From positions 1 to 46,082 of the forward strand of contig DASSJE010000504.1 of assembly GCA_035691365.1 (NCBI GenBank): 46,082 nucleotides of DNA. Reading direction: 5' to 3'. This stretch comes from Terriglobia bacterium. GTDB lineage: Bacteria > Acidobacteriota > Terriglobia > UBA7540. The notes under the pieces are model-generated. The model worked only from the letters and a program-made list of their open reading frames with translations, had not been told where the DNA came from and did no database searches. Positions 1 through 46,082 of this stretch are shown in pieces (positions within the stretch are counted from its first letter, which is position 1; each line of letters begins with the position of its first letter). A program made the translations under genes and the position numbers.

Positions 1-452
1 GCCGCACCGTGAATCAGCACCCGCTCGCCGGGCTTGACCTTTGCTGAACCGTGCAGCATCTGGTACGCCGTGATGTAGTTCAGGATAAGGCTGACGGCTT
101 CGGCAGGGTCCAGGCCAGGCGGCACCGGAACCAGTTCACGGTGCGGCAGGCAGATGAACTCCGCATACGCGCCGTGGATTGGCATCGCGGCAACTGTCTG
201 CCCCGGTTCGAATCCGGACACGCCGTCGCCCAATCGGTCCACCACGCCAACCAGGTCCCAACCTGGCGTGAAAGGCACCGGAGGCGTTTCAGGATGAATA
301 CCTTCGCGAGCCATGATGTCCGGCAACGAAACGCCGGCGACCAGCACTCGCACGCGGACTTCACCAGCCTTCGGCTCCGGACACTCTTCTTGTACCGCCT
401 GCAGTGCGTCGGGCCCGCCGTAATGCGTGACAAGAATGCGGGTGTGTCTCAT
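1..452 (-). CDS. Zinc-type alcohol dehydrogenase / quinone oxidoreductase (MDR superfamily), N-terminal part; the 3' end runs off the window
   Basis: Absent from the ORF track because it is open at the window edge. Reverse complement from the ATG at 452-450 reads MRHTRILVTHYGGPDALQAVQEECPEPKAGEVRVRVLVAGVSLPDIMAREG...LNYITAYQMLHGSAKVKPGERVLIHGA. This is the typical GroES-like N-domain of MDR/quinone oxidoreductases. Confidence 0.8.
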   Translation of the reverse strand, partial: MRHTRILVTHYGGPDALQAVQEECPEPKAGEVRVRVLVAGVSLPDIMAREGIHPETPPVPFTPGWDLVGVVDRLGDGVSGFEPGQTVAAMPIHGAYAEFICLPHRELVPVPPGLDPAEAVSLILNYITAYQMLHGSAKVKPGERVLIHGA

Positions 453-693
453 GGACAGCTAGCCTTGAAAGGCGCCGTGCAAAAACCTGATAAGAATGAA
501 ATCAAAGGGTTGAACCTGGCTCGCACCCACTGGGATTCTCCTTCCTGAACGCCGGATTGGGGCCCAAACCAGTAGGGGAATGACGCTGGAAGCCAGTATA
601 CGGCCATCCCCGGAAATTGGAAACGGAAATGGGAGCGAAGCGCCCAGGACGCCTCGAACCTGGCAAATATGGACCGCCTGGGACGGAATTTGC

Positions 694-722
694 TTGACTT
701 CCGTGGCCTAGCATGGTAGTCT
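694..722 (+). promoter_or_regulatory. Candidate sigma70-type promoter (TTGACT - 17 nt - TAGTCT) pointing into the repeat island and folP
   Basis: TTGACT at 694-699, an exactly 17-nt spacer, and TAGTCT (TAnnnT) at 717-722. Match by eye only. Confidence 0.3.
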
Positions 723-785
723 TATTTTGCCCGTTGGAGGGACGGGTTGCGGGCGAGAAATAAAAAAAAGATATCTTATTTCGGA

Positions 786-960
786 AAACGAAGCCAAGAA
801 GTTGTTGAAAACAAAGGGGAAGACTACATATGTTAGTCGAAACGAACCCAAAACGAACCCAAGAAGTCCTTTAGATTTGAACCTATGGAAAAAACGAACC
901 CAAAAACGAACCCAAGAAGTCCTTTAGAATCAGAGTCGGCTAAAAACGAACCCAAGGAAA
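786..960. repeat. AT-rich island of phased direct repeats with core ACGAACCCAA
   Basis: A 36-nt unit AAACGAACCCAAAACGAACCCAAGAAGTCCTTTAGA at 840-875 recurs at 892-928 with one extra A. Core copies start at 842, 853, 894, 906 and 946, plus a one-mismatch copy ACGAAGCCAAG at 788. The plus strand is strongly A-rich in an otherwise GC-rich window. Confidence 0.85.
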
Positions 961-1158
961 ATCCAGTTTGGGCGTAGCCCGTTTCAGCAATTTTGCCACA
1001 CTGCACGCCGGAACACCTCCCGCCCGGCAGCCCTGAAGTCCTGCTGCACCGTTGACACCGCGCCTGCCATTGGGCACTCTGGAACATCGTGCCGTTAACT
1101 TCAGAACCTGAACCAATAAGCCGCTCCACCCGGCAATGAAGGGGCGTTCCTGGCGAAA

Positions 1159-2109
1159 ATGAACACTCGACCGCATTTCGAAATCAGGGTGATGGGCCGG
1201 AAGGTGCAACTCGGCGAGCACACGCTCATCATGGGCGTGCTGAACGCCACGCCGGACTCTTTTTCCGACGGCGGGCTCTATCTCGACCCTGCTGCGGCCA
1301 TCCGCCGCGGCGTGGAGATGGCGCAGCACGGCGCCGACTGGATTGACGTGGGCGGCGAATCGACTCGCCCGGGCTCGCGGCCCGTCAGCGCTGAAGAAGA
1401 GCTGGCGCGAGTGCTGCCGGTCATCAAGGGCCTGCGCCGCAGGCTGCCTTCCGTTCCCGTTTCGATTGACACCACCAAGGCCGCAGTAGCCGAGCGAGCT
1501 GTGGAAGCTGGCGCCGCCATTTTGAACGACATCAGTGGCCTGCGGTTTGAGCCCCGCCTGGCGGAGGTGGCGCGGGCCAGCGGCTGCCCGCTCATCCTGA
1601 TGCACATTCGCGGAAGGCCGCGCGACATGCAGCAAAGACCCTTCGCAAAATCGATCTGGCGTTCGCTGGAAGAAGGCCTGGCGGGTTCCATCCGGCGCGC
1701 GCTGGCGCACGGTGTCAACCGCCGGCAACTGGTTCTCGACCCCGGCCTGGGCTTTGGAAAGACACGCCGGCAAAACTTCGAGATCCTGGCCCGCCTCGAC
1801 CGGCTTCAACATTTCGGGCTGCCTCTGCTGGTGGGCAGTTCGCGTAAATCGTTTATGCAGGCCGTTGTGAGCGGTGAAGGGCTCGTGCCGCGCCCATCCG
1901 CCAAAGGCCGCCGCGCCCGCAAGGCCGCGTTCGCAGACAAGAATCTGCTCTCCTCCCTGCCCTTTGGCGACGCGGCCGCCGTGACTGCCGCCATCCTGAA
2001 CGGTGCGCACATTGTGCGGGTGCACGACGTGGAGCGGATGGCGCCTGCTGTGCGGATTGCCGACGCCATAGTGCAATCCATCAGCCGCGGCGATCCACGA
2101 GGCGCATGA
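1159..2109 (+). CDS. folP: Dihydropteroate synthase
   Basis: LIMGVLNATPDSFSDGG, DVGGESTRPG and a C-terminal VRVHDV motif are classic FolP (pterin-binding TIM barrel) signatures. The long antisense ORF is a GC shadow. Confidence 0.92.
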   Translation: MNTRPHFEIRVMGRKVQLGEHTLIMGVLNATPDSFSDGGLYLDPAAAIRRGVEMAQHGADWIDVGGESTRPGSRPVSAEEELARVLPVIKGLRRRLPSVPVSIDTTKAAVAERAVEAGAAILNDISGLRFEPRLAEVARASGCPLILMHIRGRPRDMQQRPFAKSIWRSLEEGLAGSIRRALAHGVNRRQLVLDPGLGFGKTRRQNFEILARLDRLQHFGLPLLVGSSRKSFMQAVVSGEGLVPRPSAKGRRARKAAFADKNLLSSLPFGDAAAVTAAILNGAHIVRVHDVERMAPAVRIADAIVQSISRGDPRGA

Positions 2110-2171
2110 TTGCGAAGAAGAAGAAAATGACCGGGGTCATCTTGAAAAACTACATGCGGGGGAATGCCGCG

Positions 2172-3647
2172 TCAGCGTCCTGGCGGAGGCTGGAATTCCA
2201 GGCCGAAGGGTTCCTGCAAACCTTTTTGGACCGCGCTCATGGCTTCCGGGTACCGGCCGGCGGTGAGAGACGCGGCGCGATACTGAGCGAGGGCCTTGTT
2301 GCGGCTGCCGTTGACGTCATCCAGGCGGCCGAGGTAGATGTGAGACCAGGTCACAATGCGCAGGTCATTGGCGACGCTCAAGGTTTCTTCAAAGTATTTC
2401 CGGGCGATATCCGGCTTGCCGGTGCTGCTGGCCACCACAGCCAGGCCAAACAGGGCGCGCTCGCTTTTCGGGTCGCTGCCGAGGACCTGCTGGAACGTTG
2501 CCTTCGCCGCATCGTAGTTCCCGGAATAGATGTCGTTGTCGCCGGCATCGAGTTGCCGCTCTTTTGCCGTGAGGTCGGAAGCCGCCGAAGTCGCGGCCGG
2601 TTTCGGGGGCTCTGTAAATTTCACCTTGCCGAGGCGCAGCGCCTCCTCGGCCGGATTGATGCCCTTGATCATCTGCTCGTAGTAGCTGAGCATCGAGGCG
2701 TCCTGCTTTTCAAACTGCTGCAGGGCGTCATAAAAATAAGGCGCCAGGATAAACCCTGCGGAGGTCATCTGCTGGATCTGCCTGGCCGCATCCGGCGCAG
2801 GCACGTTATCCATCTGCAATTCAACCGCACCAATGAGGCATTCGGTCACCAGCAGCGAGAAGTCCGCCTTGTAGTCGCTTCGCAGCGCCGGCGCTTTCCT
2901 TGCCAGCGCCTCGAGCGCAGAGGCCTGGTGGATGTCCGGGCCGTATTTCACCGCCAGAGGGTCCAGCAGGAAGTGGAGATACTGGTGGCGGATGTCGTGG
3001 ATGCGGAGCTTGTCCGACGGCGTGATCACCAGGTAATAGTTCGGGCCGTAGATGCGGGCCTGGACCTGGTTCGGCGCGCCCAGAAGGTTCAGATAAATCG
3101 TGTAGGTCCGGCCGAGGTAGGAACCGGCGGGAAAACGAAGATAGGCATCGGTCAGCTCGATGCTCCGGCGCACCGGAGAGCTGTAGCGTTCGATGTCGGT
3201 GTTGAAATCAATCTTGGCGCGGGCCCAAAGGTCGATCATGTCCGCCTGGTTGTAAAACAGCTTGAGCAGGGGAACCAGGCCGGCAACGTTCTTGGCGTCG
3301 GGCGGAAGGTCAGCCTGGGCCACCGTGAACTTGAAATCGGGGGGAGGTCCCAGCAGCAGGGCAAGGGAGATGTATTGCCCCAGGTTCCGCCCCGGGTCAC
3401 TGACGCGGTGGCCCTCATAGAACTTCCGGATGTCGGAAATGACGGGAATGTTCTTGCCCGCCAGGTCCGCGCGGACAGTTTCGCGGGCGTTGCCGGCGGG
3501 GCCCGTTCCCAGGCCCGCGTTGTAACCTGCCTCGTTGAGCGCCGCAAGCACGCAAAAAAGCTGCTCGCTCGGTTGAATCAGGACCTTTCCCTGTTGCGCC
3601 CCGGAAGACAAGGGCAGCAACAGCACGATGAGCAGGAGAATCGCCAT
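2172..3647 (-). CDS. Secreted hypothetical protein with C-terminal TPR-like repeats
   Basis: The internal ATG at 3647 gives MAILLLIVLLLPLSSGAQQ, a signal peptide. The C-terminal third has TPR-like helices (NYDAAKATFQQVL..., ALFGLAVV..., ARKYFEETL). It lies co-directional and downstream of the sigma/anti-sigma pair. The start is chosen over the upstream ATG at 3740. Confidence 0.7.
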   Translation of the reverse strand: MAILLLIVLLLPLSSGAQQGKVLIQPSEQLFCVLAALNEAGYNAGLGTGPAGNARETVRADLAGKNIPVISDIRKFYEGHRVSDPGRNLGQYISLALLLGPPPDFKFTVAQADLPPDAKNVAGLVPLLKLFYNQADMIDLWARAKIDFNTDIERYSSPVRRSIELTDAYLRFPAGSYLGRTYTIYLNLLGAPNQVQARIYGPNYYLVITPSDKLRIHDIRHQYLHFLLDPLAVKYGPDIHQASALEALARKAPALRSDYKADFSLLVTECLIGAVELQMDNVPAPDAARQIQQMTSAGFILAPYFYDALQQFEKQDASMLSYYEQMIKGINPAEEALRLGKVKFTEPPKPAATSAASDLTAKERQLDAGDNDIYSGNYDAAKATFQQVLGSDPKSERALFGLAVVASSTGKPDIARKYFEETLSVANDLRIVTWSHIYLGRLDDVNGSRNKALAQYRAASLTAGRYPEAMSAVQKGLQEPFGLEFQPPPGR

Positions 3648-3745
3648 GCTGCGGCAGGCACGAGGAAGTGGATTTTTCTGCCTGAGAGTTCCTGGACTTT
3701 GCAGGAGGTAGAGGAAAGGATTCCAGCGTCTTAAATGCAAGCAGC

Positions 3746-4399
3746 CTAACCTCGGACCGTAATTGTTCGGGCCGGGAGTGAAAGGATCACCTGGCCGCTG
3801 GTAGGCCGCCCGAAGGAGGTGGCGGGTTCAAACAGAGTGTAATACATCATCTGGTCAAGGCGCTGAATCAGCCCTGGAGACTCCTGCCCGGAAATGATCT
3901 CCCACGACGTGACCCTGCCCTCCGCGTTGACGTTGGTCATCAGAAGCACCGGCTGCGCTCCGACGTCAAATTTCATCGGGGCCATCTCCTGAATACGTGG
4001 CGGCGTGATCAGTGGGACATCAGGGATATTGCTGGTCTGGGGTGCTCCCGTCCCCAGCATCACGACAATGCAGATCAGCGCGACCAGGGCGCCGGCAACG
4101 GAGGGGAACCAGACCGGCCGGAACACATTTTCCAGGCGGACGATAAGCCGCTGGAGAAGGTCGCGGTGCAACTCCTGGGACATCTGCACCCGCAAACGCA
4201 ATGCAAGTTCCGGCGACACGCGCTGCCGCAGCAACCGGTGGAGCTCGGAATGAAGGCTTTCGTACCGGTCCAGTTCTGCGGCACAGGGAGCGCAATGCGC
4301 CAGATGATAACGGACCGAGTGGATGGTTTCGACCGGGCAAACGCCGTCCATGTAGTCCGAAAAGTGGCCGCGAATTTCCGTGCAAGTTTCGAAGATCAT
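3746..4399 (-). CDS. Anti-sigma factor, zinc-finger (ZAS, HxxxCxxC) type, single-pass membrane protein
   Basis: N-terminal YHLAHCAPC matches H-x3-C-x2-C. There is a central hydrophobic helix (WFPSVAGALVALICIVVMLG). A 4-nt ATGA overlap links it to the upstream ECF sigma gene. Confidence 0.8.
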   Translation of the reverse strand: MIFETCTEIRGHFSDYMDGVCPVETIHSVRYHLAHCAPCAAELDRYESLHSELHRLLRQRVSPELALRLRVQMSQELHRDLLQRLIVRLENVFRPVWFPSVAGALVALICIVVMLGTGAPQTSNIPDVPLITPPRIQEMAPMKFDVGAQPVLLMTNVNAEGRVTSWEIISGQESPGLIQRLDQMMYYTLFEPATSFGRPTSGQVILSLPARTITVRG

Positions 4400-5031
4400 A
4401 ATGCCCCGCTCAATCGGGGGGCTAGTTTGCGCTTCAGCGTCTCGCGCCCTCGCCGCAAACGGGACTTGACAGTCCCTTCGGCTATCCCCAGCACCTCGGC
4501 AATTTCTTCGTAAGCGAGCCCTTCAATTTCTCTCAGCACCACGACTGTGCGGTAAGGTTCAGCGAGGGCCGCGAGAGCACGTTTGACCTCAGCCTGGCAC
4601 TCTGCCTGTTCGTATACGCTGAAGGGTGTCTCGCGCCCGCTCCGATAAATCGACGCCTGCACGTTTAAATGCAGGGTCTCGTCATCGGTCGAATAAGCCT
4701 CGTGGAAAAGACGGCGACGCCAGCTCCGGCGATGGTTGGACGCCTCATGAACGGCAATGCGGTAAATCCAGGTTTTCAGGCTGCTGTGGCCATTGAACTG
4801 CCGGATGCCGCGCAGAATCTTGAGCAGCACGTTCTGGAGAACATCGGAAGCCTCACCCTGCTCAGCCACCATGTGGGAAATCAGGTTAAACAGCGGGTTT
4901 TGATAGACGGCCAGAAGATAGGCAAACGCCTCCTCCGAACCCGCCTTCAACTCCGCCACCAATGCGGCTTCGTCGCTGACTACGGGAGCCGTTTGATCGA
5001 GAGCGACACCTATTGATCGTATCGTGTCCAC
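4396..5031 (-). CDS. ECF-family RNA polymerase sigma factor (sigma-70 regions 2 and 4)
   Basis: Region 2 is FAYLLAVYQNPLFNLISHMV...LKTWIYRIAVHEASNHRR. Region 4.2 is REIEGLAYEEIAEVLGIAEGTVKSRLRRGRETL. I place the start at the GTG at 5031, preceded by GGGGG. The ORF-track start at 5229 would overlap the glutaredoxin-like gene and add about 65 atypical residues. Confidence 0.85.
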   Translation of the reverse strand: MDTIRSIGVALDQTAPVVSDEAALVAELKAGSEEAFAYLLAVYQNPLFNLISHMVAEQGEASDVLQNVLLKILRGIRQFNGHSSLKTWIYRIAVHEASNHRRSWRRRLFHEAYSTDDETLHLNVQASIYRSGRETPFSVYEQAECQAEVKRALAALAEPYRTVVVLREIEGLAYEEIAEVLGIAEGTVKSRLRRGRETLKRKLAPRLSGAL

Positions 5032-5209
5032 TACACCCCCAAGATAGCAGTTTCGGACCTGCAGAGCAAGGCGAAGTAGGATTTCACTTGGAGGGATTTT
5101 TTGCGCGGTCTGCGTGGCGGTTTTTGCAAGGCGAGCGGCCGAGGACAAGGCCTCAATGCCGGGCACACAAAAGTCCTGCGCACAGAGATGCCTTTTCGGC
5201 GCTGCTGAT

Positions 5210-5458
5210 TCAGGTGATACCCAGTTCACGCATCAGCCGGGAGGGATCAAACGGAGAACAGTTAAAAGTTCGGCCCCCGATTTCAAACGTTGGCACCCGC
5301 CGCTTACCTTCATTGACGCTCATGATGAATTCCGCGGCGTGGGGAACATCTTCAATGTTGATTTCTTCAACTTCCAGCCCTTGCCGCTTGAGAAACTGCT
5401 TGGCACGCCAGCAGTCAGGGCACCAGGAAGTTGTGTACATCCGGATTTTTCGGTCCAC
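5210..5458 (-). CDS. Glutaredoxin-like / NrdH-mycoredoxin-like small thiol oxidoreductase
   Basis: An 82-aa thioredoxin-fold pattern: IRMYTTSWCPDCWRAKQFL (CxxC) followed by RRVPTFEIGG. Confidence 0.8.
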   Translation of the reverse strand: MDRKIRMYTTSWCPDCWRAKQFLKRQGLEVEEINIEDVPHAAEFIMSVNEGKRRVPTFEIGGRTFNCSPFDPSRLMRELGIT

Positions 5459-5495
5459 AGTTCACCCAACCTTACTCATTCACCAAAGTAACAAC

Positions 5496-5560
5496 ATGCA
5501 AAAATATCAAATCCCATCGCCGGCTGCCGCAAACAGGCGCCATTCTGCAATCGGCGATGG
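5496..5560 (-). terminator. Possible intrinsic terminator after atpC
   Basis: A 9-bp inverted repeat, ccatcgccg (5514-5522) / cggcgatgg (5552-5560), is followed on the minus strand by GATTTGATATTTTTGCAT. The loop is long (29 nt), so this is weak. Confidence 0.3.
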
Positions 5561-5596
5561 AAGCAGGCCAATCCGAACAAGAAGTGAAGGGACAAT

Positions 5597-6022
5597 TCAT
5601 GACCGTGCATGGTGGGCGGTTTCCAGGCGACAGATGGCACGGCGCAAATCATCGCGGGCTTTCTCAATTTCAGGGTCTGTCGCGGGGTGTGATTTCAGAT
5701 ATTCTTCCACGCGCTTCCGCTTGCTCTCCGCCCGCTCGACGTCGATATCCTCCGCGCGCTCGGCAATTTCCGCCAGCACAATCACGCGGTCCGGCAGGAC
5801 CTCGGCGAACCCCCAATGGATGGCCACGTAGCGTCTTTTACTGTCTTGCCGGTACTCGAGTGTTCCAGCCTGAAGTTCCGTCAGAAGAGGGGCGTGGCCT
5901 GGAAGGGCGCCCAGATAGCCATCTTTGCCGGGGATGGAAACCTCGTCCACTTCTTCTTCGGTGATCTCGCGGTCCGGAGTGACAATCTGCAGCCGGATTT
6001 TTGTGGGAAGCATATCAGCCAT
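5597..6022 (-). CDS. atpC: F1 ATP synthase epsilon subunit
   Basis: LQIVTPDREI...VSIPGKDGYLGALPGHAPLLT is the typical epsilon N-terminal beta-sandwich. It is the last gene of the atp operon. Confidence 0.9.
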   Translation of the reverse strand: MADMLPTKIRLQIVTPDREITEEEVDEVSIPGKDGYLGALPGHAPLLTELQAGTLEYRQDSKRRYVAIHWGFAEVLPDRVIVLAEIAERAEDIDVERAESKRKRVEEYLKSHPATDPEIEKARDDLRRAICRLETAHHARS

Positions 6023-6069
6023 AATATTATCGCGCGAGAACCCCGGACCTTGAGGGCCCGGCGGGACCC

Positions 6070-8441
<2,372 letters not shown>

Positions 8442-8459
8442 TTTTCTCCCGCCTCACAC

Positions 8460-9992
8460 TTACACTTTTGCGGCTTCGCGCTTTGCCTGGAACTGCTGCT
8501 TGTATTTCTCAAGCATGCTCTTGATTTCGGAGCGCAGTTGATCATCAAGCTGCTTCTTCTCGATAATCTTCCTTCCAATTTCCGGGGAAGACGAATCCAT
8601 GAACTCGTAGAGCCCGTTTTCAAAAGGGCGGCACTCTTCAACTTCCAGATCGTCAAGAAAACCCATGGTGCCGGCGAGTATTGTCACAATCTGTTTCTCT
8701 ACCGGCAAGGGCTTGTACTGGTCCTGCTTCAGAACTTCCGTCAGACGCTGACCGCGCCGCAACTGCGCCTGCGAGGCCCGGTCCAGGTCACTCGCGAATT
8801 GCGCGAAAGCCGCCAGGGCGCGATATTGGGCAAGGTCCAGGCGCAACGTCCCGGCCACCTGCTTCATCGCCTTGATCTGGGCGTTGCCACCTACACGCGA
8901 AACAGAAAGCCCCACGTTAATGGCGGGACGGATGCCGCTGTTGAACAGGTCCGTCTCAAGGTAGATCTGGCCATCAGTGATGGAGATAACATTGGTTGGA
9001 ATGTAGGCGGAGATATCACCCGCCTGCGTTTCGATGATCGGGAGGGCCGTCAGAGAACCCGCGCCCAGTTTCTGATTCAGCTTTGCGGCCCGCTCCAGAA
9101 GCCGGGAATGCAGGTAAAAAACATCGCCGGGGTACGCCTCGCGCCCCGGCGGACGCCTCAACAGCAGGGAGATTTCACGGTAAGCGACGGCATGCTTTGA
9201 AAGATCGTCGTAAATCAGGAGCGCGTGCCCACCCTTGTCACGGAAATACTCGCCGATCGCGCACCCTGCGTACGGCGCTAGGTATTGCAGCGGGGCAGGG
9301 TCCGTGGAACTGGCCTCGACGACAATGGAATACTCCATGGCGCCGTTTTGATCGAGTGTCTTGATCACCTGGGCGACCGTTGAGCGCTTCTGCCCGATTG
9401 CAACGTAGATGCAGATAACATCGCCGCCACGCTGGTTGAGGATGGTGTCAATCGCAACCGCCGTCTTGCCAGTCTGGCGGTCGCCAATAATCAATTCGCG
9501 CTGGCCGCGGCCGATTGGAATCATCGTATCGATGCCCTTCAGGCCCGTTTGCAGCGGCTCGCGAACAGGCTGCCGGTCAACTACGCCGGGGGCAATCGTC
9601 TCAAGAGGGTTAAACGCCTTCGTAGCAATGGGGCCCTTGCCGTCAGTAGGCCGCCCCAGAGGGTTCACAACGCGGCCCACCAGTGCCTCGCCCACCGGGA
9701 CCGATATGATGCGCCCGGTCCGCTTGACCACGTCTCCTTCTTCAATTTTGGTGTAATCCCCCAGCAGCACCGCGCTGACCTGATCTTCTTCCAGGTTGAG
9801 GGCAAGGCCCGACACGCCGTGGGGAAGTTCCAGCAGCTCGGTCGCCATCACGTTCTCGAGCCCGTGAATGCGCGCCACTCCGTCGCCCACGGACATCACC
9901 GTACCGACCTCGCTTACGCTGACCGTACGGTCAAAATTTTCGATCTGCTCCCGGATAATTCCGGTAATTTCATCTGGTCTGATTTTTGCCAT
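8460..9992 (-). CDS. atpA: F1 ATP synthase alpha subunit
   Basis: Contains GDRQTGKT (Walker A), the alpha-type N-terminus [17 protein letters not shown], and [14 protein letters not shown]. Confidence 0.97.
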
Positions 9993-10120
9993 ATTTATAT
10001 GCTTTCGCGCGCTTCAAAATTTGCCGGTCCCTCCGCTGCGAATCTGGCAGCGCCTGCGGCCAGTCCACTCAAATTTTAAGTTCTATCCTGAAGCAGGCCA
10101 CGGAAGATGTGTGCCGTGCC

Positions 10121-10167
10121 AAAACTGAAGGAGAAGAAAAGTCTTCTTCAGGAGGTGGTTCTCCTTC
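10121..10167 (-). terminator. Hairpin plus short U tract inside the atpH-atpA spacer (possible attenuator, partial terminator or processing site)
   Basis: Minus-strand RNA is GAAGGAGAA-N23-UUCUCCUUC-AG-UUUU (arms 10159-10167 and 10127-10135). An alternative CUGAAG/CUUCAG stem ends directly at the UUUU. Confidence 0.3.
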
Positions 10168-10228
10168 CAACGCCGTGCGCCACTCCGCCGTGAGCTTTGA
10201 AATCGCCAAAAACTTTTTCTTGGTCCGG

Positions 10229-10768
10229 TTATGCAGATGTCAACCGCCCCCGAAGACGCTCCAGGTACCCCTGGGCGGAGCCATCATAAATCGTGCTGCC
10301 AACCCGGGCCTGGATTCCGCCCAGCAATTTCTCCTCACGACGGAATTTCATTTCCACTTTTTTGCCTGTCAACTCTGCGAACTTCCTCCGAAGCGTCTCC
10401 TGCTCATCTGGGGTCAGGTCCTGCGCATATGAAACCTGGACTTCAATAATTCCCAGCCGCTCGTTAGCGGCCTTCTGAAAGGCCTCCAGGACTTCTTCCA
10501 GCAGGGAGATCCGGTAGTTCACCAGCAGGACCCGAAGAAAGTTTCCCGCTGTAACTGAAACCTCCAGCTTTTGGATGACGGCGTCCAGCACGGCGCGTTT
10601 CTGCTCGACCGGAATCGTCGGGCTGGTCAAAACCTGCCGCAGGTCATCGCTCTCCCGCCAGACACCGGCAAAATCTTCCAGTTCCCGCTGCATGGCGCCA
10701 ACGTCGCCCTGCGCGCCCAGCACTTCCGCAAGCGCTCGCGCATAACGACTGGCAATGGCCATTGACAT
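10229..10768 (-). CDS. atpH: F1 ATP synthase delta (OSCP) subunit
   Basis: 179 aa starting IASRYARALAEV, OSCP-like helical pattern, and its position between the b and alpha genes. Confidence 0.85.
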   Translation of the reverse strand: MSMAIASRYARALAEVLGAQGDVGAMQRELEDFAGVWRESDDLRQVLTSPTIPVEQKRAVLDAVIQKLEVSVTAGNFLRVLLVNYRISLLEEVLEAFQKAANERLGIIEVQVSYAQDLTPDEQETLRRKFAELTGKKVEMKFRREEKLLGGIQARVGSTIYDGSAQGYLERLRGRLTSA

Positions 10769-10836
10769 AATTCTTTATCCCTTCGCCCTTCCTTGCATAC
10801 CAGGGGGAATGACGTTTCCAGGTTTAACTCTGACGC

Positions 10837-11439
10837 CTAGTTACTCTTCGCTTTTGAACTCAGGTCTTCAAGGAAATAGCCAACCAACCGTTCCCGATTC
10901 GTTTCATCCATTCGCTGCCGGATCGTGTTTCGAGCCTGTTCGAGGGCTCGCCCCACAACATAATCTTTTAACTCCAGCTTGGCTGCGTTTGTGGCAGCCT
11001 GAATTCGGGTTTTAGCGAATTCGTCAATCCTGCGGGCTTCGTCTTCCGCCGCGTGCCGAATCCTGACTTGTTCGTTTTCAATATCAGCTTCAGCCTGCTT
11101 CCTGAAAGCCTTGATTTCATCCTCGAGGCCGGCCAGCTTCTTTTCAGCTTCAGCAAGTCTGGCCTGCGATTCTTCAAGTGCTCGACGGCCTTCTTCCAAG
11201 CTCCTGCGAATCGTTTCCGAGCGTTCGTTGAAAAACGCCCGGCCTCGTTTGCAGTAGAGATAGGCCAGGAAACCGGCAAGCAAGGCAAAATTAATGATTT
11301 CCAAGAGAAGTTCGTGGTTTGATCCGCTCTCTTCCGCTTTCCCGGCTTGAGGAGCGGCCGCCAACATCGGCACGCTGAAAACCTGCACCGAACCCAGAAG
11401 ACACACTGCCAACAGACCTGCCCGCAACACCCGCCTCAT
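10837..11439 (-). CDS. atpF: Fo ATP synthase subunit b (with a signal-peptide-like N-terminal extension)
   Basis: One TM helix (LLLEIINFALLAGFLAYLY) is followed by a long charged coiled coil rich in E/A/R/K. It overlaps the upstream b' gene by 4 nt. Confidence 0.8.
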   Translation of the reverse strand: MRRVLRAGLLAVCLLGSVQVFSVPMLAAAPQAGKAEESGSNHELLLEIINFALLAGFLAYLYCKRGRAFFNERSETIRRSLEEGRRALEESQARLAEAEKKLAGLEDEIKAFRKQAEADIENEQVRIRHAAEDEARRIDEFAKTRIQAATNAAKLELKDYVVGRALEQARNTIRQRMDETNRERLVGYFLEDLSSKAKSN

Positions 11440-11912
11440 GCCCGCAAGCCTCCTGCTCCCGGCCCGGCGACATGAGGAGAAAAGAGAGCTACCGTCACCT
11501 CGTTGGCCAGTGCTTCGACTGCGGTTTTCAGTTCACTCTTCGCCTGGGCTGTTTGTTTGTCAAGGTCTGCCTGGGCATCGTTCACAGTCCCGTCAGCGCG
11601 TGCGCGCGCGGCCTGAACCATGTTGTCCCGCTCACCCAGGAACTTCCGGCGGGCTTCTTCCCGATGGCGATAGATCTCCTGACGCGCGGACTGGATGTGC
11701 TGGTCATACTCATTCAGCTTCGCGTCCGCCTGATCAATCTGCTCCTGGGCTTTAGCAAGAGCACCGCTTGTGGCATTGGCGCGGGCGTCCAGCGTCCGGG
11801 AAAGTGGCTTGAAAAACAGCCGGTTGAGGAAGGCCACCAGAAAAATGACAAAGACTATTGTCGGAATCGACTGGACAAGGAGTTGTTCAAGCTGGCCTGC
11901 TATTACGCCCAT
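11436..11912 (-). CDS. atpF2: Fo ATP synthase subunit b' (second b-type subunit)
   Basis: An N-terminal TM helix (IPTIVFVIFLVAFLNRLFFKPL) is followed by an A/Q/E/R coiled coil. It is the first gene of the operon. Confidence 0.75.
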   Translation of the reverse strand: MGVIAGQLEQLLVQSIPTIVFVIFLVAFLNRLFFKPLSRTLDARANATSGALAKAQEQIDQADAKLNEYDQHIQSARQEIYRHREEARRKFLGERDNMVQAARARADGTVNDAQADLDKQTAQAKSELKTAVEALANEVTVALFSPHVAGPGAGGLRA

Positions 11913-11963
11913 AAGTGTCAGTCAGTTATACGGATTGGAAATTCCGTGATTACAAAAGGTTTA

Positions 11964-11993
11964 AATTTAGCACGGGGCCCTTCCGCATGTCAA
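11964..11993 (-). promoter_or_regulatory. Candidate promoter of the atp operon (TTGACA - 18 nt - TAAATT)
   Basis: On the minus strand, TTGACA lies at 11993-11988 and TAAATT at 11969-11964, about 50 nt upstream of the b' start. Confidence 0.4.
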
Positions 11994-12029
11994 GAAAAGC
12001 GATGCTCAGCAGCCCCAAATTGAGGCACT

Positions 12030-13409
12030 CTATTCGTATCGGACGAAGCCGGAATTGATGACCCCGTGCGGGTCGAATTTTTTCTTGCACTGCACGACAT
12101 CGGCCCACTTGTCGCCGTAATGGGCCTTCCATTGCGCGGCATTGAAGGCAATCCATCCGGAAAGGTAACGTTTCCCTCCCATCATGGAGGCGGCCTGGCT
12201 GGCCATATTCAAACGCGGAAGAACTTCCTCAATGAAGCGATGAGGAACGGCAGGAAGAATACCGAAGCCCATCAGAAATTGCCCGGACGGACGCATAAAC
12301 AAAGGAACCGACGAAGAATTGCCACGGGCCGGCCACAGCAAAATATGCCCTCCGGCAATCGCCTGCGGAGGCAGATTCCCGAGCACCTGCCCGATGTAGA
12401 GCGGGGTTGTCTGCCACGGCAAAACGCATTCCATCCACGGATGAGCATATTCCCAAAATCCGGCGCGCTTCCAGATGGCGAAAAGGGCGTCAAGGCGCGC
12501 GTAGAAATCGATAAGATCGCCGTCTTCCGTGTGGACATGCTTATAGAACTTGAGCCCGGCCAGCTTTTCGTCGCTCGCGACGTCGGATTTACCGTCAAGT
12601 TCGATTGTCGCGTGCAGCGGATAGAACCACTCAGCGAATGCCTGCCGCGTGTCGCCCACCTGCTTAAAACCTTGCGGGCAGGGGGTACACCAGGATTCGA
12701 GAAAATCAAACCTTTCGTCATCCATCACCGTTTCCAGGTCCTTCATCAGGACGGCCAGGTTGTCATAAAGAAGATAATAGGAGCGGATGCGCGGCAGATG
12801 AGGACGAATCCGGAGCTTGGCCCTGGTGATGGCCCCAAACTGGCCCATGCCCGCCCTGACGGCGTCAAACAGGTCCTTGTTTTGCTGTTCTGAGCAGGTG
12901 ACGATTTCTCCTTCGCCCGTCACCACTTCAAGTTCCAGGCAATTATCGGCCTGGGTCCCGTGCCGCCAGGAAGCAACACCCAACCCTCCAGTGGAGAGCG
13001 TTCCGCCGATCGTCACGTCCAGATTGTTGGTCAGCACGGGAGGCGACAGCCGCTGGGGGGCAAGATGCTGCACCAGATCCCGCCACTTCAGGCCCGCCTG
13101 GCAGGTAACACTTCCTTTCCCGGGATTGACCTCGGCGATGTCCTTTAGCGAAGACATATCCAGCACAATCTGGTCGGAAAGCGACTGCCCGGTCTGGGAA
13201 TGGCCGCCGCCGCGGGTCGAAACCGAAAGTCCGTTGCGGACCGCAAATTTGACGACGCTCGCCACATCCTGACTCGACGCCGGCCTCACCACTGCAGCAG
13301 GCTTCCGCACGATAACGCGGCCAAAATCCGTTGACACCGCATCGCGTGACGCATCATCCACAAGCACCTGCCCGGTAATTTCCCGGGAGAGATCGGCAGT
13401 CCAATTCAT
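12030..13409 (-). CDS. FAD-linked oxidase, cytokinin dehydrogenase (CKX)-like, VAO/PCMH family
   Basis: STRGGGHSQTGQS is a covalent-FAD histidine motif. LELEVVTGEGEIVTCSEQQNKDLFDAVRAGMGQFGAITRAKLRI closely resembles the plant CKX block as I remember it. The C-terminus has KKKFDPHGVINSG. The start is taken at the ATG at 13409, with GGAGG 7 nt upstream. Confidence 0.85.
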   Translation of the reverse strand: MNWTADLSREITGQVLVDDASRDAVSTDFGRVIVRKPAAVVRPASSQDVASVVKFAVRNGLSVSTRGGGHSQTGQSLSDQIVLDMSSLKDIAEVNPGKGSVTCQAGLKWRDLVQHLAPQRLSPPVLTNNLDVTIGGTLSTGGLGVASWRHGTQADNCLELEVVTGEGEIVTCSEQQNKDLFDAVRAGMGQFGAITRAKLRIRPHLPRIRSYYLLYDNLAVLMKDLETVMDDERFDFLESWCTPCPQGFKQVGDTRQAFAEWFYPLHATIELDGKSDVASDEKLAGLKFYKHVHTEDGDLIDFYARLDALFAIWKRAGFWEYAHPWMECVLPWQTTPLYIGQVLGNLPPQAIAGGHILLWPARGNSSSVPLFMRPSGQFLMGFGILPAVPHRFIEEVLPRLNMASQAASMMGGKRYLSGWIAFNAAQWKAHYGDKWADVVQCKKKFDPHGVINSGFVRYE

Positions 13410-13783
13410 CACTTAGCCTCCAAAATGGATTTCAAGGATTTGATCAGCCCAGCGCGGCGCAGCCCAATTCTTGAAACTATCACAGACTCTGCAAAAGCCA
13501 CAATCCCGGTCCGGTCGGGGAACGGCCCACCACCGTCGGACCTCCGGCGTCCGTCCTGATTTGGCCCTCGAAACACTTGCCGTTCCATGACGCCGGCAGC
13601 CGGAGTAAAGCCGCCCTATGATAAAGTAAAGATTTGGCATTTATTATTGCGCGAGGTCTTACCTGGCTCGATGTGAGCAATGAGATAGGAACGGTGACTT
13701 GTTTGCTCGCTTGCCCTCATGTAAGATTTTGCGTTATGACAAATTGTCGGCTGTGATGAGAGTGAAATGACCTGCGGGGAGGT

Positions 13784-15199
13784 GTGATTTTGGCTGAAAC
13801 GCCGAAGTACGATATTGCAGTGATTGGCAGCGGTCCGGGCGGATATGTTGGAGCGATTCGGGCCGGCCAATTGGGATTGAAAACGGTCCTGATCGAAAAG
13901 GACAACAAATTCGGCGGAACATGCCTCCACGTTGGGTGCATCCCGACCAAGGACCTGTTGCTGAACGCTGACGTTTATGATTACTTCAAGCAGGCAAAAG
14001 AATATGGCATCGAGTGTAAGGGCTATTCTATCGATTGGGCCGCCATCCAGGCCCGTCAGAACAAGGTAGTCACCAAGCTGGCCAAGGGAGTTGAATTCCT
14101 GCTGAAGAAAAACAAGGTTGAAATTGTGCAGGGCTATGCCCAGCTTTCCGCACCGGGCCGGATCACCGTGACCGATTCCGCCAAAAAAACGCGCGAAATC
14201 CAGGCAAAAAACAGTGTCCTGGCAACGGGTTCCGAAGCCAGGATGCTGCCGGGGCTTGAGCCGGACGCCAAAACCATCCTGACGAATAAAGAAATTCTAA
14301 ATCTCAAGAAGCTGCCCAAGTCCCTGGTTGTCATCGGCTCTGGGGCTGTCGGCGTGGAGTTTGGCTCGATCTTCAAGCGGTTTGGGACCGATGTGACCAT
14401 CATCGAGATGTTGCCTCGCATCGTTCCTCTGGAAGACGAGGAAGTTTCGGCTACGCTCGAGAAATCGTTCAAAAAACAAGGTATTGCCGTTCATACGCAG
14501 GCGAAAGTTGATAAAGTTTCAAAAACATCCAAAGGCGTGACGGTTGATTTCAAAGACGCTGAGGGCAGAGTCCAGAAGCTTGAGGCAGAGACCTGTCTGG
14601 TGGCTGTGGGACGTGCCCCGAACACGCAGAACATCGGTCTGGAAAAAACCCGCGTGAGACTTGAACGTGGGTTCGTGAAAGTCGATCCTTACATGCGCAC
14701 GGACGAGCCCGGGGTTTATGCAATTGGCGACATTGTGGCCGGGAGTCCGCTGTTAGCTCACGTAGGTTCCATGGAGGGGATCGTCGCCGTGACGCACGCT
14801 GCAGGCAAACCGGCGGAACCGATCAACTACCGCCAGATTCCGAATTGCACCTATTGCGAGCCGGAAATCGCCAGCACCGGGCTCACCGAACTCCAGGCGC
14901 GCGAGGCCGGGCACAAAGTGAAAGTAGGCAAGTTCCCCTTTGTGGGAAACAGCAAGGCCACCATCCTGGGTATGACGGAAGGTTTTATCAAGATTGTCAG
15001 CGACGATCGTTACGGCGAGATCCTCGGCGTCCATATGATCGGGCCTCGCGTGACCGAAATGATCGCTGAGGCGGTGGTTGTGATGCGCCTGGAAGGAACG
15101 GTTGAAGATCTGGAGCGCACCATCCATCCGCATCCGACTCTCACAGAAGCTTTTCCTGAAGCCGCCCACGCGGTCCATGGGATGGCCATCCATATTTAG
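13784..15199 (+). CDS. lpdA: Dihydrolipoyl dehydrogenase (E3)
   Basis: YDIAVIGSGPGGYVGAIRAGQLG is the FAD site. GGTCLHVGCIPTK is the redox-active disulfide. The C-terminus has HPHPTLTE. GTG start. Confidence 0.95.
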   Translation: MILAETPKYDIAVIGSGPGGYVGAIRAGQLGLKTVLIEKDNKFGGTCLHVGCIPTKDLLLNADVYDYFKQAKEYGIECKGYSIDWAAIQARQNKVVTKLAKGVEFLLKKNKVEIVQGYAQLSAPGRITVTDSAKKTREIQAKNSVLATGSEARMLPGLEPDAKTILTNKEILNLKKLPKSLVVIGSGAVGVEFGSIFKRFGTDVTIIEMLPRIVPLEDEEVSATLEKSFKKQGIAVHTQAKVDKVSKTSKGVTVDFKDAEGRVQKLEAETCLVAVGRAPNTQNIGLEKTRVRLERGFVKVDPYMRTDEPGVYAIGDIVAGSPLLAHVGSMEGIVAVTHAAGKPAEPINYRQIPNCTYCEPEIASTGLTELQAREAGHKVKVGKFPFVGNSKATILGMTEGFIKIVSDDRYGEILGVHMIGPRVTEMIAEAVVVMRLEGTVEDLERTIHPHPTLTEAFPEAAHAVHGMAIHI

Positions 15200-15271
15200 C
15201 TGGATGCGTCATCTTGCCGGCCGGCACATGGCCTCGGACTTTTTCCGGCAGGGGGACGCGCACCAAGCCAG

Positions 15272-15967
15272 ATGATCTGCCAGGTCGAATTGCCGGGAGT
15301 TGTGGGTTATGAAGAGAGCCTGCGCCTCCAGCGCGAAAGGGTTGCGGCGCGCAAGGCCGGCGACATCCCCGACACGCTCATTCTGCTGGAACATCCTCCG
15401 GTTTACACGCTGGGACGCAACGCCAATCGCGAAAATATTCTCATCTCTGCAGAGCGCCTGCATCGACTGGGCGCCGAGGTGTTTGAAACCGACCGCGGGG
15501 GTGATGTCACCTTCCACGGACCGGGCCAGATTGTCGGCTACCCCATCCTCGACCTCAGCCGGCACCGGCGCGATCTTGCCTGGTACATGCATTCACTCGA
15601 GGAAGTTTTCATTCGCGTGGCCGGCGAGTATGGGATTCAGGCAGGAAGGATTGCCGGCGCGCGCGGCGTTTGGGTTGGTGATAACAAGCTTGTTGCCATG
15701 GGCGTGCATGTGTCGCGGTGGGTCACGTCCCATGGATTCGCTTTCAACGTAAACACGGACCTGCGCTTCTTCGACTGGATTGTGCCTTGCGGCCTTCACG
15801 GCAAAGGAGTGACGTCGATCGAGAAGATCCTGGGCAGGCCCGTTCCCATGGGGGATGCAACGGATTGCGTCGTCAGCAACTTTGGTGCAGTTTTTGACAC
15901 AGAGATGAAGATGCCCGAACAGCAGGCAGCAACGGCAGGTCCGAAGGCAAGCCCTGTTCATCCGTAA
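15272..15967 (+). CDS. lipB: Octanoyltransferase (lipoyl(octanoyl) transferase)
   Basis: LLEHPPVYTLGRNA, RGGDVTFHGPGQIVGYPILDL and KLVAMGVHVSRWVTSHGFAFNV are LipB signatures. Confidence 0.9.
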   Translation: MICQVELPGVVGYEESLRLQRERVAARKAGDIPDTLILLEHPPVYTLGRNANRENILISAERLHRLGAEVFETDRGGDVTFHGPGQIVGYPILDLSRHRRDLAWYMHSLEEVFIRVAGEYGIQAGRIAGARGVWVGDNKLVAMGVHVSRWVTSHGFAFNVNTDLRFFDWIVPCGLHGKGVTSIEKILGRPVPMGDATDCVVSNFGAVFDTEMKMPEQQAATAGPKASPVHP

Positions 15968-15994
15968 AGCTCAAAATCCTTCAACTGACGAGAT

Positions 15995-17038
15995 ATGGCT
16001 CAAGCGCGGCCCACGAAAGGCAGAAAGAAGACCACGTCCCCCGACGCTCAAACTCTGGAGCGCATGCTCTATTACCTGAAACTCACTCGCGAGGCCGAGA
16101 CGCGAATTGAACAGGTCCTCTACCGCCAGGGGAAAATTGTTGGCGGCGTTTATGTCGGCCGGGGCCAGGAAGCCATCGGTGTGGGATCGGCCGTTCAACT
16201 TGTGGACGGCGACGTGGTCCTGCCCAGCCACCGGGATTTTTCCTCCTTCCTCATCCGCGGCTTTTCTCTCCGGGAGATTTTCTGCAACTGGATGGCTCGC
16301 AGCAATGGACCTTCCCGCGGCCGGGAAAACACGCTCCACATTGGCGATATGGAGAGAAAGGTCATTCCGATAATCTCACACCTCGGCGATACGGGCCCCG
16401 TGGCGTGCGGGGTGGGAATGGTCTTAAAGTGGCGCAAAAACGGAAATGTTGCCCTCGTCCACTTTGGTGAAGGGACCACCAGCCGGGGCGATGTTCACGA
16501 AGCAATGAACATGGCCGCCGTGATGAAGCTTCCGGTGATTTTTATCTGCAATAACAACGCCTATGCCTATTCGACGCCAACCGATAAACAGTACGCCATC
16601 AAGGACCTTGCTTCGCGCGGGGCGGCTTATGGCATGCCGGGCGTGAAAGTTGACGGCAACGACGTGCTGGCGGTCTATTCCTCGGTGGAGAACGCCATCC
16701 TTCAGGCGCGGGCCGGACGCGGCCCCAGCTTTATCGAATGCAAGACTTTCCGGATGACCGGCCATTCCGCACATGACGCCGCGGAATACGTTCCCGAAAA
16801 GCTTTTTGCCCAATGGAAGAAAAAAGACCCCATCGCGCGATTGAAAAAATTTGTGCTGGCAAAGAAGATTCTCAGCAGGAAGCAGATTGACCATCTGGAT
16901 GAAGAGGTCAGGAAGCACGTCGATGACGCTGTGGCCCATGCCGAAGCCAGCCCTTTTCCCGAAGGCTCAGACGCCCGTGAAGGCGTTTACTGTGATGATA
17001 ACTGCTGGTGGAGAACCACGCCTCAAGTGAATGAATAA
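15995..17038 (+). CDS. 2-oxoacid dehydrogenase E1 component, alpha subunit (TPP-dependent; pyruvate or branched-chain specificity unresolved)
   Basis: Contains the TPP-binding GEGTTSRGDVHEAMNMAAVMKLPVIFICNNNAYA and the phospho-loop-like TFRMTGHSAHD. Confidence 0.9.
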   Translation: MAQARPTKGRKKTTSPDAQTLERMLYYLKLTREAETRIEQVLYRQGKIVGGVYVGRGQEAIGVGSAVQLVDGDVVLPSHRDFSSFLIRGFSLREIFCNWMARSNGPSRGRENTLHIGDMERKVIPIISHLGDTGPVACGVGMVLKWRKNGNVALVHFGEGTTSRGDVHEAMNMAAVMKLPVIFICNNNAYAYSTPTDKQYAIKDLASRGAAYGMPGVKVDGNDVLAVYSSVENAILQARAGRGPSFIECKTFRMTGHSAHDAAEYVPEKLFAQWKKKDPIARLKKFVLAKKILSRKQIDHLDEEVRKHVDDAVAHAEASPFPEGSDAREGVYCDDNCWWRTTPQVNE

Positions 17039-18017
17039 TTCCATGCCGCAATTGACTTATCTTGAAGCCATTCGACAAGGGATTTGGGAAGAGATGGAGC
17101 GCGACCCCTCCGTATTCCTCCTCGGTGAGGATATCGGATCTTATGGCGGAGCGTTTAAAGTAACCGCCGGCATGCTGGAGAAGTTCGGTGAAGACCGCGT
17201 GATCGATACTCCCATTTCCGAATCGGCCATAGTGGGCGCAGCGGTCGGCGCGGCTCTGATGGGCATGCGGCCGGTGGCGGAAATGCAGTTTATGGATTTC
17301 ATCTCCTGCGGGCTCGACCAGATTGTCAATATGGCTGCGAAAATTCACTACCGCTGGGGCGCGGCCGTGCCCATCGTGATCCGGGGGCCCTCCGGCGCGG
17401 GTGTGCACGGCGGTCCTTTCCACTCGCAGTCGAACGAAATGTGGTTTGTGCACACGCCGGGACTGAAGGTGGTGGCTCCTGCGACGGCCTATGATGCCAA
17501 GGGCCTGATCAAGGCGTCGATTCGCGACAATAACCCCGTGATTTTTTATGAGCACAAATATCTTTACCGGCGTGTGCGGGAGGAAGTGCCCGATGAGGAT
17601 TTTATCGTCCCCCTCGGTAAAGCGGCTGTTCGCAGGGAGGGCAGCAATATTGCGGTCATTACCTACGGGGCCATGGTCTGGACGGCGCTGGAGGCAGCGG
17701 AGTTGCTTGCCGCGGAAGGCATCTCGCTCGAGGTCGTTGACCTCCGAACACTGTTGCCGTACGATGAGCAGTGTGTGCTCTCCAGCGTGCGCAAATGCAG
17801 CAAGGTGATTTTGCTGCATGAAGATACGCGAGTTGGCGGCCTGGCAGGAGAACTTGCGGCAATGATCGCCGAAAAGGCCTTTGAGGACCTGGATGGCCCG
17901 GTCGTGCGGGTCACAGCGCCGGACACGCCTGTTCCCTTCTCGCCTCCGCTGGAAGATTACTTTCTGCCCAACGTTCAAAAAATTGCAGATGCAGCACGGC
18001 AGCTTGCAGGCTATTAG
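17031..18017 (+). CDS. 2-oxoacid dehydrogenase E1 component, beta subunit
   Basis: LTYLEAIRQGIWEEM, GEDIGSYGGAFKVT and VIDTPISESAIVGAAVGAA form the canonical E1-beta N-terminus. It overlaps the alpha stop. Confidence 0.93.
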   Translation: MNNSMPQLTYLEAIRQGIWEEMERDPSVFLLGEDIGSYGGAFKVTAGMLEKFGEDRVIDTPISESAIVGAAVGAALMGMRPVAEMQFMDFISCGLDQIVNMAAKIHYRWGAAVPIVIRGPSGAGVHGGPFHSQSNEMWFVHTPGLKVVAPATAYDAKGLIKASIRDNNPVIFYEHKYLYRRVREEVPDEDFIVPLGKAAVRREGSNIAVITYGAMVWTALEAAELLAAEGISLEVVDLRTLLPYDEQCVLSSVRKCSKVILLHEDTRVGGLAGELAAMIAEKAFEDLDGPVVRVTAPDTPVPFSPPLEDYFLPNVQKIADAARQLAGY

Positions 18018-18064
18018 GATTAGCGAAGTAGCTGCCTGTACCGGAATTTACCCCGAGGATCGTG

Positions 18065-19360
18065 ATGCCGACCAATGTTGTCATGCCCCAGATGGGAGAA
18101 AGCGTCGCCGAAGGGACCATCACCAAATGGCTGAAAAGGCCGGGTGATCACGTAGAGCGTGACGAGCCTCTTTTTGAGATCACGACAGACAAGGTGGATG
18201 CTGAGATTCCCTCCCCTGCTGCGGGGGTCCTTGCAAAAATTCTGGCCGCAGAAAATGAAACCGTGGCCGTCAATACAGTGGTTGCGATAATTGATGGACA
18301 AATGCCGGCCGAGGCGGCAGATACTGCGCGGGGAAGCTCAGTCGGTCCTACCCCAAAGGCGGAAATCACTACGCAGGCCCATCCAGCGCCGGAGGTCGCA
18401 CAGGTGCCACCCATTCCGGCGAACGGAGCGGCGGGACAGGTTCGACCGGGTGTAAAGCTCCGCTCCTCACCTCTTGTCCGGCGGATCGCTCGCGAGCACA
18501 ACGTGGACCTCTCACGTGTAAAAGGAACGGGACTGGGAGGCCGGATCAGCAAGAAAGATATCTTGAATTTTCTTGAGCACCGGACGCCGGCCACGGCTGA
18601 AACCCCTGCCGCGAGGCCGCCTGCTCCCGGCAAATCCGCTGTCTATGGACAAACTGTTACGTTCAGCGGGCCTACGCATGTGACCGCCATGACTCCTCAA
18701 CGGCGGCTGATTGCCGAACACATGATCGCCAGCAAGAAAACCTCAGCGCATGTGACCACCATTTTCGAAGCCGATATGACCAGTATCGTCCAAACCCGGG
18801 AACGGATGGCCAAAGAGTTTGAGCGCAGCCAGGGCCTGAAACTTACGTACACACCATTCATCGCGCGCGCCGCGGTGGAAACCATCAAGCAATTCCCGAT
18901 TTTCAATTCTTCGGTCGAGGGGACCAACATTATCTACAAGCAGGCGATCAACCTCGGGATCGCTGTGGCGATCGAGACAGGATTGATTGTCCCGGTCATC
19001 AAGCATGCAGAAGAAAAGGACTTTCTGGGAATGGCCCGTGCTGTTCAGGACCTTGCCAGCCGCGCGCGCTCGAAGCAACTGAACGTGGAAGAGGTGCAGG
19101 AAGGCACATTTACATTGACGAATCCCGGCATTTTCGGGAGCCTTTTTGGAACGCCGATTATCCACCAGCCTCAGGTTGCCATCCTGGGCGTTGGAGTGAT
19201 TGAAAAACGGCCCGTCATTCGTAACGACGCGATTGCGATCCGCTCGATGGCTTACCTGATGCTGACATTTGACCACCGGATCATCGACGGCGCCGTCGCG
19301 GACCAGTTTATGGCCTGCCTGAAGAGCTGCCTCGAAACCTGGCAGGAGCCGCTCTTCTAG
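18065..19360 (+). CDS. Dihydrolipoamide acyltransferase (E2)
   Basis: Three parts are recognisable: a lipoyl domain (MPQMGESVAEGTITKW...ITTDKVDAEIPSP), a peripheral subunit-binding domain (SSPLVRRIAREHNVDLSRVKGTGLGGRISKKDI) and a catalytic DHRIIDG. The ATG at 18065 has GAGGA 5 nt upstream; a GTG at 18062 is also possible. Confidence 0.93.
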   Translation: MPTNVVMPQMGESVAEGTITKWLKRPGDHVERDEPLFEITTDKVDAEIPSPAAGVLAKILAAENETVAVNTVVAIIDGQMPAEAADTARGSSVGPTPKAEITTQAHPAPEVAQVPPIPANGAAGQVRPGVKLRSSPLVRRIAREHNVDLSRVKGTGLGGRISKKDILNFLEHRTPATAETPAARPPAPGKSAVYGQTVTFSGPTHVTAMTPQRRLIAEHMIASKKTSAHVTTIFEADMTSIVQTRERMAKEFERSQGLKLTYTPFIARAAVETIKQFPIFNSSVEGTNIIYKQAINLGIAVAIETGLIVPVIKHAEEKDFLGMARAVQDLASRARSKQLNVEEVQEGTFTLTNPGIFGSLFGTPIIHQPQVAILGVGVIEKRPVIRNDAIAIRSMAYLMLTFDHRIIDGAVADQFMACLKSCLETWQEPLF

Positions 19361-19394
19361 AGATCTCGCACTCAAGCGTCATCGCAAAATGCAC

Positions 19395-20423
19395 TCATTG
19401 GGGTTGGGGATTCGCCAGCCGGTCAACCAGGCTATTCACATCATCCTGGCAAGCAGGGCCGTCAAACCCTTGTTGCTTCATTTGAGGAAGGAACCGGGCG
19501 AGGTTCTGCCCGAAGAAGGCCTTGCCGCGATCGGGTTGGCCCAGCACGGCATACTGTGCGGCAAGCGTCTGCAGTAGACTGAGCGAGGGGTCCTTTTCGC
19601 GGGACCACCTGGCCAGGTTCTCTCGAAGGGCTCCTTGCAGGAAATCGCTGAATTTCCCGGTCTCGTCCACATACTGGCCACCGGAAAAGGAATAAATGGA
19701 AATAACGTCAGCAGCGTCCTCCCTCGGCCCGCATGCCGTCACCTGGGGCCGGTGCACTACAAGCACCCGGATAGAGCCGCGGCCAATCCTTCGAATTTCC
19801 AGGCCTTCGAAAGGCCATCCCTGAAGCCCGTCGATATGGCCAATAACCTTCAGAGAATTCTTTTCGACCTCCACAACGTTCACAGTAGTGCAGCAACGGT
19901 TGCCGCCTGAATAAAGTCCAACCGCCAGGTCGGGCTTATGGTCGCCGGAGAGGTCGCGAAGATAGACTGGCCGTGGCCTGCCATTCTGGGCCGGCAATCC
20001 TCGCCGGCCGGCAAAATCATAAAGAGCAGTCCATGCTTCCCGCGCGCCCTCCAGCGTATCCACCTGGTAAGCAATCTGGTTTTCGTCGTTGTAGATGACC
20101 AGACGCCCCGGAGCAAAACCCAGGCTGACGGAATTGGATCGATAGAGAGCTGCGCGGTACTGCCGGTCAAGAGTGAAAGTGTTGATTCGTTCGAAACCTG
20201 GAATATCCGGGTACGCTCCGTGAGACCCTCCTGTCCCCAGCACGTACTGCTCTGCGGAGCTTGCCGCATCCTTCAGGCTGGAGGGCTTCCAGTCACGCTG
20301 AAGCCCCAGAACAAAAAAGAACACAAGGATCGCCAGCAGAGTCGAAATGATGAATTCACCCTTGCGCATCAGAGGGAGAATCTCCGGAAAGTTTCTGGCT
20401 CGCTCTGAAGCCTCATAACTCAC
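19395..20423 (-). CDS. Membrane-anchored hypothetical protein (one N-terminal TM helix, FG-GAP/VCBS-like DLSGDHKPDLAVG motif)
   Basis: A 342-aa ORF with sensible composition and the TM helix IISTLLAILVFFFVLGL. I recognise no family. Confidence 0.6.
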   Translation of the reverse strand: MSYEASERARNFPEILPLMRKGEFIISTLLAILVFFFVLGLQRDWKPSSLKDAASSAEQYVLGTGGSHGAYPDIPGFERINTFTLDRQYRAALYRSNSVSLGFAPGRLVIYNDENQIAYQVDTLEGAREAWTALYDFAGRRGLPAQNGRPRPVYLRDLSGDHKPDLAVGLYSGGNRCCTTVNVVEVEKNSLKVIGHIDGLQGWPFEGLEIRRIGRGSIRVLVVHRPQVTACGPREDAADVISIYSFSGGQYVDETGKFSDFLQGALRENLARWSREKDPSLSLLQTLAAQYAVLGQPDRGKAFFGQNLARFLPQMKQQGFDGPACQDDVNSLVDRLANPQPQ

Positions 20424-20472
20424 TATTTAATCATGGGCAGCAAAGATTGTCATAAAACAGGAAGGCTTGCAA

Positions 20473-20709
20473 TTATCGGGCGGTGTGGCGGAATGAATCC
20501 AGGCGCCATTCATCTTCCTTTTCGCTATGGCGAAGAATATAAGTGTTTCCGTCATCGGCCAGCACTTTGAAACAACGGTAATCTATGCCATACCACTGGT
20601 CGAGGACCTCCACCACCTCAAAAGTCCGCGAATCCCTTTCGCCGGGGCGGAACCGCAGGGGCCGTTCGTCCGCCTTGTAGCCTGCATAACATTCAACCTG
20701 AAGAGTCAT
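20473..20709 (-). CDS. Small (78 aa) hypothetical protein, last gene of the kinase/DUF3037 cassette
   Basis: The ATG at 20709 is preceded by GGGGG and lies 13 nt after the DUF3037 stop. The sequence MTLQVECYAGYKADERPLRF...VVEVLDQWYGIDYRCFKVLADDGNTYILRHSEKEDEWRL is beta-rich and resembles conserved small hypotheticals that I cannot name. Confidence 0.55.
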   Translation of the reverse strand: MTLQVECYAGYKADERPLRFRPGERDSRTFEVVEVLDQWYGIDYRCFKVLADDGNTYILRHSEKEDEWRLDSFRHTAR

Positions 20710-20722
20710 CGCGCCCCCGGCT

Positions 20723-21544
20723 TTAGATGCCCAGTTCGCTGCATATCGACCGGGCGTACTGGTCGGCAAGAGCAATCGGCTGGATAGAAATTCCGGCTTC
20801 CACCAAAATGCTTTGTGAAAGCGTGGCCGCTTCGTCCTCCTTACTTGCCTCCCCCTCGACTACGGCCGTCAACTCGGCCGGCCCATGGCGGCGGACGCGG
20901 TCCATGGTATAAACCAGAACCTTTGCCAGCTCAACGTCGCGCTTGAGCGATAGTGAGTGGATAAACTTCATGTGGCCGTTCGGCCTGCCCGCAATCTCAC
21001 GCGGGCGGTACCCAAAATCAAAGGTCAAGGTGTCGTTGGGTTGCGTCCAGCGCGCGGCCGGAATATTCCGTTCAAGCTGCGGCTGGTCCCACAGCCCGGC
21101 TCTCACAAAAGATAACCGCAGCCGCTGTTTGATCCGCATTCGCGTGTCGACCGGGAGCGGTCCATCCACCCGGGCCCCCACGTACCGGTTGAAAACATCC
21201 TGTATTTCAGCGGCAGGGTCACGAAGCAGGCATGCCCTGACTGGAGCAATCTGCACCAGGTTTGAAAAGGATCGCCCCATCCAGCTCAGATAGTTTTCCA
21301 ATTCGTCACTGTGTTCGTCAATCTGCTGCTCGAAGTCCTGCTGAAGCTCGCGCAGGAATTCGAGATCAGCCTGGGGATGGAACCGCTTGATGCGGCGAAA
21401 GTCATCTGTAAACAGGCAGCCCAGATAGTTCTCCTGGGGACTGAACAAGAACACTCCGATGTTGACGAACTCACCCCGCACAACGTCCGGCACATATTGC
21501 ACGACATAGAGCGAGCACGCCTTGTATTGTTCAGCATCAGCCAT
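20723..21544 (-). CDS. DUF3037-family protein (function unknown)
   Basis: The N-terminus CSLYVVQYVPDVVRGEFVNIGVFLFSPQENYLGCLFTDDFRRIKRF matches the DUF3037 hallmark as I remember it. The start has an AGGTGA SD. The gene lies 34 nt downstream of the kinase gene. Confidence 0.75.
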   Translation of the reverse strand: MADAEQYKACSLYVVQYVPDVVRGEFVNIGVFLFSPQENYLGCLFTDDFRRIKRFHPQADLEFLRELQQDFEQQIDEHSDELENYLSWMGRSFSNLVQIAPVRACLLRDPAAEIQDVFNRYVGARVDGPLPVDTRMRIKQRLRLSFVRAGLWDQPQLERNIPAARWTQPNDTLTFDFGYRPREIAGRPNGHMKFIHSLSLKRDVELAKVLVYTMDRVRRHGPAELTAVVEGEASKEDEAATLSQSILVEAGISIQPIALADQYARSICSELGI

Positions 21545-21578
21545 ACCATCACCTGGACCTGCAGGCCACTATCACGAT

Positions 21579-22601
21579 CTAGTCCCAATTCGGAAAAGGT
21601 CGCAATGAACTCCCTTTTGCTTCGATAATCAATTGCCGCAACCGCCGGCGCCGCTTATAAAGTTCTTCCGTAAGGCGCGAAATCTGGTCAGGATCTTCCC
21701 CGCACCACTCTCGCGGCACTTCGCGAAGGCATTCTTCCAGCTCGGATGCCGCGATGTTTTCGATTCGGGAAAGGTAGGGTTCAAACGATTTCAACCCACG
21801 CACGCTCTCATACACCAGCCGGCGCGGATATAGGCTCCGAATAGGGCTGTCCGGGAAGTTCCATTCCCCATCGTTAAAGCAGAAACCGTGGTCAATGAGC
21901 GTGGCGGAGTACCGGTTGCCGCTCTGGTCGATGGTCCGGTAAAAAATCGCCTGGCGGCCGTCACAGTTGCAGGTCCACTTGTCCAGCACGAATGCCCCCA
22001 GAAAAATCGGGGCCAGATTGGAGACTTGCCGCAGCAGGCGGTCAGGAAGAAAATCCACCACCAGAGTCCGGCTGGGAGCGCCCGGAAATCTGGAACCGAA
22101 ATGTAACCCGGAAGCGCACTGCACCTCCTGCCCCACCGTCTCGAACTTCAACAAAGGAGTTCCGGCAATGAGACTCTGCGAAACCTGCACGAACGCCCGC
22201 CCGGGAACAGGCAGCCGAATGAGCGCGGCAAGGCGGCTGGCAAGCATCTCGTTGGCCAGAATTCTGACGTGCTGGGGATTATTCCTGAACTTGACAACGT
22301 AGGTTTCGCCGTCGTCACAGCCCATCAGGAAAGGTTGCGAGCCGCCCCGCATCCTGCGGATGCATTCAACCGCCACAACCTTTCTGACCGCTGTGAGTTC
22401 GCTCTGGTCTTGTTGCAAGATCCTCGACGAGGCAGACGCGCTGCCATCTGGTCTGACTCCAGAACCGAAATTGCCAGGCCCTTCATGCATCCCTGGTAAA
22501 TATCGCCCAAGCCCCTTCTTCAGCGTCACAAAGGGCCCGGTTGCGCTTATCGGTTTCGCCGGAACTGCCCCCCGTTCTGGCAGCCTGGCCGCGCGCCTCA
22601 C
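21579..22601 (-). CDS. HipA-family-like (PI3/4-kinase fold) protein kinase; start codon uncertain
   Basis: Motifs present: ETYVVKFRNNPQ (beta3 lysine), NEMLASRLA, FVLDKWTCNCDGRQAIF (catalytic loop D..N.D) and TLIDHGFCFN (metal-binding DxG). The first ~70 residues are R/G/P/S-rich. Alternative starts exist at 22490 (ATG) or further in. Confidence 0.7.
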   Translation of the reverse strand: MRRAARLPERGAVPAKPISATGPFVTLKKGLGRYLPGMHEGPGNFGSGVRPDGSASASSRILQQDQSELTAVRKVVAVECIRRMRGGSQPFLMGCDDGETYVVKFRNNPQHVRILANEMLASRLAALIRLPVPGRAFVQVSQSLIAGTPLLKFETVGQEVQCASGLHFGSRFPGAPSRTLVVDFLPDRLLRQVSNLAPIFLGAFVLDKWTCNCDGRQAIFYRTIDQSGNRYSATLIDHGFCFNDGEWNFPDSPIRSLYPRRLVYESVRGLKSFEPYLSRIENIAASELEECLREVPREWCGEDPDQISRLTEELYKRRRRLRQLIIEAKGSSLRPFPNWD

Positions 22602-22682
22602 AAAAGCTTCGATGTCGAAAAACGCTCGAGCAAGGAAAAAAGGATTCTCACGGAAGCCATCTAAATCTTGCCTGCGCCAAGC

Positions 22683-23243
22683 TTAGCGGCGGCGCTTTGT
22701 CTTCTTTCCGGCAGCGGCCCTCTTGCCTTTCCCACCCTTCGGAGCCTTTTTAACCTTTGCGGCTTTCTTCGCGGCCTTCACCGGCCTTTTTGGCTTGGCA
22801 GCCTTCTTCGGCTTGGAGGGCTTCCCGGCCTTCTTTGCCTTAGCGGCCCCTTTTTTCAACTTGGCAGGCTTCCGGGCTTTCCCGGCTTTGGCCAATTTGG
22901 CAGGTTCCTTCGGCTTGGGGGATTTTTCAGTCTTTGCAGGCTTGCTGGCTTTGATGGGCCTGGCAGGCTTCTCTGGTTTTCCCTTCACCGCCGGTACCTT
23001 GGGCTCGGCTGGCTGGGGAGTGCTGACGGGGGCAGGCGGAGGAGGCACTGAAGGCGGCGGACCTTCCAGCTCTGCAGGCCCGACATCTTCCTGCTCGGAT
23101 TCATAAGAAATCTCCTCATCCAGATCTTCGAGATCCACCCCGAAGCCTTCCTCATCCAATTTCTCTTCGTAGTCAGAAGAGAATTGGTCATCAAATTCGT
23201 CAAACTCTTCGCCGGGCTCATGGTTTTCATCATTGAACCGCAT
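22683..23243 (-). CDS. Bipartite acidic / lysine-alanine-proline-rich histone H1-like (AlgP/Hc1-like) protein
   Basis: The ATG at 23243 has GGAGGA 5 nt upstream. Residues 1-60 are D/E-rich and the last ~100 are KPAK/KKAAK repeats ending KKTKRRR. The plus-strand ORFs here are low-complexity mirror images. Confidence 0.7.
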   Translation of the reverse strand: MRFNDENHEPGEEFDEFDDQFSSDYEEKLDEEGFGVDLEDLDEEISYESEQEDVGPAELEGPPPSVPPPPAPVSTPQPAEPKVPAVKGKPEKPARPIKASKPAKTEKSPKPKEPAKLAKAGKARKPAKLKKGAAKAKKAGKPSKPKKAAKPKRPVKAAKKAAKVKKAPKGGKGKRAAAGKKTKRRR

Positions 23244-23290
23244 GGAATCCTCCTCTTAGGATCATCGTCCCGTCAGATACTGCATCTTTG

Positions 23291-23335
23291 CTGGCGCAAG
23301 TCGTGAACCTTAAATAAAAAGTTCCCTTGCGCCAG
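23291..23335 (-). promoter_or_regulatory. Perfect 10-bp inverted repeat (CTGGCGCAAG-N25-CTTGCGCCAG) at or just after the predicted start site of the histone-like gene
   Basis: The arms at 23291-23300 and 23326-23335 are exact reverse complements with an AT-rich 25-nt centre. This could be an operator or a 5'-UTR stem-loop. Confidence 0.5.
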
Positions 23336-23336
23336 A

Positions 23337-23363
23337 TGTATACCACCGGACAACGGCTGTCAA
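23337..23363 (-). promoter_or_regulatory. Candidate promoter of the histone-like gene (TTGACA - 15 nt - TGgTATACA extended -10)
   Basis: The minus strand reads CCCTTGACAGCCGTTGTCCGGTGGTATACAT. The spacer is short, but a TGn extended -10 is present. Confidence 0.35.
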
Positions 23364-23392
23364 GGGGCATCCTCACCAGCCGAATCCGGCCG

Positions 23393-25492
23393 TTATTCGG
23401 TCACTCCATACAGCGCCAGCATCTGTCCAGGAATGATAAGCGAACCATCCAGATGATTCCATTCGCGGATTTGTGCGACGGTCACGTTGAAGTGGCTGGC
23501 AATGGCCCGAAGCGTATCGCCTGGGCGGATTCGGTAGCGGTAGGCGCTGCGATGACTTCCCTGGTCAATCCCGGCGCTAGCATTGGAGGCCACTTTCCTA
23601 GTGGAAGACCGCTTGCTGACTCTTAAAGCCTTGCCTTCAGCAATGGTGGATCCGTGCAAATGGTTCCAGCGGCGGAGGTCCGCCACGCTCACATGGAAAT
23701 GCTGTGCAATTCCCCCCAGCGTATCGCCACGGCGAACGCGATAAAACCGTACGCCCTTGCGCGTCTCCGCATGGTATCCGCTGGACCGGCCGGGAGAGGG
23801 CGCTCCGTAAGCACGCACGTGCAGCGTCCTCCCGGCCTCAATTCGTGAACCCCGCAAGTGGTTCCAGCGCCGAAGGCTGGCAACACTCACGTGGTAGCGG
23901 CGGGCAATGGCACTAAGTGTATCGCCAGGTCGAACCCGGTAACGGTAAAGCCGGCCTCGCCGGTAGCGGGATTCCCGGCCAGGAGGAATGGGCAAAACCA
24001 GGTGTGTGCCTATTTCCGGGTCGTCACTTTGTTCCAGATGGTTAGCCCTGGCAAGCGCCGCTTCCGTAATATGATACCTGTGCGCAATTCCTTCCAGTGT
24101 GTCCGCCTGCTCAACTTTCACCGCGCGCCACCAGACACGGTTTTCAGGCGGCACCTCAGCAATTCGTTTTTCGTACAGATCTTTGGTTCCGTGCGGAAGG
24201 TTGATTACATACTGGCTTTCATCCATCGGGGTGGCCCACGTCAGAAGACTCGGATTGAGACCTTCGAGTTCTTTGACAGGTCTGTCAATGAGATCAGCCA
24301 CCAGACGGAGGTCAGTGGGGACTGTGACCGTTACGCGGTCGGGATCCAGTGGGGAGTTCGATTGCACATCAAAACCGTACGCGCGAGGGTCCTTGGCAAT
24401 CAGAGCCGTGGCAATGAAGATAGGCACATAGTTCTGGGTCTCTACAGGCAGCGCGTGTAGTTCTCGCAGCTTCCAGAAGTTCGCGTATCCGGTCCTCTCA
24501 ATAGCTTTCTGGATGCCGCCAGGTCCGGCATCATAAGCGGCCATAGCCAGATACCAGTCCCCAAATTCTTTGTAAAGATCGCGCAAGTGGCGGACGGCCG
24601 CCTCCGTCGATCTCAAGGGGTCTTCACGCTGGTCCTGATACTGGTCCATCTTGAGCCCATATTCCCTGGCCCGTGCCGCCATGAATTGCCAGAGGCCCGT
24701 GGCTCCTTGGCGGGACACGGCCTGGGGATTAAAACCGCTTTCCGCCGCTGCCAGATAGATCAAGTCCTGGGGCATGCCGTATTTGCGGAGCACACTTGAA
24801 ATCATCGGCTGGTACGTCCCAACACGGGCCAGAATCTTGTTGATATAGTCCTGGCCGCCGTTTTGAAAGTAGGTCAGGAAACCAGCTACGTAATCGTTCA
24901 TCACCAGCGGAAGATCTGAACGAACTGAAACCAATTCAAGTTCAGCACGCTTCCGGACCCTTGGGTCTACGGGAAATGTAAGATTGGCAAAGGATTCAAT
25001 GGGAGGAGACTCATTATCACGCTGGCTTAATGCGTCGCTGTTTGCCGAGGTTGAGGCCTCCAACCCATAAGTATTTTCCACCAGCCTGTCGAACTCAGCT
25101 TTGAGCCTGGGGTTACGCTTGACGTCCATCCCGGATTCAAGCATCAAGCTCAAGGCCTTGTCAAAATCCAGTCTGGCCCTTTGCAGGTTCCCGGCATGGT
25201 ATGCCTGCATACCCTCGTCGTAGACGGCGTCCACTTTTGCAACCAGAACGCCTGTGGGATCAAGGGTTTTGGGGTTGACAACCCGGGTGGGGGGCGCTGG
25301 GGGCTGGATGGGAGCAGATGCCGGTGGCGGGACTACAAGCGTTGGTGGCGAAGCCGTGACCCTTTTGCCGTGGGAGCTGCACGAGCCGAATGCAACCACG
25401 ACAGCCGGAATAAGGAAAATGAGTCTACACTTCGCCAACTTGACCTGCCTTTCCGCTTTAGTTTTTCCTGCTTCCGCCCCGCAAGGAAGCAC
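23393..25492 (-). CDS. mltD: Membrane-bound lytic murein transglycosylase D-like (SLT domain plus four C-terminal LysM domains)
   Basis: The SLT catalytic block is LIYLAAAESGFNPQAVSRQGATGLWQFM. There are four LysM repeats of the pattern Y-R-V/I-R-x-GDTL-x-IA-x-x-(Y/F)-x-V-(S/T)-V-A-x-(L/I)-R-x-WN-(H)-L. The N-terminus is lipoprotein-like (VVAFGSCSS). Confidence 0.9.
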   Translation of the reverse strand: MLPCGAEAGKTKAERQVKLAKCRLIFLIPAVVVAFGSCSSHGKRVTASPPTLVVPPPASAPIQPPAPPTRVVNPKTLDPTGVLVAKVDAVYDEGMQAYHAGNLQRARLDFDKALSLMLESGMDVKRNPRLKAEFDRLVENTYGLEASTSANSDALSQRDNESPPIESFANLTFPVDPRVRKRAELELVSVRSDLPLVMNDYVAGFLTYFQNGGQDYINKILARVGTYQPMISSVLRKYGMPQDLIYLAAAESGFNPQAVSRQGATGLWQFMAARAREYGLKMDQYQDQREDPLRSTEAAVRHLRDLYKEFGDWYLAMAAYDAGPGGIQKAIERTGYANFWKLRELHALPVETQNYVPIFIATALIAKDPRAYGFDVQSNSPLDPDRVTVTVPTDLRLVADLIDRPVKELEGLNPSLLTWATPMDESQYVINLPHGTKDLYEKRIAEVPPENRVWWRAVKVEQADTLEGIAHRYHITEAALARANHLEQSDDPEIGTHLVLPIPPGRESRYRRGRLYRYRVRPGDTLSAIARRYHVSVASLRRWNHLRGSRIEAGRTLHVRAYGAPSPGRSSGYHAETRKGVRFYRVRRGDTLGGIAQHFHVSVADLRRWNHLHGSTIAEGKALRVSKRSSTRKVASNASAGIDQGSHRSAYRYRIRPGDTLRAIASHFNVTVAQIREWNHLDGSLIIPGQMLALYGVTE

Positions 25493-25627
25493 TATAGCCA
25501 GATTTTACGTATGCCCTCTTTTAAGGTCAACCAGAAACCGTACATCAAAGAGAAATAAAAGCATGGCCACGATGGGGAGCTATGTCAGCCATGGTCAAGG
25601 ATGAGTTCACACCAGTTGGCACCGAAG

Positions 25628-25658
25628 CTGGCAGGCCGCAGCAAGGTTCAGCTATAAT
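25628..25658 (+). promoter_or_regulatory. Weak candidate promoter for the ABC exporter/lpxB operon (CTGGCA - 19 nt - TATAAT)
   Basis: A perfect TATAAT lies at 25653-25658, 65 nt upstream of the ABC start. The -35 is poor and the spacing long. Confidence 0.3.
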
Positions 25659-25722
25659 CAAGATTTTCCGGGCGATATAGCGCCTGCTGCCTGACTTTTG
25701 CCGCCGTAAAGCATAGGTAACC

Positions 25723-27468
25723 ATGCGAAACCCTCTTCGACCCCTCTTCCCATATCTTGCCAAGTACAAAAAGCGCTATATCTTTGGCTTTGCCGCGCTC
25801 ATTCTCACCCAGGTCGTTGGGGTCACCATACCCCTAGTCATCAAGGAAACCTTTGACGCTCTTATCAGCAGCGTTACGGTACAAAAACTGGCCTTTTTTG
25901 CCCTTCTCCTGCTGGGTATTGCTCTGACAAAAGCAGTTTTCCAGTTCTGGATGCGCTGGATTTTAATCGGCATCTCACGTGATGTTGAGTATGATCTCCG
26001 CAATGACCTCTTCAGGCATCTGATGCGGCAGGATGCCCGCTATTACAACGAACACCGAACCGGCGACCTTATGGCAAAACTGACCAATGATTTGACCGCC
26101 GTCCGCAACATTGTCGGGCCGGGCATCATGTATTCAGCCAACACGGTGGTGACGGGCATCGCCACGATCACGCTGATGGCCCATCTGGACCTTCACCTCA
26201 CGCTGCTGGCTCTGGCCCCTTTGCCGCTGGCCTCAGTCGCGGTCAAGTTTTTCGGGCAGAGGATCCATGAGCGGTTTGAGAAAATCCAGGCCATGTATTC
26301 GGAGCTCACTGAAAAAGTTCGCGAAAACCTTTCCGGGGTCAGGCTGGTCCGTGCTTTTCGCCAGGAAGAGCCTGAAATGCAGCATTTCGACAGCATGAAT
26401 CGGATCTATGTGGAAAAGAACAAGGGGCTGATCCTCGTCACGAGTTTCTTGTGGCCTGCCCTGGCCCTGCTCTTTGCAGCTTCGTTTTTGCTCATCATGG
26501 TGGTCGGCGGAGAGCATGTGCTCTCCGGCAAAATCACCATCGGAACATTCGCCGCATTCAACGTTTATCTGATGTATCTCATTTGGCCCATCATTGCGCT
26601 GGGGTGGGTGACCAACATCATTCAGCGAGGTCTCGCCTCCCTGGGCCGGCTGTGGACCATTTTTGCCGCTCAGCCGGCCATCGACGATCGCCTAGTTCCC
26701 AGCAACCCCGTCCGCGCTCTGAAAGGTGATATCGAATTCCGTAACCTCACCTTTGCCTACAACGGATATCCGATTCTCAAAAACATCAACCTGCGCATCC
26801 CTGCGGGCCGGACCCTCGCCGTGGTAGGCGCAACGGGCTCGGGAAAAACCACTTTGGCCGCTCTGGTTCCCCGGCTGTTTGATGCAGAGGATGGATCGGT
26901 GCTGGTGGACGGGATTCCTGTCCGTCAAATCCCGCTCAACACCCTGCGTTCGCACATCGGGTTCGTTCCGCAGGAAACTTTCCTGTTCAGCGAATCGATC
27001 CGCGAAAACATCCGGTTCGGAGCTCCCGATTCTTCTGATGACGACGTGGAAGGCGCCGCAGAAATTTCCAACATCCGGCCGGACATTCTGGGCTTCCCGA
27101 AGGGCTTCGATTCCATGGTGGGAGAACGTGGCCTGACGCTTTCGGGCGGCCAGAAACAGCGGGTGGCCATCTCGCGCGCCATCATCCGCGATCCACGCAT
27201 CCTGATTCTCGATGATGCGCTCTCGAGCGTTGACACGTTCACTGAAGAAAAAATATTGCGGCACCTCACCGAGGTTATGGCGGGAAGGACCACTATCCTG
27301 ATCTCACATCGCATCTCCACCATTCGTAATGCGGATGAGATCGTCGTGCTGCACGACGGCGCTATTGTGGAGCGGGGTTCCCATGAAGAGTTGCTGGCGA
27401 TGAACGGACATTACACGGAGCTGTACAACAAGCAATTAATCGAAGAATCACTCGAAAAGGAAGTGTAA
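25723..27468 (+). CDS. ABC exporter, fused TMD-NBD half-transporter (chain 1 of a heterodimer; Walker B Asp-Asp)
   Basis: A six-helix TMD is followed by Walker A GATGSGKTT, signature LSGGQKQR, Walker B ILILDDALSSVD (no catalytic Glu) and H-loop ISHR. Confidence 0.92.
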   Translation: MRNPLRPLFPYLAKYKKRYIFGFAALILTQVVGVTIPLVIKETFDALISSVTVQKLAFFALLLLGIALTKAVFQFWMRWILIGISRDVEYDLRNDLFRHLMRQDARYYNEHRTGDLMAKLTNDLTAVRNIVGPGIMYSANTVVTGIATITLMAHLDLHLTLLALAPLPLASVAVKFFGQRIHERFEKIQAMYSELTEKVRENLSGVRLVRAFRQEEPEMQHFDSMNRIYVEKNKGLILVTSFLWPALALLFAASFLLIMVVGGEHVLSGKITIGTFAAFNVYLMYLIWPIIALGWVTNIIQRGLASLGRLWTIFAAQPAIDDRLVPSNPVRALKGDIEFRNLTFAYNGYPILKNINLRIPAGRTLAVVGATGSGKTTLAALVPRLFDAEDGSVLVDGIPVRQIPLNTLRSHIGFVPQETFLFSESIRENIRFGAPDSSDDDVEGAAEISNIRPDILGFPKGFDSMVGERGLTLSGGQKQRVAISRAIIRDPRILILDDALSSVDTFTEEKILRHLTEVMAGRTTILISHRISTIRNADEIVVLHDGAIVERGSHEELLAMNGHYTELYNKQLIEESLEKEV

Positions 27469-27480
27469 CCGGGCAACCTG

Positions 27481-29358
27481 ATGGCAGATAGTTTCCACGA
27501 AGAAGAAATTCTCGGCAAAGCGTACGACGCGCGCCTGATGCGGCGATTGCTCACCTATTTGCGCCCTTACAGGCAGGTGGTTTCCCTGGCCCTGATCGCC
27601 ATTTTCTTCTATGGCCTTCTCCAGGCCGTGCCTCCCTATCTGATGAAGGTGGAAATCGACCGCTATCTCGACCCCACAAAGCACCACCAGCTTCCCCAGA
27701 TTCTCGCGCACTTTCTTAGCACGGACTCTTATGTGGGCATCCTCCAGATCGCGCTGGAAATCTTTGTCCCGGCAGTTCTGCTGACGTTTGTTCTGCAATT
27801 TGCCCAGACTTTCGCCATGCAACTGGTTGGCCAGAAGGTGATGTACGATCTGCGCAAGCAGGTGTTTGAGCATCTCCAGCGCCTGCAAATGAGCTATTTT
27901 GATCGCAATCCCGTGGGGAGGCTGGTCACGCGGGTTACCACGGACATTGACGTTCTGAACGACATGTTTGCCTCCGGCGTGGTGGCCGTTTTCGGTGACT
28001 TCTTTACCCTGCTCAGCATTATGGTGGTGATGCTGAAGCTGGACTGGCGGCTTTCGCTGCTCACCTTTGCCGTCCTGCCGCTGATCATTCTGGTCACAGG
28101 CCTTTTCCGCAGGTCGGTGAGGGAGTCGTACCGCTGCATCCGGCTCGCCATCGCTCGCATCAATGCCTATCTCCAGGAGCACATCACGGGCATGTCCGTA
28201 ATGCAGCTTTTCAATCGCGAGGAGAAAAGCTTCGAGGAATTCGAGCAGATTAATGGAGCCTATCTGAAGGCTTACATGGACTCCATCCTGGCCTACGGTC
28301 TTTTTTATCCCACAGTTGAATTTCTGGGCGTGCTGGCCATCGTCATCATTCTGTACAAAGGCGGGGGAATGATCCTGGGCGGCTCACTGACCGTGGGAAC
28401 GGCCATTGCCTTCATTCAGTATTCGCAACGCTTCTTCCGGCCCATTCAGGACCTGAGCGATAAGTACAATATCCTCCAGGCCGCAATGGCCAGTTCAGAG
28501 CGCGTTTTCAGACTGCTGGACACGCCGGTGAAGATTTCCGATTCTGCGCAACCAACCAGGGTTGCAGAGGCCCGCGGCCGTGTGGAGTTTCGCAACGTTG
28601 GGTTTGCTTACCAGGACGATCATCGCGTGCTGGAAAATGTTTCTTTCACCATCGAGCCGGGCGAGACGGTTGCAGTGGTGGGTCATACGGGCGCAGGCAA
28701 GACGACCCTGACCAACCTTCTGCTGCGCTTCTACGACGTCCAGGAGGGAGCCATCTTTTTCGATGGCGTGAACATTCGCGACATCAGCCTGCACGACCTC
28801 CGCAGCAATTTCGGAATCGTGCTGCAGGACCCGTTCCTCTTTTCCGGCACTATTGCCAGCAACGTCCGGCTTGGGACTGAAGGCATTTCCGACCAGCAGG
28901 TCCGTGAGGCAGTCCGGCGTGTTAACATGCTGGACTTTATTGAGGGCCTTCCAGGCGGGTTTGATGCGCCTGTCAAAGAGCGCGGAGCCACGCTCTCGTC
29001 GGGACAGAAGCAACTTCTCTCTTTCGCCCGGGCGCTAGCTCACGACCCCAAAATCCTGATTCTGGACGAGGCCACATCGAGTGTGGACCCGGAAACAGAG
29101 CACATGATTCGCGAGGGTCTCCGGCGGCTGCTTGAAAATCGAACTTCTCTGGTGATCGCTCACCGCCTCTCGACCATCCAGAACGCATCCAAGATCATCG
29201 TGATGCACAAAGGGCGCGTTCGCGAGGTAGGCACACATCAGGAATTGCTGCGGTTGCAGGGAATCTATTTCAAGCTTTATCAGCTTCAATACAAGGACCA
29301 GGAGCTCCTGACCTCCGCTGGGTCGGCCAAAGGACCATGCCCGGAAATTCTTTCTTAA
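27481..29358 (+). CDS. ABC exporter, fused TMD-NBD half-transporter (chain 2; consensus Walker B, deviant signature LSSGQ)
   Basis: Walker A GHTGAGKTT, signature LSSGQKQL, Walker B ILILDEATSSVD and H-loop IAHR. Confidence 0.92.
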   Translation: MADSFHEEEILGKAYDARLMRRLLTYLRPYRQVVSLALIAIFFYGLLQAVPPYLMKVEIDRYLDPTKHHQLPQILAHFLSTDSYVGILQIALEIFVPAVLLTFVLQFAQTFAMQLVGQKVMYDLRKQVFEHLQRLQMSYFDRNPVGRLVTRVTTDIDVLNDMFASGVVAVFGDFFTLLSIMVVMLKLDWRLSLLTFAVLPLIILVTGLFRRSVRESYRCIRLAIARINAYLQEHITGMSVMQLFNREEKSFEEFEQINGAYLKAYMDSILAYGLFYPTVEFLGVLAIVIILYKGGGMILGGSLTVGTAIAFIQYSQRFFRPIQDLSDKYNILQAAMASSERVFRLLDTPVKISDSAQPTRVAEARGRVEFRNVGFAYQDDHRVLENVSFTIEPGETVAVVGHTGAGKTTLTNLLLRFYDVQEGAIFFDGVNIRDISLHDLRSNFGIVLQDPFLFSGTIASNVRLGTEGISDQQVREAVRRVNMLDFIEGLPGGFDAPVKERGATLSSGQKQLLSFARALAHDPKILILDEATSSVDPETEHMIREGLRRLLENRTSLVIAHRLSTIQNASKIIVMHKGRVREVGTHQELLRLQGIYFKLYQLQYKDQELLTSAGSAKGPCPEILS

Positions 29359-30503
29359 TGGTTGCCGGAGAACGCTCCGGCGACGTGTATGGAGCTGCAC
29401 TGGCTGAGGCGCTGAAAGCCAGAATAGCCGATGCAGAGATTTTTGGCTGCGGCGGCGAAGCCATGCGCGCTGCCGGCGTCGACACCCTTGTCGATATCGA
29501 CAAAGTGGCGCTGATTGGAATCTCTGAAGTGCTATCCGGCCTCCCCAAGGCCTATCGCGCCCTGCAGGCCCTTGTGGCTGAAGCTGCCCGCCGAAAGCCC
29601 GCGGCCGCAATCCTGATTGATTCCCCCTCCCTGAATCTGCGCCTGGCGAAGCGGCTGAAGCAACATAACATTCCCGTCATTTACTTTGTTAGCCCGCAGA
29701 TTTGGGCCTGGAAAAAATGGAGGATCAGGAAGATCAAAGCCTGCGTCGACCGAATGCTCTGCCTCTTCGACTTTGAGACTGACATCTACGAGAGGGCCGG
29801 CGTGCCTGTGGAATGCGTCGGGCATCCTCTGGTTGACCTGGTCGGCCCCCGTATGAGCCGCGAGGAATTTTTCGTCAGGGCAGGCCTCGACCCAGGCATT
29901 CCGGTGGTCGCTCTGCTGCCCGGAAGCCGGAAAACGGAAGTAACCTTTAACCTGCCGACCATGCTCGATGCAGCGATGCGATTAGCGCAATCCCGGCAGG
30001 TCCAATTCATCGTCGCATCCGCACCCACCATTGATCCCGCGTGGCTGGAATCTCTTGTAACGCGCGGCTACACCAGCAAGGCGCCTCTCCGCACGCTCAG
30101 CAATTCAACGCATGAGGCCCTGCACCACGCTGACGCTGCAGTGGTAGCCAGCGGCACCGCTACGATCGAGGCCGCTTTGCGGGATTGCCCCATGGTGGTC
30201 GTCTACCGGGTGTCCGCTTTCACCGCCTTGTGCGCCAGGTTCATGATCGATGTTCCTTTCTACAGCATGGTGAACCTGCTGGCCGGCCGTGCCGTGGTTC
30301 CGGAACTGATCCAGAGCGACTTCACCCCCGCGCGCGTGGCGGGCGGCATCGAGCGGTTACTGGATGACGGCGAGGCGCGGCGGAGAATGATCGAGGACCT
30401 TCAAAAGGTGAGGAACCGTCTGGGCGAAGGGGGTGCAATCGGCCGGGCAGCGGACGCCATCATCCGCCATCTTGAGGGGGCCAAGGCATCCTTGCATGCC
30501 TGA
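29358..30503 (+). CDS. lpxB: Lipid-A-disaccharide synthase
   Basis: MVAGERSGDVYGAALAEALK..., GCGGEAMRAAG and FVSPQIWAWKKWR are LpxB signatures. The ATG at 29358 overlaps the ABC stop as TAATG. The ORF-track start at 29337 is also possible. Confidence 0.9.
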   Translation: MVAGERSGDVYGAALAEALKARIADAEIFGCGGEAMRAAGVDTLVDIDKVALIGISEVLSGLPKAYRALQALVAEAARRKPAAAILIDSPSLNLRLAKRLKQHNIPVIYFVSPQIWAWKKWRIRKIKACVDRMLCLFDFETDIYERAGVPVECVGHPLVDLVGPRMSREEFFVRAGLDPGIPVVALLPGSRKTEVTFNLPTMLDAAMRLAQSRQVQFIVASAPTIDPAWLESLVTRGYTSKAPLRTLSNSTHEALHHADAAVVASGTATIEAALRDCPMVVVYRVSAFTALCARFMIDVPFYSMVNLLAGRAVVPELIQSDFTPARVAGGIERLLDDGEARRRMIEDLQKVRNRLGEGGAIGRAADAIIRHLEGAKASLHA

Positions 30504-30644
30504 TGATGCATCCTTTCCATAGGGCACGTTGGCCTGTGGGGCCATTTTCAGTGTAGTTTTTTTATGATTACTCGTTCCGCCGCCCTGCCGGGAATTGTAT
30601 TATCAATATTGTTGACCTTTTCTGTTGAAAGGCCCAATCCATTT

Positions 30645-32672
30645 ATGAAGCATGCCTTAAGGTTTCGTAAATTCAGGAATGCTCTGGGGCGCCGTGTGGG
30701 AGGCTCAGGATATACCAAAACGGCCGTGGTGCTGGCGATGGCGCTGTTTGTCGCTCTCTCAGGCGCGCGGGCCGCGGACACTTCTCAGTTCGTGGTCAAG
30801 AAGTACGACATCAAGGTTCAATTGTTCCCCACCACTCACATCCTCGACGCCACCGCCCGGATTGACTTTGTACCCCAGGCCAGCACCAGTCAGCTCAGCT
30901 TTGAACTCAACAGCGCCTTGCGTGTCCAGAAGGTGGTGGACTCGACGGGTTCGGACGTCCCTTTCCAGCAAGATGGGCTGACCCTGAAAATCACATTTCC
31001 CAGCCCTATCACCGAAGGCCAGGCTTCGTCCCTCACCGTCAGTTATAAAGGTGGGCTTGGAACGGCTGATGGGAGCCCTGTCGAGGGGCTGAAGCTTTCC
31101 TATGTGGGCCCGGAAGGATCCTATTTGCTCTACCCAGGCCGCTGGTTTCCGGTGGCCAAATCAGGCCTAAATCGCTTTGCAGCCAGCCTGCACGTCACCG
31201 TGCCCACGGGTGAGACCGTGCTTGCCTCGGGGGCGCCTTCGCAGCCCGTGGAGCAGGGCGGCAACACGACCTACTCATTCCAATTCGACCAGTCGTCCTT
31301 TCCTGGCACGTTTTACGCAGGCACCTACTCGGTCCAACACGAGACGGCTTTTGGCGCTAATGTTTATCTCTACCTGAAACCTGGCCACGAGAATTTTGCG
31401 GCGGACTACGGAGCGACGGCGGCAAAAATCATGAGTTTCTTTTCCAGCAAATTCGGGTCGCTGCCGAACGGCAATCTGGCCGTGGTTGAGATCGCCAATG
31501 ATACTGTGGGCGGTTATTCCTCTCCCGGCATCATCGCTCTGGCCACCCGCGGATTTGCTTCGCCCGTGAACGAACAACTGCTGGCGCATGAGATCTCGCG
31601 CCAATGGTGGGGATGTTACGTCAGCCCTGCAACTCCCGATGATGCCTTCCTCGATGATGGCCTTTCGCTTTATTCTTCCGCGCTCTATATCGAGCAGTCA
31701 CAAGGCGAGGCCGCTTTTGAAAACCTGATGCACTCAACCGCCATTGGGGCCCTCACCCACGAAGAGACCGCCCCCATCAGCCAGGCCGGGTCGCTCCAAC
31801 CTTATACTCCCCAGTACCAGTCGATTGTGGCCCAAAAAGGCGCCATGGTTTTCCATATGCTGCGTTGGGTCATCGGTGACGAAGCGTTTACGAAAGCTTT
31901 GCAGGGACTGGTCAGGCAGTATGCCTGGAAATCCGCTACCACTCAGGACTTTGAGAAAGCCGCGGAGCAGGTCAGCAATCAGAAGCTGACCTACTTTTTT
32001 GCCCAGTGGGTCAGTTCCACCGGCGTTCCCCAGTTCAAGGATTCCTGGGCCATTTATCGCGTGGCAAATCATTACCAGGTGGTTGGCAAAATTCAGCAGG
32101 ACCTGGATATCTTCCGAATGCCTGTGGAGGTGCGTGTCAATTCCGAGGGGCGCCGGCCCGTTGATGATCGCATCGAGATGGTGGGAACCACTTCAGACTT
32201 CACGGTCAACACGGTCACCAGGCCAACCCATGTGGAAATCGACCCCGGCAGCCACATCCTTAAAATGACGGACAAGATTCGCACCGAAGTTGAAGTCGCC
32301 CGCGGTGACCAGCTTGTTGCTGAACAGGCCTACCTGGAAGCAGTAAAGCAGTATCAGAAGGTGGTCGAGCAGAACAAGAACGATTCACTGGCCCACTTCC
32401 GTCTTGGTGAGATCTATTTCCGGCTGCACAATTACAATGCGGCTGCGGAGGAAATGCGTGCCGCTTTGGACGGAAACCTTCAACCCAAATGGGTTGAGGT
32501 TTGGGCCCATCTCACCCTGGGCAAAATTTTCGACGCCACCGGCCAACGCGACCGCGCTATTAACGAATACCAGCGGGCGTTGCAAACCAAGGACGATACA
32601 CAGGGAGCCATTGAACAGGCCAAGGAATATATCCAGAAGCCTTACTCGGACGAGAACCGTGCCATCGGGTAG
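30645..32672 (+). CDS. Secreted M1 aminopeptidase-N-like protein with degenerate active site and C-terminal TPR repeats
   Basis: The ATG at 30645 yields the signal peptide TAVVLAMALFVALSGARAAD. The M1 fold is recognisable, but HEXXH reads HEISR, the third ligand Glu is Asp (LDDG) and GAMEN reads GGYSS. The TPR block is LAHFRLGEIYFRLHNYNAAAEEM... Confidence 0.8.
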   Translation: MKHALRFRKFRNALGRRVGGSGYTKTAVVLAMALFVALSGARAADTSQFVVKKYDIKVQLFPTTHILDATARIDFVPQASTSQLSFELNSALRVQKVVDSTGSDVPFQQDGLTLKITFPSPITEGQASSLTVSYKGGLGTADGSPVEGLKLSYVGPEGSYLLYPGRWFPVAKSGLNRFAASLHVTVPTGETVLASGAPSQPVEQGGNTTYSFQFDQSSFPGTFYAGTYSVQHETAFGANVYLYLKPGHENFAADYGATAAKIMSFFSSKFGSLPNGNLAVVEIANDTVGGYSSPGIIALATRGFASPVNEQLLAHEISRQWWGCYVSPATPDDAFLDDGLSLYSSALYIEQSQGEAAFENLMHSTAIGALTHEETAPISQAGSLQPYTPQYQSIVAQKGAMVFHMLRWVIGDEAFTKALQGLVRQYAWKSATTQDFEKAAEQVSNQKLTYFFAQWVSSTGVPQFKDSWAIYRVANHYQVVGKIQQDLDIFRMPVEVRVNSEGRRPVDDRIEMVGTTSDFTVNTVTRPTHVEIDPGSHILKMTDKIRTEVEVARGDQLVAEQAYLEAVKQYQKVVEQNKNDSLAHFRLGEIYFRLHNYNAAAEEMRAALDGNLQPKWVEVWAHLTLGKIFDATGQRDRAINEYQRALQTKDDTQGAIEQAKEYIQKPYSDENRAIG

Positions 32673-32723
32673 AAGGCCCGAACATCATGACAGCCGAAGA
32701 CTTTCGAGGCTTCGGACGTTGCG

Positions 32724-33260
32724 TCAGGCTGATTCATTTGCAGCAGGGCGGGCTGTGAGCTTCCTGTAGGATTCTTCAAACGTCTTGAGCGCCGCGTCAT
32801 CGTAGAGCACAAATGCAATCTTTTCCAGGCTGCTGCGGGACTTGAGGTGCTCAAGCACTTCGCTGACCATCACGTTCGCGCATTCTTCCATCGGTAAACC
32901 GGCAACGCCCGTTCCGATAGCCGGGAAAGCAATCGTCTTGAAACCCTTTTCTTCTGCGCGGAGCAGGCTGTTCCGCGTGGCGTTCTGCAGGGACTCCGAA
33001 GTTGTCTTTCCACCCAGTCGCATGCTGGCCGCATGGATCACGTAATAAGCCTTCAGATTGCCCGCCGTGGTCACCGCAGCTTCGCCCAGGCGGATGCGGC
33101 CGATGCGTTCGCACTCCTCCTGAATTCGCGGGCCGCCTTTGCTCCGGATGGCGCCTGCAACTCCCGAGCCCAGGACCAGATCGTTGTTGGCCGCGTTCAC
33201 AATCGCGTCAACTTCAAGCTCAGTAATGTCACCTTTCAGGAAGTCAATTCGGGCTGTCAT
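32724..33260 (-). CDS. Macro domain protein (ADP-ribose / O-acetyl-ADP-ribose hydrolase family)
   Basis: [37 protein letters not shown] and [14 protein letters not shown] are present. Confidence 0.9.
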
Positions 33261-33361
33261 GTTTCCTCAGCAAGATCGAGTTTTTGTTACTGAAAGGATA
33301 GCTGAGATGGCGGCAGGTGGCCAGAGGTTCGCACCGCTTGCGATCGGACGCGGGCGGTCCT

Positions 33362-33865
33362 CTATCCCAGCCAGCGTTTTAGCCGGCAAAAATAGCGGAG
33401 CTTTTCCGAGCGCGAAAGGCTGCCGTTGCGTCCGCTGGTAGAGGGCAGGACATAGATCCGCGAATTACCCAATCGGCAGTTCTGCGCTCCAAGTCCCGCC
33501 TTGCGGCCCTGGAATTTCTCAAATCCTATCTTCCCGTTGAACGCGATTGCTTCCGGTGATGCCTCCAGGAGTTTCGCCTTCAGGACAGGAATGCCCTGCT
33601 GAAAGTCTCCCTTACTCAAATCGCTGCTGGAATTTGACCATCGCTTGACGATATCGGTGAGCCCGAACCCGAACTCGAGAATGCGGTGGTCGTCCTCCGG
33701 CCTCAGCAGGACCGGCGTCAATGCTGACTCGTACAGGAAGTTCCAGAACTGGTTGCCGCGGCCGGCATAATAGTGCCCGACCCTGGCGGACCGCTCGCCG
33801 GGATTAAACCCCACAAACACGAGCCTCAGCCCGGGACGCAAATAGTCTGGCAGGTCGGGATACAC
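33362..33865 (-). CDS. mug: G/U mismatch-specific uracil-DNA glycosylase (family 2 UDG, Mug/TDG)
   Basis: LRLVFVGFNPGERSA...GHYYAGRGNQFW and VLPSTSGRN are typical Mug motifs. Confidence 0.85.
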   Translation of the reverse strand: MYPDLPDYLRPGLRLVFVGFNPGERSARVGHYYAGRGNQFWNFLYESALTPVLLRPEDDHRILEFGFGLTDIVKRWSNSSSDLSKGDFQQGIPVLKAKLLEASPEAIAFNGKIGFEKFQGRKAGLGAQNCRLGNSRIYVLPSTSGRNGSLSRSEKLRYFCRLKRWLG

Positions 33866-33910
33866 TTTGTTTCCTTGTCACAATGGATTCAGGGAAATCC
33901 GGCATTGAAG

Positions 33911-34633
33911 CTAAATTGATGCGGATTTCTTCGCCGCGCATTCCCGGCAACGCGCCACGAAATCCTGAAAAATTCTCAACTGTTCAGGATGGTCGCTGAA
34001 CATCTCCTCGGGATGCCACTGCACAGCCAGGAAGAAAGGGTAGTCCTCCGCTAGCTCAACTGCTTCAACCAGGCCGTCCTCGGAATGCGCCGTAACCTTC
34101 AGGCCCCTGCCCAGGCGTTTGATCGCCTGATGGTGGAGGCTGTTCACAGGGCAACTGCCCGTGACAAACTTGTGCAGGACGGATTCCGGATCGGTCACGG
34201 TTATGGAATGCGTGGCGGCGCCGCGGCTTCCCTGCTGCTTGTGGTCGCGTTCCACGGCCGTATCACCTTTTAGGTCCTGGTAAAGTGTTCCTCCGAATCG
34301 GATGTTGATGGTTTGAATTCCGCGGCAGATGCCGAGAATCGGAACTCCGTCCTGAAGTCCCCGGTCGATCAGGACCACTTCAAAATCGTCACGCGGGCGG
34401 TTGGTTTTAACATTGTCGTACCTTTTCCGCTCGCCATAAAGCTCCGGGTCAACGTCTTCCCCGCCCGCCAGGAGGATTCCGTCAAAGTTGCCCTGTGAGA
34501 GCTGCCCGTTCCCGGGAGACACGATCATATCGATTTCTTCGGGTCTCGCCCCCGCGGCCACCAAAGCTTTGAAATAGGATGACTCCCGCCCCTTCATTTT
34601 TTCCTTTTCCGAAACCGAAAGCGCAATTTTCAT
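33911..34633 (-). CDS. Class I glutamine amidotransferase, peptidase C26 / gamma-glutamyl-GABA hydrolase-like
   Basis: ILGICRGIQTINIRFGGTL carries the nucleophile Cys, and AVQWHPE carries the His. The start is placed at the ATG at 34633 (MKIALSV). This frees 34634-34778 as a divergent promoter region. Confidence 0.85.
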   Translation of the reverse strand: MKIALSVSEKEKMKGRESSYFKALVAAGARPEEIDMIVSPGNGQLSQGNFDGILLAGGEDVDPELYGERKRYDNVKTNRPRDDFEVVLIDRGLQDGVPILGICRGIQTINIRFGGTLYQDLKGDTAVERDHKQQGSRGAATHSITVTDPESVLHKFVTGSCPVNSLHHQAIKRLGRGLKVTAHSEDGLVEAVELAEDYPFFLAVQWHPEEMFSDHPEQLRIFQDFVARCRECAAKKSASI

Positions 34634-34704
34634 TACCCTGAAATCCACCCCCTTCGGACGCCTTCGTTCGGCGGTTGTTCCATGGCTGTTGCCACTATTT
34701 TCTC

Positions 34705-34733
34705 TTGACAGGGACGGCCGATTCAAGTAGAAA
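34705..34733 (+). promoter_or_regulatory. Candidate promoter of the arginine operon (TTGACA - 17 nt - TAGAAA)
   Basis: TTGACA at 34705-34710, a 17-nt spacer, and TAGAAA at 34728-34733, about 45 nt upstream of the argC GTG. Confidence 0.45.
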
Positions 34734-34748
34734 CATAATTATGCGTAT

Positions 34749-34766
34749 GCTGCATAAATATTCCTA
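34749..34766 (+). promoter_or_regulatory. ARG-box-like operator (putative ArgR site) overlapping a TTATGC-N7-GCATAA palindrome
   Basis: gcTGCATAAATATTCCta versus the enterobacterial consensus wnTGAATwwwwATTCAnw shows two core mismatches. The site lies just downstream of the predicted -10. The palindrome spans 34739-34757. Confidence 0.4.
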
Positions 34767-34778
34767 TCGGACAGGGCA

Positions 34779-35867
34779 GTGAAGGCGATAACCGAGGCCG
34801 AAACCTTCAGCACTCCAGGCAAGCACGAAGCTTCATCCGAGGTCGTCCGGGTAGCCGTGGCCGGCGCAACGGGCTACGCGGGGCTGGAACTCCTGCGCCT
34901 GCTGGCCCGCCATCCACAGGCCCGGGTGACGCGGCTGATGTCATCAGGCCGGGACGGGAAAAAAGAGTTTCCCATCGAGGATTCGCACCCTTCCCTTCGC
35001 GGGAAATTTATGGTTCTCTGCCAGCCTCTCTCCGTGGAAGCGTTGCCACCCTCGGATGTGGATCTGGTTTTTCTGGCGACGCCTCACCACACTGCTCTTG
35101 AAGCCGTACGCCGGCTCCTCGAGCGCAACCTTCGCGTGGTGGACTTGAGCGCGGCTTTCCGGCTGAAGGATGCTGCTGCCTATCCACGGTGGTACGGTTT
35201 TGAGCACGACGCCCCCGCGGAGCTGGAAGAGGCTGTTTACGGTCTGACAGAACTGAACGGCGAAGCCATCGCCAAGGCTCGCCTGGTGGCTAACCCGGGC
35301 TGCTACGCCACCTCAGTAATTCTCGCCCTGGCGCCCGCGCTGCAAAAGGGCTGGATTGACACGAGGGCAGGCATTATCTCCGACTCCAAGTCAGGTGCCA
35401 GCGGAGCGGGCCGCGCGCTGAGCGAGAAGCTCCACTTTGTGGAAGTAAATGAGAACTGCCGTGCCTACGGACTTTTCAACCATCGTCACGTCCCGGAGAT
35501 GCTTCAGGTTCTGGATCTGGCGGAAAAGGATCTGACCTTCACGCCCCACCTGCTGCCGATTACGCGGGGGATTCTGAGCACCATTTATGTCCGCCTGTCG
35601 AAGCCTCGCACGCATGAGGAAGTCGTCGCACTTTATCGCAACACATACGCCGGGGCGCCTTTTGTCCGCGTGCTGGACTCCGGCGTTCCGGAAATTCAAT
35701 CCGTCGCTCAGACCAATTTTACTGATCTTGGTTTCTCGCTCGACTCTGCCGGCACGCGCATGATCATCGTGTCCGCGCTCGACAACCTGATTAAGGGCGC
35801 GGCGGGGCAGGCTATCCAGAACATGAATCTGATGTATGGCCTGGCCGAGGGAACGGCACTGGCGTGA
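34779..35867 (+). CDS. argC: N-acetyl-gamma-glutamyl-phosphate reductase
   Basis: VAVAGATGYAGLELLRLLARHP is present, together with the catalytic-Cys block LVANPGCYATSVILALAP. GTG start. Confidence 0.93.
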   Translation: MKAITEAETFSTPGKHEASSEVVRVAVAGATGYAGLELLRLLARHPQARVTRLMSSGRDGKKEFPIEDSHPSLRGKFMVLCQPLSVEALPPSDVDLVFLATPHHTALEAVRRLLERNLRVVDLSAAFRLKDAAAYPRWYGFEHDAPAELEEAVYGLTELNGEAIAKARLVANPGCYATSVILALAPALQKGWIDTRAGIISDSKSGASGAGRALSEKLHFVEVNENCRAYGLFNHRHVPEMLQVLDLAEKDLTFTPHLLPITRGILSTIYVRLSKPRTHEEVVALYRNTYAGAPFVRVLDSGVPEIQSVAQTNFTDLGFSLDSAGTRMIIVSALDNLIKGAAGQAIQNMNLMYGLAEGTALA

Positions 35868-36661
35868 AAGTGGTTGTAAAGGTCGGAGGGCAATCGGCGG
35901 ACGAACAGTTCCGGCGGCAGCACCTGGCCCGGCAGATCGCCGGATTGGCCGCGGCCGGCCATCGCGTGGTTGTGGTGCACGGTGGCGGCAAAGCGCTGAC
36001 TCAGACGCTCAAGCGCCTGGGAATTGAGACGGAGTTTCATAACGGCTTGCGCGTGACCGACGCCGAAACGCGCGATGTGGCCCTGATGGTTCTGGCCGGG
36101 ATCGTTAACAAGCAGTGGGTGGCTGAATTGGAAGCACAGCGCCAACCTGCTATAGGCATCTGCGGCGGCGACGGCAAGCTGGTGATAGCCCGCCGGCTGG
36201 TAAGCACGGCAAACGGAGCAAAAAAAGATTTAGGTTATGTCGGCCGTCCGGCAAAAATCAACACTGCGATCCTGAACCTGGCGTTCTCAAAGGGGTTTGT
36301 GCCGGTTGTGGCGAGCCTGGGACTCAGTGCTGCCGGCGAATATCTCAACATCAACGCTGATGACCTTGCGGCGGCACTGGCAACGGCCATCGAAGCCGAC
36401 CGCCTGCTCTACCTCACTGAATCCGGCGGCGTCTGGGACGCAGAGAAGAATGTGCTGCCCCTGGTACGGCTCAGGGACATCCGGAGCCTGATTCACAAAG
36501 GCACCGTGCGTGACGGAATGATTCCCAAGCTGCGATCCTGCGCCCGGACTCTTCAGCACGGCGTCCGCGAAATTGACATTATTTCGCCGGACGAAAAAAA
36601 CTCTTTGATGCGGACCGTCATCAAACGTGAAAGCGTAGGGACAAGGATCGTAAGGTCATGA
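35864..36661 (+). CDS. argB: Acetylglutamate kinase
   Basis: VVKVGG, VVVVHGGG, GLRVTD and NINADDLAAALA are amino-acid-kinase family motifs. A GTGA overlap links it to argC. Confidence 0.92.
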   Translation: MKVVVKVGGQSADEQFRRQHLARQIAGLAAAGHRVVVVHGGGKALTQTLKRLGIETEFHNGLRVTDAETRDVALMVLAGIVNKQWVAELEAQRQPAIGICGGDGKLVIARRLVSTANGAKKDLGYVGRPAKINTAILNLAFSKGFVPVVASLGLSAAGEYLNINADDLAAALATAIEADRLLYLTESGGVWDAEKNVLPLVRLRDIRSLIHKGTVRDGMIPKLRSCARTLQHGVREIDIISPDEKNSLMRTVIKRESVGTRIVRS

Positions 36662-37878
36662 TGAGCCACGAACAGATTGCAGAACTTGAAGAACGCAGGC
36701 TGGTTCCCACCTACAAACGCCTGCCCTTCCTGGCCGTTGATGGTGAAGGTTGCTATCTCATTGACGACCAGGGGAAGAGGTATCTTGATTTCCTGGGTGG
36801 CCTGGGAGTGAACGCCCTTGGGCATGCGCACCCGGAAATGATGGCCGTGCTGCGCGATCCGTCCGCGAACCTGCTTCACGTCTCCAATCTCATCTACCAC
36901 CGCTTTCAAGCCCCGCTGGCCGATCAGATCGCAAAACTCTCCGGCCTCGACCGGGTTTTCTTTGCCAACACGGGCACCGAAGCCGTGGAAGGAGCTCTCA
37001 AGCTGGCCCGGGCTTTCGGGCGCCTGCATTCCGAGGAACGGACGGGCATCCTGGCCGTGGAAAACTCCTTTCATGGCCGCACCATGGGCGCGCTGGCCGC
37101 CACCTGGCCGGAAAAATATCGCACGCCCTTTGAACCGTTGCCGGCCGGTGTAAAGTTTGTCCGTCAGGATGACATCAGTCATCTCAAGAGGAATTTTTCA
37201 CCCGACACCGCCGCATTGCTGGTCGAAGTGATTCAGGGCGAGGGCGGTGTGGTGGAACTAGACGAAGAGTTCCTGAAAACCGGCCAGGAGCTGTGCCGCG
37301 AGCACGGGGCTCTGTTCATCTGCGATGAAATCCAATGTGGCCTGGGGCGCACGGGAAGCTATTTTGCCTACCAGATGATGGGGCTTAAGCCGGACATCGT
37401 TCTGGTGGCTAAACCTCTCGCCGGAGGCTTGCCGCTGGCTGCCATTCTCGCCCGCAATGAGGTTGCACAGGCGTTCCATCCCGGCATGCACGGCACTACG
37501 TTCGGCGGCGGCCCGCTTCAGTGCCGCCTGGCCCTCAAATTCCTCGAAATTCTTCAGCGGCCGGAATTCCTGCAGCACGTCCGCCAGGTGGGCTCGCATT
37601 TTAAGAACCAGTTGTTCAATCTTCAGAAGGAACTGCCCGTCATTCGTCAGGTCCGCGGCCAGGGATTGATGCTCGCCGCGGAACTCTCAATCCCCGGTAA
37701 GGAAATCGTCCAGCAGGGCGTGGAAGCCGGTTTTCTTTTCAACTGCACACAAGAGAACGTTTTACGGTTTCTTCCTCCTCTGGTTATCCAGCGGCAACAA
37801 GTCGATGAATTAATCGACGTGTTGCGATCGATCTTAGCATCCGTCTCAAGCATGGAAAAAAAGGGGGTGCGCGCATGA
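36658..37878 (+). CDS. argD: Acetylornithine aminotransferase (class III PLP)
   Basis: FANTGTEAVEGALKLAR, SFHGRT, FICDEIQCGLGRTG and the lysine context VLVAKPLAGG are present. An ATGA overlap links it to argB. Confidence 0.93.
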   Translation: MMSHEQIAELEERRLVPTYKRLPFLAVDGEGCYLIDDQGKRYLDFLGGLGVNALGHAHPEMMAVLRDPSANLLHVSNLIYHRFQAPLADQIAKLSGLDRVFFANTGTEAVEGALKLARAFGRLHSEERTGILAVENSFHGRTMGALAATWPEKYRTPFEPLPAGVKFVRQDDISHLKRNFSPDTAALLVEVIQGEGGVVELDEEFLKTGQELCREHGALFICDEIQCGLGRTGSYFAYQMMGLKPDIVLVAKPLAGGLPLAAILARNEVAQAFHPGMHGTTFGGGPLQCRLALKFLEILQRPEFLQHVRQVGSHFKNQLFNLQKELPVIRQVRGQGLMLAAELSIPGKEIVQQGVEAGFLFNCTQENVLRFLPPLVIQRQQVDELIDVLRSILASVSSMEKKGVRA

Positions 37879-38834
37879 CGCCCGTCGTAACTATGGAAAA
37901 AAAAGAACTGCTCAGTGTCCATGATTTGGTCGCGGACCAGGACCTTAATACAAATGACGTCCGCCTGATTTTTGATCTCGCCCGGCGCGTGAAGGCGTCG
38001 CCCGCGTCTTATTCAAAGGCGCTCGCCGGCAAGCAACTGGCAATGATTTTTGAGAAGCCGTCGCTCCGCACCCGCGTGACCTTTGAAGTCGGCATGACCA
38101 GCATGGGCGGGTTTGCCATTTTCATGGACCACTCCAAGCCGCGGCTGGGGGAGCGGGAATCCATCAAGGACGTGGCCCGCAATCTTGACCGCTGGGTGGA
38201 CGGCATCGTGGCGCGCACTTTCTCCCACCAGTCGGTTGTCGAACTCGCCGAGAATGCCTCCATTCCCGTGCTGAATGCCCTGACGGACCTCCTGCACCCC
38301 TGCCAGGCGCTCGGCGACTACTTCACTCTCACGGAAAAGTTCGGCCGCGTGAAAGGCCTGAAGCTGGCTTTCATCGGCGATGGCAACAATGTGTGCCACT
38401 CGCTGATGCTGACCGGCGCCAAACTGGGCGCACACATTCGAGTCGCTACACCCTCAGGCTTTGAGCCCAAAACTGAAATGGTGGACCAGGCCAAAGCGCT
38501 GGCCCGCACGAGCGGTGGAAAGATCGAACTGTTCCGCAACCCGCTGGAAGCCGTTGCCGGCGCGCAGGCTGTTTACACCGACGTCTGGGCCAGCATGGGC
38601 CAGGAATACGCCGCCCACCTTCGCACCCAGGTTTTTGCTCCGTATCAGGTAACGGAAAATCTTCTACAGACAGCAGGCCCTGACGCCGTTTTCCTCCACT
38701 GTCTTCCGGCGCATCGGGGACAGGAAGTCACCGATGCTGTGATTGATTCGCCCCAGTCGCTCGTTTATGATCAGGCCGAAAACCGCCTGCACGTTCAGAA
38801 GGCGCTCCTCCTGCTGCTGATGCAGTCGCATTGA
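37875..38834 (+). CDS. argF: Ornithine carbamoyltransferase
   Basis: FEKPSLRTRVTFE, SHQSV and HCLPAHRGQEV are present. An ATGA overlap links it to argD. Confidence 0.95.
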   Translation: MTPVVTMEKKELLSVHDLVADQDLNTNDVRLIFDLARRVKASPASYSKALAGKQLAMIFEKPSLRTRVTFEVGMTSMGGFAIFMDHSKPRLGERESIKDVARNLDRWVDGIVARTFSHQSVVELAENASIPVLNALTDLLHPCQALGDYFTLTEKFGRVKGLKLAFIGDGNNVCHSLMLTGAKLGAHIRVATPSGFEPKTEMVDQAKALARTSGGKIELFRNPLEAVAGAQAVYTDVWASMGQEYAAHLRTQVFAPYQVTENLLQTAGPDAVFLHCLPAHRGQEVTDAVIDSPQSLVYDQAENRLHVQKALLLLLMQSH

Positions 38835-39400
38835 GCATGGCAATGGACCTTATCACGCAGATTCCACCGGAGGCGTTAGCGACGGTGGTCGAGTCGAGAG
38901 AGAACTCCAAGTTGCCGGTCCTCCGCAAGGCCCGCCCCGCTGATGTTCCCACGCTCTTCAAGCTGATCCACCAGTACGCGAACGAGGAAGTGATGCTTCC
39001 CCGCGCGCTCCCGGAACTTTATGAGAAAGTCTGGGAATTTACCGTGGCGGAAAAGGAAGGCCGGCTTGCCGCCTGCGGAGCACTCCGCTTGTACAACGAA
39101 GAAATCGCTGAGATCCGCTCTCTGTGCGTGGATCCTCAGCAGAAGACCGCAGGATTGGGCCGGGCGGTAACCCAGCAGTTGATGCGCGAGGCGAAGGAAC
39201 TAGGATTGAGAAGGGTCTTCGCACTCACGGTGGTCTCTGAATTTTTTGCCAAGATGGGTTTCTATCCCGTCGAGCGTGGCGCGCTGCCCCAGAAAGTCTG
39301 GCGTGACTGCCTGCAGTGTGAAAAGTACTTCCGCTGTGACGAAGTTGCCGTTGTGTTTGACCTTGCCAAACTTCCCGGCACAAGCGCCGAAGCCGGGTAG
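38831..39400 (+). CDS. GNAT N-acetyltransferase, probable short-form N-acetylglutamate synthase
   Basis: The GNAT acetyl-CoA motif is IRSLCVDPQQKTAGLGRAVTQQL. It is the last gene of the arg operon and overlaps the argF stop. The start is TTG at 38831, or ATG at 38837 or 38843. Confidence 0.7.
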   Translation: MSMAMDLITQIPPEALATVVESRENSKLPVLRKARPADVPTLFKLIHQYANEEVMLPRALPELYEKVWEFTVAEKEGRLAACGALRLYNEEIAEIRSLCVDPQQKTAGLGRAVTQQLMREAKELGLRRVFALTVVSEFFAKMGFYPVERGALPQKVWRDCLQCEKYFRCDEVAVVFDLAKLPGTSAEAG

Positions 39401-39405
39401 GCGCC

Positions 39406-41395
<1,990 letters not shown>

Positions 41396-41424
41396 TCAAA
41401 TCCGTTCTGAGGGGTAAAGGTTCA

Positions 41425-41453
41425 ATTCTAGTTGCCTTCCACGGGAGCGTCAA
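41425..41453 (-). promoter_or_regulatory. Candidate guaB promoter (TTGACG - 17 nt - TAGAAT)
   Basis: On the minus strand, TTGACG lies at 41453-41448 and TAGAAT at 41430-41425, about 40 nt upstream of the guaB ATG. Confidence 0.5.
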
Positions 41454-41746
41454 GGAAAGGCTCGGCAGTTTCACGGCATGTCGAACTTCTGAATGGAAAT
41501 CGTGAAGATTAGCGCTGGATATCAGGAGCGGACCCTGAAGGCAATACTTGCGCTGGCTGAGCCCCCGCCAGAATGTACGATAACGGAATGCCCCCTGTAT
41601 TCATCTGTTACTGGTTAACCCGGTACTTTGCTAAGACCTCTTTCCGTGGTAAAAGCAATTTGTGGGGAACCTTGGGGATGCTCAACCACATGTCCCTCTC
41701 ATCAACCACATCCTGACCCCGAGGGCAATTCCGGAAGGGGTTTTAA

Positions 41747-41935
41747 ATGTTCGTTTGGACCCATTGGCTGTTGCCTTTTGCTGTGGGCACTGTTTCAGGA
41801 TCGGTTCTCGTCTTCATGTATTTCAGGTCGCGGCTCAGAATTTACAGGTACCTCATTGAGGAACGCCTTTCCGAGGCGAATCAGCAGATACGTTATGCTC
41901 ACGCCTCGGCCCGCGAGCGAGCCGACGTGGCATGA
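41747..41935 (+). CDS. Possible small membrane protein (62 aa)
   Basis: GGAAGGGG lies 6 nt upstream of the ATG. There is one hydrophobic helix (WLLPFAVGTVSGSVLVFMYF) followed by a basic tail. I recognise no homology. Confidence 0.35.
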   Translation: MFVWTHWLLPFAVGTVSGSVLVFMYFRSRLRIYRYLIEERLSEANQQIRYAHASARERADVA

Positions 41936-42087
41936 AGTAAGACCAAGGGCTTGTCGATGTCTGAATCTACAGGCCCCCTCGCGCGCCCGCGTGAGGAAAT
42001 CCCGAATTCTTCCGCCCCTGGGCACTCCCGCGCTACCGTAAATCGCCTGGCGGTAATCTGGTTCGTTGTGAAGGTGTAATGCCTGCG

Positions 42088-42774
42088 CTATCCCGCTATT
42101 GGAGTGGCTGCGCTTCGCTCAATCAGTCGCTCAAGCAGTTCTACGCGGTGGGGAGGCGTGGCGCCTGCAACACGGCGTGCCTGCCGAAAAAGCATTCTGT
42201 CGGGAATGGCCGCCATCCCGTCAAGGGTATCGGCAGCAAACATCTGGGCCAGCCAGTCCCAGGCTTTGGCAAAGCCTGCCGCGTCCATACATTCCGCGAA
42301 GTCGCCGTTTGAGACGGCAAGAATCTCTTGCCACCGGCCAAGCACCTGCCGGTGCGCCTCCGCCGGATTCTCGGAATAACCGGTTTTGTCCAATGTGGCG
42401 GGGGCAGAGCGGTTCAGTCGATGGTTCACGTCTGCCAGCACAAAACTTCCCCAGACTTCCGGCAGGTGGACAACCACCTCACGAGGCAGCTTCAGCCCCG
42501 GATCAAACGCCGGGCAAGTGCACGACCAGAGCAACGCCATCAGCGCCTCGTCCACAAGGTTAGTCCGCACGGCAAGCGTCAATCCGATGCTCACCTGCGC
42601 CGGATCGCGGTGTTCCCTGAGGCAGGATTCCACGGGGCCAAGCAGTTTCTTCTCCGCCTGCCGGCGAAGGAAGTCGTAGGCGCAAATGGTAGTAGCCACC
42701 GTCCGGCGCCGGCGCTTGTCGAGCCTCGAAACCTTATACCAGAGCGGGTTTGAAAACTTGTCCAGCAGCCACAT
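42088..42774 (-). CDS. Hypothetical protein (228 aa), family not recognised
   Basis: This is the longest ORF in the interval and has non-shadow-like composition (W, D, E and L rich). The other frames are P/R/G-rich GC shadows. Confidence 0.55.
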   Translation of the reverse strand: MWLLDKFSNPLWYKVSRLDKRRRRTVATTICAYDFLRRQAEKKLLGPVESCLREHRDPAQVSIGLTLAVRTNLVDEALMALLWSCTCPAFDPGLKLPREVVVHLPEVWGSFVLADVNHRLNRSAPATLDKTGYSENPAEAHRQVLGRWQEILAVSNGDFAECMDAAGFAKAWDWLAQMFAADTLDGMAAIPDRMLFRQARRVAGATPPHRVELLERLIERSAATPIAG

Positions 42775-42957
42775 CGTTTTGCGCTTTTTACCCCCTCCTT
42801 TTTATGTGATGTTGGATCATTGGGCAACGGTTCCGATTCCAACCAGGCCCTGAAGAACGTTTTCAGAAATGGCGACAGGCGCGCAAGTGACGCGCCGTTA
42901 ATTGCAAACAAATACCCGGGCCGCCCGTAGGATACTGTTCATCCCGCATCGCCGCAA

Positions 42958-42993
42958 GTGGACAACCTGGAATAGACAACGTAAAGTGTCCAC
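42958..42993 (+). promoter_or_regulatory. Inverted repeat GTGGACA-N22-TGTCCAC abutting the acyl-CoA synthetase start codon
   Basis: The arms lie at 42958-42964 and 42987-42993. An internal direct repeat GACAAC occurs at 42961 and 42975. The GTG start follows at 42994. Confidence 0.3.
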
Positions 42994-44535
42994 GTGACCA
43001 GCCACGCGAACCAGCTTCCTCTGATTGCACGGGCCCTGCAGCATGCCGGCCGCGTGGCCGTGGTGGATGCGCAGGGTTCCTACACTTACAACGAACTTCT
43101 CGACGCTTCATCTCGAGTGGCGGCAGCGCTGCTGGCCGGGCACCGGGACCTGCAGGAAGAGCGCGTGGCGTTTTCGGTGACTCCTGGGTTCCGCTGGGTA
43201 GCGGCGCAGTGGGGAATCTGGCGGGCGGGCGGCATCGCGGTCCCGCTTCCGTTGGATTCGCCAAAGCCTGAACTCGATTACATCCTCGCCGACACCGGCG
43301 CCTTGACGTTGCTGTTCGGTGCCGAAGCGGAATCCCTGCTGGCCGCGATTGCCGCCGCACGCGGCATCCGCGCCTTGCCGTGTGACCGTGTTTTCACCTG
43401 CCAGCCGGCGGAATTGCCGGCCGTCAGCAGCGGCCGGCGCGCCATGATTCTCTACACCAGCGGCACCACGAACCGGCCCAAGGGCGTGGTGACCACTCAT
43501 AACATCATCGCGGCACAAATCACGACCTTGGTGGAGGCGTGGGAATGGCAGGCGGACGATCGAATACTTCTCTGCCTGCCGCTGCACCACGTTCACGGAA
43601 TTATCAACATTGTTTCCTGCGCGTTGTGGTCAGGCGCGGCCTGCGAGATGCTGCCGCGCTTCGATGCGAACGCGGCGTGGGAGCGCATTCACGACGGCGG
43701 GTTAACTCTCTTCATGGCGGTGCCCACCATTTATATGAAGCTCATCGCCGCATGGGAAGCGGCCCAACCTGAACGCCGCGATGCCCTCAGCCAGGCGTGC
43801 TCCAGATTGCGCCTGATGGTGTCCGGCTCGGCCGCGCTGCCGGCCGGCACGCTCGAACGCTGGAAGAAAATCAGCGGCCACACACTGCTGGAGCGCTACG
43901 GCATGACGGAGATTGGCATGGCCCTCTCCAACCCACTGCACGGCAGGCGCACGCCGGGCTCGGTGGGCACGCCGCTGCCGGGCGTCGAGCTGCGACTCGT
44001 GGACGAGCGGGGCCGGCCGGTTGCTCCAGGAACGCCGGGCGGAATCGAGGTGCGTGGCCCGAGCGTGTTTGCAGAGTACTGGGACAAGCCCGAGGCAAGC
44101 CGCGAAGCCTTCCGTGATGGCTGGTTTTGCACGGGCGACACGGCCGTTGTCGAAAACGGGGTCTATCGCATTCTGGGGCGGACGAGCATTGAAATTCTCA
44201 AGACGGGAGGACACAAAGTCTCTGCGCTGGAGATTGAGGAAGCGCTGCGCGCGCATCCCGCTATTGCCGAATGCGCGGTTGTAGGCGTGCCCGATGCCGA
44301 GTGGGGCGAGCGCGTCGCTGCGGCGCTGGTGCTGAAGGCCGGCGAGGCAATCGATCTGCCTTCGCTGCGCGCCTGGGCGAAAGAATTTCTCGCGCCCGAC
44401 AAACTGCCGTCACGGTTGCTGGTGCTGGATGCGCTGCCTCGCAATGCGATGGGGAAAGTGACGAAGCCCGCGCTGGCGGCGATGTTTCAAGCCGCAGGCG
44501 GCGCGCCGACAGGTCGGAACGCTCCGCAAAGCTGA
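42994..44535 (+). CDS. AMP-dependent acyl-CoA synthetase/ligase (ANL superfamily)
   Basis: ILYTSGTTNRPKGV is the AMP-binding motif I. Also present are YGMTE, GDTAVVENGVYRILGR and the C-terminal GKVTK lysine. Confidence 0.9.
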   Translation: MTSHANQLPLIARALQHAGRVAVVDAQGSYTYNELLDASSRVAAALLAGHRDLQEERVAFSVTPGFRWVAAQWGIWRAGGIAVPLPLDSPKPELDYILADTGALTLLFGAEAESLLAAIAAARGIRALPCDRVFTCQPAELPAVSSGRRAMILYTSGTTNRPKGVVTTHNIIAAQITTLVEAWEWQADDRILLCLPLHHVHGIINIVSCALWSGAACEMLPRFDANAAWERIHDGGLTLFMAVPTIYMKLIAAWEAAQPERRDALSQACSRLRLMVSGSAALPAGTLERWKKISGHTLLERYGMTEIGMALSNPLHGRRTPGSVGTPLPGVELRLVDERGRPVAPGTPGGIEVRGPSVFAEYWDKPEASREAFRDGWFCTGDTAVVENGVYRILGRTSIEILKTGGHKVSALEIEEALRAHPAIAECAVVGVPDAEWGERVAAALVLKAGEAIDLPSLRAWAKEFLAPDKLPSRLLVLDALPRNAMGKVTKPALAAMFQAAGGAPTGRNAPQS

Positions 44536-44588
44536 GCGGAGCAGGAAGAGCGGAAACCTGAAGGCTGATGATTCACGGCTGGCAGTAA

Positions 44589-44624
44589 AGCGCGGATCCC
44601 GCCCCGCAGTGCGAGGTCCGCGCT
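44589..44624. terminator. GC-rich hairpin between convergent genes (possible bidirectional terminator, no U tract)
   Basis: AGCGCGGA-N20-TCCGCGCT, a perfect 8-bp stem, lies between the acyl-CoA synthetase stop and the TadG-like stop. Confidence 0.3.
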
Positions 44625-44637
44625 CTATGCGATCCGC

Positions 44638-45864
44638 TTAATTTGTGCGGATCAGCCGGATGGGGATGGGCGCCCCTGCCTGGGCAACCGTGGTGTTACT
44701 ACCAGCCGAGTCGCCGCAGTAGCTCACATTCAGAATCACCGCATCGATCATCTTGTCGCTCCCGTTTTTGTGCATATCCTGAATAAAAATCTGCATGTAT
44801 CCCTGGATCTGCACGTTCGTTCCTCCGGCCGGCAAAGCGCTCCCGTCATAAACCGGCACGGTAACGACGGAGGTGCTCTGGCTGTAATCGTAAAACACTT
44901 TTCCCCTCAGCGCGGGGTTCGGATTGTTGTATCCTCCCGTGATCGCGAAAGGCGGGCCCGTGGTTGTATCGATGGTATCCTGTCCGTGGTTGAGCCCGTC
45001 GGCGTCGGCATTGATCAGCATATCGGTCCCCTGCGCAACCCCGCCCACGCTACTTCCGTTGGCGGTGGGCAGATAATCCCCGCAGGCGTAAATCGCGGGC
45101 GTGCACATGGCGATGTGGTCCCGAATAGCAGAGGCGCTTGATGCGGCCGCATCCGCAAAGCCCGCCAGATACCACTGGCTGGGACCGCCAGCGCTGTGAA
45201 GCGTCCAGGGCATGCCCTGCACTCCGGCTGAATAAAGTCCCGGGTTTAAGAGCTGATTAGATACGCCAGGCTGAAAAAAGTAGCCCTGGCCTGCAGTCGC
45301 ACAGCTAGTGTTGGGACTGCCCATGTGAACCGGGTCGCAGTTGGGAAGCAGGAAGGGCTTCACGCAAGTCGCGCCCAGTTTTGTGTTGCTGTCGCCCGCC
45401 TGGTTGTAAGCTTCAGCCGTTGCTTTGGCGCTGACGTTTACCGTCTGGATGCCAAACACCTTGGCGAAAAATGTTTCCACCGGGCTCCCCGCCGTAACGG
45501 TGATTTGCGGCTCCTGGGCGGTGGGGTAGCTGAACACCACATTGCTTGCCGGGTCCACGACGGCGGGCTGCCCCGCAATATAGTTCTGTGCCGCCGCAGC
45601 CACGGCCTGTTGCGTCGCTACGGTCTCCTGGATTCCGCCCGGATTACAACCCCCCGTCGTGCATCCGGTGCTGATGAACGCCTGAGCGCCGGCCAGCGCG
45701 GCGGCATCTGCGGCCCGCTGGGCCTGCGCCCGCGCCAGGTACAGATTCACCAGGTCAATGGCGATGGCGGATACGGCCAGCATCATCACCAAGGCGGCGC
45801 CTGCCATCAACAATATCGAACCCTTCTCCGTCCCCATCCAACGTCGACTTTCCCCCCTCCACAT
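44638..45864 (-). CDS. TadG-like Flp pilus assembly protein (Tad N-terminal domain)
   Basis: GSILLMAGAALVMMLAVSAIAIDLVNLYLARAQAQRAADAAALAGA is the typical TadE/G-like N-terminal TM segment. An AGGAGGG SD precedes it. Confidence 0.75.
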   Translation of the reverse strand: MWRGESRRWMGTEKGSILLMAGAALVMMLAVSAIAIDLVNLYLARAQAQRAADAAALAGAQAFISTGCTTGGCNPGGIQETVATQQAVAAAAQNYIAGQPAVVDPASNVVFSYPTAQEPQITVTAGSPVETFFAKVFGIQTVNVSAKATAEAYNQAGDSNTKLGATCVKPFLLPNCDPVHMGSPNTSCATAGQGYFFQPGVSNQLLNPGLYSAGVQGMPWTLHSAGGPSQWYLAGFADAAASSASAIRDHIAMCTPAIYACGDYLPTANGSSVGGVAQGTDMLINADADGLNHGQDTIDTTTGPPFAITGGYNNPNPALRGKVFYDYSQSTSVVTVPVYDGSALPAGGTNVQIQGYMQIFIQDMHKNGSDKMIDAVILNVSYCGDSAGSNTTVAQAGAPIPIRLIRTN

Positions 45865-45873
45865 GGATCCCTC

Positions 45874-46082
45874 CTAATTTGAAGTTACGATGTTTTTCAT
45901 AACCGCGGTCTCGGTTAAGGTGTTTGGTAAAGCCAGATTGGACCCTGGAACGAGCAGCTTGATCACGTTGTTAAAAGCCCAGGTGTAGGGGTAAGTGAGG
46001 ATCACCTGGGTCCCTGTCTGGGGATCGCCGGTCGATGTCGTGTAATTGTACTGGTGATTGATCGTCAGGCTGATGCCATTTC
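45874..46082 (-). CDS. C-terminal part of a hypothetical, possibly TadE-like, protein; the 5' end lies outside the window
   Basis: The open frame reads ...NGISLTINHQYNYTTSTGDPQTGTQVILTYPYTWAFNNVIKLLVPGSNLALPNTLTETAVMKNIVTSN*. Its TAG overlaps the SD of the TadG-like gene. The family call rests only on context. Confidence 0.4.
   Translation of the reverse strand, partial: NGISLTINHQYNYTTSTGDPQTGTQVILTYPYTWAFNNVIKLLVPGSNLALPNTLTETAVMKNIVTSN

Follow-up and report, generated by a model that had tools for sequence, protein, structure and literature searches.

The minus strand of the window (the whole analysed stretch of 46,082 nucleotides from a Terriglobia bacterium) carries three closely spaced genes, the first of which resembles HipA kinases. 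This raises the question of whether the genes form a toxin-antitoxin or defence module, which of the three belong to it, and how such a module relates to those already described.

Gene layout

The preliminary description had placed three minus-strand ORFs here, with a gap of 34 nt between ORF1 and ORF2 and of 13 nt between ORF2 and ORF3. The coordinates were re-derived, and all of them were confirmed:

22601..21579, minus strand: ORF1, 340 aa, GTG start, as first read
21544..20723, minus strand: ORF2, 273 aa
20709..20473, minus strand: ORF3, 78 aa

The motifs named for ORF1 (YVVKF, NEML, DKWTCNCDGRQ, and LIDHGF) are all found in its translation, as is the motif YVVQYVPDVVRGEFVNIGVFLF in the translation of ORF2. 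The start of ORF1, on the other hand, had to be revised. The lengths of 35 orthologous kinases vary from 285 to 311 aa with the mode at 303 aa, and nothing that precedes the ATG at 22490 is conserved; the GTG start at 22601 would add 37 unconserved residues. Given the orthologue lengths and the unconserved upstream residues, the true ORF1 is most likely 22490..21579, comprising 303 aa from the ATG. This numbering is used below.

The kinase

21579..22490, minus strand: HipA_2-family Ser/Thr kinase, predicted toxin (PF20613, PDC-M66A, PHROG 3162, homology to phage HipA)

ORF1 had been described as a HipA-like kinase, and the profile search agreed with this. The match to the Pfam family PF20613 (HipA_2) has an E-value of 3.3e-15 and a score of 56.5 bits, above the cut-off of 27 bits. 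The match to HipA_C (PF07804) covers 46 residues and stays below the respective cut-off of 30.5 bits (E 0.022, 14.8 bits), and the NCBIfam search yielded no match. In addition, ORF1 matches the PADLOC model PDC-M66A with E 7.7e-12, the annotated phage HipA scoring 6e-15 on the same model, and PHROG 3162 with E 8e-19. It is 32% identical over 234 aa to the annotated HipA toxin of PhiR5_1 (E 2e-17).

The key residues are K67 in YVVKF, D170 and N175 in DKWTCN, and D200 in LIDHG. All four are invariant in the 35 orthologues and align with those of the phage HipA. The dN/dS ratio of the kinase is 0.05-0.17. Solved structures were sought by sequence for both the kinase and ORF2, and none were found. 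Judged by its sequence, ORF1 encodes a protein kinase of the HipA_2 family, whose catalytic set is intact and invariant.

The DUF3037 partner

21176..21544, minus strand: N-terminal DUF3037 domain of ORF2, approximately residues 1-123 (PF11236, PDC-M66B, homology to HipD)
20723..21175, minus strand: C-terminal alpha/beta domain of ORF2, residues 124-273 and the stop codon (AlphaFold2, Foldseek)

The DUF3037 domain, recognised earlier by eye, was recovered by the profile search: residues 14-122 of ORF2 match PF11236 with E 5.6e-24. The PADLOC model PDC-M66B matches residues 13-99, that is, the DUF3037 part only (E 4.2e-17). Residues 10-123 are 31% identical to HipD, the antitoxin of PhiR5_1 (E 6e-13); the hhalign probability is 97.4%, and comparisons with the HipD family give 97-99%. 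The Streptomyces kinase has a partner of 131 aa and the Chondrinema kinase one of 127 aa, both made up of the DUF3037 domain alone. As DUF3037 is the sole part common to all known partners, it is predicted to be the part of the antitoxin that binds and neutralises the kinase.

ORF2 is the cognate partner of the ORF1 kinase. The order, kinase and then DUF3037, and the adjacency of the two genes are kept in all 34 Terriglobia loci with upstream DNA, which upholds the proposed pairing of ORF1 with a DUF3037 partner. Such genes had also been said to stand side by side in unrelated phyla, and the same adjacency occurs on plasmids of Streptomyces and Chondrinema as well as in a coliphage.

For the C-terminal half of ORF2, the Pfam search gave no family. 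The AlphaFold2 model of ORF2 has a whole-protein pLDDT of 89.8, and the core of the C-terminal domain is predicted to follow the order alpha-beta-beta-beta-alpha-beta. In a Foldseek search of the PDB, the model produced weak matches to PD-(D/E)xK folds with E-values from 3e-3 to 0.1, the top ones being Can2, Card1, VC1899, BamHI, BstEII, and Mus81; the Foldseek output carries no query ranges, and these matches were placed on the C-terminal half by topology alone. The structure matches in BFVD also include endonuclease-like proteins. The domain has four invariant acidic residues, D171, D176, D203, and E230. D176 lies on the second predicted strand, and no (D/E)xK motif was recognised on the third. 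The model is thus consistent with a domain that may have a restriction-endonuclease-like fold. The earlier statement that no nuclease is encoded nearby holds at the level of Pfam, although the ORF2 model has these weak matches to restriction-endonuclease-like folds. As for the role of this domain, we infer either DNA binding, in autoregulation, or sensing.

A C-terminal domain of the ORF2 type was found in 112 representative clusters, almost always at approximately positions 130-270 of proteins 265-300 aa in length, and DUF3037 is N-terminal to it in 45 of the 46 aligned members.

The downstream gene ORF3

20473..20709, minus strand: ORF3, all-beta 78-aa protein (1,307 homologues, AlphaFold2 model)
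19395..20423: conserved 342-aa gene, neighbour of ORF3

ORF3 is a real gene: it has 1,307 homologues of ~78-80 aa, with 25 invariant columns in their alignment, and its dN/dS is 0.08-0.42. It had been described as a small beta-rich protein with its own Shine-Dalgarno sequence, and indeed the AlphaFold2 model (pLDDT 84.5) has six predicted beta strands and a G-rich Shine-Dalgarno-like stretch is present. The searches for a function gave no match in Pfam, NCBIfam, PADLOC, or PHROG, and the best PDB fold was no better than E 0.19. The ORF list also contains an alternative of 100 aa that has a TTG start and overlaps ORF2; the homologues favour the 78-aa version with the ATG start.

ORF3 is probably co-transcribed with ORF2, and it directly follows the DUF3037 gene in 28 of 35 genome loci. 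Among 59 metagenome loci with at least 1 kb of upstream DNA, 35 have ORF3 with no adjacent DUF3037 gene, one of these (L084) having a DUF3037 match ~600 nt off. In particular, L082 is a clean empty site with the same flanks, where ORF3 comes directly after the genes for the SLT/LysM and Lys-rich proteins. In four other loci (L041, L055, L059, and L080), the pair is absent and ORF3 is accompanied by the 342-aa gene and the E2 gene of the dehydrogenase. Conversely, four genomes (L018, L022, L028, and L031) have the pair without ORF3. Distant ORF3 homologues occur in unrelated, heterogeneous contexts. Since ORF3 and the pair each occur alone, ORF3 is not an obligate part of the module and is to be grouped with the 342-aa gene next to it. 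The suggestion that ORF3 might be a member of the module did not survive this double dissociation, on which it was rejected as a third component, and we no longer consider it a candidate.

Genomic context and evolution

22683..23243: acidic, Lys-rich gene upstream of the kinase, no Pfam HTH

Defence and mobile-element genes were sought next to the pair, and none were found in the inspected loci. The neighbours are a cluster of 2-oxoacid (PDH-type) dehydrogenase genes, an SLT/LysM transglycosylase gene, ABC transporter genes, and LpxB, so the location in a defence island that had been considered gave way to a housekeeping one. The reported lack of a HipB-like HTH gene was corroborated, as no HTH domain was found by Pfam in the gene upstream of the kinase and the downstream partner is the DUF3037 protein.

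The locus is syntenic in ~35 Terriglobia genome or contig lineages, between the SLT/LysM transglycosylase gene and the dehydrogenase cluster. As a unit, the pair is also found in other chromosomal contexts, which are of the housekeeping type too (dnaX-ybaB-recR, ribBA). The dN/dS of the kinase and DUF3037 genes is 0.05-0.24, about 0.1. The dS of the pair, which is above 1, equals that of the flanking housekeeping genes, and the GC content is flat, with no anomaly at the pair. Recent horizontal acquisition was rejected in view of the flat GC content and the dS equal to that of the flanks. In the scan of viral contigs, which was based on alignment A1, this pair has no relatives, compared to 114 for the HipD type. 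Hence the module of this Terriglobia lineage resides on the chromosome between housekeeping genes, is vertically inherited, and is subject to purifying selection. In its lack of defence or mobile-element neighbours, flat GC content, flank-like dS, and absence of viral-contig relatives, the pair is atypical of defence and toxin-antitoxin modules.

Whether the pair is present varies at one and the same site or among close relatives (L082, L041, L055, and others). A defence hotspot was considered for this site and rejected, as L041 and L082, which lack the pair, carry no other defence cargo in its place. The region upstream of the kinase is conserved among close relatives only; no palindrome was found in it, and a search for operators, promoters, and terminators yielded counts at the level of shuffled sequences.

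Function of the pair

The preliminary description knew of no experimental characterisation of such a pair, and this is outdated. According to PMC13092281, which cites Brenes & Laub 2025, the HipA-like/DUF3037 pair is the PADLOC candidate PDC-M66 and has been validated as DS-6 / HipAD; in work of 2025-2026, this type was shown to protect E. coli from phages. DS-6 (DeWeirdt, Mahoney & Laub 2026) is an anti-phage system, and a catalytic mutant of its kinase, DS-6A, loses defence (PMC13092281). The pair has also been studied in the Retron-Sda1 operon (PLoS Biol 2025), where deletion of the kinase gene abolishes defence against the phage Bas51 and deletion of the DUF3037 gene is toxic (PMC12548924). 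A literature search on the families PF20613 (HipA_2) and PF11236 brought up no other relevant work. Since both the DS-6 / HipAD and the Retron-Sda1 pairs have been characterised, a function for this gene pair is already published.

Taking the analysis as a whole, we consider it probable that ORF1 and ORF2 form a two-gene toxin-antitoxin module of the HipAD / DS-6 / PDC-M66 type and that ORF3 is a mere neighbour. Toxicity of the kinase, its neutralisation, and protection against phage are known from homologues, the validated systems being ~31-32% identical to this pair. In these homologues the kinase is the toxin, because deletion of the DUF3037 gene is toxic and deletion of the kinase gene abolishes defence. 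By analogy, the DUF3037 domain of ORF2 would bind the kinase and keep it inactive, and the lineage-specific C-terminal alpha/beta domain would supply DNA binding for autoregulation, or sensing. Inactivation or titration of the partner, triggered in the tested homologues by phage infection, would free the kinase; the freed kinase would phosphorylate an essential cellular target, so that growth would stop and the infection abort. The activity of the kinase and the DUF3037 protein seems to be maintained, as the catalytic residues are invariant in the 35 orthologues and dN/dS is low.

The setting of the pair might also be read in another way, namely, that it no longer serves mainly in phage defence and has become a stable chromosomal switch of growth control, acting, for example, in dormancy, persistence, or stress response; the substrate of the kinase would then be a host protein, and ORF2 would control the kinase physiologically. 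Such a role would fit the synteny among housekeeping genes in ~35 lineages, the dS of the flanks, a dN/dS similar to that of housekeeping genes, the other contexts being housekeeping as well, and the lack of nearby defence genes, GC anomaly, and viral-contig relatives. Still, the pair is dispensable, given its presence/absence polymorphism, and its closest homologues among the characterised pairs act in defence. Moreover, chromosomal toxin-antitoxin systems can be conserved throughout a genus, as exemplified by Legionella HipBST, and acidobacterial phages are, in our estimation, probably under-sampled in IMG/VR. On balance, we find this role rather unlikely. The same doubt applies to its fuller version, in which the Terriglobia lineage would have fixed a HipAD-type module in the core chromosome, preserved its catalytic set through a long divergence, and turned an abortive-infection system into a regulator of host growth or dormancy, with the antitoxin carrying a lineage-specific C-terminal sensor domain.

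The two other explanations concern the division of labour among the gene products. That ORF3 is a second regulator or adaptor, in analogy to the tripartite HipBST, would agree with its start 13 nt past ORF2, its own Shine-Dalgarno-like stretch, its usual place directly after the DUF3037 gene, and the purifying selection on it. We consider it very improbable on the present analysis, as ORF3 often occurs with no adjacent DUF3037 gene, including at the empty site, persists in four loci with the 342-aa and E2 genes and no pair, has distant homologues in unrelated contexts, and is missing from four genomes that have the pair; the validated homologues, too, are two-gene systems. Even harder to credit is an exchange of the toxin and antitoxin roles, with ORF2 as the effector and its C-terminal half as a nuclease under control of the kinase. 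The weak Foldseek matches are all PD-(D/E)xK nucleases, BFVD adds endonuclease-like proteins, and the C-terminal half contains the invariant acidic residues D171, D176, D203, and E230. However, no fold match is better than E 3e-3, the predicted strands carry no canonical D...(D/E)xK, many kinase partners are DUF3037 alone with no second domain, and the deletions in homologues point to the kinase as the toxin.

The two-gene HipAD-type module, which we prefer, is not a new system, as the kinase/DUF3037 pairing has been both catalogued (PDC-M66) and validated (DS-6 / HipAD, Retron-Sda1). What is documented here is a subfamily of ~112 representative clusters in which the partner has another second domain. 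The locus is also a clear case, from a little-studied phylum, of such a module that behaves like part of the vertically inherited core genome and is under purifying selection, and this behaviour bears on whether chromosomal toxin-antitoxin and defence modules gain host-regulatory roles.

Comparison with known systems

Canonical HipA kinases phosphorylate aminoacyl-tRNA synthetases, and E. coli HipA is ~440 aa in length. On the precedent of HipA and HipT, such synthetases would be the first candidates for the target of the Terriglobia kinase. Like HipBA of E. coli K-12, the Terriglobia pair encodes a HipA-superfamily Ser/Thr kinase with the D-x-x-x-x-N catalytic loop and the metal-binding Asp, and neutralisation of the kinase by a co-encoded partner is predicted for it as well. 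Unlike HipBA, the pair lacks an HTH antitoxin of the HipB type, and the kinase gene comes first, opposite to the order in HipBA; the kinase, at 303 aa, is much smaller, and its match to HipA_C is below the cut-off. The pairs on plasmids of Streptomyces sp. 2P-4 and Chondrinema litorale have the same kinase-DUF3037 order, and their DUF3037 domains share 26-30% identity with that of ORF2 (residues 14-122). There, however, the partners are 127-131 aa long with no C-terminal domain, and the genes overlap.

Retron-Sda1 has the same domain pair, but it is located next to the reverse transcriptase and ncRNA of a type III retron, whereas the Terriglobia pair is not accompanied by a reverse transcriptase, ncRNA, or HTH gene. 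The C-terminus of the Retron-Sda1 DUF3037 protein is reportedly similar to the DNA-binding protein of the retron (PMC12548924).

HipAD of the lambdoid coliphage PhiR5_1 (PV340545.1) likewise consists of a HipA_2 kinase gene and, downstream of it in the same orientation, a gene for a ~270-aa protein with N-terminal DUF3037. Both pairs match PDC-M66A and PDC-M66B with comparable E-values, the catalytic motifs are conserved, and the kinases share 32% identity, the DUF3037 domains 31%. The C-terminal halves of the partners differ in that homology between them is not demonstrable from the sequences. BLAST and shallow-profile hhalign found no similarity between them; with deeper profiles, hhalign aligned the ORF2 and HipD families end to end, and the C-terminal slices alone gave P ~0.014, compared to 0.33 for a reversed control. 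The second domain of DS-6B is reported as DUF1829 (PMC13092281). We sought DUF1829 in both the ORF2 and HipD families and found no match in either. Presumably, DUF1829 belongs to the restriction-endonuclease-like fold class too.

Further differences lie in the kinase and in the arrangement of the genes. The Terriglobia kinase is ~50 aa longer; its N-terminus varies, while at the C-terminus it has a conserved, basic helix that ends in PF..NW. The genes are 34 nt apart, whereas those of PhiR5_1 overlap by 4 nt. Finally, the PhiR5_1 pair lies between cI and kil, at a moron site of the prophage, while the Terriglobia pair is chromosomal and vertically transmitted. The latter is a member, arguably a variant, of the HipAD / DS-6 type, and its unusual point is stable chromosomal inheritance in place of carriage by a phage.

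Gene layout

The positions, the spacing and the quoted motifs of the three minus-strand ORFs in the cassette (20473-22601) were all found as given in the preliminary description, with gaps of 34 nt between ORF1 and ORF2 and 13 nt between ORF2 and ORF3. The cassette and its neighbors are as follows:

13784-19360, plus strand: complete 2-oxoacid dehydrogenase cluster (Lpd, LplA-like, E1-alpha, E1-beta, E2), converging on the cassette
19395-20423, minus strand: 342-aa protein; weak PliI-like match only (E 0.006), otherwise no significant Pfam family
20709..20473, minus strand: ORF3, 78 aa
21544..20723, minus strand: ORF2, 273 aa
22601..21579, minus strand: ORF1 as first called, 340 aa
22490..21579, minus strand: kinase with the revised start, 303 aa, from the ATG at 22490
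22683-23243, minus strand: acidic/Lys-rich protein, 186 aa; no Pfam family

The GTG at 22601 initially proposed for ORF1 is probably not the true start, as the 37 N-terminal residues it adds (22491-22601) are not kept in orthologues. Orthologous kinases (n=35) are 285-311 aa long with a mode of 303, and nothing is kept upstream of the ATG at 22490; hence, the kinase is most likely the 303-aa product, whose numbering we use below. Just upstream of this ATG, the segment TTGTGAC...GATATTTACCAGGGATG is kept among close relatives. It has no well-spaced Shine-Dalgarno sequence, and so the kinase transcript could be short-leader or leaderless. A search for a conserved operator or promoter of the cassette yielded none, and the GC content across it is flat (0.55-0.58).

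A kinase/DUF3037 pair of a known kind

In profile searches, ORF1 matched Pfam HipA_2 (PF20613; E 3.3e-15, 56.5 bits, cut-off 27 bits), while the match to HipA_C stayed under the cut-off (E 0.022). ORF2 matched DUF3037 (PF11236) at residues 14-122 with E 5.6e-24. Both family calls made from the sequence were thus borne out, although NCBIfam had no model matching ORF1, ORF2 or ORF3. The two proteins also matched PDC-M66A (7.7e-12) and PDC-M66B (4.2e-17), respectively, two adjacent "phage defence candidate" models of PADLOC. Among phage records, tblastn retrieved a gene pair of Escherichia phage PhiR5_1 (PV340545.1, 3243-4816) whose products are annotated as "HipA toxin" (249 aa) and "HipD antitoxin" (275 aa); the genes overlap by 4 nt and lie between cI and kil. 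The kinase shares 32% identity with this HipA over 234 aa (E 2e-17), and residues 10-123 of ORF2 share 31% with HipD (E 6e-13); PDC-M66A and PDC-M66B recognise the phage pair with similar E-values.

DUF3037 is strongly tied to HipA-like kinases, the pair being named PDC-M66 in PADLOC (PMC12548924, PLoS Biol 2025). In the Retron-Sda1 operon, deletion of the kinase abolished defence against phage Bas51 and deletion of DUF3037 was toxic, from which the authors concluded that the pair is a stand-alone toxin-antitoxin-like defence system (PMC12548924). The validated system DS-6 consists of a HipA-like kinase, DS-6A, and a DUF3037 + DUF1829 protein, DS-6B; a catalytic mutant lost defence, and AlphaFold3 predicted an A-B complex and contacts of B with DNA (PMC13092281, Science 2026). 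According to that paper, DS-6 was found independently, and renamed HipAD, by Brenes & Laub 2025. Judging from these similarities, the pair in the window is of a known, experimentally validated kind, HipAD/DS-6/PDC-M66. The guess of a kinase module with DUF3037 as the partner or regulator was therefore right by published homology, whereas the premise that such pairs were uncharacterised is out of date (PMC12548924, PMC13092281); as a function had already been published, the claim of novelty is not supported.

The kinase and its partner

Four residues never vary across 35 orthologues and line up with the PhiR5_1 HipA: K67 (the lysine of VKF), D170 and N175 (the D-K-W-T-C-N loop), and D200 (L-I-D). 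On this alignment the catalytic set is intact and conserved; the aspartate of CNCDGRQ and the histidine of LIDHG, quoted earlier within these motifs, are not invariant. The Terriglobia kinases are extended relative to the phage HipA by a variable N-terminus of ~40 residues and by a basic C-terminal helix, which is conserved and ends in PF..NW.

The AlphaFold2 model of ORF2 has two domains (pLDDT 89.8, pTM 0.86). The N-terminal DUF3037 domain is the sole part common to all partner proteins, including DUF3037-only proteins of 127-131 aa whose genes adjoin those of HipA family kinases on plasmids of Streptomyces and Chondrinema, and for this reason it would be the kinase-neutralising element.

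No Pfam family was found for the C-terminal half (residues 124-273), predicted to have the topology alpha-beta-beta-beta-alpha-beta. Foldseek matches of the whole ORF2 model were weak (E 3e-3 to 0.1) and uniformly proteins of the restriction-endonuclease fold: Can2, Card1, VC1899, BamHI, BstEII and Mus81/ERCC4. Matches in BFVD included endonuclease-like proteins and a DUF1828 protein. As the query was the whole protein and query ranges were not given, these matches are placed on the C-terminal half by topology. An exhaustive search for this domain yielded 112 representative clusters, and in nearly all of them it occupies about residues 130-270 of 265-300-aa proteins; DUF3037 was N-terminal in 45/46 aligned members. 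With shallow profiles, ORF2 and HipD aligned over the DUF3037 part only, while a deeper profile aligned them end to end (99% probability). The C-terminal slices alone scored 19.4 (P 0.014), compared with 11.4 (P 0.33) for the reversed control. PDC-M66B spans the full length of HipD, but only the DUF3037 part of ORF2. DUF1829 had no match in the ORF2 family or, by HMMER, in the HipD family, although DS-6B is described as carrying it.

Independence of ORF3

ORF3 is a genuine gene: searches gave 1,307 homologous proteins of ~78-80 aa, and 25 alignment columns are invariant. Among the invariant residues are V5, C7, G10, Y11, P17, W39, D53, R60, H61, W68 and F73. AlphaFold2 predicts six beta strands (pLDDT 84.5), and the family, a large uncharacterised all-beta one, matched neither a Pfam family nor a PDB fold.

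We compared 35 loci, 32 from a scan of species-representative genomes, all Terriglobia/Acidobacteriota MAGs, and three contigs from protein look-ups. The kinase is directly ahead of DUF3037 in all 34 with upstream DNA, as it is on the Streptomyces and Chondrinema plasmids and in the coliphage. ORF3 follows the pair in 28/35 loci, while four (L018, L022, L028, L031) have the pair and enough downstream DNA to show ORF3, which is missing. In the reverse test, the ORF3 alignment was run against metagenome contigs, and the best 80 of at least 572 relatives were retained; DUF3037 adjoined ORF3 in only 24 of the 59 such loci whose contigs extend 1 kb or more upstream of ORF3. Among the other 35, L084 has a DUF3037 match ~600 nt off, L082 is a clean empty site with the SLT/LysM gene, the acidic/Lys-rich gene and ORF3 in succession, and four (L041, L055, L059, L080) keep ORF3, the 342-aa gene and the dehydrogenase E2 gene together, with different genes upstream. 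Distant ORF3 homologues are in unrelated contexts. This double dissociation argues against ORF3, suggested before as a possible small third partner, as a component of the module; it is a neighbor, probably co-transcribed with the pair in this genome owing to its position. The functional unit thus comprises the kinase and DUF3037 genes, like the published systems.

In Terriglobia, the usual companion of ORF3 is the 342-aa gene downstream, which directly follows it in many loci, also in those lacking the kinase pair. The 342-aa protein has an apparent N-terminal hydrophobic segment, and a cell-wall-related role is conceivable, since the SLT/LysM lytic transglycosylase region adjoins.

Chromosomal context and inheritance

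The window shares one gene order with syntenic contigs in which ORF2 identity falls as low as 65%: ABC transporters, SLT/LysM transglycosylase, acidic/Lys-rich small protein, kinase, DUF3037 protein, ORF3, a ~324-aa protein and, on the opposite strand, the 2-oxoacid (PDH-type) dehydrogenase cluster (E2, E1-beta, E1-alpha, LplA, Lpd). Across the clade, this cluster remains syntenic with ORF3 and the 342-aa gene. The 186-aa protein is strongly acidic in its N-terminal half and Lys/Ala/Pro-rich, histone-H1-like, in its C-terminal half; its gene is conserved in position, separating the SLT/LysM gene from the kinase or, in L082, from ORF3, and similar acidic/basic proteins precede the pair in L018 and L031. 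At the more divergent loci, the pair is beside dnaX-ybaB-recR and CbiX (L022) or ribBA, an HMGL-like gene and a Pkinase-TPR protein (L031). The latter, a single case, is a 965-aa zinc-ribbon/Hanks-type Ser/Thr kinase/TPR protein directly after the pair (7866-10763, plus strand). Defence or mobile-element genes were not seen in any inspected locus.

Nei-Gojobori estimates of dN/dS were 0.05-0.17 for the kinase and 0.06-0.24 for the DUF3037 protein, compared with 0.10-0.16 for dehydrogenase E2, from the cluster used as the housekeeping reference, 0.06-0.21 for the ABC transporter and 0.09-0.22 for the SLT/LysM transglycosylase. In each species pair, the dS of the cassette equals that of the flanking genes (e.g., 0.44-0.50 vs. 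0.42-0.64), and therefore the pair co-diverged with the chromosome. These estimates show a signature of vertical inheritance under purifying selection. Still, presence/absence cases such as the empty site L082 mean that the pair is dispensable. One pattern-scan method was applied to both types on IMG/VR viral contigs, among which acidobacterial phages are probably under-sampled: the HipD type had 114 relatives there and the Terriglobia type none.

Possible mechanism and comparison with HipAD

The two-gene unit and the family membership of both proteins are observed; kinase-dependent phage defence and toxicity upon deletion of the DUF3037 gene were shown for homologues and may extend to this pair. 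ORF2 would neutralise the kinase via its DUF3037 domain, its C-terminal domain might bind DNA or sense a trigger, and the freed kinase would phosphorylate an essential target, leading to growth arrest.

The main rival is that the module has been domesticated in the Terriglobia lineage as a host growth regulator. Its stable chromosomal setting would suit such a role, while its dispensability and the defence phenotype of homologues fit the toxin-antitoxin reading, and we consider domestication rather unlikely. Less likely still, and in our view improbable, is a three-gene system including ORF3, given the separate occurrence of ORF3 and the pair, even though they are mostly adjacent. The endonuclease-fold matches would also allow ORF2 to be an active nuclease effector; they are weak, deletion of DUF3037 is toxic in the Retron-Sda1 homologue, and this version is the most doubtful, far behind domestication.

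A defence-type kinase module neutralised by ORF2 is the preferred reading. In genomic behaviour, the pair differs from the published HipAD type by its housekeeping surroundings, co-divergence with the chromosome, and the count of viral relatives (0 vs. 114). It is set apart by a divergent second antitoxin domain and by unusually stable, chromosome-like inheritance.
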